Shown here: one piece after another, positions 1 through 64,000 of the stretch
Position numbering within the stretch: position 1 is the first letter of the stretch
Layout of the letters: the number at the start of each line of letters is the position of its first letter
IMG/VR virus record: IMGVR_UViG_3300031555_003626
Location: 169,330-233,329 of that record
Source: a virus
Taxonomy: Duplodnaviria; Caudoviricetes
Reading direction: 5' to 3' (one strand)
DNA: 64,000 nucleotides
Made by a program: the position numbers and the translations under genes
The notes under the pieces: model-generated
The model's input: the letters and a program-made list of their open reading frames with translations, nothing else
Told to the model about the DNA's origin: nothing
The model's database searches: none

Positions 1-1536
1 AAGGTAGCTGCTCTTAATGATACTTATGCAACTGATACAGAGGTAGAAGGAATTAGAGCTGCTCTTCAAGGTGCTATTGATACTAAGCTCGCTGCTGAAA
101 CTTTCAATACTTATTCAGCATCTAGACAACTTACTGATACTGAAATTAATACTGCTATCGGTAACGTTGATGCAAAGTTTGCTAGCTACAGAACTTCCGC
201 TGATCAGGATGTAATCGATAATGGTATTAAAGGTAGATTGGATACTCTTGAAGCTAAGCCTTTCGATACCTATGCTACTAAGACTGAAGTTCAAGAAGTT
301 GCTGGAGACCTTAGTGACTATGAGACTTCTAATAACACCAGAGTAAAAGCAATTGAAGATGAAATCGATACATTTGGTGATATTGTAACTCATGATGCTA
401 CAGAGTTTGAGACTGCTGGAGCAGCTGCTGAAGCTGAAGGTAGAATCAATGAGACTCTCAAGAGCTATTACACTAAAACTGAAGCTGATGCAGCATTCAC
501 TACTCCTGCTGAAGTAATTGCAGAGGTTAATAAGGCACTCTCTGAAGTTTCTAGCGCTGATACTATTGAGAGTATAACAACCTTAGTTAATTATGTAAAT
601 GAAAATGCGGCTGACCTTACTGGTCTTATCACCGAAGTTTATGGTTCTGCTGAAATGACTGGTGACAGCAGACTTGATACTATCGAAGCTAAAGCTGCTA
701 TGAGTATTACTGCCGATGATATCACTGCATGGAACGCTGAGAAGGGTGTTAAAGCAATTGTAGATGCTAATAAAACTACATGGGATAAAGCAGGCACTGC
801 ACTTCAGGCTGCTGACCTTGCTGATTATGCTAAGACTGCAGATGTAGTTACTAATGATGAGTTCACTGCTTTTGAGGCTGCTAATACAGAAGTTATTGGT
901 AAGAAGCTTGATAAGACTGCTTTTGATGCATTTAACAATGGTACCTCTAAAGATGTAGCTGCTATTGAGGCTGATATTGTAACTAAAGCGAATGCAGCTC
1001 AGAGTGCAGCTGAAGCTAAAGCTGCCGAGCTTGATACTGCTCTTCATAACACAATTTCTGGTGAAGTAGCTACTGCTAAGCAGGAAGCGATTGATGCAGC
1101 TAAGGCTTACGCTGCTACTAAAGAGCAGGGAGATAAGATCGATAATTTAAGTAACGGTATTGCATATGATTCTGGATTCCTTAACTTAACTGCAAATGAA
1201 GTAACGGTAAATACTACTGCCTTTAGCTATAACGGCAAAGAAGTTGCTACTGTAGATGATGTAGCTGCTGTTGATGTTGGTGTAACTAAGATAACTGCTG
1301 GTACTGATATCGTTGTTACTCCTGCAGAAGGAACTGGTGAAGTTACTGTAAGTCATAAGGAATACAACACTGGTCTTCTTACTAAGGATCCTGATCAGCT
1401 TGATGAGGGCGATGCTTATGTATTCACTGGATTAACTCTTAACAATGGTCACGTTGAGAGTGGCTCCATGAAGAGCATTAAGGATATCCTTGAGGCAATG
1501 TCCTTCACTATTGATGGCGGTACATCTGCTAACTAA
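1..1536 (+). CDS. Tail fibre / long coiled-coil virion protein (5'-truncated by window edge)
   Basis: Frame 1 is open from base 1 into the 238..1536 ORF; Ala/Thr/Glu-rich helical repeats; ends IDGGTSAN; located among tail-fibre genes. Confidence 0.6.
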   Translation, partial: KVAALNDTYATDTEVEGIRAALQGAIDTKLAAETFNTYSASRQLTDTEINTAIGNVDAKFASYRTSADQDVIDNGIKGRLDTLEAKPFDTYATKTEVQEVAGDLSDYETSNNTRVKAIEDEIDTFGDIVTHDATEFETAGAAAEAEGRINETLKSYYTKTEADAAFTTPAEVIAEVNKALSEVSSADTIESITTLVNYVNENAADLTGLITEVYGSAEMTGDSRLDTIEAKAAMSITADDITAWNAEKGVKAIVDANKTTWDKAGTALQAADLADYAKTADVVTNDEFTAFEAANTEVIGKKLDKTAFDAFNNGTSKDVAAIEADIVTKANAAQSAAEAKAAELDTALHNTISGEVATAKQEAIDAAKAYAATKEQGDKIDNLSNGIAYDSGFLNLTANEVTVNTTAFSYNGKEVATVDDVAAVDVGVTKITAGTDIVVTPAEGTGEVTVSHKEYNTGLLTKDPDQLDEGDAYVFTGLTLNNGHVESGSMKSIKDILEAMSFTIDGGTSAN

Positions 1537-1677
1537 TATTGTATAATTAAATAGAAACAGGTAAGGTTGGAATTGATACTTTACCTATTCTCCAAAAATT
1601 TGGAACTGATAATTTTAAAGGAGAAAAGCATTAAAGGTTATTTAAAGCTAATTTCCTGAAAAATTAACTAATAAGCG

Positions 1678-1714
1678 GATAAGCTGGTTCCAAAAAGGGC
1701 CAGCTTATCTTTTT
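1678..1714 (+). terminator. Rho-independent terminator
   Basis: GATAAGCTGGTTC-loop-GGGCCAGCTTATC followed by T run. Confidence 0.75.
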
Positions 1715-1742
1715 TAATAACTATATAAGGAGGACTATAAAA

Positions 1743-3044
1743 TTGGCTAATAATAATGTCAATAATAAAGTCGATTTAAAGGTTAGTTCAATAGTTCAAA
1801 AGCATGATATTGAAGTTAACTGGAATAAAGCAACTACATTTATTCCTAATAAAGGTCAAATAATTGTTTATGACATTGAAGTTGATGAAAATAATAATAC
1901 TCTAGCACTTCCAGAAGGTCGCACTAATCCTTACACATATGAACGGTTTAAGATAGGTGATGGGATACATGATGTAACGAATCTACCCTTCGTTAGTAAT
2001 GTTGAGCGCGGTGAAGGAAAAGGTACTATTCAGCAAGTAGCAGATAAGGTTTCTGATGGGTTTGATTTCACAGGAAAAAATCCTCATGCAACAGAACTTG
2101 ACGGCACTTTAACAGGTAGTATTACATATGGAGCTACAGGTGACTATGCTACTGCATTTGGTGGTAAATCTTCCGCTCAAGGAAAACGTTCAATGGCAGT
2201 AGGTACAACTACTATTGCAAAAGGAAATTACTCATTTGCAGCAGGTGATAATTCAGTAGCATTAGGAAATGATTCAGCAGTATTCGGCTATCAAAACACT
2301 GCAGCAGGTCAAGCATCTTTGGCAGCAGGTTCTGGAACTCAATCAAAAGGTAACGCGTCTACTTCGTTAGGTAGAGATACAGTCGCTGAAGGTGATTATT
2401 CTTTAGCTGCTGGTTTTGAGAGTAAGGCAAAACATTTTGGCTCTACTGCTTTAGGTAAAGGGCTAGAAACAGCGGCCGATGATCAGGTGGTTATTGGTAG
2501 ATATAATGATACTGGTTTTACTTATCATGATACTCATGGAACACCAATATTTACTGTAGGCTGCGGACGATCTGATGAATGGGGTAGTTATCGTAGAAAT
2601 GCTTTTACAATCGCCAGTGATGGCACTATGTTTGTAGGAGATTATCCATATACAGATAAAAGTAATCATATTGGCTCGCTCTATGAAAATAAGGAATATG
2701 TTTGGCCTGAAGCTGAAGTACGAGATGAAAACAATGGTTGGGTAAGGCATTTAGGCACTCATGTACCGATTCAAAGCGTTACTGATAATGATGTAAATTA
2801 TAGCTCTCTCACCGTTGCAAAATCATGGGCAGGTGCTGATACTATTGTTCAGCGTAATGATAAGGGTCAAATCATAGTTACAGATCCTACTGAAGATACG
2901 CATGCAGCCACTAAGGCATATGTTGATAATGAAATAGCTAATATTGATATTCCAAAAATAGATTTATCTAATTATGCTACTGTAGAATATGTTAACAGTA
3001 AAGTTAGCGGATTGGATTCTGATTTCTTTAATTCTTTATATTAA
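1743..3044 (+). CDS. Tail fibre/adhesin with YadA-like (Hep/Hag) head repeats
   Basis: N-terminal 'P.KGQIIVYD...FKIGDG' fibre motif; 14-residue repeats such as 'AxGxxSxAxG'; 'HAATKAYVD' fibre motif. Confidence 0.7.
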   Translation: MANNNVNNKVDLKVSSIVQKHDIEVNWNKATTFIPNKGQIIVYDIEVDENNNTLALPEGRTNPYTYERFKIGDGIHDVTNLPFVSNVERGEGKGTIQQVADKVSDGFDFTGKNPHATELDGTLTGSITYGATGDYATAFGGKSSAQGKRSMAVGTTTIAKGNYSFAAGDNSVALGNDSAVFGYQNTAAGQASLAAGSGTQSKGNASTSLGRDTVAEGDYSLAAGFESKAKHFGSTALGKGLETAADDQVVIGRYNDTGFTYHDTHGTPIFTVGCGRSDEWGSYRRNAFTIASDGTMFVGDYPYTDKSNHIGSLYENKEYVWPEAEVRDENNGWVRHLGTHVPIQSVTDNDVNYSSLTVAKSWAGADTIVQRNDKGQIIVTDPTEDTHAATKAYVDNEIANIDIPKIDLSNYATVEYVNSKVSGLDSDFFNSLY

Positions 3045-3055
3045 TAGGAGGAAAT

Positions 3056-3274
3056 ATGGAAAATAAAATTATAACAGCCGAGGAAGGCAAAGTTTTTAGA
3101 AGAATTGCCGATGGTCAAATTTACGGAAAAGAGATTTCTTTAGGTTACTCTTATTATATTAATGGAATTAGACTTGCTGAACCACATTTAGACATTCCAG
3201 AAGATTTTGAACAAATTGATGAGCCTATTATAGAATATCAAGAAGAAATATCAGATGAAGGAGATACTGAATAA
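3056..3274 (+). CDS. Small tail-associated hypothetical protein
   Basis: AGGAGG RBS; translationally coupled to the LRR gene (TAATG overlap). Confidence 0.55.
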   Translation: MENKIITAEEGKVFRRIADGQIYGKEISLGYSYYINGIRLAEPHLDIPEDFEQIDEPIIEYQEEISDEGDTE

Positions 3275-6200
3275 TGGCTTATGAATTAACTTATTCATTA
3301 ATAAATAATAAAACAGAATATGAAATATCTGGATATACGGGCACTCCTGATGTTGTTGATATTCCTAGTACATATAATGGAAAATCTGTAACCTCAATCG
3401 GCTCTGATGCGTTCTATGAATGCACAAGCCTTACGAGCGTTGTTATCCCTGACAGCGTAACCTCAATCAAGCAGGCTGCGTTCATGCATTGCACGAGTCT
3501 TACAAGCATTACAATCCCTGATAGTGTAACCTCAATCGGCGGTTTTGTATTCTCTGGATGCACGAGCCTTAAATATAATGAATATGACAATGCTTATTAT
3601 CTCGGTAATAAAAATAACCTGTACAGATGGTTGATAGAAGCGAAAAATACAAGTATAACTTCTGTTAATATTCATGAGAATACTAAATTTATCGGCTATG
3701 ATGCGTTCGAATACTGCAGGAGCCTTACGAGTGTGACTATTCCTGACAGTGTAACTAGCATCGGTTCTGATGCGTTCTATTATTGCGACAGCCTTACGAG
3801 TGTTACAATCCCTGACAGTGTAACCACAATCGGCTCTAATGTGTTCGCTTATTGCACTAGCCTTACGAGCGTGACTATCAGTAATAGTCTAACCTCAATC
3901 GGTAGTTCTATGTTCAAACATTGTGACAAGCTTACGAGCGTAACTATCCCCGATAGTGTAACCACAATCAGCTCTTCTGCGTTCTTGGATTGCACGAGCC
4001 TTACAAGCGTAACTATCCCCAATAATGTAACCTCAATCGGCAATTATGTGTTCGATAATTGCACGAGCCTAAAATACAATGAATATGACAATGCTTATTA
4101 TCTCGGTAACAAAAATAACCCTTACGTATTGTTAATAAAAGCGAAGAATAAAAGTATAACTTCTGTTAACATTCATGATAATACTAAAATTATCTATGCT
4201 TCTGCATTCTCAGGTTGCATAAGCCTTAAGAGCATTACAATCCCTGATAATGTAAACTCAATCTGTGATTATGCGTTCGAATTTTGCACAAAACTTAAGA
4301 GCGTAAATATTCCTGATAGTGTAACCACCATTGGCAATCGCGCGTTCTCTGATTGCGATAGCCTTAACGCAGTATATATCACCGACCTTGTCGCTTGGTA
4401 TAATATAAGCTTTGGTAGTTATCTTGCAAATCCTCTTAATTGCGCAAATAATCTTTATCTCAACGGACAGCTTGTAACTGAGGTTGTAATTCCCGAAGGT
4501 ATAACATCTATCAACTCTTCTGTGTTCTATAATTGCACAAGCCTTATGAAAGTGACTATCCCCAACAGTGTCACTATCATTAACACTTATGCCTTCTCAG
4601 GTTGCACGAACCTTATGAGTGTGACTTTACTAAGTACAACTCCGCCTTCATTAAGTTCCAATAGTTTTAATAATATATCTGAAGATGTTAAATTCTATTG
4701 TGTTTCTTCAGTATTAGATACATATAAAACATCTACTAACTGGAATACTTATGCAGATAATTTTGTAACAGATGACTTAAGATTATATTTCATTATGAAT
4801 GCAAACTCTCAGAAGAATTATGTTAGAAATTATGTTGATTTAAAAGCATCTAAGTATGATGGTAGCGGAGAAAATTCTATTGTTGTTGGTGAAGGTTCAA
4901 ATGCTATTGGAGGATCTTCTACTGCATTAGGATATTATGTTACTAGTGGCGCTAAAGCTTATGATTTTGATATTACAAAATCTTTAGATTATGCTGAAAA
5001 CCAACCAGAAGAAGATATTACAAATAATGTAGGACGTTATTACTTAACAAGTAATGAAGGATTAACAGATCTTGCAGCAGGAGATGTATATTCAGTAATC
5101 CTTAGCGGTAACTGGGATTTCCAAGGAACTATTGCAGGTTATAACGATGATATTAATGACTGCTATATTATAGTAGATAATTATATAAAGCCAACAGCTA
5201 CTGATTATTATCTAAAAGATGAGAATGGTAATGATATCAAATATCGTAATACAAAAGTTACTACAAGCTCTTATATATTAATTGTAGACAAACCCTTAAT
5301 TGGAAACAAAGTAATTGGAACAGGTACAGTTGCTTTAGGTTATTCAAACAAGGCAGAAGGTGTTTGTTCTGCTAGTATGGGTTATAATAACACTAGCGCA
5401 GGTAAATATAGCTTCAGTGCTGGACGAGACAATAAAGCTGGATACTGTGCTGCAGTATTTGGGCAACAATCAGAAGCATTAGGACACAATAGCTTTGCAA
5501 GTGGTGTACGTGCAAAAGCTCATGCTCATTACAGCTCAGCAATTGGTTATAATAATACTATTCAAAGTGGTGCTACTTATGGTGTTTGTCTTGGTACAGG
5601 ACTTGTTGTGACAGACGAAGCACAAACAGTTGTTGGTAGATATAATAAAGAAGCCGACTCTAAAGGTTGTGTATTTGTAGTAGGCGGTGGCGAAGGTACT
5701 GGAGGCAGATCTAAAACTGCTTTATCTGTAACGCCTGCTGGAGATCTCAAAATAGCTGGTAGCTTTACAAACAATGGAGATGCCCAAATTAAAGGTACTT
5801 TCAACGCTATGGATCAATTAGTGGTTGAACAGGGCATCACTACTTTAACAGATGCAGGACAGTTAAATGTGAATGGAGCTACTATTTTAAATGGCACTTT
5901 AACTGCAAATAATATAGTAACGATTGAAGGTAATACAACTTTAAATGGTACTATAACTGCTAATGGCTATTTAAATGCTGAAAGTGGTGCAACTCTAAAA
6001 GGTACAACTAATATAAATGGTACTCTTGTAGTATCTGGAGAGATAACGACAGGTGGTAAAAAAGTATATCGTATTCCAACTACTGGTGATTTAAAAAATA
6101 CAGCTGCTTCAATGATTTTAGGAACAAGGCCTTTAAAAGATAGTGAAGGCAATGTTACTGGTTATGCAGAAAGTTACTTCAGTGTAGCCGCTAGTGGTAC

Positions 6201-6333
6201 TAGTTCAAATTCTATTGCACAACGTGATAGCACAGGCTGTATACGAGTTGCTGAGCCTACTTTATCTAATCATACTGCGACAAAGAAGTATGTTGATGAT
6301 TTAATTAAATCAGCACTAAGTAAGAGTTATTAA
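3274..6333 (+). CDS. BspA-type leucine-rich repeat (LRR_5) receptor-binding protein with C-terminal YadA-like repeats
   Basis: Many 23-aa repeats 'CTSLTSVTIPDSVTSIGxxAF', then Hep/Hag-like repeats and 'HTATKKYVD'. Confidence 0.8.
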   Translation: MAYELTYSLINNKTEYEISGYTGTPDVVDIPSTYNGKSVTSIGSDAFYECTSLTSVVIPDSVTSIKQAAFMHCTSLTSITIPDSVTSIGGFVFSGCTSLKYNEYDNAYYLGNKNNLYRWLIEAKNTSITSVNIHENTKFIGYDAFEYCRSLTSVTIPDSVTSIGSDAFYYCDSLTSVTIPDSVTTIGSNVFAYCTSLTSVTISNSLTSIGSSMFKHCDKLTSVTIPDSVTTISSSAFLDCTSLTSVTIPNNVTSIGNYVFDNCTSLKYNEYDNAYYLGNKNNPYVLLIKAKNKSITSVNIHDNTKIIYASAFSGCISLKSITIPDNVNSICDYAFEFCTKLKSVNIPDSVTTIGNRAFSDCDSLNAVYITDLVAWYNISFGSYLANPLNCANNLYLNGQLVTEVVIPEGITSINSSVFYNCTSLMKVTIPNSVTIINTYAFSGCTNLMSVTLLSTTPPSLSSNSFNNISEDVKFYCVSSVLDTYKTSTNWNTYADNFVTDDLRLYFIMNANSQKNYVRNYVDLKASKYDGSGENSIVVGEGSNAIGGSSTALGYYVTSGAKAYDFDITKSLDYAENQPEEDITNNVGRYYLTSNEGLTDLAAGDVYSVILSGNWDFQGTIAGYNDDINDCYIIVDNYIKPTATDYYLKDENGNDIKYRNTKVTTSSYILIVDKPLIGNKVIGTGTVALGYSNKAEGVCSASMGYNNTSAGKYSFSAGRDNKAGYCAAVFGQQSEALGHNSFASGVRAKAHAHYSSAIGYNNTIQSGATYGVCLGTGLVVTDEAQTVVGRYNKEADSKGCVFVVGGGEGTGGRSKTALSVTPAGDLKIAGSFTNNGDAQIKGTFNAMDQLVVEQGITTLTDAGQLNVNGATILNGTLTANNIVTIEGNTTLNGTITANGYLNAESGATLKGTTNINGTLVVSGEITTGGKKVYRIPTTGDLKNTAASMILGTRPLKDSEGNVTGYAESYFSVAASGTSSNSIAQRDSTGCIRVAEPTLSNHTATKKYVDDLIKSALSKSY

Positions 6334-6351
6334 GATGAAAGGAAACAACAT

Positions 6352-7317
6352 ATGGCTAAAAATGATAACTTATCAGATTTCTTTACAGAAATAATTGAAG
6401 TTATTCATAATAAAGGGGTAACTCAAAAGATTTATCCATATCAGATTCCTGATGCAATTCGTAAATGTAAAGATTCAAGTTATGAAATATTGGAGGATGA
6501 CAGTAAAATGTTTCCTCCAATAGAGGATTTATTACAGGATATTGCAAACATTTTAAAGAATATCTTAGGTATTTCTGGAGAAATAAATGCACAAGATTAT
6601 GCTAGTGTAATATCAGGCATTGCATCTTCTTACACACTTACTTTTACGAATGCATGTGAAGGTATGTATTTATCTGTTAATGGTACTCGTTATACTGATA
6701 ATGCTGTGATAGATGTATCAGCAGACGACTATATTGCAGTAGGAGCTATAGATACTAGTAATGCTTACAATGCATCATTGTTCCAAGCTTGTAATATAGA
6801 TGTGGATGGGGGCTTATTAGCTAATGGTGGAGAGTATACCGAGTATGAACTAGGTGAATATAGAGAAAGCGGTGGAGCTCTACAAGTAGAAACAACTTAT
6901 GTTCAAACATATACTAGTTTTTATGTTGAAGGCGACTGCTCAATTACACTTACACCTAAAGAAAAAAATACTGTTACTATAAATTATCCTACAGGTTGTC
7001 CAGACAGCTTACGTATTTATGCTCATACTGCAGCTGATCCAAAATATTCTGATTGGCATATCTTTGTAGATACTGTAAATAATAATTCTTATGGTTCAGG
7101 TAGCTCTAGTTATGCTTTCAATAGTGATGATAATTTTATAACTATTTTAAGTAATGCTTACTGGCAACCAGTAGATAGTATTATCGATTCAATATATGGG
7201 TTGGATTTAGTTTATATAAGAGCTCATGTTGATTCTGGTAATGGAGAGATACAAGATATAATGGAACGCACATACAGAATAACACAGACTGATGTAGTAA
7301 TTAATCTAACTAATTAA
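6352..7317 (+). CDS. Hypothetical virion-associated protein
   Basis: Long ORF with RBS in tail module; beta-rich C-terminus. Confidence 0.5.
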   Translation: MAKNDNLSDFFTEIIEVIHNKGVTQKIYPYQIPDAIRKCKDSSYEILEDDSKMFPPIEDLLQDIANILKNILGISGEINAQDYASVISGIASSYTLTFTNACEGMYLSVNGTRYTDNAVIDVSADDYIAVGAIDTSNAYNASLFQACNIDVDGGLLANGGEYTEYELGEYRESGGALQVETTYVQTYTSFYVEGDCSITLTPKEKNTVTINYPTGCPDSLRIYAHTAADPKYSDWHIFVDTVNNNSYGSGSSSYAFNSDDNFITILSNAYWQPVDSIIDSIYGLDLVYIRAHVDSGNGEIQDIMERTYRITQTDVVINLTN

Positions 7318-7396
7318 ATAAAATAAAGCTCAGGCTAGATTTATTAAAAATATCTCCAGTCTGAGTTTTATTTTTATGCATGTTAAATTCTTTATT

Positions 7397-7411
7397 TGCT
7401 AAATTAATTAG
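7397..7411 (+). promoter_or_regulatory. Phage-specific promoter motif (T)GCTAAATT-AT-rich, representative copy
   Basis: GCTAAATT recurs in intergenic positions near 7397, 11209, 19668, 21744, 24705, 27181, 27579, 28042, 28893, 37816, 42184, 53792, 61007, 63739. Confidence 0.65.
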
Positions 7412-7501
7412 AGATCAAAAGCTAATCAAAATTTAAATATGAGATAGATAGCTAATTTTCATATTTATAACTAAAAGATATTTTATTGAAAGGAATTTAT
7501 T

Positions 7502-8209
7502 ATGGCAAAATTAGATATAACAGCTGAACAGATACAATCTACGACTAATATGATAACTTCTAGCGCAGCCGTTTCTGAATGGAATACTGATTTAAAGTAT
7601 CCAAGTACTAAAGCTACTTTAAATAAAGCACATCCTGTTGGAAGCATTTTGATTACCAGTGTTAACTACTCTACAACCGACACAAGGCATCCAGATAATA
7701 GTATTGGTGGTACTTGGGAATTAGTTGACAAAGAATACCGAGTTGCAGCTACTGAATCAATTACTTGGACACCTTACGATTCTAAGGCTACATTATCCAG
7801 AGGAATTGTTACGTGTTCAAATCATATGGTCTATTTAACAATGGAACTTACTGCCAACTCTACTATTTCGCCCAGCCCAGACGGCCAAATAACAGGTAAG
7901 CTAGGTCAAATTAACCCTAACAGTATTGGGGCTATTTATGATGTATCACATCCAAATCCTTTAGCATTCAATACTACTACTGATTTTACCCTTGCTTATG
8001 CTGTTACAGGGGCAGGGGCTACTGCTGAAAGCTGTATTATTGTAGCTAATTTGAGTACAACTGGCGAGGTTAATATCCGGGCCATACTTAATGCGAATAA
8101 ACAGCTAGTCTCAGGTACAAAAATATATTTAAGTATATCGGTACCAATGAAATCTACTAATATGGCTGATAGCTTTTGTGATAAATTTTATTGGAAGCGC
8201 ACTGCTTAA
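7502..8209 (+). CDS. Tail/baseplate-associated protein (gp10 C-terminal-like)
   Basis: 'HPVGSILIT...P...IGGTWE' and C-terminal 'YWKRTA', motifs typical of tail-fibre/baseplate gp10-like domains. Confidence 0.55.
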   Translation: MAKLDITAEQIQSTTNMITSSAAVSEWNTDLKYPSTKATLNKAHPVGSILITSVNYSTTDTRHPDNSIGGTWELVDKEYRVAATESITWTPYDSKATLSRGIVTCSNHMVYLTMELTANSTISPSPDGQITGKLGQINPNSIGAIYDVSHPNPLAFNTTTDFTLAYAVTGAGATAESCIIVANLSTTGEVNIRAILNANKQLVSGTKIYLSISVPMKSTNMADSFCDKFYWKRTA

Positions 8210-8229
8210 CCTAATTATTAGGAAAGAAG

Positions 8230-9087
8230 GTGATTTTTATCGCTAGCTTAACGTTAGAAGTTTTAGATGGAAGCACCATTGCTTCGACTGAAATTTATGG
8301 AGCTAATAAAAAAACTTATATTAATATCGGCTCCGGAAATGTATTTAAACTACAGTGGGTGACCAGTGATATTATTGTTGACCACTATGATTTAGTAATT
8401 AAACGACATAAACCAGAAGTGAATGTCTATGACGTTATTTTTGATAAGAACATTGGGTTAGTTAATGAGTTTTATGTAGATTCTGCTATATTGCCTGACT
8501 TCACAATGCCATATGAGACTTCTATTTATTTAGTCGCTTATGGAAAACAGGGAAGTGTACTTACTTCTAATGTAGTAAATCCATATGTTTGTAAAGGCTG
8601 TGGTACATACGTAAAAGTACAGCCAGATGGCTATGAACAGCCAATCATGAAACGCGCAGTGGCTTTAGTCAAAACTAAACCAGATCGTATTACTTTAACT
8701 ACTGTAGAAGAAGGAGAAGCTTCTGTTACTTCGAGTGCTGTGTCTGCTAATTATGCTGAAGCGGTACTACGAGATAGTGAAGGTTATATTTTACGAGATA
8801 TAACTAAAAAAGTTCTTTTTTCTGTGCCTGCAACAACTGTTGAAATGGAATTAGCAGACATTACTGGTCAACTTTTGGTAGACGATACTGGACGAACTTT
8901 ATTTGCAGAGGTTTCTAATTTACTTGAAAATCCAGATGGCTGGACTATTATGCAGGAAATTTATACAAAAGATGACGCCAATAACTGGCGTATTAATGAT
9001 ATTGAATACGAAGTACTTGTAGATAAAACCGGTGAAATTATTTATACTCTTAACGATGGTAAATATGAGCCTGTTTATGTACTATAA
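8230..9087 (+). CDS. Hypothetical structural protein
   Basis: ORF in tail operon. Confidence 0.45.
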   Translation: MIFIASLTLEVLDGSTIASTEIYGANKKTYINIGSGNVFKLQWVTSDIIVDHYDLVIKRHKPEVNVYDVIFDKNIGLVNEFYVDSAILPDFTMPYETSIYLVAYGKQGSVLTSNVVNPYVCKGCGTYVKVQPDGYEQPIMKRAVALVKTKPDRITLTTVEEGEASVTSSAVSANYAEAVLRDSEGYILRDITKKVLFSVPATTVEMELADITGQLLVDDTGRTLFAEVSNLLENPDGWTIMQEIYTKDDANNWRINDIEYEVLVDKTGEIIYTLNDGKYEPVYVL

Positions 9088-9114
9088 GCTAGTTTATTTA
9101 AGGAGAGATATAAC

Positions 9115-11157
9115 ATGTCTTATAAATTAAAACACACAGCAGAGGCTATTGACGATAAGCTAAGCTTAATTAATAAAAATAAAAATCTTTTGCCTTATCC
9201 TTACGAAGAAGAGCCTGGTGGGGTTGGCCTTATTGATGTAGGTGATGGCTCGTTTCTAACAAATACAGATTTTCCGGAAGCAGGCTATGAATTTTTACTT
9301 CATACTGTTGTACTACCTGGAGGTAGAAAATATAAAATTAGCCTCGATATTGCAGATTTTATAGACGAATATGCTATGACAGTGAATCCAGGTTTCTCAC
9401 TAATAGTTAGAAATAAGTCAGGTGCAGACCTTGACTTAAATAATGAGGTACTTGACCTTAGTGCTGAAACAGAAGAGACATCTATTAGTGTATTTCTATA
9501 TGTCCCAGCGGGCGCTAGAGCTAATTTAATAGTTAAACCTCAAATAGAAGAGGGCGAAGAGCAGACGGCTTGGGTACCCTACATGAAAGATATAGCTAAT
9601 TATGTGGATGAGCGTTTTAATAGCACCAATGTTAAAATTAAAGCTATTGCTGAAGCTGTTGCTAATAATGCCGGCAGTAGCGAGTATACCGGCCCTGAAA
9701 ACATAGAAGACGGTACTACTACTGGAATTCAGCAAATTCAAGATCAAGAATCTGGAGTTACTGCAGGTTACTTTAACTTTACTAATAAAAACCAACAAGC
9801 AACTAAGCATGATAATAGCTTGACTGGCGAAATTGAATATGGTGCCACAGGTGAGTTCGCAGTAGCATTTGGAGGTAAATCTGCGGCAATTGGAAAACGT
9901 TCTATGGCTGTAGGAACAACCACTATAGCTAAAGGAAAATATTCATTTGCTTGTGGTGATAATAGCGTTACTTTAGGTAATGACTCTTTTGCAGCTAACT
10001 ATCAAACAACTGCCAAGGGTCAAGCTTCAGCTGCTTTTGGTTCTGGTACAATTTCTGAAGGAAGTGCTTCCGTTGCTATGGGTAAGGAAACTCATGCTAA
10101 AGGAGAATATTCGTTCGCTACAGGATATCAGTCTAAGTCTAACAGTCAGTCTTCAGCGGCTATAGGCGCTGGAGCTGTTACTTCGTCTGAAATCAACGGT
10201 CAGGTCGTTGTGGGTAGATACAACAGATACGATACACCTGCAAGCTCTCAATCTGTGTTTATTGTTGGTTCTGGTGGGAGCGATACTGCACGTGAAACTG
10301 CAATGTCAATCGATATTTACGGAGATATGTGGAAGGGCTCAAACCCAAGTGCGCTAGATCGCTACATAACTGCAGGAGAAGCATTTAGACTTCCTGAATC
10401 GGTTAGTGATAAAGCAGACGGTACTTATATTCCTTGTTATGGGGTCACTAGCGGTAAGATGACTTCGGGCAAAGAATCACCAAATTCTTTACAGTTAGCG
10501 ACGAGTTGGGCTAAAGGAAACACCCTAGTAGGTAGAGATGAAAACGGTGCGATTAATATAGGAACACCTACAGCCCCCGGTCATGCAGCTACTAAGCAGT
10601 ATGTTGATAACTCTCATATAGCTAAGATAAAAGAAACGCTGACTCAGTTATTTGACCGTGATGAATTTTATGAAGTGCAGTCTACCGGTACTATAACAGT
10701 TAGATTAACTTGTAACTCACAGGAGTCTTTCGGCAGTGATACGTGGCTTGATTGCAATCATGACCTAGAGGTGTTTTTTGATGGAGATGCAAATAAAACA
10801 ACGCTTCCACTACCTAAAGGTACTTTGATAAGCATAACAGGAAAATCGGAGACGGGTGATGCACACTATCTTTTAAATAATAGTACAGTAACTGTTTATT
10901 TAGAAGACTCTGATTATTCCGGAGATGGTGGGCCAGGCCATCTAATTGGGTTTGATGCTTTTACACCAAATAGCTCTGAGACTATAAATAAAACTTACCG
11001 TGACGCGACAAGTGACCACGTTTTATATGCGGATACAGGCGAGTCCTCAATGGTTTGGGACAGCACATGTTTTGAAACCACTGAGGAAAGTCAAGAAGTT
11101 ACTTTAACCTACACGCTTGCGAAAAATAAATATCTTGAGGCATTAGAAACTTTATAA
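9115..11157 (+). CDS. Tail fibre/adhesin with YadA-like head repeats (paralogue of 1743..3044)
   Basis: Shares 'YGATG.A.AFGGKS.A.GKRSMAVGTTTIAKG.YSFA.GDNSV.LGNDS' block with 1743 ORF; 'HAATKQYVD'. Confidence 0.7.
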   Translation: MSYKLKHTAEAIDDKLSLINKNKNLLPYPYEEEPGGVGLIDVGDGSFLTNTDFPEAGYEFLLHTVVLPGGRKYKISLDIADFIDEYAMTVNPGFSLIVRNKSGADLDLNNEVLDLSAETEETSISVFLYVPAGARANLIVKPQIEEGEEQTAWVPYMKDIANYVDERFNSTNVKIKAIAEAVANNAGSSEYTGPENIEDGTTTGIQQIQDQESGVTAGYFNFTNKNQQATKHDNSLTGEIEYGATGEFAVAFGGKSAAIGKRSMAVGTTTIAKGKYSFACGDNSVTLGNDSFAANYQTTAKGQASAAFGSGTISEGSASVAMGKETHAKGEYSFATGYQSKSNSQSSAAIGAGAVTSSEINGQVVVGRYNRYDTPASSQSVFIVGSGGSDTARETAMSIDIYGDMWKGSNPSALDRYITAGEAFRLPESVSDKADGTYIPCYGVTSGKMTSGKESPNSLQLATSWAKGNTLVGRDENGAINIGTPTAPGHAATKQYVDNSHIAKIKETLTQLFDRDEFYEVQSTGTITVRLTCNSQESFGSDTWLDCNHDLEVFFDGDANKTTLPLPKGTLISITGKSETGDAHYLLNNSTVTVYLEDSDYSGDGGPGHLIGFDAFTPNSSETINKTYRDATSDHVLYADTGESSMVWDSTCFETTEESQEVTLTYTLAKNKYLEALETL

Positions 11158-11293
11158 TTAAATAAACTAAAGCTTAGATTTATTTCCAGTCTAAGCTTTA
11201 TTTTTATCTGCTAAATTATTAGAGATAAATGCAGTTAAATTCAGAAAAAGAGTTTAACTTAGAAAAAATATAAAGAAGGGAATTTTATATAAT

Positions 11294-12244
11294 ATGTCAA
11301 TTAAACTAGATAAAAGTATTAGCATAGATGGTACGCTCTATGATGTAACAGCTGTAGAGGCTGATAAAGCAGTAGAGGCTGATAAAGTTGTTAATAAATT
11401 AACTATAAATGCACCTGGAAAAGATCCCGAGTACTTTGATGGTAGTGCAAACAAAGAGATAACAATACCTGCTGTTACTTATAGTAATAGTGCAAAAACA
11501 ATTAATGCTTTAGGCGGAATTGGCCCGAATACCTCATTTGACAATGAGCCTATTACAAAGGTACTTGATATGCTTTTGTACCCTTATGTTGCCCCTGTTA
11601 TTGGAGATACGAGTTCTTCGCCACACAATGGTGGTGTATTCGAAAATGGAAGCGTTCAAAAAATTGCGTCTGTTACTACTTCTATTGTAAAGAAATCAGA
11701 AAGTATTTCTAAAATAGAGCTATTTCACGGAAATACACTGCTAGGAACGCGTGAGGATCTTCCAGATGGTGGCAATATTAAGTTCGAAGTCCTAGATCTA
11801 GGTGTAGAAATCGATAACGATAAAGATACTCCAAAATATCTTACAATTAAAGTAACAGACAGTAAGGGTAACTCTGTTACAGAAAACACTGGCACTTTTA
11901 GTTTTGTTTATCCTTATTATTATGGCGCAGTTGAGGCTAACACTACAATTTCTGAAATTTCTGAAGATGTTGTAAAAGGTCTTTATTGTAGCATTCATGA
12001 TAGAGTTAATAGAACTGTGCCATTTACGCTTAATAATCAAAAAGTAGTTTTTGCCTATCCAAAAATTTATGGTACATTACACTCTATTATAAATCAAAAT
12101 AACTATGAGGTTATTACTACTTTTACACGTAAAGAGCTTTACATAACAGGCTTGGATAAAACAGCACATCCTTATTATGTATATGTTTCAAATGGAGCTT
12201 CAACAGTCTCTAATTTTAAGTATACTTTTAACTATTTAAAGTAA
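11294..12244 (+). CDS. Hypothetical virion protein (Ig/beta-rich)
   Basis: 'LDMLLYPYVAP', 'FVYPYYYG', 'FAYPK.YG.L..I' motifs common in phage structural proteins. Confidence 0.5.
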   Translation: MSIKLDKSISIDGTLYDVTAVEADKAVEADKVVNKLTINAPGKDPEYFDGSANKEITIPAVTYSNSAKTINALGGIGPNTSFDNEPITKVLDMLLYPYVAPVIGDTSSSPHNGGVFENGSVQKIASVTTSIVKKSESISKIELFHGNTLLGTREDLPDGGNIKFEVLDLGVEIDNDKDTPKYLTIKVTDSKGNSVTENTGTFSFVYPYYYGAVEANTTISEISEDVVKGLYCSIHDRVNRTVPFTLNNQKVVFAYPKIYGTLHSIINQNNYEVITTFTRKELYITGLDKTAHPYYVYVSNGASTVSNFKYTFNYLK

Positions 12245-12256
12245 AGGAGTTAAATA

Positions 12257-12640
12257 ATGGCAATATTTGATAAAATTTCTGGTATTCCTGCTGATAATGG
12301 TTTTAAGTATCAGGCAGAAGCTCCGCTTGATGCTCGTTTAGTAGTAGACTACTACAGCGAATTAGCTGAACTTGCTGAGGGACACGGTGCTTACATCGGT
12401 ATGTTAGTTTATGTAAAAAGTGAGACGACTACGGCAGGTGGTATCACTTTTCCTAAAGGTTATTATTTTTATGATGGTGTCATTTGGGCTGAATTTAAAG
12501 GAGCTGGCACTTCTAATGCAGAGGGTGCTGATAAAGTGCGAGTAACTTTGGATGATGGTAGTAAACCATATGCTACTATCACAATTAGTGCAGAGGAGCC
12601 TGATGGCGGCAACATTGGAGATATTTGGTTTAAATACTAA
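12257..12640 (+). CDS. Hypothetical tail-associated protein
   Basis: 'PLDAR', 'AYIGMLVYV', C-terminal 'GDIWFK'. Confidence 0.5.
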   Translation: MAIFDKISGIPADNGFKYQAEAPLDARLVVDYYSELAELAEGHGAYIGMLVYVKSETTTAGGITFPKGYYFYDGVIWAEFKGAGTSNAEGADKVRVTLDDGSKPYATITISAEEPDGGNIGDIWFKY

Positions 12641-12669
12641 TTAGCCAAATAACACTAAAGGAGTTTAAA

Positions 12670-13044
12670 ATGGCTAAAAATATTATTAAACTTAACAGAG
12701 GTGACTCATTTGAATTTAAAGTGAGTATTCCAGATAAAGAAAATACTAATAAAAATTATATTTTAACTAATTTTGATGTTGTTTATTTTGCCTTGTTATA
12801 TCCATATCAGCCATTTGCCGACGCATTTATGGTTAAAGGCTACACTATAGAAGACCAAAATAAAGAAACCGGCGAAATAGTTATAAAGTTAGTACCAAAT
12901 GATACTAGATGTCTTGCTCCAGGTATTTATTATTACACTGTTAAACTGCAAAGAGGCGGCACCTTGGAAGTTATAAATGACTTTGATGAGCCTGACGAAG
13001 TTAGAACAATAATTGATAGAACAAAATTTATTGTAAACGATTAA
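12670..13044 (+). CDS. BppU-N-like tail/baseplate protein
   Basis: 'IKLNRGDS', 'L.P.DT..L..G.YYY.V.L' pattern. Confidence 0.5.
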   Translation: MAKNIIKLNRGDSFEFKVSIPDKENTNKNYILTNFDVVYFALLYPYQPFADAFMVKGYTIEDQNKETGEIVIKLVPNDTRCLAPGIYYYTVKLQRGGTLEVINDFDEPDEVRTIIDRTKFIVND

Positions 13045-13245
13045 ATTTCAAAACTTTTTATCGTATATATTAATATATTAATTAATAATGTATATAATAT
13101 TATAATAATATATTAAGTATATTATATATTTATTTAAGAACGTAAGTTAATTTCTTACGTTCTTTTTATTTTATAGTAAAATATTACAAATCATGCTGTA
13201 TTATATATGTAGTAAATAAAAAAAATTATTTTAGGAGAATTTAAA

Positions 13246-13617
13246 ATGAGAAACTACGAGACAAAGATTTATGATTACATTGATAAGAAGACAGGAGCAC
13301 ATGTAGTAAAAGCTACTACGATTTATGCAGGCCAAATGGTAAGTGCTTGCTCAAAGTGTGACCCTAATGATACTTTTAATCTCGATTTTGGTACCGCAGT
13401 AGCTCTTAAGCGTCTCGACCTTAAGATAGCTAATAAGCGAGCAGCAAGCATGAGAAATTACGCAAAATTCTGTAAAATGAACCTTGACTTCATTGAAATT
13501 GAAAAGCGTCGTGTTAAGAAGTCTATGGAGAGGGCCGAAATTGCTGTTCTTGATCGCAGAGTTGAGATTAAGGCTTTTGAAAAAGAGCTCGCAGAACTTA
13601 TTGCAACTACAAAATAA
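13246..13617 (+). CDS. Hypothetical phage protein
   Basis: 'KCDPNDTF..DFG..AL.R' motif seen in phage proteins; promoter and RBS upstream. Confidence 0.55.
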   Translation: MRNYETKIYDYIDKKTGAHVVKATTIYAGQMVSACSKCDPNDTFNLDFGTAVALKRLDLKIANKRAASMRNYAKFCKMNLDFIEIEKRRVKKSMERAEIAVLDRRVEIKAFEKELAELIATTK

Positions 13618-13656
13618 GAAATTTCCTACATATTTATTATATAAGGAGCTATACAG

Positions 13657-14085
13657 ATGATTTTACGAATTACTGTCGGCGACAATGACTTTACAGAAGA
13701 GCTTGAACAATTTGCTGAAGACCCCGAAGGTAGTGCTTATCTTTTAAAGGTAGCTAAGCTTGAAAATACTTCTTTAACTCAAGATGAAAAGCTTGCACTT
13801 TTTAAACGCAAGGAACGCTTTAGAGAACTATTTTATAATACAGAAAAATATACTCCTGAGCTTTCTGCTGAACTTTGTGAAATGGTTAAACAGAATTGGG
13901 AGGATTTTGTAAATCATATTATGCGCGACCACGACTACTGGAATGAAGATGATAAAATAAGACTTAGAGAATATCTTATCAGAGACTTTAAAGTAAAGTT
14001 TCAAAAGAGCCTTACACCTAAGTGGGAAAATGGTGAAGTAGTTTACATTTGTTGCGGCTATTATAATAAACACTGGACATTTTAA
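13657..14085 (+). CDS. Hypothetical protein
   Basis: AGGAG RBS, operon context. Confidence 0.5.
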   Translation: MILRITVGDNDFTEELEQFAEDPEGSAYLLKVAKLENTSLTQDEKLALFKRKERFRELFYNTEKYTPELSAELCEMVKQNWEDFVNHIMRDHDYWNEDDKIRLREYLIRDFKVKFQKSLTPKWENGEVVYICCGYYNKHWTF

Positions 14086-14107
14086 AATTACATAGGAGGA
14101 ACTTAAT

Positions 14108-14365
14108 ATGACTTTTTTGGCAATTATTCAAATTATTTATTTAGCAATTAACCTTTTTGGCTTAGGAGTAAGCATTTACTTTATTTGTGGTACGACCGAT
14201 GATTTTCCTATTGTATCTAAATTGTTTAGTTTTATTGCAAGGCACTTTGGAAAAGTAGCCTTTATTATTACAGGTATTTTACTCACTATCTTGTTTTTGC
14301 CTACTATTGCTCTTACAGCTGCCTTTATTACTTTCATGTGGCTTTGGGGCACATATTGGGATTAA
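14108..14365 (+). CDS. Small membrane protein (2 TM)
   Basis: Two hydrophobic segments; AGGAGG RBS. Confidence 0.55.
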   Translation: MTFLAIIQIIYLAINLFGLGVSIYFICGTTDDFPIVSKLFSFIARHFGKVAFIITGILLTILFLPTIALTAAFITFMWLWGTYWD

Positions 14366-14377
14366 GGAGTACTTATT

Positions 14378-14674
14378 ATGTTAGATACATTATTAGTATT
14401 TTGGATATTCTTTAACGTAATATCTACAGTAGCAATAGAAGTTGTGTGCTTTTCAAGTGCTGAACATTTTGACAAGATTGATATTCTTTTATACCCCCTA
14501 TTAATAAGGACTCTACGAGCAAAGCTAAATATTGTTGGAACCGTTATAGTTACAATATTAGTTTCCATTCTTTGTTGTCTGGCGATTATTGCTTATTTTG
14601 TACTTTTAGCCCTCTTTGCTTTAAGCGGCTTACTAGTAAAATGTTTTCTTTGTATTTTTAAGAGAAAAGATTAA
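14378..14674 (+). CDS. Small membrane protein
   Basis: Hydrophobic segments; RBS; similar layout to preceding ORF. Confidence 0.55.
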   Translation: MLDTLLVFWIFFNVISTVAIEVVCFSSAEHFDKIDILLYPLLIRTLRAKLNIVGTVIVTILVSILCCLAIIAYFVLLALFALSGLLVKCFLCIFKRKD

Positions 14675-14700
14675 ATAATGTTAAATATAAGGAGTAAATT

Positions 14701-14964
14701 ATGAATAACGATACAACACTTAGTAGCTTTCTTGAAGATAGACTTTCTTATGAGCTGCCTGAAGACGATGATTTCAATATTGCAGGCCTGGCTGAAGACC
14801 TTGCTTATAGTCTTAAAATTAATGGTTATTGTTCTGACCCTTATTTTGAATATGCTAAGGCTCTTATATGTCCTATCAATAAGAAACGCAAAAAATATTG
14901 TGGTTGTACCACTTGTGAAAGTCATGAGTTTTGTTTAATGCTACGTAAGGAAGGTTACGTATAA
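14701..14964 (+). CDS. Hypothetical Cys-rich protein
   Basis: RBS; C-terminal Cys cluster. Confidence 0.5.
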   Translation: MNNDTTLSSFLEDRLSYELPEDDDFNIAGLAEDLAYSLKINGYCSDPYFEYAKALICPINKKRKKYCGCTTCESHEFCLMLRKEGYV

Positions 14965-15404
14965 TGGAAAGAATTGAGATTCCTGCAGAAGTTTATTTTA
15001 AAGCCTTTGACGGTAAGAAATTTTATAGTGAGACAGAGTGCCACAGATATGAGTTTCTTTCTGACAAATATATGAATAAGGAACGTCACGCTGTCTGTGA
15101 AGATGGTGAAGGCCATTTGCATAATTTTTTCTTTGCTTGTGATAAGTATGATATTATAGAAATTTGCGAGCTTAGTAAATATGTACTTGGTTATCGTCCA
15201 CAATATGTTGAAGCTGCTCCAAAGTGGGAAAATTTTGAATATGGTTGGCTTTGGGTAGCTTACGATTTTGACGAGTACGGACCTGCACCTGCTCTTGGCA
15301 CTGTTTCTGACTTTATTGAGATTCAGGAAGACTGTGCTAGGTCATATAATGATGCGGTTCAAATAGCAAAACAAATTGAAATTCTACCAGGGCCGAGGAG
15401 CTAA
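14964..15404 (+). CDS. Hypothetical protein
   Basis: Coupled start; 'F.AFDGK.F..E.EC..YE' phage motif. Confidence 0.5.
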   Translation: MERIEIPAEVYFKAFDGKKFYSETECHRYEFLSDKYMNKERHAVCEDGEGHLHNFFFACDKYDIIEICELSKYVLGYRPQYVEAAPKWENFEYGWLWVAYDFDEYGPAPALGTVSDFIEIQEDCARSYNDAVQIAKQIEILPGPRS

Positions 15405-15406
15405 TT

Positions 15407-15916
15407 ATGCTTAGATTTTTTAAAGACTTAAAAGTTTATTTTACTGATAGACCTAGATACGAGCAGTGGAAACGATATAAAAAGCTTCAGAAAGAGTATC
15501 GTAAAAAGCTGATAAAGCAGGCAAAAGAATTTTGTCCGTGGTCTGGTTGGTACATGAATGAAATGGTAAAAACGATGCTTGAGTTTTATAATAAGACTTA
15601 TACTGCTGGTGATTGTTGCTGGAGTGAGAAGTGTCGAGTACAGAAAATTGCTAACCAAACTAAGAAAGCTTTGCAGGCAGCAACTAACCTTGATACTTAT
15701 GAAGATTTAGGTACTGACGAGCTTATAGCACTCGCGGAAAAGGAACCTGGTTTTACAAAGTATCTTGAGAAGTGGGAAAAGAAATCAGGCCTTAAAGTCA
15801 ATAAAGATGAGAGAAAGTATCTTTTATATGGAGTAGCTTGTGCTTATTACGAGAAAAAATACACAACTGCATTGTATGATATTATAGGAAAACATATTTG
15901 GGAGTGGTGTGACTAA
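15407..15916 (+). CDS. Hypothetical protein
   Basis: Operon context; ends 'HIWEWCD'. Confidence 0.5.
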   Translation: MLRFFKDLKVYFTDRPRYEQWKRYKKLQKEYRKKLIKQAKEFCPWSGWYMNEMVKTMLEFYNKTYTAGDCCWSEKCRVQKIANQTKKALQAATNLDTYEDLGTDELIALAEKEPGFTKYLEKWEKKSGLKVNKDERKYLLYGVACAYYEKKYTTALYDIIGKHIWEWCD

Positions 15917-16251
15917 TGAATTTTAAACCTGAAAAAATACCCGTTACTTTCTCGCAGCTTTTAGAGATATGTAATTATCAGCAGCATATTATGGAAAAAT
16001 ATAAAGAGTTTATTGAGCAGAATATTGTTAATAAAATTTTAGAGACGGATTTTGACGACTCTTGGACTCCCATCGGGCGCGCTAGTTTTAAGCGTATAAC
16101 AATTCCACAGTCAACTTTTATGTTACAGTGCGATCCTTCTACTCTTAAAGCTTGGAAGTGGCTGCAATATGAGAGACCTGCCTTTGACTCCGACTATTAT
16201 GTTAGAGCTGCTTTTGTTGAAGAAGGAGAAAATGATGCTAAAGCCAATTAA
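15916..16251 (+). CDS. Hypothetical protein
   Basis: Coupled start (TAATG). Confidence 0.45.
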   Translation: MNFKPEKIPVTFSQLLEICNYQQHIMEKYKEFIEQNIVNKILETDFDDSWTPIGRASFKRITIPQSTFMLQCDPSTLKAWKWLQYERPAFDSDYYVRAAFVEEGENDAKAN

Positions 16252-16444
16252 AACTTTTTATGTTGTAGGTGCACCGAATTATAATGAGTATGCAGAAGCT
16301 CGTGATATTGCGAGAGACGAAAATTGTGTAGTAGAGCTTCGTTGGTGTCCTAATATTTGGACTGGCTGGTATCATGAATATGTATTTGAGGATAGTGACC
16401 CTGCAGAGCTTGATGCAAAAACACCTAGAGTTTACGGAGTTTAA
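16232..16444 (+). CDS. Hypothetical protein
   Basis: Start moved to ATG 16232 after AAGGAG RBS (in frame with 16169 ORF). Confidence 0.45.
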   Translation: MMLKPIKTFYVVGAPNYNEYAEARDIARDENCVVELRWCPNIWTGWYHEYVFEDSDPAELDAKTPRVYGV

Positions 16445-16456
16445 GGAGATTTAAAA

Positions 16457-17383
16457 ATGGCTAAGTTGATTATTTTATGTGGGCTTCCTGGAAGTGGAAA
16501 GAGCTATTATGCTGCCCAGCTATGGCGAAGAGAAAACACCTTTGATGAGCCTACTGCAGTAGTACACTCTTCAGATGCTATAAGAAAAGAACTTTTCGGC
16601 GATGCAGGCTCGCAGGAAAATAATGCTCTTGTATTTGAGACTATGCATAAGAGAGTAAAGGACGACCTTAGAGCAGGTAAGACTGTAATTTATGATGCAA
16701 CTAATATTACTCGAAAGTCTCGTCGTGGAATAATCAATATGACTACTAAAGACGATATTGTTGAGTGCCATATTGTTTGGGCGCCTGTTGATACTTGTAT
16801 TAAGCGAGATGCCAAGCGCGAGCGCCACGTAGGTAGAGAAGTAATTGATAAGATGATTCGTCGTTGGCAGAGCCCACATAAGTCTGAAGGTTTTACTTGT
16901 ATCGATGTTATCTGCTCAGACCCTAACTTTGATCAGACTAAGTACGTAGCAATGCAGGCTGACCAAATGCATATACCCCATGACAACCCCCATCACACTC
17001 TTGGTGTTTGGGATCATTGTATGCAGGCTTATTACTATCTTTGCCAGCAGCCTAATATCAATGATGACCTGAAGACTGCTACAATGTGGCATGATATCGG
17101 AAAGCCTTATACTAAATCGTGGCATATCGATAAAGTAAACGGAGCAGTAGATTATTCACACGCTCATTATTATGATCATCATTGTGTTGGCGGCTATCTT
17201 GCTTACGGACTTTTCTTACATAAGGATTTTGATGAGGAAGATGTAGACTTTATGTGTTGGGTGAGCTGGCTTATCTGCAATCACATGGAGCCTTTCTTTA
17301 ACTCTCATTGGTATAGAGAACTTCCTGAGCACTTGAAGCAGCCTATTGATATATTGCATGCCGCTGACGTTTCTGCACATTAA
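16457..17383 (+). CDS. Polynucleotide kinase (AAA_33 P-loop) fused to HD phosphohydrolase; probable RNA end-healing enzyme
   Basis: Walker A 'GLPGSGKS', 'SSDAIRKEL', 'DATN', then 'HH...H', 'HDIGKP', 'HY..H', 'H.AD..AH' HD motifs. Confidence 0.8.
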   Translation: MAKLIILCGLPGSGKSYYAAQLWRRENTFDEPTAVVHSSDAIRKELFGDAGSQENNALVFETMHKRVKDDLRAGKTVIYDATNITRKSRRGIINMTTKDDIVECHIVWAPVDTCIKRDAKRERHVGREVIDKMIRRWQSPHKSEGFTCIDVICSDPNFDQTKYVAMQADQMHIPHDNPHHTLGVWDHCMQAYYYLCQQPNINDDLKTATMWHDIGKPYTKSWHIDKVNGAVDYSHAHYYDHHCVGGYLAYGLFLHKDFDEEDVDFMCWVSWLICNHMEPFFNSHWYRELPEHLKQPIDILHAADVSAH

Positions 17384-17434
17384 CATAAATTTTAATAAAA
17401 TAACATTATAATGTTAAAATTACAAAAATAATAT

Positions 17435-17447
17435 TGTATAATATAAT
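17435..17447 (+). promoter_or_regulatory. Extended -10-type promoter (Y)GTATAATATAAT, representative copy
   Basis: Recurs upstream of early/replication genes and RNAs (e.g. ~13197, 19701, 19867, 21993, 24118, 26866, 38652, 43566, 44005, 46931, 54015, 57590, 58659). Confidence 0.65.
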
Positions 17448-17475
17448 GTGAGTGCAGAGCGCAGCATTCACAAAT

Positions 17476-17533
17476 AGAGCCTATACTTATTTCTAACATA
17501 AATTTTGGGAATTTAAAAGTTGACAGTTAGGCC
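17476..17533 (+). ncRNA. Y-RNA-like family member 1 (short AU-rich loop)
   Basis: AGAGCCTA-T-ACTTATTTCT...AGTTAGGC; terminal stem GCCUA-(U)-ACU/AGU-UAGGC; promoter TGTATAATATAAT at 17435. Confidence 0.65.
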
Positions 17534-17634
17534 AAAATTGAGATACTACTTTATTATAAGGCGGTGGCTTATTTTGGTTTAGATCAAAAAGCTACCGTTA
17601 TTTTATTTTGATTTTATTTAAAAGGAGATACATT

Positions 17635-24440: not shown

Positions 24441-24630
24441 TGCTAAGAAGGGCAAAGAATCGAGCTCGGCAGGCATCATACCCTGTGACAACGTTGTAGA
24501 TAAGTTCGAAGGTATCTCGAGCAGAATAGAAAACTGTCTACTGAAATCAAAATAAGAACTAGATGAAAAACTCTACGGAACTATTCAATGATGAGTTTAA
24601 AAGAAGGTGTGAGTCCTTCCTTAGCGACCA
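24441..24630 (+). ncRNA. tRNA-like RNA with ~115-nt variable-region insertion
   Basis: TGCTAAG/CTTAGCG-A-CCA, D stem GGGC/GCTC, arm GCAGG-CATCATAC-CCTGT, T-like arm GAAGG-TGTGAGT-CCTTC. Confidence 0.5.
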
Positions 24631-24741
24631 ATTTAATATGTATTTAAGGCATTAAAACCGGTAAACACGCAGTTCAAATTTTTTGAAAGTTCTCCAAAAA
24701 TATTTGCTAAATTTAATGATGCAAATAAAGGAGATATTTAA

Positions 24742-25218
24742 ATGCGTACTGATTTAATTAATAAAAAAGAATTAATTTTAGAATGGATTGCCGAGGAACT
24801 TCCTAAAAGTGAGATGGCAAAACGTCTGGGTTGTAAACAAGAGACTCTTAATGCTTATTTAGTTAAAATGGGTATTACATATGTGGGTCAGCAGGCTAAA
24901 AAAGGTCAACAAAAGGGGCCTAATAAGTATAAAGATTCTTCTTACTATACTAAAATTGGCGGCCCAAGGATTCACTCTACTGTTCTTAGACTAAAGTTAA
25001 TTCGTGATGGTATTAAGGAAGATAGATGTGAACGTTGTGGTAATTCTCATTGGTTAGGCATTAAGCTTCCTTTAGAATTACATCATAAAGACGGTAACCA
25101 TTATAATAATGAATTAACAAATTTAGAAATTCTTTGTCCAAATTGCCATGCTGTTTCTGGGGATAACGCTGGAGCAGCTGTTGGAAACTATATAACATAT
25201 GCGGAAGTGACGGAATAG
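24742..25218 (+). CDS. HNH homing endonuclease
   Basis: 'CERCG...LELHHKDGNHYNN..NLEILCPNCHA'; N-terminal HTH-like segment. Confidence 0.85.
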   Translation: MRTDLINKKELILEWIAEELPKSEMAKRLGCKQETLNAYLVKMGITYVGQQAKKGQQKGPNKYKDSSYYTKIGGPRIHSTVLRLKLIRDGIKEDRCERCGNSHWLGIKLPLELHHKDGNHYNNELTNLEILCPNCHAVSGDNAGAAVGNYITYAEVTE

Positions 25219-25284
25219 GCAGACGTCCCAGACTTAGAATCTGGTGCCTTTGGCGTATGGGTTCAAGTCCCTTCTTCCGCACCA
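25201..25284 (+). tRNA. tRNA-Leu(UAG)
   Basis: Loop CTTAGAA; overlaps last codons of HNH ORF. Confidence 0.88.
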
Positions 25285-25289
25285 AATAT

Positions 25290-25364
25290 GGCGCTATAGT
25301 ATAGAGGTCATTACGCCGGACTGTCACTTCGGTAACCCGAGTTCGAATCTCGGTAGCGTCGCCA
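25290..25364 (+). tRNA. tRNA-Asp(GUC)
   Basis: Loop CTGTCAC; GCCA. Confidence 0.9.
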
Positions 25365-25486
25365 AGTTACTTACCGTTGCGTTATAAACGGTTGTATAGT
25401 TCTTGTTAAAGTTGCAGACTATACGGAAACAATAACAACCACCACCTGCTTGGTGTGACTCTTTATAGGGATGCAGAAGCTTATAT

Positions 25487-25562
<76 letters not shown>

Positions 25563-25670
25563 CGTTGCCGTTCGTAGCAAATATGTCGTTGGGTCAGAGA
25601 TAGTATCGGCTAGCTTTAGATATTATCGTAACGAGATGTGCAGTTCGGGGGACTTTAACCTCGCCATTAT

Positions 25671-25746
25671 GGCTCCGTAGTCAAGTTGGTCAAGACACGG
25701 CCCTTTCAAGGCTGAGGCGGGAGTTCGAACCTCCCCGGAGTCACCA
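25671..25746 (+). tRNA. tRNA-Glu(UUC)
   Basis: Loop CTTTCAA; ACCA. Confidence 0.9.
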
Positions 25747-25803
25747 TAAAAAATTATAAAATTTAAATTAAAATTTTAAAAAATATATTGTATAATATAT
25801 TAT

Positions 25804-26678
25804 ACGGGCCTGACCGATAACTTCCCGTAAGGGAATGAAAGAGGTAGACTGACAAGACCTCGCTGTGATGAGCAGTACCTCAGGCAATGTGTGACGGGAC
25901 CTGTAAGAATTGAAAAGATTCTTACGAATATGCTAACCCCATGTTCTAACTTATCAATGATGAAATGAAAAGAGTTTAGTTGAGGGTCAACTGACTGAGC
26001 TATTCTCGCTCTCGCAAGGAGCTGGTTTCAACGCAAAAGGATTTGATGAGGTAAGGTAAGCTACAGGAAGTAAAATAGTTCGAGATTTAGCAGTCAAGGG
26101 CGACTTCCATTTATATCTGCTATGGTGGATATAAGAAATGTAAGTACAATGCGACGGAAAGCATTGAAGGCGGGTAGCATTCTTGCATTCAAAAGGTGTG
26201 AGAACTACAACAATAGTCTGTCTTCTGTCAAACTCAACTTAGCGTGGGTTGGAATCCCACCCGGTGTGCCAATTTATCTTTTAGAGATAGTTCGCACCTA
26301 TCTCATTATATACACCGGTAGCTCAGTGCTAGAGCGGCTGTGATAGGAAAACAGTGTCATGAGTAAAAACCTATTGTTGGAAACAAAGAAAAGTGTCTTA
26401 AGCCCACAGTGGTAAGCAATGTGGGATACATGGTGTCACAAGCATTATGTATTTGATTGAAACGAATCTATAGAGGCGTAGCAACTTCGAACAGCCCGCA
26501 AGGTTGATAGTGGAGTGATAATCGAGTAATTGTTTCCGTAAAGGCGAACGCAAGCCTGGAGCCCTTGTGCTGGGGTGACGAATTGCAGGCATGAGCGGTA
26601 CTTCCCAAAAGGAAGTGGAAATGTGACTAAAAAATAAGGTCATTAAGCCGTAGCAACTGTAAGGTGTATTCTCAGCCT
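25804..26678 (+). ncRNA. Giant structured ncRNA (~875 nt, GOLLD-like) with permuted tRNA-like linker
   Basis: Starts after TGTATAATAT promoter; many GNRA-capped hairpins; GAGGTA/TACCTC and GGCTG/CAGCC pairings; no credible ORF; in phage tRNA cluster. GOLLD identity is from recollection, not from a search. Confidence 0.55.
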
Positions 26679-26764
26679 TTTATTTATCTTACTATTTAAT
26701 ACTAATTGTTCCGAAAGGCGCTCTAAGGCAGGGATGAAATGCCCCTGTCAATTAGTATTTTTAT

Positions 26765-26840
26765 GCTTCCTTCCTCTAGCGGTCAAGGAGTTCCGGTTCT
26801 CAGCCGGGCAACAAGAGTTCGAATCTCTTAGGAAGTACCA
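26765..26840 (+). tRNA. tRNA-Glu(CUC)
   Basis: CCGG-TTCTCAG-CCGG; GCTTCCT/AGGAAGT-A-CCA. Confidence 0.8.
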
Positions 26841-26905
26841 ATAATTTAAATTTCAAAATAAATATCGTATAATATAATATATAAATTTATTAGGAGATAC
26901 TTAGG

Positions 26906-27097
26906 ATGACACAGTTTCAGTTTGATTTGATTTGTAAGGTTATTGAGGGTGGCGCACCTGCTCTTGCGAATGAGCTTTGCGGTGCTTTAGATAGTCTTGT
27001 TCAGTCTTATAATGAAATCGTAAAAGAAAATGCTGATCTCAAAATTCAGCTTGAGGCTATAAACGCTTCTTCTGAAGCAGCAGAAGCTACCGACTAA
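26906..27097 (+). CDS. Small coiled-coil hypothetical protein
   Basis: Promoter CGTATAATATAAT and AGGAG RBS. Confidence 0.55.
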   Translation: MTQFQFDLICKVIEGGAPALANELCGALDSLVQSYNEIVKENADLKIQLEAINASSEAAEATD

Positions 27098-27115
27098 ATT
27101 ACAGTAAATAATTTT

Positions 27116-27172
27116 AGAGCTTGTACTTATTTCTTTGAAATATAATTGATATTTAATACAAACAGTCAAGCC
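27116..27172 (+). ncRNA. Y-RNA-like family member 5
   Basis: AGAGCTTG-T-ACTTATTTCT...AGTCAAGC (compensatory changes relative to other copies). Confidence 0.65.
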
Positions 27173-27195
27173 AAGTTATTTGCTAAATTTAATAT

Positions 27196-27298
27196 AGAGC
27201 TCGCGCTTATTTCTACTAACAAAAAGACTTCGGCCGGGTATGTGGACTTCCGTCCTGGAAGTTTGCAGGTAACCTGGCATACATATTATAGTCGAGCC
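27196..27298 (+). ncRNA. Y-RNA-like family member 6 with three-way-junction cargo
   Basis: AGAGCTCG-C-GCTTATTTCT...AGTCGAGC; inner GTATGT/GCATAC stem with two hairpins; TGCTAAATT motif at 27181. Confidence 0.65.
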
Positions 27299-27309
27299 AA
27301 TTTTTAATG

Positions 27310-27368
27310 AGAGCCTATGCTTATTTCTCACATTATTTAGGATAATAGAAAGTATGGATAGCTAGGCC
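27310..27368 (+). ncRNA. Y-RNA-like family member 7
   Basis: AGAGCCTA-T-GCTTATTTCT...AGCTAGGC. Confidence 0.65.
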
Positions 27369-27375
27369 TTTATAT

Positions 27376-27449
27376 TGCGGGTGGGCCGGTGCCCAGGCGA
27401 GTCTCATAAACTTGCTTTGACGGTCGTTCGACTCCCGTACCCGCGTCCA
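27376..27449 (+). tRNA. Atypical tRNA with CAU anticodon (Met/Ile2-like)
   Basis: CGAGT-CTCATAA-ACTTG; very short D arm, enlarged T loop; TCCA end. Confidence 0.55.
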
Positions 27450-27458
27450 ATTTAATGT

Positions 27459-27534
27459 GCTGGCGTGGCGCAACTGGCAGCGCAACTGACTTGTAATCAG
27501 TAGGTTGCAGGTTCGATTCCTGTCGCCAGCTCCA
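27459..27534 (+). tRNA. tRNA-Thr(UGU)
   Basis: Loop CTTGTAA; TCCA. Confidence 0.9.
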
Positions 27535-27638
27535 TGATCATACTCGGGATACCTAAGGGTACTCGAGTTTTATTTATAGCTAAATTATATGTATATAGTA
27601 TTAAATCTAATCCAAAAATTAAAAAGAGGTATTATTCA

Positions 27639-27950
27639 ATGAGAATAAATAAACTTACTGAATCCGAATTAGCTCCAGGAAAAGTTCTTTCAGAAAAGAA
27701 TGCGGCTTTTGCAGATATGCTTAGCTTATTAATTATAGATGAGTGGGAAGCAATTAATGGTTATCAAGGCGTTATTCAAAGTATGAAAAAGATGAAGATG
27801 CCTCAGAAGGCCATTGATATTCTTCAATCTATTATGGCTGAAGAGCATGCACACGTAGGCGAGCTTCACAAAGTACTTGCTTTAGTTAATCCTGATTCGG
27901 AAGCTCAGATTGAGCACGGTAAAGAAGAAGTAGAAGAGGTAGCTAAATAA
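27639..27950 (+). CDS. Ferritin-like (rubrerythrin-type half) protein
   Basis: Start at ATG 27639 after GAGG; 'DEWEAINGY...I.AEEHAHVGEL' ExxH motif. Confidence 0.6.
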   Translation: MRINKLTESELAPGKVLSEKNAAFADMLSLLIIDEWEAINGYQGVIQSMKKMKMPQKAIDILQSIMAEEHAHVGELHKVLALVNPDSEAQIEHGKEEVEEVAK

Positions 27951-27956
27951 ATTATT

Positions 27957-27987
27957 AAAAAGAACCTATTTAGTAGGTTCTTTTTTA
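27957..27987 (+). terminator. Rho-independent terminator
   Basis: AAAAAGAACCTA-loop-TAGGTTCTTTTTT. Confidence 0.7.
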
Positions 27988-28083
27988 TTAAAGTTTTATA
28001 AACAAAGGCTGTATAATATATATATATTTAATAAATCTATTTGCTAAATTATACTGTAGATAACTTTTGAAAGGAGCATTTTT

Positions 28084-28866
28084 GTGTTAACTAAAGCAAT
28101 AATTCAAAGTATTGATTATACAAAAAATATGTGTAGAGTACGTATACCATTATTTGAGAATGCTTCAAGGAATGTAAATATTATCGAAGCAGATGCTCAA
28201 ATTAATATTGTACCGGGAATATATAATAGTTACAAAACCGGAGATATAGTATTCATTGGCTTTGAAGAAAATAAGATGGAATTACCTGTTGTTCTAGGAA
28301 AGCTTTTTGTTTCAGCCGCAACTGAAGCTAGCTCTTACCGTGGTAATGTTAGCGGAAATTCCTTAGCTATTACCGATACAGCACAATTGCCTTATTCCAC
28401 AGTTTTTAATTATGATAAAATAGCACAAAATGATACTATTTATAAAGATTTAAATACTCCGAAGAAGCTGGCTGACGGTATTATAAATTTGCAACGATCA
28501 CAGATTCAAAAGTATCAAACAGTTATAAAAGTTTTAGCTACCAAAGTTAATAAACAAGACCCACAAGATAGTAAAAGTGCTTATTCTTTATATTTGAAAA
28601 CTACTAATGACTTTACATATTCACCAGATAAATCAGATGAGCCTTTATATAGGCTATGCACGGCGTTAAAAAATAGTCAAACTGATAGTGTGTTTATTCC
28701 TTTAGATCTGGCTGTAGCAGAGGATGATTCAATTTCTCATGCTTTATTACAAGTACTGGAGATAGGCCCATCTAGTCTTAAGCTTAAAGTGCTTATTGAC
28801 GGTGAATTTTATACTGTTGACAAGGCAGATGTTGTAAGTATTCAGAGCTTTGCGATTTATTATTAA
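28084..28866 (+). CDS. Putative baseplate spike/hub (gp5/gpV-like N-terminal OB fold)
   Basis: 'CRVRIP...GDIVFIGFE...PVVLGKL'. Confidence 0.55.
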   Translation: MLTKAIIQSIDYTKNMCRVRIPLFENASRNVNIIEADAQINIVPGIYNSYKTGDIVFIGFEENKMELPVVLGKLFVSAATEASSYRGNVSGNSLAITDTAQLPYSTVFNYDKIAQNDTIYKDLNTPKKLADGIINLQRSQIQKYQTVIKVLATKVNKQDPQDSKSAYSLYLKTTNDFTYSPDKSDEPLYRLCTALKNSQTDSVFIPLDLAVAEDDSISHALLQVLEIGPSSLKLKVLIDGEFYTVDKADVVSIQSFAIYY

Positions 28867-28919
28867 TATATTTAATAAATCTATTTACTATCTGCTAAAT
28901 TATTAAGAGGTGAGATTAA

Positions 28920-29306
28920 ATGCGTTCATTAAAATTTCCAAATATGTTTAGGTCCAACAGTACCGAGGTATGGAAGTCCTCGGAATATCTTAATGCCACA
29001 AAGCAAAATACATTTCTTATCTTGCAAACTGAAAGAGGCGAGCTCGAGTGTGACCCGTACTTCGGTTTAATGCTAAAACATTACTTATTTAGCCAAAATA
29101 ACTATATATTAAAAGATATGCTTATTGATACTATTTATACCCAGCTCGCGTTGTTCTTACCACAGTTAAAAATACAACGTAATTCTATTGAAATAATTCA
29201 AGACAAAGAGCGTGGAAAAGCTTATTGCAGGTTTTCGGGTATTAATCAAATTGATTACACTCATAATACATTCAATCTTCTCTTATTTGAAGATTCTGAC
29301 TTTTAA
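28920..29306 (+). CDS. Baseplate wedge protein gp25/GPW-like
   Basis: 'L.TERGEL..DPYFG..L...LF' motif. Confidence 0.75.
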   Translation: MRSLKFPNMFRSNSTEVWKSSEYLNATKQNTFLILQTERGELECDPYFGLMLKHYLFSQNNYILKDMLIDTIYTQLALFLPQLKIQRNSIEIIQDKERGKAYCRFSGINQIDYTHNTFNLLLFEDSDF

Positions 29307-29319
29307 AAGGAGATACTAA

Positions 29320-32300
29320 ATGATTACAAAGAATGAAATATCTTCATTAAATTTATCACCTACTAAAAAGGACTTCGTTCAGATTTGGAATGAACTTATC
29401 GAAGTTGCATCAAAAATAACTGAGCGTTGGGATCCTACCAGTACGAACGAGAGCGACCCTGGTATTGTTTTACTTAAAGTACTTGCTGGTATCGCAGATA
29501 AACTAAACTATAATATAGATAAAAATATTCTTGAAGCTTTCATGCCCACCGCTGCTCAAATGGAATCCATGAGAAAGCTTTGCGAGCTTGTTGGTTATGA
29601 TATTAAATACTATCAGTCTGCTGAAACACGAGTAAGAATTAGTTACACTGGAAGCACTACAGATGAAGAAGAAAAACTTCCTGAACCTGGAGGCCTAGCT
29701 TTACCGAAGTTTACTACTATTACAAATGCAGATAAGGATATAACTTTTGTAACTACTAACACAACACCTATATTTATTACAAATAGCACTCCTTGGGTAG
29801 AAGTTTCATGTATTGAGGGTCAAATAAGCCAGTGCGAAAGCATAAATGAAAATAATCTAATCACACTTACTCAGTTGGATGATGAATATAGATATTACCT
29901 GCCCGAGATTCAAATAGCCGAGAATGGTATTTTTGTATATAATGCAGCTATTTCTATTAATGGTACTTATGAAGATGGCCAGCCGTGGGAGCAAGTTTCA
30001 AACTTAAATACGAGATCTTCTGAAACACGTGTTTTCAAGTTCGGTTATGATTCTTTTGAAGGTCGCCCTTACCTAGCCTTTCCTGAAGACGTTGGTAGTC
30101 TAATTGGAGACGGCTTATTTATTTATTTCATTAGAACAAGTGGCCTTAGTGGAAATATTTCAGCACGAACTCTTGAGGTGTTGGAGGCTCCTACGGGCGG
30201 TGACTGGGATGATTACTCTGCAGAGCAGTTTGAAGTTGTGAATGATAATGCAGCCACAAATGGTACAAATATTGAAAGTATCTCTGCTGCTTATAATAAC
30301 TTTAAAAAGACTATTGGTACTTTTGATACGCTTGTAACCTGCAGAGACTATATGAATAAGATTTATTCATTAATGGATATGAATAATACTCCGTATGTTT
30401 CTAACATATTAGTTACTGACATTAGAAATGATATTAATAGCGCAATTACTCTCTGTAGCTGCAATGAATTTGGTATCCTGTATAAAGAGCTTCCTTTGAC
30501 TAGACCAGATGACGTCACAGTTAAGACTACCTCTTATAAAGTTGATGAAATTAATAATAATAGACTAACTATAAATACTAGTGCAGATACTAGTTATCAA
30601 ATTGAAGTTCCTTTAATTGACCATTTTGACTTAGTTCTTTATCCATTTAAAACTTTTACACAGGTATCTTTTGGTACTGACAAAGAAAAGCTAGCGGAGT
30701 ACTATAATAATTCATTTGTTTACTCTGAGCAGAAGAATGGCGAGATTGCAGCATCCCTGTCTGCTTTTAAAACTTGCGCACATAATTTTAAAGCACCTCG
30801 TGATGGCGATCTTGTAGCAATAAATAACTATCTAAGACTTAATGCGCTTATTGCAACTTCAAACAAAGTATCTGCAATCGAAGCAAACGATATTTTACAA
30901 AACGTCAAGGTCGCGCTTATTAATGAATTTAATATGAGAAACCTTGACTTTGGTGAAGAGATCCCTTTTGATAATATCCTATCTGTCATTGAAAATGCCG
31001 ATTCTAGAATTAAGGTTGTTTCTCTTCAGGAGCCAAAAGTGCTAACAACTTTCTCTGTTAAGGAGACTGAAAATGGAACAGCTACGTCTAAGGAATACGG
31101 AATTGTATCTTCTGCCTCTGACGTTAGGATTAGTGGAGTTAACTACGTGAATAAAGTGGTAAACAGTGAAACTGGTGAAGAAACCGAGGAAGAGATAACC
31201 AAGGCTAAAGATATTTATAATAAATTAGTGCTTAGAAATATTTTAGCAGGAAGAGCTTCTTTACTTGACTACGATGAGACTTTTATTCCCAATAACTCTG
31301 AAAAACCCTATACAATTACTGCAAATATTACTAGTATTTTAAACGATGGTGCTGATGAGCTTTATAATAAGGATGTGGCTGACTCTATTAATGAAGCAAT
31401 AGACGCAATAGACGCTGACTCGGACGAGAACTTAGGCGAGCATATCCTTTATGATAGCGATGGTCTTATTATAACTAACGGCTTTTATAGCAATGACAGC
31501 GTAATAACCCTTAAAGTATTCGATACAGTTAAAGAAGAAGAATATAGTACTAGCCAACTAGAGTCTATTCTTGACGATGAAGAAGCTATTACAGCCCAAA
31601 ACATTATGGATGAGATTAGTAATATCACTACGGCAGGTACACATGAATTAACTAATAGGGGCCTATATGGCGGAACTTTAGTACTTATTGTTTCTGACAG
31701 TAACGAAAAAAAAGTACTTGAGACTTATTCTATACGAGACTATGCAGTATACGAGACATACGAGCCTACTTTTGCTGTTAAGCAAGAATCAGCTGCTAAA
31801 ACTAGAGCTAGCTCAAGCAGCAGCGCTTCATCAGATTCAGCAGTTATTGATAAAATATCTCGGATTGCTGCGATTTGTGAGATTACTGGCGATGAGCAGG
31901 GACATTTTGAGGATATCACATTAGCTAAAAATGAAGTAATTAAATTTAGAGCCCCTAACTTAATTACTACTAAGACATTCCCTGCCTATGTTTATTACCG
32001 TTTTGAAAGAGCTTCTGGAGCTTCCGGAGCACAATCTGCTTCGGATGGACATTATGCCGCTGTGCAGTCCCTTAATTCATTTATTTCTGATGTTGGAGTT
32101 TCTGCTTTCTTTGGCGGTAAACTTAATACTGATAGTAACGGATGGAAATATGAGGGACTTTGGAGAAATGCTTTTAAAGCAAATCCAGACAACCTTAAAA
32201 CTAAAACAGCTACAATTAAACTTAAAAAACTTACTGACAACACCGTTGAAGCTACAACTGTAGTTGACGTTATTAACCAGGCGGACTTGCTACCTAATAT

Positions 32301-34782
32301 ATTTAATACTTCTGTTGCTTGTGGTATTATAGAGTATGTATATACTGATGGAACAATAACGGATATTTCAGTCAAGGATACGGATATTTTTACTGATAGG
32401 ACTCAACTAGAAAGGTACCTAGATGGCCAGAAAACTTCTTGGGGAAATACTGCAAAAGTAGGTGACACTGAGGAACTTAGGCTAGTAATTACTTATTTCC
32501 CCTTCAACGAGGCTAATATGCAAGTATGGGCAGATTATGTGCATACCTGTTATTCTATAAGTAAAGGTAAAGATCTACCTGAACATGAGACCACTACCTT
32601 TTGGAGGCTTTCTTCTACAAATGAGTTTCCAAAAGGGCGACTAGTCACTGAAACTCACCAGTGTCTTTATGCACAGAGTAATAAGTTCTTAAACAATGCT
32701 GTTGCCGGTGCTACCACTTATATCTGTACTGATCACGGTGAAAACCCTATTTATAATGTAATAGAGCCTGATAGCGATATTGAATTATTAACTGGTGATA
32801 AATTATACATTCATTACACTCCTTCCAGTACCAACGAAGATGGCGAAATTGTAAATGCAGAGCCAATTTCTGTTGTATATGAGGGTGGTAACGATAAGGA
32901 CGCAGTAATAATTAAACCTTCTGGGTTTACTTTAATGCCTTCTGAAAATGTTTACCAGCAAGGTACCTCTTGGAAGAAAACTGATGTAGAATTCCCCGGG
33001 TATGGCAAGAAAAACTTGCTAGCTTTAGCTCCTAATGAACAAATAGAAATGAGAAGCCTTTCAAAAGTTGTTATTGATAAACCCGCTAGATTCTATAAGA
33101 ACTTTGATAATGCCGTACTAGAGCAGGGCAATAAGTCGGATACTGTTAGCTATGAGCTTAAAGATGGTGAGTATATTTTCTATACTGACCAGAACAATCA
33201 AGGTGCAGCGTACTACGGAAGCGGCTCAGTTATTACACTGTCTCCTGGTGCGTATATTCCGAAAGCTTCTGAGGCTATAGAAGTTTCAGAAATTTTAAAA
33301 CAAGGTTTACATATTGTACCTTGGAGTAATATTGTATTATTAAATGCCGATAATGGTAGAACTGTTACGATAACTGAATATCAGTATGTTACACTAGTCG
33401 AAGGCGATACTCTAAATACCTTAACGCTTCAAGACGCAGATACTATAAATAGCACATGGAAAAAATGTGCTGAGCTAAGTGATATTTTTTATACTACTTC
33501 TGGTGCAGAAACATCTACCGAGCTTCCAAAGATACGACTAAAGTCTGGAACTTGGGAAGTTTGCAGTCTGCTTGAGCTTTCTACTTCACCTGGTTATGCA
33601 CAGCAGTTACGCGCTACAGATAAGCTTAAAAATAAGATTAATGTTTACACAAAGTCTGGCACAGGTGAGACATTAGCCTATGAAATTGAGCCTAAAGAAT
33701 CCGATTTTACTAATGATTATGAGAAAGTTTCTGTTAAACTAAGTACTATTGCCAAAACGGCCTCAGGTAATTTAGAAATTAAGTCAGAATCTGATAACCC
33801 AAGCGTACAGATGAAAGTGTTTAAAGAGGAGGCGCCAGCTAAGGTAGAACTCTTAGAGCACGACGATAACATAACACCAATATCAGTCAAATACTCCGTA
33901 CCTGCAGATGCAAGCTCTGATAATATAAATAATTATTTAACTAAGATTGACGTAGGTGAACTCTGGCGTTCTGTTACAGAAACCACTACGACGGAAACAG
34001 AAGAAGGAAATCTCGTAACAACTACACAGCAAGTTAAGAAGCCAAACGCACTTAAGCTAAACCTTATGATTCCAAAAAACTCAGACGTATTTGGTATATT
34101 TAGTATTTATTTAGAAATACCGGTAGATAGGCTAACTTCTGGAAGCGGCCAAATTATCCCCGATAAGGATTCTCGAATATTTATTGATATACCAAAAGAG
34201 TTTGGTAACTGTACAGAGTGTATTTCAATTTATAACAATGGAAATAGATCTCCAGAGTCAGACAATTATGAGGATAGCTGGTGGGAGTCTAATAGTACGC
34301 GGCATCCTGAGGAAACTAAGGATTCGGCAAAAAATAGACTATATCTTCGAGCAGGTTTAAATTGCATAAAGATTATGAAATCTTGTAGCATATACATAAA
34401 GGCAGAAGAAAATGCTACTGGTAGCATTCTTTATGATAGTATGCGTCTAGTTAAAGGTAGGGAGACTAACGGTATAAATCTTAAATTACTTGACCCAGAT
34501 ACGACCTTCAATACGGAGGCAACGCAAGCTGAGACGTCTAAGAAGCAATATGCCGATAAAATTCTAAAGGGTATTGCAAGCTTAGATAAAAACCATGACT
34601 TTTATTACAACGTACCGGTTGAGAATAGCCTTGCTATAGAATTTGATGATAATATTAACTCATTTTCTAATCCGTATACTCTTTATGATATAAATAATAT
34701 AAATAATAGCTTTGTAGTGTCTAAGTTAGATGCTGCTTATCTAGACACTGGCTTAAGCATTGCTAAGTCTTCTAAATATTAA
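29320..34782 (+). CDS. Large baseplate wedge protein (gp6/J-like N-terminus)
   Basis: 'KDF..IW.EL...W...ESDPGIVLL..LA...D.LNYNID', 'LVT.RDY'; follows gp25-like gene. Confidence 0.7.
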   Translation: MITKNEISSLNLSPTKKDFVQIWNELIEVASKITERWDPTSTNESDPGIVLLKVLAGIADKLNYNIDKNILEAFMPTAAQMESMRKLCELVGYDIKYYQSAETRVRISYTGSTTDEEEKLPEPGGLALPKFTTITNADKDITFVTTNTTPIFITNSTPWVEVSCIEGQISQCESINENNLITLTQLDDEYRYYLPEIQIAENGIFVYNAAISINGTYEDGQPWEQVSNLNTRSSETRVFKFGYDSFEGRPYLAFPEDVGSLIGDGLFIYFIRTSGLSGNISARTLEVLEAPTGGDWDDYSAEQFEVVNDNAATNGTNIESISAAYNNFKKTIGTFDTLVTCRDYMNKIYSLMDMNNTPYVSNILVTDIRNDINSAITLCSCNEFGILYKELPLTRPDDVTVKTTSYKVDEINNNRLTINTSADTSYQIEVPLIDHFDLVLYPFKTFTQVSFGTDKEKLAEYYNNSFVYSEQKNGEIAASLSAFKTCAHNFKAPRDGDLVAINNYLRLNALIATSNKVSAIEANDILQNVKVALINEFNMRNLDFGEEIPFDNILSVIENADSRIKVVSLQEPKVLTTFSVKETENGTATSKEYGIVSSASDVRISGVNYVNKVVNSETGEETEEEITKAKDIYNKLVLRNILAGRASLLDYDETFIPNNSEKPYTITANITSILNDGADELYNKDVADSINEAIDAIDADSDENLGEHILYDSDGLIITNGFYSNDSVITLKVFDTVKEEEYSTSQLESILDDEEAITAQNIMDEISNITTAGTHELTNRGLYGGTLVLIVSDSNEKKVLETYSIRDYAVYETYEPTFAVKQESAAKTRASSSSSASSDSAVIDKISRIAAICEITGDEQGHFEDITLAKNEVIKFRAPNLITTKTFPAYVYYRFERASGASGAQSASDGHYAAVQSLNSFISDVGVSAFFGGKLNTDSNGWKYEGLWRNAFKANPDNLKTKTATIKLKKLTDNTVEATTVVDVINQADLLPNIFNTSVACGIIEYVYTDGTITDISVKDTDIFTDRTQLERYLDGQKTSWGNTAKVGDTEELRLVITYFPFNEANMQVWADYVHTCYSISKGKDLPEHETTTFWRLSSTNEFPKGRLVTETHQCLYAQSNKFLNNAVAGATTYICTDHGENPIYNVIEPDSDIELLTGDKLYIHYTPSSTNEDGEIVNAEPISVVYEGGNDKDAVIIKPSGFTLMPSENVYQQGTSWKKTDVEFPGYGKKNLLALAPNEQIEMRSLSKVVIDKPARFYKNFDNAVLEQGNKSDTVSYELKDGEYIFYTDQNNQGAAYYGSGSVITLSPGAYIPKASEAIEVSEILKQGLHIVPWSNIVLLNADNGRTVTITEYQYVTLVEGDTLNTLTLQDADTINSTWKKCAELSDIFYTTSGAETSTELPKIRLKSGTWEVCSLLELSTSPGYAQQLRATDKLKNKINVYTKSGTGETLAYEIEPKESDFTNDYEKVSVKLSTIAKTASGNLEIKSESDNPSVQMKVFKEEAPAKVELLEHDDNITPISVKYSVPADASSDNINNYLTKIDVGELWRSVTETTTTETEEGNLVTTTQQVKKPNALKLNLMIPKNSDVFGIFSIYLEIPVDRLTSGSGQIIPDKDSRIFIDIPKEFGNCTECISIYNNGNRSPESDNYEDSWWESNSTRHPEETKDSAKNRLYLRAGLNCIKIMKSCSIYIKAEENATGSILYDSMRLVKGRETNGINLKLLDPDTTFNTEATQAETSKKQYADKILKGIASLDKNHDFYYNVPVENSLAIEFDDNINSFSNPYTLYDINNINNSFVVSKLDAAYLDTGLSIAKSSKY

Positions 34783-34796
34783 GGAGTTGATAATTT

Positions 34797-35525
34797 ATGA
34801 TTAGTATAAAAAATCAAGTGCCTAATATTTATTATGATGCTTCTCGAGACTTTCAAGTTTTAGGACACTTATATGAAGTCACACTTAACTATATTAAAAC
34901 AAATGCTGACATGCTGTATCTTCTTCCTAATGGCATCGAAGAAGATACACGTGCCACAGAGTTACTTGCAACTACTTTAGGATTTAAACTTAGACGAAAT
35001 TATGATAAAGCGCAGCTTGCTGCTCTTGTAAGTATTTTCCCCCAGTTATTAAAGATTAAAGGAACTTTGGCTGCTGTTAATTTAGCCGGTGACGCTCTAG
35101 TAAAAGCTTCAGGAGTACCTGGAATGTTTTCAAGCAAAATAGAAGAAGGTCATATATTAACTATTAACATTCCAATTGAGCTTTCAGATATTACACTATT
35201 TATTGACTTACTCCCGTATATTCTGCCTTTTGGCCTTAGAGTTTCTATAGTAAGAAATACTGTACTTAAACGTGAGCTAAATACGGCAGTGGGAGCGCTT
35301 GCAGTAATGAGAAAGGCTTTCTCCGTCGCAGCTCAAAACGAAGCATCGGAGCTTGGTCTTGCAAAAATTTCAAGTAATGGCGACCTAAAGGTAAAATATT
35401 CAGATGTTAATTATATTGGTCCAAACACTAATGAGCCAATTGCAGGTCAACTAGGCGCTTCACCAATTACTGCTTACGAGCCGCAAGAGTACTCACTGGA
35501 TACACAAAAGGAGGAAAATACTTAA
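34797..35525 (+). CDS. Baseplate/tail protein (P2 gpI-like)
   Basis: 'LLA..LGF', 'KIKGT..AV'; position after baseplate wedge. Confidence 0.5.
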   Translation: MISIKNQVPNIYYDASRDFQVLGHLYEVTLNYIKTNADMLYLLPNGIEEDTRATELLATTLGFKLRRNYDKAQLAALVSIFPQLLKIKGTLAAVNLAGDALVKASGVPGMFSSKIEEGHILTINIPIELSDITLFIDLLPYILPFGLRVSIVRNTVLKRELNTAVGALAVMRKAFSVAAQNEASELGLAKISSNGDLKVKYSDVNYIGPNTNEPIAGQLGASPITAYEPQEYSLDTQKEENT

Positions 35526-36092
35526 ATGTCAAAACCTATTTTTTCGGATGGCATCGGGTATGAGGGTAAGATAACACTTACCCTCAAGAGTGATAACCGT
35601 GTACTTAAATCTAAGACATATAAAAATAACGGTACATCTCAATTATTTAGCTTCTTGGGTAACTGTTTAATCGGGTCATTTGAAGACGCAAAAAAAGACC
35701 TACCGAGAAAAATTATGCTCTTAAAAAATGAATCAAATAAAGAAGCTACTCTTGATGAAAAAAATGTAAAATCTTGTTCTGTATTTCGTAGTTATACTAA
35801 AACTCCTGCAATAGTTAATGATAGTGACTTAGGTGCTGTTAGAGTAACATATAGCTTTGAGATACCCAAATACGAAGTAGAGGCCGACTTTAATCAAGTG
35901 GCACTTTATGGAGCAGAGACTACTGATATTAAAAGTTTTTCTGCATACTATTATTTAACTGACGCAAAGGGACGTTTAACAGATGAGCAGATTGGTAATT
36001 GGTCTGCGACTACTATTCTACTTATTGAGTGGGAACTCAGCTTATCAAATACAAATATAGCTACAAATAGTACACAAGGAGGACAAGGATAA
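35526..36092 (+). CDS. Hypothetical baseplate-associated protein
   Basis: Operon context. Confidence 0.45.
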   Translation: MSKPIFSDGIGYEGKITLTLKSDNRVLKSKTYKNNGTSQLFSFLGNCLIGSFEDAKKDLPRKIMLLKNESNKEATLDEKNVKSCSVFRSYTKTPAIVNDSDLGAVRVTYSFEIPKYEVEADFNQVALYGAETTDIKSFSAYYYLTDAKGRLTDEQIGNWSATTILLIEWELSLSNTNIATNSTQGGQG

Positions 36093-37703
36093 ATGAGCAA
36101 TCATATTAATAATAAACTTTTAATATTAGAAAATAATACTGATGATATCAGAGTTTTTATATCCAGCGAAAATATAAATGTATTTCCTTGTTCTCGTAGA
36201 GGGCAGAAGACCATTACAGGCTATGCTTCAAATTGGGACCCAGAGGCTCGCTTAAATACTGAACGTACTAATAGGCTTCATACTGCAATTAATGGCTTTA
36301 CAGATGATTTTATTGTTAGCTATGAAGAGCAAAAAGATGAAGCCGGCACCGGCACAGGTAAGTATAGGCTAATTTTTGTTTTAGCTGGTTATTATATAGA
36401 AATTAAAGATTTTAATCTTGATAATATTATCGGCATTGAAGCATTAAACCTTAACACTGGTACAATTTATGCTCATTTGAGCTTGCACGATAATATACCA
36501 TTAGACGTATCAGGTTACTATACAGAGCTTCTATATAAGCAGTCGTCTAAAGTTGACCATAATCTTATAGATGTTGAGTACTCAGATTCTACTAATAATG
36601 CGAGCGGTTATTTCTTTATGGGCGTTTCCTTTACGTCTGCACCTGTTGAGGATGAAGTTCAGGTTGGAACGGGTGCTAACCTACAAACCCATACATTGGC
36701 CTCTTTCGATTTACCTCTTTTTTCTAAAACTGATGGAGACGGTAATTGGCAGCTTGTTCAAACTTCACTATTACCAAAAATAGAGCATGGTGAAACTACA
36801 GACTCTATTGTAGTTACTGGTAAAACTTTACTAAAGGATACTCTTGAGGTTAAGGGTGCTACTACGATTGAGAATACTCTTACTGTGACCAAAGATAAAG
36901 CAACCTCTTTAGGTGGTACCCTTACTGTAGCTAAAGCGGCAACGTTTAATGATACGCTTACTGTCGAAGATGATAAGGCTACTAGCCTAGGCGGCACTCT
37001 TTCTGTAGCCGCTGGGAAAGATACTACTCTTGGGGGCGCGCTTTCTGTAGCTGGAAATGCTACCTTGACAAGTAACCTTGCAGTAGCCGATAATATTAAT
37101 GTAGGTAATCCCACAAATAAGGCAGAAAGTGATAATGGAGGCTGTATCGTTGCTGAAAAGGATATTACGGCTGAACAAGACTTAGTTGCAAAACGTAATG
37201 TAGAAGCTACCATGAGTATTAAAACACCCACTCTTGATGTCGAAATAATAAAAAATGATGATACCGAAGCTGTTACCATTGATGATGATTTGTCTGTTGC
37301 TGGTCATATAACTCTTAACACGAGCAAAGCTGTCACTGCTGATAGGGTAAATGTTTATACTATTAATAGTAGACAGGAAAAGGGTACAATAACCGTAACG
37401 TCGCCTGTTATTCTGAATGGCAACACTACGTTAAATAATGGTTTAGAAGTAACTAATGGAGATACATCGCTTAAGAAACTAACAACTACCGAATTAGCAG
37501 TAGCTACCGATGCTCTTACGGTCACAGAAGATGAGGCTAATTTTACAAAGCCCGTTACTGTCGATAGTAGCTTGACAGCTAATAATGTGCAAATTAAAGA
37601 CCAGGGTCAAGTACCTGCTTTAGAACTTTATCACTTTAAGAATGGATCATATCAGTTACGATTTAAATTTAACACAGCACCAACTATTATTGAAGAAGAA
37701 TAA
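36093..37703 (+). CDS. Tail fibre-like protein with beta-helix repeats
   Basis: 'ATSLGGTLTV' repeats. Confidence 0.55.
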   Translation: MSNHINNKLLILENNTDDIRVFISSENINVFPCSRRGQKTITGYASNWDPEARLNTERTNRLHTAINGFTDDFIVSYEEQKDEAGTGTGKYRLIFVLAGYYIEIKDFNLDNIIGIEALNLNTGTIYAHLSLHDNIPLDVSGYYTELLYKQSSKVDHNLIDVEYSDSTNNASGYFFMGVSFTSAPVEDEVQVGTGANLQTHTLASFDLPLFSKTDGDGNWQLVQTSLLPKIEHGETTDSIVVTGKTLLKDTLEVKGATTIENTLTVTKDKATSLGGTLTVAKAATFNDTLTVEDDKATSLGGTLSVAAGKDTTLGGALSVAGNATLTSNLAVADNINVGNPTNKAESDNGGCIVAEKDITAEQDLVAKRNVEATMSIKTPTLDVEIIKNDDTEAVTIDDDLSVAGHITLNTSKAVTADRVNVYTINSRQEKGTITVTSPVILNGNTTLNNGLEVTNGDTSLKKLTTTELAVATDALTVTEDEANFTKPVTVDSSLTANNVQIKDQGQVPALELYHFKNGSYQLRFKFNTAPTIIEEE

Positions 37704-37860
37704 TAAAAATTGGGCTAACATAAAAGTTAGCTCAATTCTTTTTGTTTAGTAGAAAAATTGTTAATTTTATAACTAATTAATAAATTGTTAATTTAATAGC
37801 TTACTTAAAATTATTTGCTAAATTTAATGATTACAAGTATCTATAAAAAGGAGCTAGAAA

Positions 37861-38574
37861 ATGCCTGGCTGGTTAATAACTGTGTTAAGCACTGCAGGGT
37901 CAGTAATATTAACACTTACTATAACACTACTTTTTAATAAGTTAGTTGCACTTCCAAAAGAACTTAAGAAACAGAGAGAAGCTGAGGCAGCAGCACAAGC
38001 TGCAAAAGAGGCTGCAAAAGAGGCTGCACACGCAGAAAGAGAGGCCGAACTTCAGTCTGAGATAGATACACTTAAAAGAGAAGCTGAAGAAAAAGAAAGA
38101 CAGCACTGTCAAGATGACCAACTAAGAGATGCTAAGATTGCTGCACTTCAAGCAGCAGTTGATGCTCTGCCTTCTTATCGTGCACAGAGCCTTCAAATTC
38201 AAACACAGCTACAAACAACTGATAGAGAGATTCTTGCTGCTTGTGAAGCGATTCAAAGAGGTGTTGCTGATAACCAGCACGTTCTTAATGAGCGCTTAGA
38301 CCGTTTAGAAAAGCGTGAGAAAAATGCGCTTAGACAAAAGATTTTACAGGAACATCGCTTATTTACAGATGAGACAATGAATCCTATGAGAGCTTGGACA
38401 GAGATGGAACATCACTCCTTCTTCGAATTAGTAAAAGACTACGAAGATCTCGGCGGTAACGATTATGTGCATAGTGACGTTCTTCCTGACATGAATAGGC
38501 TTCGAGTTATCCCTATGTCAGACAGAACCACTCTATATGAATTAATGCATAGCAGAAGAATTAACGCACAGTAA
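37861..38574 (+). CDS. Membrane-anchored coiled-coil protein (possibly lysis-related)
   Basis: N-terminal TM, coiled coil, 'Y..LGGN' motif. Confidence 0.45.
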   Translation: MPGWLITVLSTAGSVILTLTITLLFNKLVALPKELKKQREAEAAAQAAKEAAKEAAHAEREAELQSEIDTLKREAEEKERQHCQDDQLRDAKIAALQAAVDALPSYRAQSLQIQTQLQTTDREILAACEAIQRGVADNQHVLNERLDRLEKREKNALRQKILQEHRLFTDETMNPMRAWTEMEHHSFFELVKDYEDLGGNDYVHSDVLPDMNRLRVIPMSDRTTLYELMHSRRINAQ

Positions 38575-38689
38575 AAATTATACTAAATAAATTAATAAGG
38601 TCTGTCAATAGATGGGCCTTATTTTTTTTCTTAAATTTTAAAGAGAGATATTGTATAATATAAAGTAAAGTAATATAAGGAGTAAAATA

Positions 38690-40783
38690 ATGTCAAAACA
38701 ATACACTTCTGATAATATTAAAGTTTTAAATGATATTGAACACATACAACTTCGTTCTGGTATGTATATCGGTGAGGCAAATGACCCGAGATCGCTTTTC
38801 TCAGAAATGTTTGATAATGCTATGGATGAGGTAAGTGCTGGACACTCTACCGAACTTGTTGCTGAAATCGATACTAAAGAAAATCGATACACAGTTCATG
38901 ACTTCGGGAGAGGCATTCCACATGGCCTTAAAAAGCTAGACAATGGAGAAGAAAAAGAAGTAGTCGAAGTTCTTATGACTATTGCCAATTCCGGCGGCAA
39001 GTTTGATAACAATTCTTATAACTACTCTGCAGGCCTTAACGGTGTTGGTATGACTGTCACAAATGCGCTTTCTGAGACTTTTACTATTAGAACTAGGCGC
39101 AGTGGTAAATATGTAGACGCCACCACTCACGGGTCGGCTGACGTAGAACTAAAGAGAGGAAAAACTCAAGAGCACTCTGGAACTTCCGCTTCTTTCATTC
39201 CTAATAAGAAGTATTTCCATTCTTCTAAGATTCCTCACGATTTTATTATAAATAGGTGTAGAATTGCGTCAGCTCTCGGGTTTAGGGCACGCTGTATTAT
39301 AGATAATGAAGAAGTTGATACTAACTGTACAATTTTCGACTTAATTAAAGAGGAAGATTCTAAGATTGCTACTTATGTAGATATTCCTACTATCGAAGTT
39401 CAGAATGACGCTGGCGAGTCCATGAAGGTAGCATTAAGATATACTTCTGATACGAAAGATAGGTATTTTGGTTATACTAATCTTCTTTCTAATTATCTTG
39501 GCGGCACACATATTCAATGCTTGTCTAAGACAATTCAGACAACCTGGGAAGCGCTTATTAACAAATATAAAAATCTTAAGCCGGCTGTTGACCTGAAGCC
39601 TTCTGATTATCTTGTCGGTCTTCGTGGCATTTGTGCTGTATTTATTTCACATCCTGAGTTTTCTTCTCAGACAAAGGAAAAACTGGTAGTCAATAAGACT
39701 TATTTTGACGGCCTTATGGAAGCCTTTAGCAAGAGCCTGACAAAATATCTAACTAATAATATTGAGGTTGCACAGCAGCTTTTAAAGCGCTTTGAGGAGT
39801 ATCGTATAGCTCAAAATGCCTTGCTTTCCCGTAAAGAAATTTCATCATTAATTAAAATTAACGAGGACTCTGGTGATAACATCAGGCGTCGTTCAGTTGT
39901 TTCAAAACTTGTAGAATGTACGTCAAGAAAGAGAGACGATACAGAACTATTTATCGTTGAAGGTGATTCTGCAATGGGTCCGTACCTTTATGTAAGAGAT
40001 AAAGCAACTCAGGCAGTACTTCCTATAAGAGGTAAGATTCTTAATACTACATATAAGGATCTTAAAGAAGTAATTCAAAATAAAGAAATCTGTGATATTG
40101 CAAATAGTATTGGTTGTGGTATAGGCGCTCAGTGTGATGCTTCGAAGTCTCGTTATGAAAGAATTATTATATCTGCCGATGCCGACCCTGACGGACTTCA
40201 AATTAACTGTCTTGTTCTTGCAGTATTTATTAATCTGTTTCCTGATATGGTTAAGCAGGGAAGAGTCTATGTTTCACTCCCACCCCTTTATTGTTGGGGT
40301 AAATCTGCAAAAGATTATGGTTGGTGTAATAAAGTAGAGGATATTCCTGCTACGGCAAAAGACGTACATCGCTTCAAGGGACTTGGAGAAATGAATGACG
40401 ACCAGCTTTATTACTTCTTGGTAGATAAGAATACTAGAAATGTGCTTCAGATTGAGTATCCTTCTGATATTGATGAGTTTAACAAAATTCTTGGTACTTC
40501 GGAAGGAAAGGGTAGTCTTCTTAAGGACCTTGGAATTATCCTTAATTCTGAGACGAAGGTATTTACTAATCCTGAACCTGTGCTTAAACAGACCAATAAT
40601 ACTGTACCTGTTGCTATTGACGGTCCCGTGCTTACTGTTAAAGAGCCTGTTCCTGTTGAAAAAGTTACAAAACCTAGAAAGAAACCAGCTGAAAAAAGTT
40701 CTACAAAAAAGATTGCAATAGTCGGTGAAGGCAAAGATAGAGTAGCTGAAGTTGTAAATCTTTTTGCTGGGCTTTTTGACTGA
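38690..40783 (+). CDS. gyrB: Type IIA DNA topoisomerase, subunit B (GyrB/ParE-like)
   Basis: GHKL 'E..DNA.DE', 'D.GRGIP', 'GGKF', 'GLNGVG'; TOPRIM 'EGDSA', 'PIRGKILN', 'DADPDG', 'RFKGLGEM'. Confidence 0.9.
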   Translation: MSKQYTSDNIKVLNDIEHIQLRSGMYIGEANDPRSLFSEMFDNAMDEVSAGHSTELVAEIDTKENRYTVHDFGRGIPHGLKKLDNGEEKEVVEVLMTIANSGGKFDNNSYNYSAGLNGVGMTVTNALSETFTIRTRRSGKYVDATTHGSADVELKRGKTQEHSGTSASFIPNKKYFHSSKIPHDFIINRCRIASALGFRARCIIDNEEVDTNCTIFDLIKEEDSKIATYVDIPTIEVQNDAGESMKVALRYTSDTKDRYFGYTNLLSNYLGGTHIQCLSKTIQTTWEALINKYKNLKPAVDLKPSDYLVGLRGICAVFISHPEFSSQTKEKLVVNKTYFDGLMEAFSKSLTKYLTNNIEVAQQLLKRFEEYRIAQNALLSRKEISSLIKINEDSGDNIRRRSVVSKLVECTSRKRDDTELFIVEGDSAMGPYLYVRDKATQAVLPIRGKILNTTYKDLKEVIQNKEICDIANSIGCGIGAQCDASKSRYERIIISADADPDGLQINCLVLAVFINLFPDMVKQGRVYVSLPPLYCWGKSAKDYGWCNKVEDIPATAKDVHRFKGLGEMNDDQLYYFLVDKNTRNVLQIEYPSDIDEFNKILGTSEGKGSLLKDLGIILNSETKVFTNPEPVLKQTNNTVPVAIDGPVLTVKEPVPVEKVTKPRKKPAEKSSTKKIAIVGEGKDRVAEVVNLFAGLFD

Positions 40784-40793
40784 GGAGGAAAAA

Positions 40794-42179
40794 ATGAATA
40801 TAACTATTCCTGTAAAAGATGCTCTTGAATTGGCATCTGAAAACTATAAAGAGTATAGTATCTACGTTGCTGCAGGTAGAGCTTACGGATCCGTAATTGA
40901 TGGAGCTAAGAGTGTACAAAAGAGAGTTATTTATTCTCTCTATAAAAAGGCACCGAGGTCTATCATCAAGGTAGCTGAAGCAGCCGGCTACTGTCTTGAT
41001 ATGCACCCTCACCCTACTGCAGTTCCTGAAGTTATTGTATCTCTCGGAGATAACAGCAATAAGTTTAATTTCTTAGATAAACAAGGAAACTTCGGTAATC
41101 GCATAAAGAATATCGAAGCTTCCGCACCTCGTTATATCGGTTGTAGACTTTCCGACCTTGCTATCGACCTTACTTGTGACGGCATCGAGTACTGTCCTAC
41201 CATGACGGGAGAACTTGACAAGCCTGAGCCTATTGCTTTGCCTACCCTACTTCCGCTCTGTTTCTTAAATTCAATGTCAGGTATTCCGGCGGGCCTTCCT
41301 AAGCTCAATATTCCATGTCTCGATATTGAAGGTATGTTTGATTACTACCTTGATATTCTTAAGCATAAAGACCTTAATTGGGTACCGAAGAAGCTTCCTA
41401 TTCCTAATGTTGGTGTATCTATTTTGTCTGACAAAAAAGAGTGGGAAGAAGTCCTTAAGACTGGTAAAGGTTCTATTAGACTTGCCCCTGAGATGACTAT
41501 TGACAAAAACGGTACTATCACTATTACTGCAATGCCGGCATCTAAGACTGCGGAGCACGTAAGAAAGATTATTGAAAAAGAAATCTTACTTGATAAAGTT
41601 GATATGCGAGATGAGTCTACCTATGATACCCGTATTGTAGTTGAAAAGGTATTTAAGAAACAGTGCGACATGCAGGAATTGTTTGATAGACTCTACAAAA
41701 AGCTTCAGACTTCTGAAACTTATAATCTTGCCTTCTTCGACCAAGATCATATTTATGTACCTTGTAGCTTTGATCTTGTGGTAAAGTCTAATCTTAATTA
41801 TTTGATTGAAACACACACCAATAGACTTACTCATCAGATTGCGGACAACAGAGAAAAGCTTTTGGTTCTTCAGATTATTGAAAGTCTTAAAAAGACAAAT
41901 AATTGGAAAGATATCTTTGACTTATCCTATGACGATGCAGTAAATTTTATCGCGATGCGTTTTAAAGCTTGTACAGAAGAAATTGCAAAAGAAGTTCTTA
42001 GAAAGCCGATGTCATATCTAACAAAGGCGCATGACCAGGAAATTATTGATCTTCAGAATCTTATTAATGAGCTCGAAAATGACCAGTCTGACATCTTTGA
42101 GATGTTAACTAAGAAGTACAAAGCAGTAAAATCTAAGGTGCTGAAAGAAATCTCACCTAATACGACAAAATTTATATAA
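40794..42179 (+). CDS. gyrA: Type IIA DNA topoisomerase, subunit A (GyrA/ParC-like, no CTD)
   Basis: ATG 40794 after GAGGAGG; 'DG.K.VQKR', 'HPH', 'QGNFG', catalytic 'APRY'. Confidence 0.85.
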   Translation: MNITIPVKDALELASENYKEYSIYVAAGRAYGSVIDGAKSVQKRVIYSLYKKAPRSIIKVAEAAGYCLDMHPHPTAVPEVIVSLGDNSNKFNFLDKQGNFGNRIKNIEASAPRYIGCRLSDLAIDLTCDGIEYCPTMTGELDKPEPIALPTLLPLCFLNSMSGIPAGLPKLNIPCLDIEGMFDYYLDILKHKDLNWVPKKLPIPNVGVSILSDKKEWEEVLKTGKGSIRLAPEMTIDKNGTITITAMPASKTAEHVRKIIEKEILLDKVDMRDESTYDTRIVVEKVFKKQCDMQELFDRLYKKLQTSETYNLAFFDQDHIYVPCSFDLVVKSNLNYLIETHTNRLTHQIADNREKLLVLQIIESLKKTNNWKDIFDLSYDDAVNFIAMRFKACTEEIAKEVLRKPMSYLTKAHDQEIIDLQNLINELENDQSDIFEMLTKKYKAVKSKVLKEISPNTTKFI

Positions 42180-42219
42180 AATTTGCTAAATTATATAGTA
42201 TTATAATGGAGGAACTTTT

Positions 42220-42939
42220 ATGAAGTATAAACGATTAAATTTTGAAGATTATTTTACTATATGTTCAAGCAATTGGAATAAACTAGCTACTAATTTAGAA
42301 ATTGCTAAATATGAAAGCATCCCTTATAATTATAAGGGTAAAAATTACAAAGCCGAGTATCAAGTACGCTTTGATGAAAACCGAAACTGTATTCAAATTA
42401 TCTTACAGCAAACTTCTGGTAAAATGGATTGGTTTGCTAATTTTGATTTTGCCGCAAAGCTCTACGATAAGTTTACTTTTGAAGGCAAACTAATTCAACT
42501 AAGAGTGCACCGAGGTTGGGGCAACATGTGGCTTGTTTGTCAGTCTACAGTAAGACAGAGAGTTAAAGAACTTCTTGATATGCACCCAGGTTGTTTTATT
42601 GAAATTTTTGGCTGGTCTCTTGGCAGCGGTCTCGCCCAGCTTGCAGCAGAAGATATTTATTTCAAGTTTGGTATTAAGCCTTATCTTTATACCTATGGAA
42701 GTGTAAAACCGTTCTATGGAAAAGATACTTATAATTTCGTAAAGTCATGCTGTGCCGAAGCTTATAACTTCTACGACCATTGCGATATTGTAGGTTATAT
42801 GGTACCTTTCTTTGGTTGGAAGGCTATCAATCATTGTAAAGTAAAGCTTGAAAAATTTAGTATTCTTAAGCTTTTTAAACCTAATACCTATCATACTAAA
42901 TATGATGTACCTGGACAGTACGATAAGTATAATTCTTGA
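42220..42939 (+). CDS. Lipase class 3 / alpha-beta hydrolase
   Basis: 'VHRGW', 'GWSLGSGLA' (GxSxG), 'YTYGS', 'DIV..VP'. Confidence 0.75.
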   Translation: MKYKRLNFEDYFTICSSNWNKLATNLEIAKYESIPYNYKGKNYKAEYQVRFDENRNCIQIILQQTSGKMDWFANFDFAAKLYDKFTFEGKLIQLRVHRGWGNMWLVCQSTVRQRVKELLDMHPGCFIEIFGWSLGSGLAQLAAEDIYFKFGIKPYLYTYGSVKPFYGKDTYNFVKSCCAEAYNFYDHCDIVGYMVPFFGWKAINHCKVKLEKFSILKLFKPNTYHTKYDVPGQYDKYNS

Positions 42940-42950
42940 AAGGAATTAAT

Positions 42951-43544
42951 ATGTTTTTTGATTCAGATTTTATGAGGCTCTATGAGGCCTTAGAGCGTCT
43001 TAATGAGAAAATTATAGAAGAAGACAAGAAGGAAAAGAAGAATAAACAAGTCAGTGGTCAAGAAGATTTAGTAAAATTAATGGATAGCTTCTTAACTAGC
43101 ATAGACCTTGTTAGAATTTCAAATATCGCGATGAAATGTTCCGATTTTTCTTCTGCAGGTGCTGCGGTTTGGGTGCCTTCTAATAGAGTTATTGATTATA
43201 CAGATAGCATACCATATTTTGATGTACTGGCAACTAAGAGGCTTCCTAAGTTTGTCGAAACTTTGCCATCTGGTGAGTGGCCGATTAAAATGTGGGCGCC
43301 CAATGTAATTCAAAATAACGATGGTCGATTTATTATTGAAATAGACCTTGGTGAGTTAAACCGTAAACAGTGGAGAGGCTTAGGTTTTAGATTTAGAGTG
43401 AATGATAAGCCTTATTTTGTTTTTGGCGATATTTTTTATAAAGGGTATCAAAAAATTAATGGTAAAAATGATGGGCACGTTCAGCAGGCAAACTATTATT
43501 ATGATTTAATAATGAAAAAACTCAAAGAATTTAATAATAAATAA
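42951..43544 (+). CDS. Hypothetical protein (possible internal virion protein)
   Basis: ATG 42951 after AAGGA; N-terminal 'FMRLYEALERLNE'. Confidence 0.5.
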   Translation: MFFDSDFMRLYEALERLNEKIIEEDKKEKKNKQVSGQEDLVKLMDSFLTSIDLVRISNIAMKCSDFSSAGAAVWVPSNRVIDYTDSIPYFDVLATKRLPKFVETLPSGEWPIKMWAPNVIQNNDGRFIIEIDLGELNRKQWRGLGFRFRVNDKPYFVFGDIFYKGYQKINGKNDGHVQQANYYYDLIMKKLKEFNNK

Positions 43545-43604
43545 TGTTTTTCTGCTCAAAGTTATTGTATAATATAATAAAGTTAAAATTTAAGGAGCTA
43601 ACAT

Positions 43605-43946
43605 ATGGTTGACTTCACTACTTATAATAAAAATGAAAAGCGTGCTGATGAGCTTCAGGAAAAGTATGGACTTTCTATGACTCTTCACGACCTCTATGCT
43701 TGGGAAGAGCTTACTGAATCTGAGGTTATTGGCATTCAGCAGTACCGTGATCGTACTTATCCGAAGTATACGGGTGATGCAGAGTCAGACCTTAAACTTC
43801 AGGAAGCTTTTGAGAAAGAGTTTGCTGCTCGAAATCTTACAGAAGATCAACTTATAGATTATAAAGCGAAGAGCCTCTATGAAAATTCTTGTTTAGACCT
43901 CGACGAAGCCTTGGAGCTTCAGAGACTTAGAACAATCAAAAATTAA
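43605..43946 (+). CDS. Hypothetical protein
   Basis: Own promoter, RBS and terminator. Confidence 0.55.
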   Translation: MVDFTTYNKNEKRADELQEKYGLSMTLHDLYAWEELTESEVIGIQQYRDRTYPKYTGDAESDLKLQEAFEKEFAARNLTEDQLIDYKAKSLYENSCLDLDEALELQRLRTIKN

Positions 43947-44040
43947 TATCTAAAAGAAATCTCAATGATCTTACCGGTTATTGAGATTTTTTATTTTAGT
44001 TTATTGTATTATATAATATAAAATTATTTTAGAGGTACAT

Positions 44041-44568
44041 ATGAAAGTTATTTGTATTAGCGCAAAAGCACGACATGGTAAAGATACTGCGGCAGAAATG
44101 ATTAAGTATTATTTAGAGTATAAAGGACAAAGAGTTTTGGTGACTCATTTTGCAGATTTGCTTAAGTTTATTTGTACAAAGTTCTTTAATTGGAATGGCC
44201 TAAAAGATGAGGCGGGGCGGACACTTCTTCAGTATATTGGTACAGATGTTGTAGGCACAAAGAATCCCGCATACTGGGCAGAATTTATTGTAAGTATTCT
44301 TAGGATGTTTGAAAATGAATGGGACTATGTTCTTATTCCTGACTGCCGCTATCCTATTGAGGTAGAGACTATGAAAAAGCATTTTGATACCACTATTCTT
44401 CGAGTAGAAAGACCTAATTTTGACAACGGTCTTACTGAGGCTCAGAAGAATCATCCTTCAGAAGTAGCTATGGATAGTCAGCCTTATGATGCTTATGTAC
44501 GTAATGAAGGAAGCCTTGAAGACTTTGAAGATAAAATTAATCGGTTTGTTGAAAAATTTTTTACTTAA
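44041..44568 (+). CDS. Deoxynucleoside monophosphate kinase
   Basis: 'I.ISAKARHGKDTAA', 'FAD.LK', 'R.LLQ.IGT', 'I.DCRYP.E', 'H.SE'. Confidence 0.8.
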   Translation: MKVICISAKARHGKDTAAEMIKYYLEYKGQRVLVTHFADLLKFICTKFFNWNGLKDEAGRTLLQYIGTDVVGTKNPAYWAEFIVSILRMFENEWDYVLIPDCRYPIEVETMKKHFDTTILRVERPNFDNGLTEAQKNHPSEVAMDSQPYDAYVRNEGSLEDFEDKINRFVEKFFT

Positions 44569-44589
44569 ATAAAATTAGGAGATCTTTGT

Positions 44590-44997
44590 ATGGTAAAAAT
44601 AAATGATAAAGATTTATATCAGCTTTTGATCGCAGAATTTCGTTATGCAGTAAAGCGAGACAATCACCTCGCCCCGAGTAGCTGTATACAACATATTATG
44701 ACTTATCTACCTGAACTATCCAAAGAGTGGCAGATTCATATAGCCGAGCAACTCACTAATGAAGTTATTCAGGAAAGACTCTTTATTGGTGGACGTGAAA
44801 AAGGTCGTCTTGAGCAGGATGCAGAATGGGAAAAGCTTCTTGTTTTTCTTACTGACTACCTCGTAAAGCTTCCGTATGCAGTAGAAAAATATATGCAGTA
44901 TATTTATAATAAACCTGATTGGGAAGCTAATATTGATTATTTCTCTCCCAAGATGGCAATGAAAATTAAGTTAAATCAAGCAAAATTTAATGTATAA
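44590..44997 (+). CDS. Hypothetical protein
   Basis: RBS; 'FRYA..R...AP' motif. Confidence 0.5.
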   Translation: MVKINDKDLYQLLIAEFRYAVKRDNHLAPSSCIQHIMTYLPELSKEWQIHIAEQLTNEVIQERLFIGGREKGRLEQDAEWEKLLVFLTDYLVKLPYAVEKYMQYIYNKPDWEANIDYFSPKMAMKIKLNQAKFNV

Positions 44998-45027
44998 TAT
45001 AGTATTAATTGAAAGGATTTATATTAA

Positions 45028-45873
45028 ATGAGTATTGCAGATCTTTATTTTAAAGATGAAGTAAACGAGCTTCTTACTAATGGCTTTAATGACAAGGATT
45101 ATCCTGTAAGACCTAAGTGGCCTGACGGCACTCCTGCACATACAATTAAAACCTTCTGTGCGGTTCGTACTTATGATCTTTCTAAGGAATTTCCTATTCT
45201 CACGCTTAGAACTCAGGCATTTAAGGGTGTAGTAAGAGAGCTTCTTTGGATGTGGCAGAAGAAGTCTAATGTAGTCAATGACCTTGGCAAGAGTGCTTCT
45301 ATTTGGAGAGCCTGGGAAGGTGAAGACGGAACTATTGGTAAGACCTATGGCTATCAGCTTGGTAAGGTTTCTGATTACGGTTACGGTAAGTTTGACCAAG
45401 TAGATAATCTTATTTATCTTCTTAAGAATAAGCCTATGGATCGTAGAATGATTACAACTATGTGGTGCCCCGAAGATCTTAATGAAATGAATCTTCCTCC
45501 ATGTGTTTATGAAACTCTTTGGGATGTAACTGACGGAAAGCTTAACTGCACAGTTATTCAGCGCTCAGGTGACCTTCTTGCTGCAGCAGCTTCTGGCGGT
45601 TGGGATACTATTCAGTATGCGGTATTGGTGCACATGCTTGCTCAGGTTTGTGGTTATCAGCCTGGCACCTTAGTTCATATCGTTAATAACCTGCATATCT
45701 ACGATAGACACGTAGAGCTTGTCAAGGAAGTTATCGAAAATCCTGAATATCCAGGTCCTCAGCTTAGGCTCAATCCTAATGTAAAGGATTTTTATGACTT
45801 TACTGAAGATGATTTTGAGCTTATTAATTATCAGTCTACTAAACTTGAGAAAAAGTTTCAGGTGGCAGAATAA
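45028..45873 (+). CDS. thyA: Thymidylate synthase
   Basis: 'G..YG.Q', 'LPPC', 'QRSGD', 'N.HIYD.H'. Confidence 0.92.
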   Translation: MSIADLYFKDEVNELLTNGFNDKDYPVRPKWPDGTPAHTIKTFCAVRTYDLSKEFPILTLRTQAFKGVVRELLWMWQKKSNVVNDLGKSASIWRAWEGEDGTIGKTYGYQLGKVSDYGYGKFDQVDNLIYLLKNKPMDRRMITTMWCPEDLNEMNLPPCVYETLWDVTDGKLNCTVIQRSGDLLAAAASGGWDTIQYAVLVHMLAQVCGYQPGTLVHIVNNLHIYDRHVELVKEVIENPEYPGPQLRLNPNVKDFYDFTEDDFELINYQSTKLEKKFQVAE

Positions 45874-46127
45874 TGAAGTATTCAGTGGATATTCCGGCAC
45901 AGCCCGGCGATAGACTTCTTGTTTATGAAAATTTAGTTTATGGAAACGGCTGGCAGCTTGGGGAGCCAGTACTTTATGAAGTAACGAATTTAACAATAAC
46001 TCAAAATAAGAAAAAACAATGGACTAAGAAAATTCGAGCAATGCGAGTCGTTAATGGTAAAACAATTGACTATGGAATTAACTTGAATTTTGAAGATATT
46101 GGGGTAAAAGCTTTTTTACAGGAGTAG
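45873..46127 (+). CDS. Hypothetical protein
   Basis: Coupled start. Confidence 0.45.
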   Translation: MKYSVDIPAQPGDRLLVYENLVYGNGWQLGEPVLYEVTNLTITQNKKKQWTKKIRAMRVVNGKTIDYGINLNFEDIGVKAFLQE

Positions 46128-46131
46128 AGAA

Positions 46132-46710
46132 ATGAGTAATTTTTGGAAACATATTAAAATGATAAGAACTCATAGAAAGCATGTTATAAGGGCATGCTTT
46201 AATATGGGTATTCCTCTTCAGGGGCTTCTACATGATCTTAGTAAGTACTCGCCGACTGAGCTTAAAATTTGTAAATATTATACTGGTACCCTGAGTCCTC
46301 ACGACGCAGCAAGAAAAGAACTTGGATATTCACCGAGCTGGTATCATCATAGAAATAGAAATAAGCATCATTCAGAATACTGGGTAGATTCATTTGAAAA
46401 AATGAACGCTGTAAAGATGCCTTATAAATATGTGATTGAGATGTTCTGTGACTTTATTGCTGCGGGCAAAGCTTATAATAAAGATTCTTGGTCAGTAAAA
46501 ACGCCTTGGGACTACTGGGAAAAGAAGTGTCGCGGAGTAAGAGCTCTTGACATCGAAACTGAATATCTTTTTGAAAAGCTTCTTTGGAATATGCATGAAG
46601 TGGGAAGTGAAAAAGATTTTTATAGATTATATAAAAGAATTAAAAAGCATCTAAAAACAAATTATGAAAATGGTACTTTAATTAAAGTCGAAAGTGAGAC
46701 AGGAGCATGA
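46132..46710 (+). CDS. HD-like protein (DUF5662-like)
   Basis: 'LLHDLSKYSP.E', 'HH..RNKHH.EYW', 'MP..Y.IEM.CD'. Confidence 0.7.
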   Translation: MSNFWKHIKMIRTHRKHVIRACFNMGIPLQGLLHDLSKYSPTELKICKYYTGTLSPHDAARKELGYSPSWYHHRNRNKHHSEYWVDSFEKMNAVKMPYKYVIEMFCDFIAAGKAYNKDSWSVKTPWDYWEKKCRGVRALDIETEYLFEKLLWNMHEVGSEKDFYRLYKRIKKHLKTNYENGTLIKVESETGA

Positions 46711-46892
46711 GTAAGAAGATAGTTAGACATATCCCCACCCAGTGCTGCTATTATACAGAAGAAGACGGTGAAACCGTGATAATTTGTGGGTGTGACCTTA
46801 AGCCTAAGATTGACGGTAAAATCTTTTGGGAATACGTAGATACTTATACTGAAAAAGTAATTCAGCCAAATAACCCTTTTATAAATCGTTAA
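46707..46892 (+). CDS. Hypothetical protein
   Basis: ATGA overlap with upstream gene. Confidence 0.45.
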   Translation: MSKKIVRHIPTQCCYYTEEDGETVIICGCDLKPKIDGKIFWEYVDTYTEKVIQPNNPFINR

Positions 46893-46965
46893 AATTAACT
46901 AGACAGGCCTGAAAATGACCTGTCTTTTATTGTATTATATAATATATTATTAAGGAGGAAAACAA

Positions 46966-47427
46966 ATGAAAAGACCTTCAATAGATGAATATTATCTCAA
47001 TATTGCTAAAGCCGTCTCAGAGCGGTCAACTTGTTTGAAGAAGCACTATGGCTGCGTAATTGTACAGAGTGGAGAGGTAGTATCTACAGGATATAATGGT
47101 AATGTCAGAGGTGAAGGCCATTGCGGTTTTTGTACTAAAGCGTCAGGTAATGGTGATATGGAAGAGTATCAGCATTGCGAAGCAGTGCATGCAGAAATGA
47201 ATGCGCTACTGAGTGTCTCAAGACGTGAAATGCAGGGCGCGGATCTTTATCTCGCTGGCTATGACGTAAAGTCTGGCGAGCCTATTGAGTGTGAAGCTTG
47301 GCCTTGTGAGATTTGTTTAAGACTTATAAAGAATGCTGGAATTTATCGTATTATAAATAAGAAAGGCGTTATTTATATGCGCTCTGATGACGGTATTTTA
47401 AGACAGCTTATAGAAAAGAAGGACTAG
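46966..47427 (+). CDS. dCMP deaminase
   Basis: 'RSTC', 'STGYNG', 'HAEMNA', 'PC..C'. Confidence 0.9.
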   Translation: MKRPSIDEYYLNIAKAVSERSTCLKKHYGCVIVQSGEVVSTGYNGNVRGEGHCGFCTKASGNGDMEEYQHCEAVHAEMNALLSVSRREMQGADLYLAGYDVKSGEPIECEAWPCEICLRLIKNAGIYRIINKKGVIYMRSDDGILRQLIEKKD

Positions 47428-47431
47428 TATT

Positions 47432-47695
47432 ATGGACCTAAAAGAATTAAAAATAAAAGTAGCTCCTGAAGAGTTTAAGGGCTTTAAAGTTGATGAATTA
47501 GCTACTTTGAATTATGAAGAGTATAAGAGTGCTACTTATACGACAGATATCTTTGTTCGGTGTGCCATTTGTGAAGAACACGTTTCAATGAGTTCTAATG
47601 ATTATAGGGCTCAAGGAGTATTTATTTGTGATAAGTGTAAAGCAACTATTTTGCATATAAGAAAACTTTTAGAAGACAGAGGAAGTGTAGTATGA
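47432..47695 (+). CDS. Zinc-finger hypothetical protein
   Basis: CxxC...CxxC. Confidence 0.5.
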   Translation: MDLKELKIKVAPEEFKGFKVDELATLNYEEYKSATYTTDIFVRCAICEEHVSMSSNDYRAQGVFICDKCKATILHIRKLLEDRGSVV

Positions 47696-48186
47696 TTATT
47701 GGAATTGTTTGTGTAGATCGTAATTTTGGTATCGGCAAAAAGAATGACCTTCTTTTTCATTTAAAGAAAGATATGGAATTTTTCAAAAATACTACTATGG
47801 ATAGTATTGTTTTCTGCGGATACAATACTCTTCTTAGTTTTCCTGGAAGTAAGCCACTGAAGCATCGTTCTACTATTTGTCTTTGTCCCGAAGGCATTGA
47901 GAGAGATGACTGCTTCTGTATTCATGATTTTGATACGGCAGTAAAACTTGTTAAGGAGCTTGCTAAGACTAAAAACGTTTATGTAATTGGCGGAGCGATG
48001 CTTTACAAGTCAATGCTTCCTTACTATGATGAAGTGCTTGTGACTAAAGTAGACGCAGACGGTGAGGCAGAAGTTTTCTTCCCTAATCTTGATGAGTGTC
48101 CTGAATTTAAGGCTAGACGTGTTTCAAGCTGTGAAGATATGGGATATGATACTAGCTTTTGGACTTATAAAAGAATAACTGAGTAA
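47692..48186 (+). CDS. folA: Dihydrofolate reductase
   Basis: 'GIG..N.L', 'D..FFK..T', 'PL..R', 'VIGG..LY'. Confidence 0.88.
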   Translation: MIIGIVCVDRNFGIGKKNDLLFHLKKDMEFFKNTTMDSIVFCGYNTLLSFPGSKPLKHRSTICLCPEGIERDDCFCIHDFDTAVKLVKELAKTKNVYVIGGAMLYKSMLPYYDEVLVTKVDADGEAEVFFPNLDECPEFKARRVSSCEDMGYDTSFWTYKRITE

Positions 48187-48189
48187 GCT

Positions 48190-48723
48190 ATGAAATATAA
48201 CGTTGGATTATTTATTGGAAGATTTCAGCCTTTTCATTGTGGTCACGAATCAATAGTACGTAAAATGCTAGAAGAGTGTGAAAGGGTTATTATTGCAATT
48301 GGGTCAGCACAAGAATCAAACACAGAACTGAATCCACTTAGATACGAATATCGTCGACTAATGATTCAGAAAGTTTTTCCTGAATACTTTGATAGAATTA
48401 TTATTATCGGCATTACTGACCGTACAAATCCTTCTGATGATGAATCATGGGGAGAGTATTTACTAAATGCGGTTTATCAAAATATAAAGATAAAACCTGA
48501 TGTTATTTATCAAGGCATAGAAAATAAACATAATCATTGGTTTGATTCTTTTAATATCAATATTATAAATATAGATAGAGACTTATTAAAAGTGTCCGCT
48601 ACAGAAATTCGCAAAGCAATTCTTGAAGAAGATTTTGACTACTATAAAGAATTTATGCCCGATAATTTACATTCTGAATTTAAAAATTTAAGGAAGATAC
48701 TAAAAGATGTTGAAAATAACTGA
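48190..48723 (+). CDS. Nicotinate/nicotinamide mononucleotide adenylyltransferase (NadM/NadR-like)
   Basis: 'GRFQPFH.GH', 'IGSAQ', 'NP', 'SATEIR'. Confidence 0.85.
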   Translation: MKYNVGLFIGRFQPFHCGHESIVRKMLEECERVIIAIGSAQESNTELNPLRYEYRRLMIQKVFPEYFDRIIIIGITDRTNPSDDESWGEYLLNAVYQNIKIKPDVIYQGIENKHNHWFDSFNINIINIDRDLLKVSATEIRKAILEEDFDYYKEFMPDNLHSEFKNLRKILKDVENN

Positions 48724-49459
48724 ACAGTGTATTAATTGGATTAAAGAACAGTTTAAAGATATTCCCGACGGTAAAGCAATTATTGGTATTTCTGGTGGCA
48801 AGGACTCTACAGTTGCAGCAGCGCTTTGTGTAGAAGCTCTCGGTGCAGATAGGGTAATCGGTGTTCTTATGCCTCAAGGAGTGCAAAATGATATTTATGA
48901 CTCTTATGAAGTTGTTGCGTCTCTCAAGCTTCAATATCATGTTGTTAACATTGGAAATACGTGCGATGCACTGTACAATTCTATTAGTGATGCAGTTTTT
49001 CTAAGTAATGGTAAAAATGCTGTAAGAAGTAATTCTATGATTACGACCAATCTCCCTGCTCGTATTCGTATGACTACCCTTTATGCTATTGCAGCACTTT
49101 ATCCTAATTCTCGTATAGTAAATACTTGTAATTACTCTGAAGATTTTGTCGGTTATTCTACAAAGTATGGAGATGCTGCAGGGGATTTTTCACCACTCGG
49201 TAATTTGACTGTTCGTGAAGTTCTCATGATTGGAGATGACCTTGGCCTTCCTAGTCATTTAGTTCATAAAGCACCTTCTGACGGAATGTGCGGTAAGACT
49301 GACGAAGATAATCTCGGCTTTACGTATGAAGAGCTCGACAGTTTTCTTTTGGGAGAAAGCGGTCTTACTCCAGAAACAATGAGTAAAGTAGCAAGGCTGC
49401 ATAAAGCAACTCGCCACAAATATACACCAATGCCAATTTTTAACAAAGGAGAAAATTAA
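48707..49459 (+). CDS. nadE: NH3-dependent NAD+ synthetase
   Basis: 'GISGGKDS', 'N..ARIRM', 'GY.TKYGD', 'KAPS'. Confidence 0.92.
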   Translation: MLKITEQCINWIKEQFKDIPDGKAIIGISGGKDSTVAAALCVEALGADRVIGVLMPQGVQNDIYDSYEVVASLKLQYHVVNIGNTCDALYNSISDAVFLSNGKNAVRSNSMITTNLPARIRMTTLYAIAALYPNSRIVNTCNYSEDFVGYSTKYGDAAGDFSPLGNLTVREVLMIGDDLGLPSHLVHKAPSDGMCGKTDEDNLGFTYEELDSFLLGESGLTPETMSKVARLHKATRHKYTPMPIFNKGEN

Positions 49460-49461
49460 TT

Positions 49462-50703
49462 ATGATGAAACTTAGCCCTATTGTAGTATCTTTGCTTGAT
49501 ACTGACCTTTATAAATTTAATATGAATCAGGTAATGTTCCATAAGCATACCAATTTAAATGGTACTTATATTTTTAAATGCCGAAATGAAGGTGTAGAGT
49601 TTACAGAAGAGATGATTGAAGAGATTAACGCACAAATTGATCATCTTTGCACTCTTACTTTTAGCGAGGAAGAACTCGAATACCTTTCTTCTCTTCGTTT
49701 TATCAAGAGTGACTATGTAGAATTTCTTCGTTTGTGGCGCCCTCTCCGTAGATATGTACACTGCTTTAAGTCTGATTATTTTTCTCTTACCCCTGCAGAG
49801 GACGACGAGGAAGAAAATATCGCTTCAGGTGGAATGGTTCTCTATGTAGAAGGTCCTCTGTTTTCTGTAATGCAGTTTGAGATTTATCTTCTTGAGATAG
49901 TAAATGAAGTTTACTTCCGTATGAAGTATGACTATATATCCCTCGTGAATTCTGCAAAAGAAAAGCTTGTTGGCAAAATGACCGGCTTCCGTGCAGATAT
50001 TTATGATTTTAAGTTTGCCGAGTTTGGCGCACGTCGTCGTCTTTCTAGAGAGTGGCAGGATTACGCAGTCGGTGAGCTTGTGAAAAATGAGCACTGTGTT
50101 GGTACCTCTAATGTTTATCTTGCAATGAAGTACGGTGTAAAGCCTATTGGTACTTATGCTCATGAATTTGTCCAGATGTATCAGGGCGTCCCCGGTATTC
50201 AGCTTGCTTATACCAATAAGGTAGCTATGGAAGAATGGTTTGATGAGTATCAGGGTGATAACGGAACTGCTCTGACCGATACTCTTGGTACAGACCTCTT
50301 CCTTCGTGATTTCAATAAGCTTCAGGCCCTTTGTTATACTGGAGTGAGACATGACTCAGGAGACCCTATTGAGTGGGGCGAAAAGATTATTGCTCACTAT
50401 GAGAAGCTTGGCATAGACCCTAAGACTAAGACTCTCTTGTTTAGTGACGGTCTTGATTTTGATAGCGCTCAGAGAATTTATAATTACTTTAAGGGTCGTA
50501 TAAATGTAAGTTTTGGTATTGGAACTTATCTCAGTAATGATACTTATGCAAAGCCTCTTAATATTGTTATTAAGCTGCAGTATGTCAACGGACACCCTGT
50601 GGCCAAGATAAGCGACACTCCTGGTAAGGCTATGTGTCAAGATAAGGGTTATCTTGAGTATCTTAAGAATGCAGTAAGTTATAGATTAAAGGAAGGTATT
50701 TAA
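49462..50703 (+). CDS. pncB: Nicotinate phosphoribosyltransferase
   Basis: 'LLDTDLYKF.M', 'EFGARRR', 'GT.AHE', 'RHDSGDP', 'FSDGL', 'KISD.PGK'. Confidence 0.92.
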   Translation: MMKLSPIVVSLLDTDLYKFNMNQVMFHKHTNLNGTYIFKCRNEGVEFTEEMIEEINAQIDHLCTLTFSEEELEYLSSLRFIKSDYVEFLRLWRPLRRYVHCFKSDYFSLTPAEDDEEENIASGGMVLYVEGPLFSVMQFEIYLLEIVNEVYFRMKYDYISLVNSAKEKLVGKMTGFRADIYDFKFAEFGARRRLSREWQDYAVGELVKNEHCVGTSNVYLAMKYGVKPIGTYAHEFVQMYQGVPGIQLAYTNKVAMEEWFDEYQGDNGTALTDTLGTDLFLRDFNKLQALCYTGVRHDSGDPIEWGEKIIAHYEKLGIDPKTKTLLFSDGLDFDSAQRIYNYFKGRINVSFGIGTYLSNDTYAKPLNIVIKLQYVNGHPVAKISDTPGKAMCQDKGYLEYLKNAVSYRLKEGI

Positions 50704-50704
50704 A

Positions 50705-51268
50705 ATGAAGGTATTACTTGTAGTTGATGTACAGAATGATTTTGTAACCGGCGCTCTGGCGAATCCCGAAGCACAAGCGCGAATTCCTAAGATTAAAGAG
50801 AAGATTAAGCAGCGTGTCGCCGAAGGTTGGAAAGTAATGTTTACTCAAGATACTCATGACGAGGATTATCTTGATTCTTCTGAAGGCAAATATCTTCCGG
50901 TTGTCCACTGTGTCAACTGGACTTGGGGCTGGCAGATAGTAGATGAATTAAAAGAATTTATAGAGCCTCACAGCACCATTATTAAAAAGCGTTTTGGTTT
51001 AAATGAATTAGACCGCCAGATTTATCTTAATATGCCTGGTAGCTGGAGCTTTGCACAAGACCCTATTACTGAAATAGAACTTATAGGCTTTTGTACAGAT
51101 ATTTGTGTAGTTTCTAACGCGCTTATTTTAAAGGCTGATGTAATAAGAGACCATACTATTATCAGCTGTGATGCATCTTGCTGTGCGGGTACTTCCATTG
51201 AAGCTCATAATGCAGCACTCACTGTAATGAAGTCTTGTCAGATAGAAGTTATTAATGAGGGTTGCTGA
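50705..51268 (+). CDS. pncA: Nicotinamidase (isochorismatase family)
   Basis: 'VVDVQNDF', 'DTH', 'HC', 'G.CTDICV'; adjacent to pncB. Confidence 0.85.
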   Translation: MKVLLVVDVQNDFVTGALANPEAQARIPKIKEKIKQRVAEGWKVMFTQDTHDEDYLDSSEGKYLPVVHCVNWTWGWQIVDELKEFIEPHSTIIKKRFGLNELDRQIYLNMPGSWSFAQDPITEIELIGFCTDICVVSNALILKADVIRDHTIISCDASCCAGTSIEAHNAALTVMKSCQIEVINEGC

Positions 51269-51357
51269 TAAATAAACAAATTATTTTGTTATAAAATAAT
51301 ATGCTAAAATAATTACCCTCATTAAATGACTTTATTTAAATGAAAGGATGAAATTGT

Positions 51358-53586
51358 ATGTTACATTTACATCATAGTGGTTTTGTAGAAGGCCCTTGGG
51401 TTGATAGCATTGATGTAAGAGATTTTATTCAAAAAAATTATAAACCTTACTATGGTGATGCTGCTTTCCTAGAGGGCCCGACAGAACGCACTAGTAACTT
51501 AATGAAAACTGTCCAGCTTCTTTTTGAAGAAGAGCGTCGCAATAATGGTGTCAGAGCAGTCGATACGGAGATAGTAAGTTCACCAACAGCGTACGAGCCA
51601 GGTTATATTGATATGAACCAAGAAATTATTGTTGGATTGCAGACTGATGAGCCTCTTAAAAGAGGTATTGCACCTTTTGGTGGTATAAGAATGGCAAGAC
51701 AGGCCTGTGAGGCTTACGGCTATAAGCTTAGCCCTAAAATCGAAGAAGAGTTTAAATACCGTACTACTCATAATGACGGTGTTTTTAGAGCTTATACTGA
51801 GGAAATGCGGGCGGCGAGAAAGTCACATGTAATTACAGGACTTCCTGATGCCTATGGCCGTGGTCGAATTATAGGTGACTACCGTCGTGTTGCTTTGTAT
51901 GGTATAGACAGATTAGTTGAAGAAAAAATTAAGGACAGAAAAAAGCTTGCAACCGCTTCTTTTAACACTGATGAAATTCGCTTAACAGAGGAACTTCATC
52001 AACAGATCGAATTTCTTAATCAACTTAAAGAAATGGCAAAGCAGTATGGCTTTGATATTAGCCAGCCTGCGAAGAGTACACGAGAAGCTATTCAGTGGAC
52101 ATATTTTGCTTACCTTGCCGCTATTAAAGAACAAAATGGTGCAGCAATGAGCCTAGGTCGTGTTGCTACATTTTTTGATATTTATGCTGAAAGGGACCTC
52201 GCTCTTGGAGTTTTAACAGAACAGGAAATACAAGAACTGTTTGATGATTTTGTAATTAAATTACGATTAGCTAGACACCTTAGAACACCGGAATACAACG
52301 AGCTTTTCGGCGGAGACCCTATGTGGATTACTGAAGCAGTTGGCGGAATGGGTGAAGATGGTAGAACGCTAGTCTCTAAATCTAGCTTTAGAATTTTAAA
52401 TACTTTATATAATCTAGGTCCTGCACCTGAGCCTAACTTAACTGTTTTGTGGTCAGAACAACTTCCTAAGCCTTTTAAAGAATTTTGTGCTAAAGTTTCT
52501 ATTGATACTGATTCTATTCAGTATGAAAATGATGATATTATGCGACCTGAATATGGAGATGATTACGCTATTGCTTGCTGCGTTTCTGCTATGAAAATCG
52601 GTAAGCAGATGCAGTTCTTCGGGGCTAGATGTAATCTTCCAAAGCTTCTTTTAATTGCACTAAATGGTGGTTATGATACTACTTCTGATATTCACATTGG
52701 TCCTCAGATGTCCATTATGGATGGTGAGGTTTTAGACTACGAAAAAGTAAATGAAAGACTTGATATTTATATGCAGTGGCTAGCTCATTTGTATGTAAAT
52801 ACGATGAACGTTATTCATTATATGCATGATAAATACTGCTATGAAAAAACTCAGATGGCTTTGCATGATACAGATGTACATCGTTTTATGGCTTTTGGCA
52901 TTGCCGGCCTGTCTGTTATTACAGACTCTATGAGCGCTATTTTAAAGGCAAAAGTTGAGCCCATTAGAGACGAACGTGGCTATATAGTCGATTTTAAAAC
53001 TACTAGCAACTTTCCGTGCTATGGAAATGATGTTGATGAAGTGGATTTTATTGCAAAAGATATCTCTCATCGAATGATTACTTATTTAAGACAAACCCCA
53101 GCCTATAGAGATGCCGAGCATACCCTATCTGTTCTTACTATTACTTCTAATGTAATGTATGGTAAACATACTGGTGCCACACCGGACGGACGTAAAGCTG
53201 GAGAGCCTTTTGCACCTGGCGCTAACCCAATGCACGGCAGAGATTGTACTGGACCACTGGCGTCACTTAATTCAGTAGCAAAACTTTCTTATGATGACTG
53301 TAGAGATGGCATTTCTAATACCTTCTCAATTATTCCGTCAGCGCTTGGTAATTCTGCTGAAAATATGGTCGCTAATCTAGTAGCAATTCTTGATGGCTAT
53401 TTTGCACAGAAGGCGCACCATCTTAATGTGAATGTTATGAATAGAGAAACACTTATGGATGCCTATGACCACCCAGAAAAATATCCCAACTTAACAATTC
53501 GTGTAAGTGGCTATGCTGTTCATTTTAATAAACTTTCACGTGCTCAACAAAGAGAAGTAATTAGTCGAACTTTCCATAGTATGTGA
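51358..53586 (+). CDS. pflB: Pyruvate formate-lyase (formate C-acetyltransferase)
   Basis: '[22 protein letters not shown]', active-site 'IACCVS', glycyl-radical 'RVSGYAV'. Confidence 0.93.
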
Positions 53587-53594
53587 GGTAAATT

Positions 53595-53771
53595 ATGCAA
53601 CAAAATAAAAAATTAAGCTACTGTGATTTTTGTGTGTACCATACTGCCAGCGGTTGCAGTGCTAAGCCAAATAGCGCATATTGTACAGAGGCGAAAAATG
53701 AGTATTGGCAGTACATAAATAATAAAAAGCAGCCTCAAATAAAATCACTTAGAAAATGGGGAACAAAATAA
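53595..53771 (+). CDS. Small Cys-rich hypothetical protein (58 aa)
   Basis: GAGG RBS; manually translated MQQNKKLSYCDFCVYH... Confidence 0.45.
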   Translation: MQQNKKLSYCDFCVYHTASGCSAKPNSAYCTEAKNEYWQYINNKKQPQIKSLRKWGTK

Positions 53772-54052
53772 AAATGTGCTTGAATTAATTAGCTAAATTA
53801 AATAAGGAAGCTGAAAAGTTTCCTTGTAAATAATACAAGCACGATAAACTCAAGCGATACTAAAAAGATACCAAAAGATAAATTAAAAGATACCTTTATA
53901 ATAAAATATAAGATACCTATAATTTAATACTTTTATATCTTTTTTAGCAGCCGCTCGGGAAATATTCTGAGCGGTATTTTTTTATCCATTAGCAAATTTT
54001 CTAAGAGTTATACCGTATTATATAATATGAAAATTACTAAAGGAGAACTAAA

Positions 54053-54583
54053 ATGATTAAATTTCTTATTGAACCTGGTTATGACGTAAAGGCCCCTGTG
54101 AGAGATGCTGGCAATGCAGGAGTAGACTTCTTTATTCCCACTCAGACTGACGCTTTTGTAAAGGCTTTTAACGAGAAGAATGCTGCTGCAAACGCTATTC
54201 TCGATTTTAATGATGCAGGTGAGCCTATCATCAAGATTATGCCCCACGGCCGCGCTAATATTCCTTCAGGTATTCGCAGTTTTATTCCTGCTAATGTAGC
54301 ACTTGAAGCGCAGAATAAGTCTGGTATCGCCTCTAAGTACGGCCTTGTATATGGTGCATCTGTTGTAGATGCTAATTATCAAGGCATTATTCATATTTCA
54401 CTTATCAATACGACCGGCAAGATCGTAGAGCTTCCGCTTGGGATGAAGGCAGTACAATTTCTTCCCAGAGTTATCGATATTTCTCCAATCGAAGTGTATA
54501 ATAATATATCGCTTGATGAGTTCTACAAAGACTTTGAATTTTCCAATCGTGGAGAAGGAGCTTTCGGTTCAACAGGCGTTTAA
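54053..54583 (+). CDS. dut: dUTPase (trimeric)
   Basis: 'AGVDF', 'KSG', 'VVDANYQG', 'RGEGAFGSTG'. Confidence 0.9.
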   Translation: MIKFLIEPGYDVKAPVRDAGNAGVDFFIPTQTDAFVKAFNEKNAAANAILDFNDAGEPIIKIMPHGRANIPSGIRSFIPANVALEAQNKSGIASKYGLVYGASVVDANYQGIIHISLINTTGKIVELPLGMKAVQFLPRVIDISPIEVYNNISLDEFYKDFEFSNRGEGAFGSTGV

Positions 54584-54605
54584 GAAATACTTCGGAGGAA
54601 TTTAG

Positions 54606-55283
54606 ATGTCAACTTGTTTTTTGTATGAAGTTTGTAATCACAAAGACTGTGATAAGGACTTCTGCCTCAGAAAATATAAAATGGACTCGCTCTACTCAGC
54701 AGCTCTTATGACAGAAAGTCAGAAGAAGCATATTACTTTGAGAGTGGATGAGGACGGAACAGATCTTGAGCAGTTTAAGCAACTTGCGGCTATTGAGCAG
54801 GATATTGTTAATTTTATCGGTAGTGGTAAAAACTTGTATCTTCACTCTGCTAACTGCGGAAATGGAAAGTCGTCTTGGAGTCTTCGTTTAGCAGAGGCCT
54901 ACTTTAATAAAATTTGGGCACGTACTGAAGTAAAGTGTCGTGTACTGTTTATTAGTGTACCAAGATTTTTGCTGGCACTCAAGGATGATATTACAACTAA
55001 AAATGCTTATGTAGCATATATCAAAGAAAATGTTTTGGAAGCAGACCTTGTTATCTGGGATGACATTGCGGCCAAAATGGGTTCAGAATTTGAACTTACC
55101 CATCTATTAAATATTATTGATAATCGTCTCGCCCTTGGAAAGTCTAATATTTATACATCTAATTTAAATAGACAACAGCTTTATAATGCCTTGGGCGAAA
55201 GACTTACTAGTAGAATTGCCAATATGTCAATTGACATTGAGCTTTTCGGTGCAGATAAAAGAGTTTTAAAAATCGGAGGCTAA
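54606..55283 (+). CDS. DnaC/IstB-like helicase loader ATPase
   Basis: Walker A 'GNGKS', 'LVIWDD', 'IIDNR', 'TSN', 'RL.SRI'. Confidence 0.8.
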   Translation: MSTCFLYEVCNHKDCDKDFCLRKYKMDSLYSAALMTESQKKHITLRVDEDGTDLEQFKQLAAIEQDIVNFIGSGKNLYLHSANCGNGKSSWSLRLAEAYFNKIWARTEVKCRVLFISVPRFLLALKDDITTKNAYVAYIKENVLEADLVIWDDIAAKMGSEFELTHLLNIIDNRLALGKSNIYTSNLNRQQLYNALGERLTSRIANMSIDIELFGADKRVLKIGG

Positions 55284-55286
55284 ACA

Positions 55287-64000: not shown

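Follow-up and report, generated by a model that had tools for sequence, protein, structure and literature searches.

GOLLD RNAs form RNA-only cages, and the chief pointer to what they do is that they occur in tRNA clusters and can have tRNAs embedded in them. We asked what kind of RNA it is that, in the tRNA cluster of an uncultured gut phage, carries every element of a tRNA in rotated order, and what would become of its acceptor end. The window, by which we mean the whole stretch of DNA analysed, is 64 kb long and forms the final stretch of a 233,329-bp IMG/VR virus record; positions below are those of the window unless another record is named, and the features of the RNA lie on its plus strand. 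Positions 4846-14836 of the record (G000:C1) recur at its end (223344-233329) over approximately 10 kb with 95.8% identity. Terminal repeats of great length, a mixture of strains or an artefact of assembly could each account for this, so the true genome may be smaller than 233 kb.

A GOLLD RNA between two tRNA-Glu genes

A dense tRNA cluster occupies 20.2-27.5 kb of the window, and the tract under study lies within it between tRNA-Glu(ttc) (25671-25746) and tRNA-Glu(ctc) (26765-26840), with no credible gene inside. The sequence-only reading had proposed a GOLLD-like giant RNA in a phage tRNA cluster and had named a search with the Rfam GOLLD model as its check, and both the identity and the setting were borne out. 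cmscan aligned 26165-26678 with the full Rfam GOLLD model (RF02032, positions 1-416) at 156.3 bits (E = 7e-42), against a curated cut-off of 150 bits and with a model that describes only the conserved 3' half of GOLLD. The helices and pseudoknot of the 3' domain are kept through compensatory change, as seen in the model alignment and with RNAalifold, and the large size of the tract (~875 nt), its less conserved 5' domain and its place in a virus record near tRNA genes likewise agree with membership of the family.

Using a degenerate pattern and a 17-mer anchor, we found nine related copies that are 75-97% identical, giving ten copies with that of the window. Four come from IMG/VR (L258, L291, L293 and L295), four from metagenomes (L266, L268, L278 and L280), and one, L331 (JAZQYX010000049.1), from a 159-kb contig in the bin of an Acutalibacteraceae (Clostridia) MAG, which is a weak hint at the host group unless the phage contig was mis-binned. 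L331 was the one true homolog among 40 contigs matched by the 17-mer anchor, the other 39 being apparent chance matches, and a search pairing the pattern of a T loop with G56 with CCA returned mostly ordinary tRNAs. Six of the homologs scored 141.8-162.6 bits against the Rfam GOLLD model. Where flanks are available the homologs lie in tRNA clusters, several of them between the same two tRNA-Glu genes.

Conservation among the nine homologs starts at approximately 25804, after a promoter-like site, and stops at 26678 together with the Rfam model, so the limits originally drawn for the RNA are sound and the ends of the transcript can be placed provisionally at those two positions (25804-26678, ~875 nt). 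The promoter-like site (25768-25796) consists of a -35 box TTAAAA (25768-25773), a 17-nt spacer and a -10 box TATAAT (25791-25796), matches 10 of 12 positions in a consensus scan, and has its -10 box kept in close homologs. The variable 5' domain (25804-26164) lies outside the Rfam model, is conserved in the homologs and contains covarying hairpins (for example, columns 115-137 of alignment A1). It is followed by the first hairpin of the model (26165-26226, model positions 1-62 in the cmscan alignment), the linker, and the 3' domain (26379-26678 by the same alignment), which includes the pseudoknot and the terminal hairpin P27 (26663-26665 with 26675-26677), whose middle pair is G-C, A-U or C-G among homologs. 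RNAalifold predicted 239 pairs from the homolog alignment, 27 of them with changes on both sides. We rejected two mechanically called open reading frames, 26122-26343 on the plus strand and 26398-26643 on the minus strand, because the homologs carry 1-nt and 5-nt length changes within the first and because RNA pairing accounts for the whole tract that covers both.

Several other elements of the cluster were recorded alongside the RNA. The interval between its 3' end and tRNA-Glu(ctc) holds a long hairpin with branches (ACTAATTG...CAATTAGT) and, after it, a T run (26697-26760); the element is conserved with changes in L258 and may act as a terminator or represent another small RNA. The Rfam tRNA model gave matches of 134-196 nt, corresponding to tRNA genes that contain large inserts, at 20257-20408, 21482-21615, 22118-22313 and 22532-22691. 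A 158-aa open reading frame at 24742-25218 has weak matches to HNH endonucleases, below the cut-off; mycobacterial tRNA clusters with GOLLD carry an HNH gene too (PMC6582537).

The distribution of the RNA is patchy. A blastn search of GenBank phages with the RNA found no match, and close phage relatives, identified through a neighbouring 668-aa protein (47-79% identity), have tRNA clusters and no GOLLD in the loci and five whole records inspected, so GOLLD is an accessory element in this phage group. Approximately 125 further IMG/VR loci carry the GOLLD 3'-terminal motif, 64 of them confirmed by nhmmer. Ordinary tRNAs occur in the GOLLD linker of L007, L016, L151, L160 and L193, approximately 280-400 nt from the GOLLD 3' end, and the permuted module described below was found at none of the ~125 loci with either a regular-expression scan or a covariance model of the module (R1). 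The remaining R1 matches were tRNA dimers (for example, L219 and L201) with mismatched acceptor pairs, and were set aside.

A rotated tRNA in a closed linker

In the cmscan alignment the module appears as a large insertion in the unstructured linker of the GOLLD model. The linker is closed by an 8-bp helix predicted by RNAalifold (26209-26216 with 26371-26378), which is paired in 100% of nine sequences and has two both-side changes, both in the L295 lineage; judged by this pairing, the linker is not a free tether. Within it, the elements run in the order variable loop, T arm, 3' acceptor strand, G, CCA, spacer, 5' acceptor strand, D arm and anticodon-like hairpin. Every element of a tRNA is present, but in a rotated order in which the chain is open after the anticodon-arm equivalent and before the variable loop.

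The variable-loop equivalent is TTAGC (26239-26243), with C26243 as position 48 of the Levitt pair 15-48, and is followed by a T arm GTGGG/TTGGAAT/CCCAC (26244-26260) that has G at position 56 and is defined by sequence and covariation. The 3' acceptor strand (26261-26271) comprises CCGGTGT (26261-26267), the discriminator G (26268) and CCA (26269-26271), and makes seven of seven pairs with 26312-26318. The spacer (26272-26311, 40 nt) contains a covarying hairpin GAGATAG/CTATCTC with loop TTCGCAC (26284-26304), so that the acceptor stem is closed by a loop of 44 nt. The segment 26312-26335 then supplies the 5' acceptor strand ACACCGG (26312-26318), U8 and A9 (TA), and a D arm GCTC/AGTGCTA/GAGC (26321-26335) with C19. 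A single G joins the D arm to a closed anticodon-like hairpin (26337-26355), in which a covarying 5-bp stem, GCTGT/ACAGT, encloses a 9-nt loop. All sequence elements that the sequence-only reading had listed between 26244 and 26335 were found where it had put them, and its central claim of a permuted tRNA in the linker holds, with a perfect 7-bp acceptor stem, an encoded CCA and covariation that extends to tertiary pairs.

Several tests spoke against a chance arrangement. A strict scan for permuted tRNAs, run in both orientations over the whole 233-kb genome, gave three matches with TA and a canonical D arm, namely the GOLLD module and two loop-closed modules at 19.7-19.9 kb. Neither Rfam nor ARAGORN calls a tRNA at the module in genomic order, where there is no contiguous cloverleaf as in the tRNA family (RF00005); once un-permuted, the construct is called a tRNA by ARAGORN at default settings, nominally tRNA-Pro(agg), and has the four arms and the tertiary pairs 8-14, 15-48, 18-55 and 19-56. 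Folded by itself with ViennaRNA, the 118-nt module has the cloverleaf together with the spacer hairpin as its minimum-energy structure (-33.6 kcal/mol), and RNAalifold predicted the same arms from the alignment alone. Comparison with the tRNAs of the window led us to reject the module as a recent copy of any of them.

Across nine aligned module sequences, 30 named pairs are 99.3% paired and ten show changes on both sides, much of this covariation stemming from few lineages. Ten both-side changes were reached in 0 of 500 shuffles, controls with slid partners gave 0-2, and smaller sequence sets gave the same picture. The changes are spread over the acceptor stem (two), T stem (one), anticodon-like stem (two), spacer hairpin (three) and tertiary contacts (two). 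One acceptor pair is A-U, G-C or C-G and another C-G or G-C, and the T-stem change occurs in L331. The elbow pair 19-56 is C:G in six sequences, including the window, and G:C in three (L291, L295 and L331); that is, the unusual G56 of the window T loop is matched by C19 in the D loop, and the three others combine G19 with the usual C56. At the Levitt pair 15-48, eight sequences have G:C and L331 has A:U. Since these coordinated changes include positions that come into contact only once the L shape has formed, they provide strong comparative evidence that the domain adopts an L-shaped tRNA fold, and the pattern of substitution indicates that this tRNA-like domain is under selection.

The swapped elbow pair also occurs elsewhere. 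Many ordinary phage tRNAs have the G56 T loop (TTGGAAT) together with a D loop reading ..TGC.. in place of ..TGG.., among them, in IMG/VR, L105:1341-1445, L106, L088, L109 and L118, which suggests that the C19:G56 swap is recurrent in phage tRNAs. To our knowledge no such recurrence has been described.

The covariation bears directly on whether the module might be a decaying relic, the two leftover halves of tandem linker tRNA genes with no present role. Permuted genes are usually taken to have arisen by tandem duplication, and ordinary tRNAs do lie in the linkers of five other GOLLD loci. Against it, ten pairs between or within the supposed halves have changed on both sides and stayed paired, acceptor and tertiary pairs included. 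Independent relics would not co-vary, and we regard a relic as very improbable.

At the anticodon-like end, our analysis departed from the sequence-only reading, which had paired the GGCTG after the D arm (26336-26340) with the terminal CAGCC of the RNA. This pairing is broken once and nowhere changed on both sides, and two covarying helices compete with it, the local hairpin 26337-26341/26351-26355 and P27. An open anticodon stem between CAAC (26235-26238) and GUUG (26337-26340) was also rejected, having a C.A mismatch in the window and failing in L295 and L331. The local closed hairpin, on the other hand, forms in all copies, with two both-side changes and one G-U/G-C change, and L295 and L331 differ there in sequence yet still pair. 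The loop that it leaves is 9-13 nt long rather than the seven bases of a tRNA anticodon loop with U33: those of L295 and L331 are unrelated, at 13 and 10 nt, and position 33 is A in two copies. A partner sought for the GGAA of this loop yielded one candidate, CUUCC at 26107-26111, which is already paired locally and covaries there.

These loops weigh against a true permuted tRNA gene, one whose product would be circularised or religated into a decoding tRNA as in Cyanidioschyzon. Such a product would explain why ARAGORN labels the un-permuted construct tRNA-Pro(agg), a label that is nominal only, and the phage has enzymes that could be enlisted for it: a T4 Rnl1-type RNA ligase (G000:C1:131999-132607, L296; PF09511, 48 bits) and a P-loop kinase resembling polynucleotide kinase (window 16457-17383; AAA_33, 90 bits), which by their domain matches suggest a tRNA-repair pair. 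The phage genome yielded neither RtcB nor a CCA-adding enzyme. Apart from the 9-nt loop left by the covarying stem, however, the break between anticodon-arm equivalent and variable loop has approximately 800 nt of GOLLD intervening, and the module has no bulge-helix-bulge motif. A decoding tRNA is thus hardly credible here.

Fate of the acceptor end

A 7-bp acceptor stem, U at -1, G73 and CCA are cleavage determinants of RNase P, some of them also named in work on YrlA RNAs. In the module, each of the ten copies has an acceptor stem of exactly 7 bp, and U at -1 (26311), A at +1, G73 and the unpaired CCA (GCCA) are invariant, in homologs that are all at least 75% identical and in which the invariance of short motifs is therefore weak evidence. 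The AU-rich flanks of the spacer vary in sequence and in length through indels while GCCA, U-1 and A+1 stay the same. There is a precedent in the YrlA RNA of Mycobacterium smegmatis, which has a 7-bp acceptor stem and which RNase P cleaves in vivo as well as in vitro, leaving a 5' half that carries CCA, whereas YrlA RNAs with shorter acceptor stems are not cut (PMC4201824). From the stem length, U-1, A+1, G73 and the unpaired CCA, together with this precedent, we regard a cut by RNase P at 26311/26312 as likelier than any other single outcome, and we put at roughly one in two (about 0.5) the reading that this GOLLD is made as an RNA of ~875 nt with a permuted tRNA in its linker and that the nick yields two pieces that are held together.

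The proposed course of events would be as follows. The GOLLD RNA would be transcribed from its own promoter-like site within the tRNA gene cluster and, in this subfamily of ten copies so far, the permuted tRNA domain sits in the helix-closed linker between the 5' and 3' domains. Host RNase P would recognise the stack of acceptor and T arm, the elbow, U-1, G73 and CCA, and would cut between U26311 and A26312. The 5' piece would then run from 25804 to 26311 (at most 508 nt), or be trimmed back towards the CCA at 26271, and the 3' piece would run from 26312 to 26678 (367 nt). Both pieces would stay joined through the acceptor helix (predicted -10.9 kcal/mol) and the tRNA fold, the predicted two-chain fold having -29.3 kcal/mol. 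By analogy with solved GOLLD cages, each protomer may show one tRNA-like domain to the cage interior, and such a display may bind or titrate a factor that recognises tRNA.

The spacer complicates this picture. It had been taken for filler to be discarded, but its hairpin, with a stem of 7-8 bp, has three compensatory changes and a largely conserved loop that reads T(T/A)(C/A)GCAC in all copies; because the hairpin is conserved through compensatory changes, the spacer is not mere filler. Were the segment merely excised, selection on the hairpin would not be expected, and such selection agrees equally well with an uncut RNA. The hairpin may shield the 3' end made by the cut, direct processing, or work in an RNA that is never cut. 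If the last, the domain would be an uncut tRNA mimic, covalently closed, with the CCA loop and the hairpin as part of the working structure, and would either act as a rigid L-shaped building block or, inside the cage, offer a binding site to a tRNA-recognising protein, the ribosome or another RNA. The helix that closes the linker is in keeping with such a mimic, as are the YrlA RNAs tested, most of which stay uncut, including S. Typhimurium YrlA and D. radiodurans Yrn1 (PMC4201824), and a mycobacterial GOLLD that holds a pseudo-tRNA and from which no separate pseudo-tRNA product was detected (PMC6582537). What the mimic leaves unexplained is that the 7-bp stem, U-1, G73 and unpaired CCA are kept in ten copies though the flanks of the spacer change, and we rate it a serious possibility at somewhat under even odds.

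The sequence-only reading had gone further than a nick. It had RNase P and a 3' activity excise the whole spacer and the freed CCA aminoacylated, in the manner of two-piece tmRNA. The gene order is indeed that of permuted tmRNA genes, and the CCA is encoded directly after G73. Most other features point away from it. Synthetases recognise identity elements such as G3:U70, a long variable arm or the anticodon loop, and those that most synthetases use are missing here. Pair 3-70 is A-U, G-C or C-G and never G:U, there is no long variable arm, and the loop of 9-13 nt lacks a conserved U33 and is no conserved 7-nt anticodon loop, so that aminoacylation of the module is unlikely as judged from its sequence, and the description of the end as chargeable found no support. 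ARAGORN, which searches for tmRNA too, finds none here, and no tag reading frame is present. The conserved spacer hairpin speaks against simple removal and the phage has no recognisable gene for a CCA-adding enzyme, although the YrlA of M. smegmatis does gain a CCA end (PMC4201824). Taken as a whole, excision followed by charging is improbable.

The linker makes the tRNA clue to GOLLD more precise. Selection keeps its tRNA shape, tertiary pairs included, in a topology that is unable to yield a free tRNA; since the shape is selected and a free tRNA is impossible, the tethered tRNA fold inside the cage itself seems to matter. This variant also gives GOLLD a testable link to tRNA-recognising enzymes, with one RNase P bond predicted and the halves staying together. 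A tentative and rather unlikely extension is that the subfamily forms a two-piece RNA cage with at least ten free tRNA-like acceptor ends inside, one per protomer, that act as substrates or decoys for enzymes of the tRNA 3' end or elbow. Candidate targets of such a display would be synthetases, CCA-modifying toxins and other tRNA-targeting defences. Were it true, this would be the first concrete biochemical role for GOLLD.

Relation to known systems

GOLLD itself, tRNAs embedded in it and YrlA-type mimics are already known; of a permuted, covarying tRNA domain in a GOLLD linker there was no case in the literature searched. Two-piece tmRNA, from permuted ssrA genes, has its 3' tRNA-like half with the CCA upstream of the 5' half and loses the intervening segment. 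Compared with it, the window module draws no tmRNA call, has neither G3:U70 nor a tag frame, and has full D and anticodon-like arms. The permuted tRNA genes of Cyanidioschyzon merolae give decoding tRNAs through a circular intermediate and the eukaryotic/archaeal splicing machinery. They share with the module the order of 3' half first, but the host of this phage is bacterial, the module has no conserved anticodon loop, and its ends run into a giant RNA.

Within its own family, the RNA can be set beside the env-38 and S. agalactiae GOLLDs, for which cryo-EM gave cages of 10-14 chains with the variable linker facing inward, and whose authors note that linkers inside the cage sometimes hold tRNAs (10.1101/2024.12.08.627333, PMC12990946); the homo-oligomeric cage has been shown for those two GOLLDs, the window GOLLD being known from its sequence. 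GOLLD RNAs with an ordinary tRNA or pseudo-tRNA in linker J13/15 share with it the family, the tRNA-cluster setting and the position in the linker. The tRNA of the window differs in being permuted, in being joined at the junction of variable loop and anticodon stem rather than at the acceptor ends, and in having its acceptor end closed by the loop with the CCA and the hairpin. An ordinary linker tRNA is tied by its acceptor ends, and processing would release the tRNA and split the GOLLD halves; here, processing would nick the RNA instead, with the acceptor-T-arm helix and the elbow exposed.

In the tRNA-like domain of YrlA (RF02553), T arm, closed acceptor stem and D arm follow one another as they do in the window module. 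The Rfam YrlA model aligns these three elements at 27.2 bits (E = 3.5e-4), below its cut-off of 69, and its outer stems are mismatched. Unlike YrlA, the module has no Ro60-binding terminal stem and no adjacent Ro60 (TROVE) gene: its flanks are GOLLD domains, and the neighbouring 668-aa protein is without a Pfam match. It also keeps a closed anticodon-like hairpin of its own, resides in GOLLD as host RNA, and has a 44-nt acceptor loop with a conserved hairpin where that of YrlA has a few bases.

Stand-alone permuted tRNA-like modules lie in the window at 19750-19827, 19916-19998 and 20043-20122, and related phages have them at L020:3897-3971 and L021/L022:12393-12471. They have short closed acceptor loops, some with ACCA in the loop, score 32-41 bits against the module model, and adjoin the 668-aa protein. 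From sequence and arrangement they look like YrlA-type mimics without a recognisable Ro60, and by the same comparison this phage group uses the permuted tRNA design repeatedly. The YrlA of M. smegmatis shares with the GOLLD module both the topology and the 7-bp acceptor stem (PMC4201824). Through the permuted module, GOLLD is connected with the YrlA class of tRNA mimics, a class that this phage also has as RNAs in their own right.
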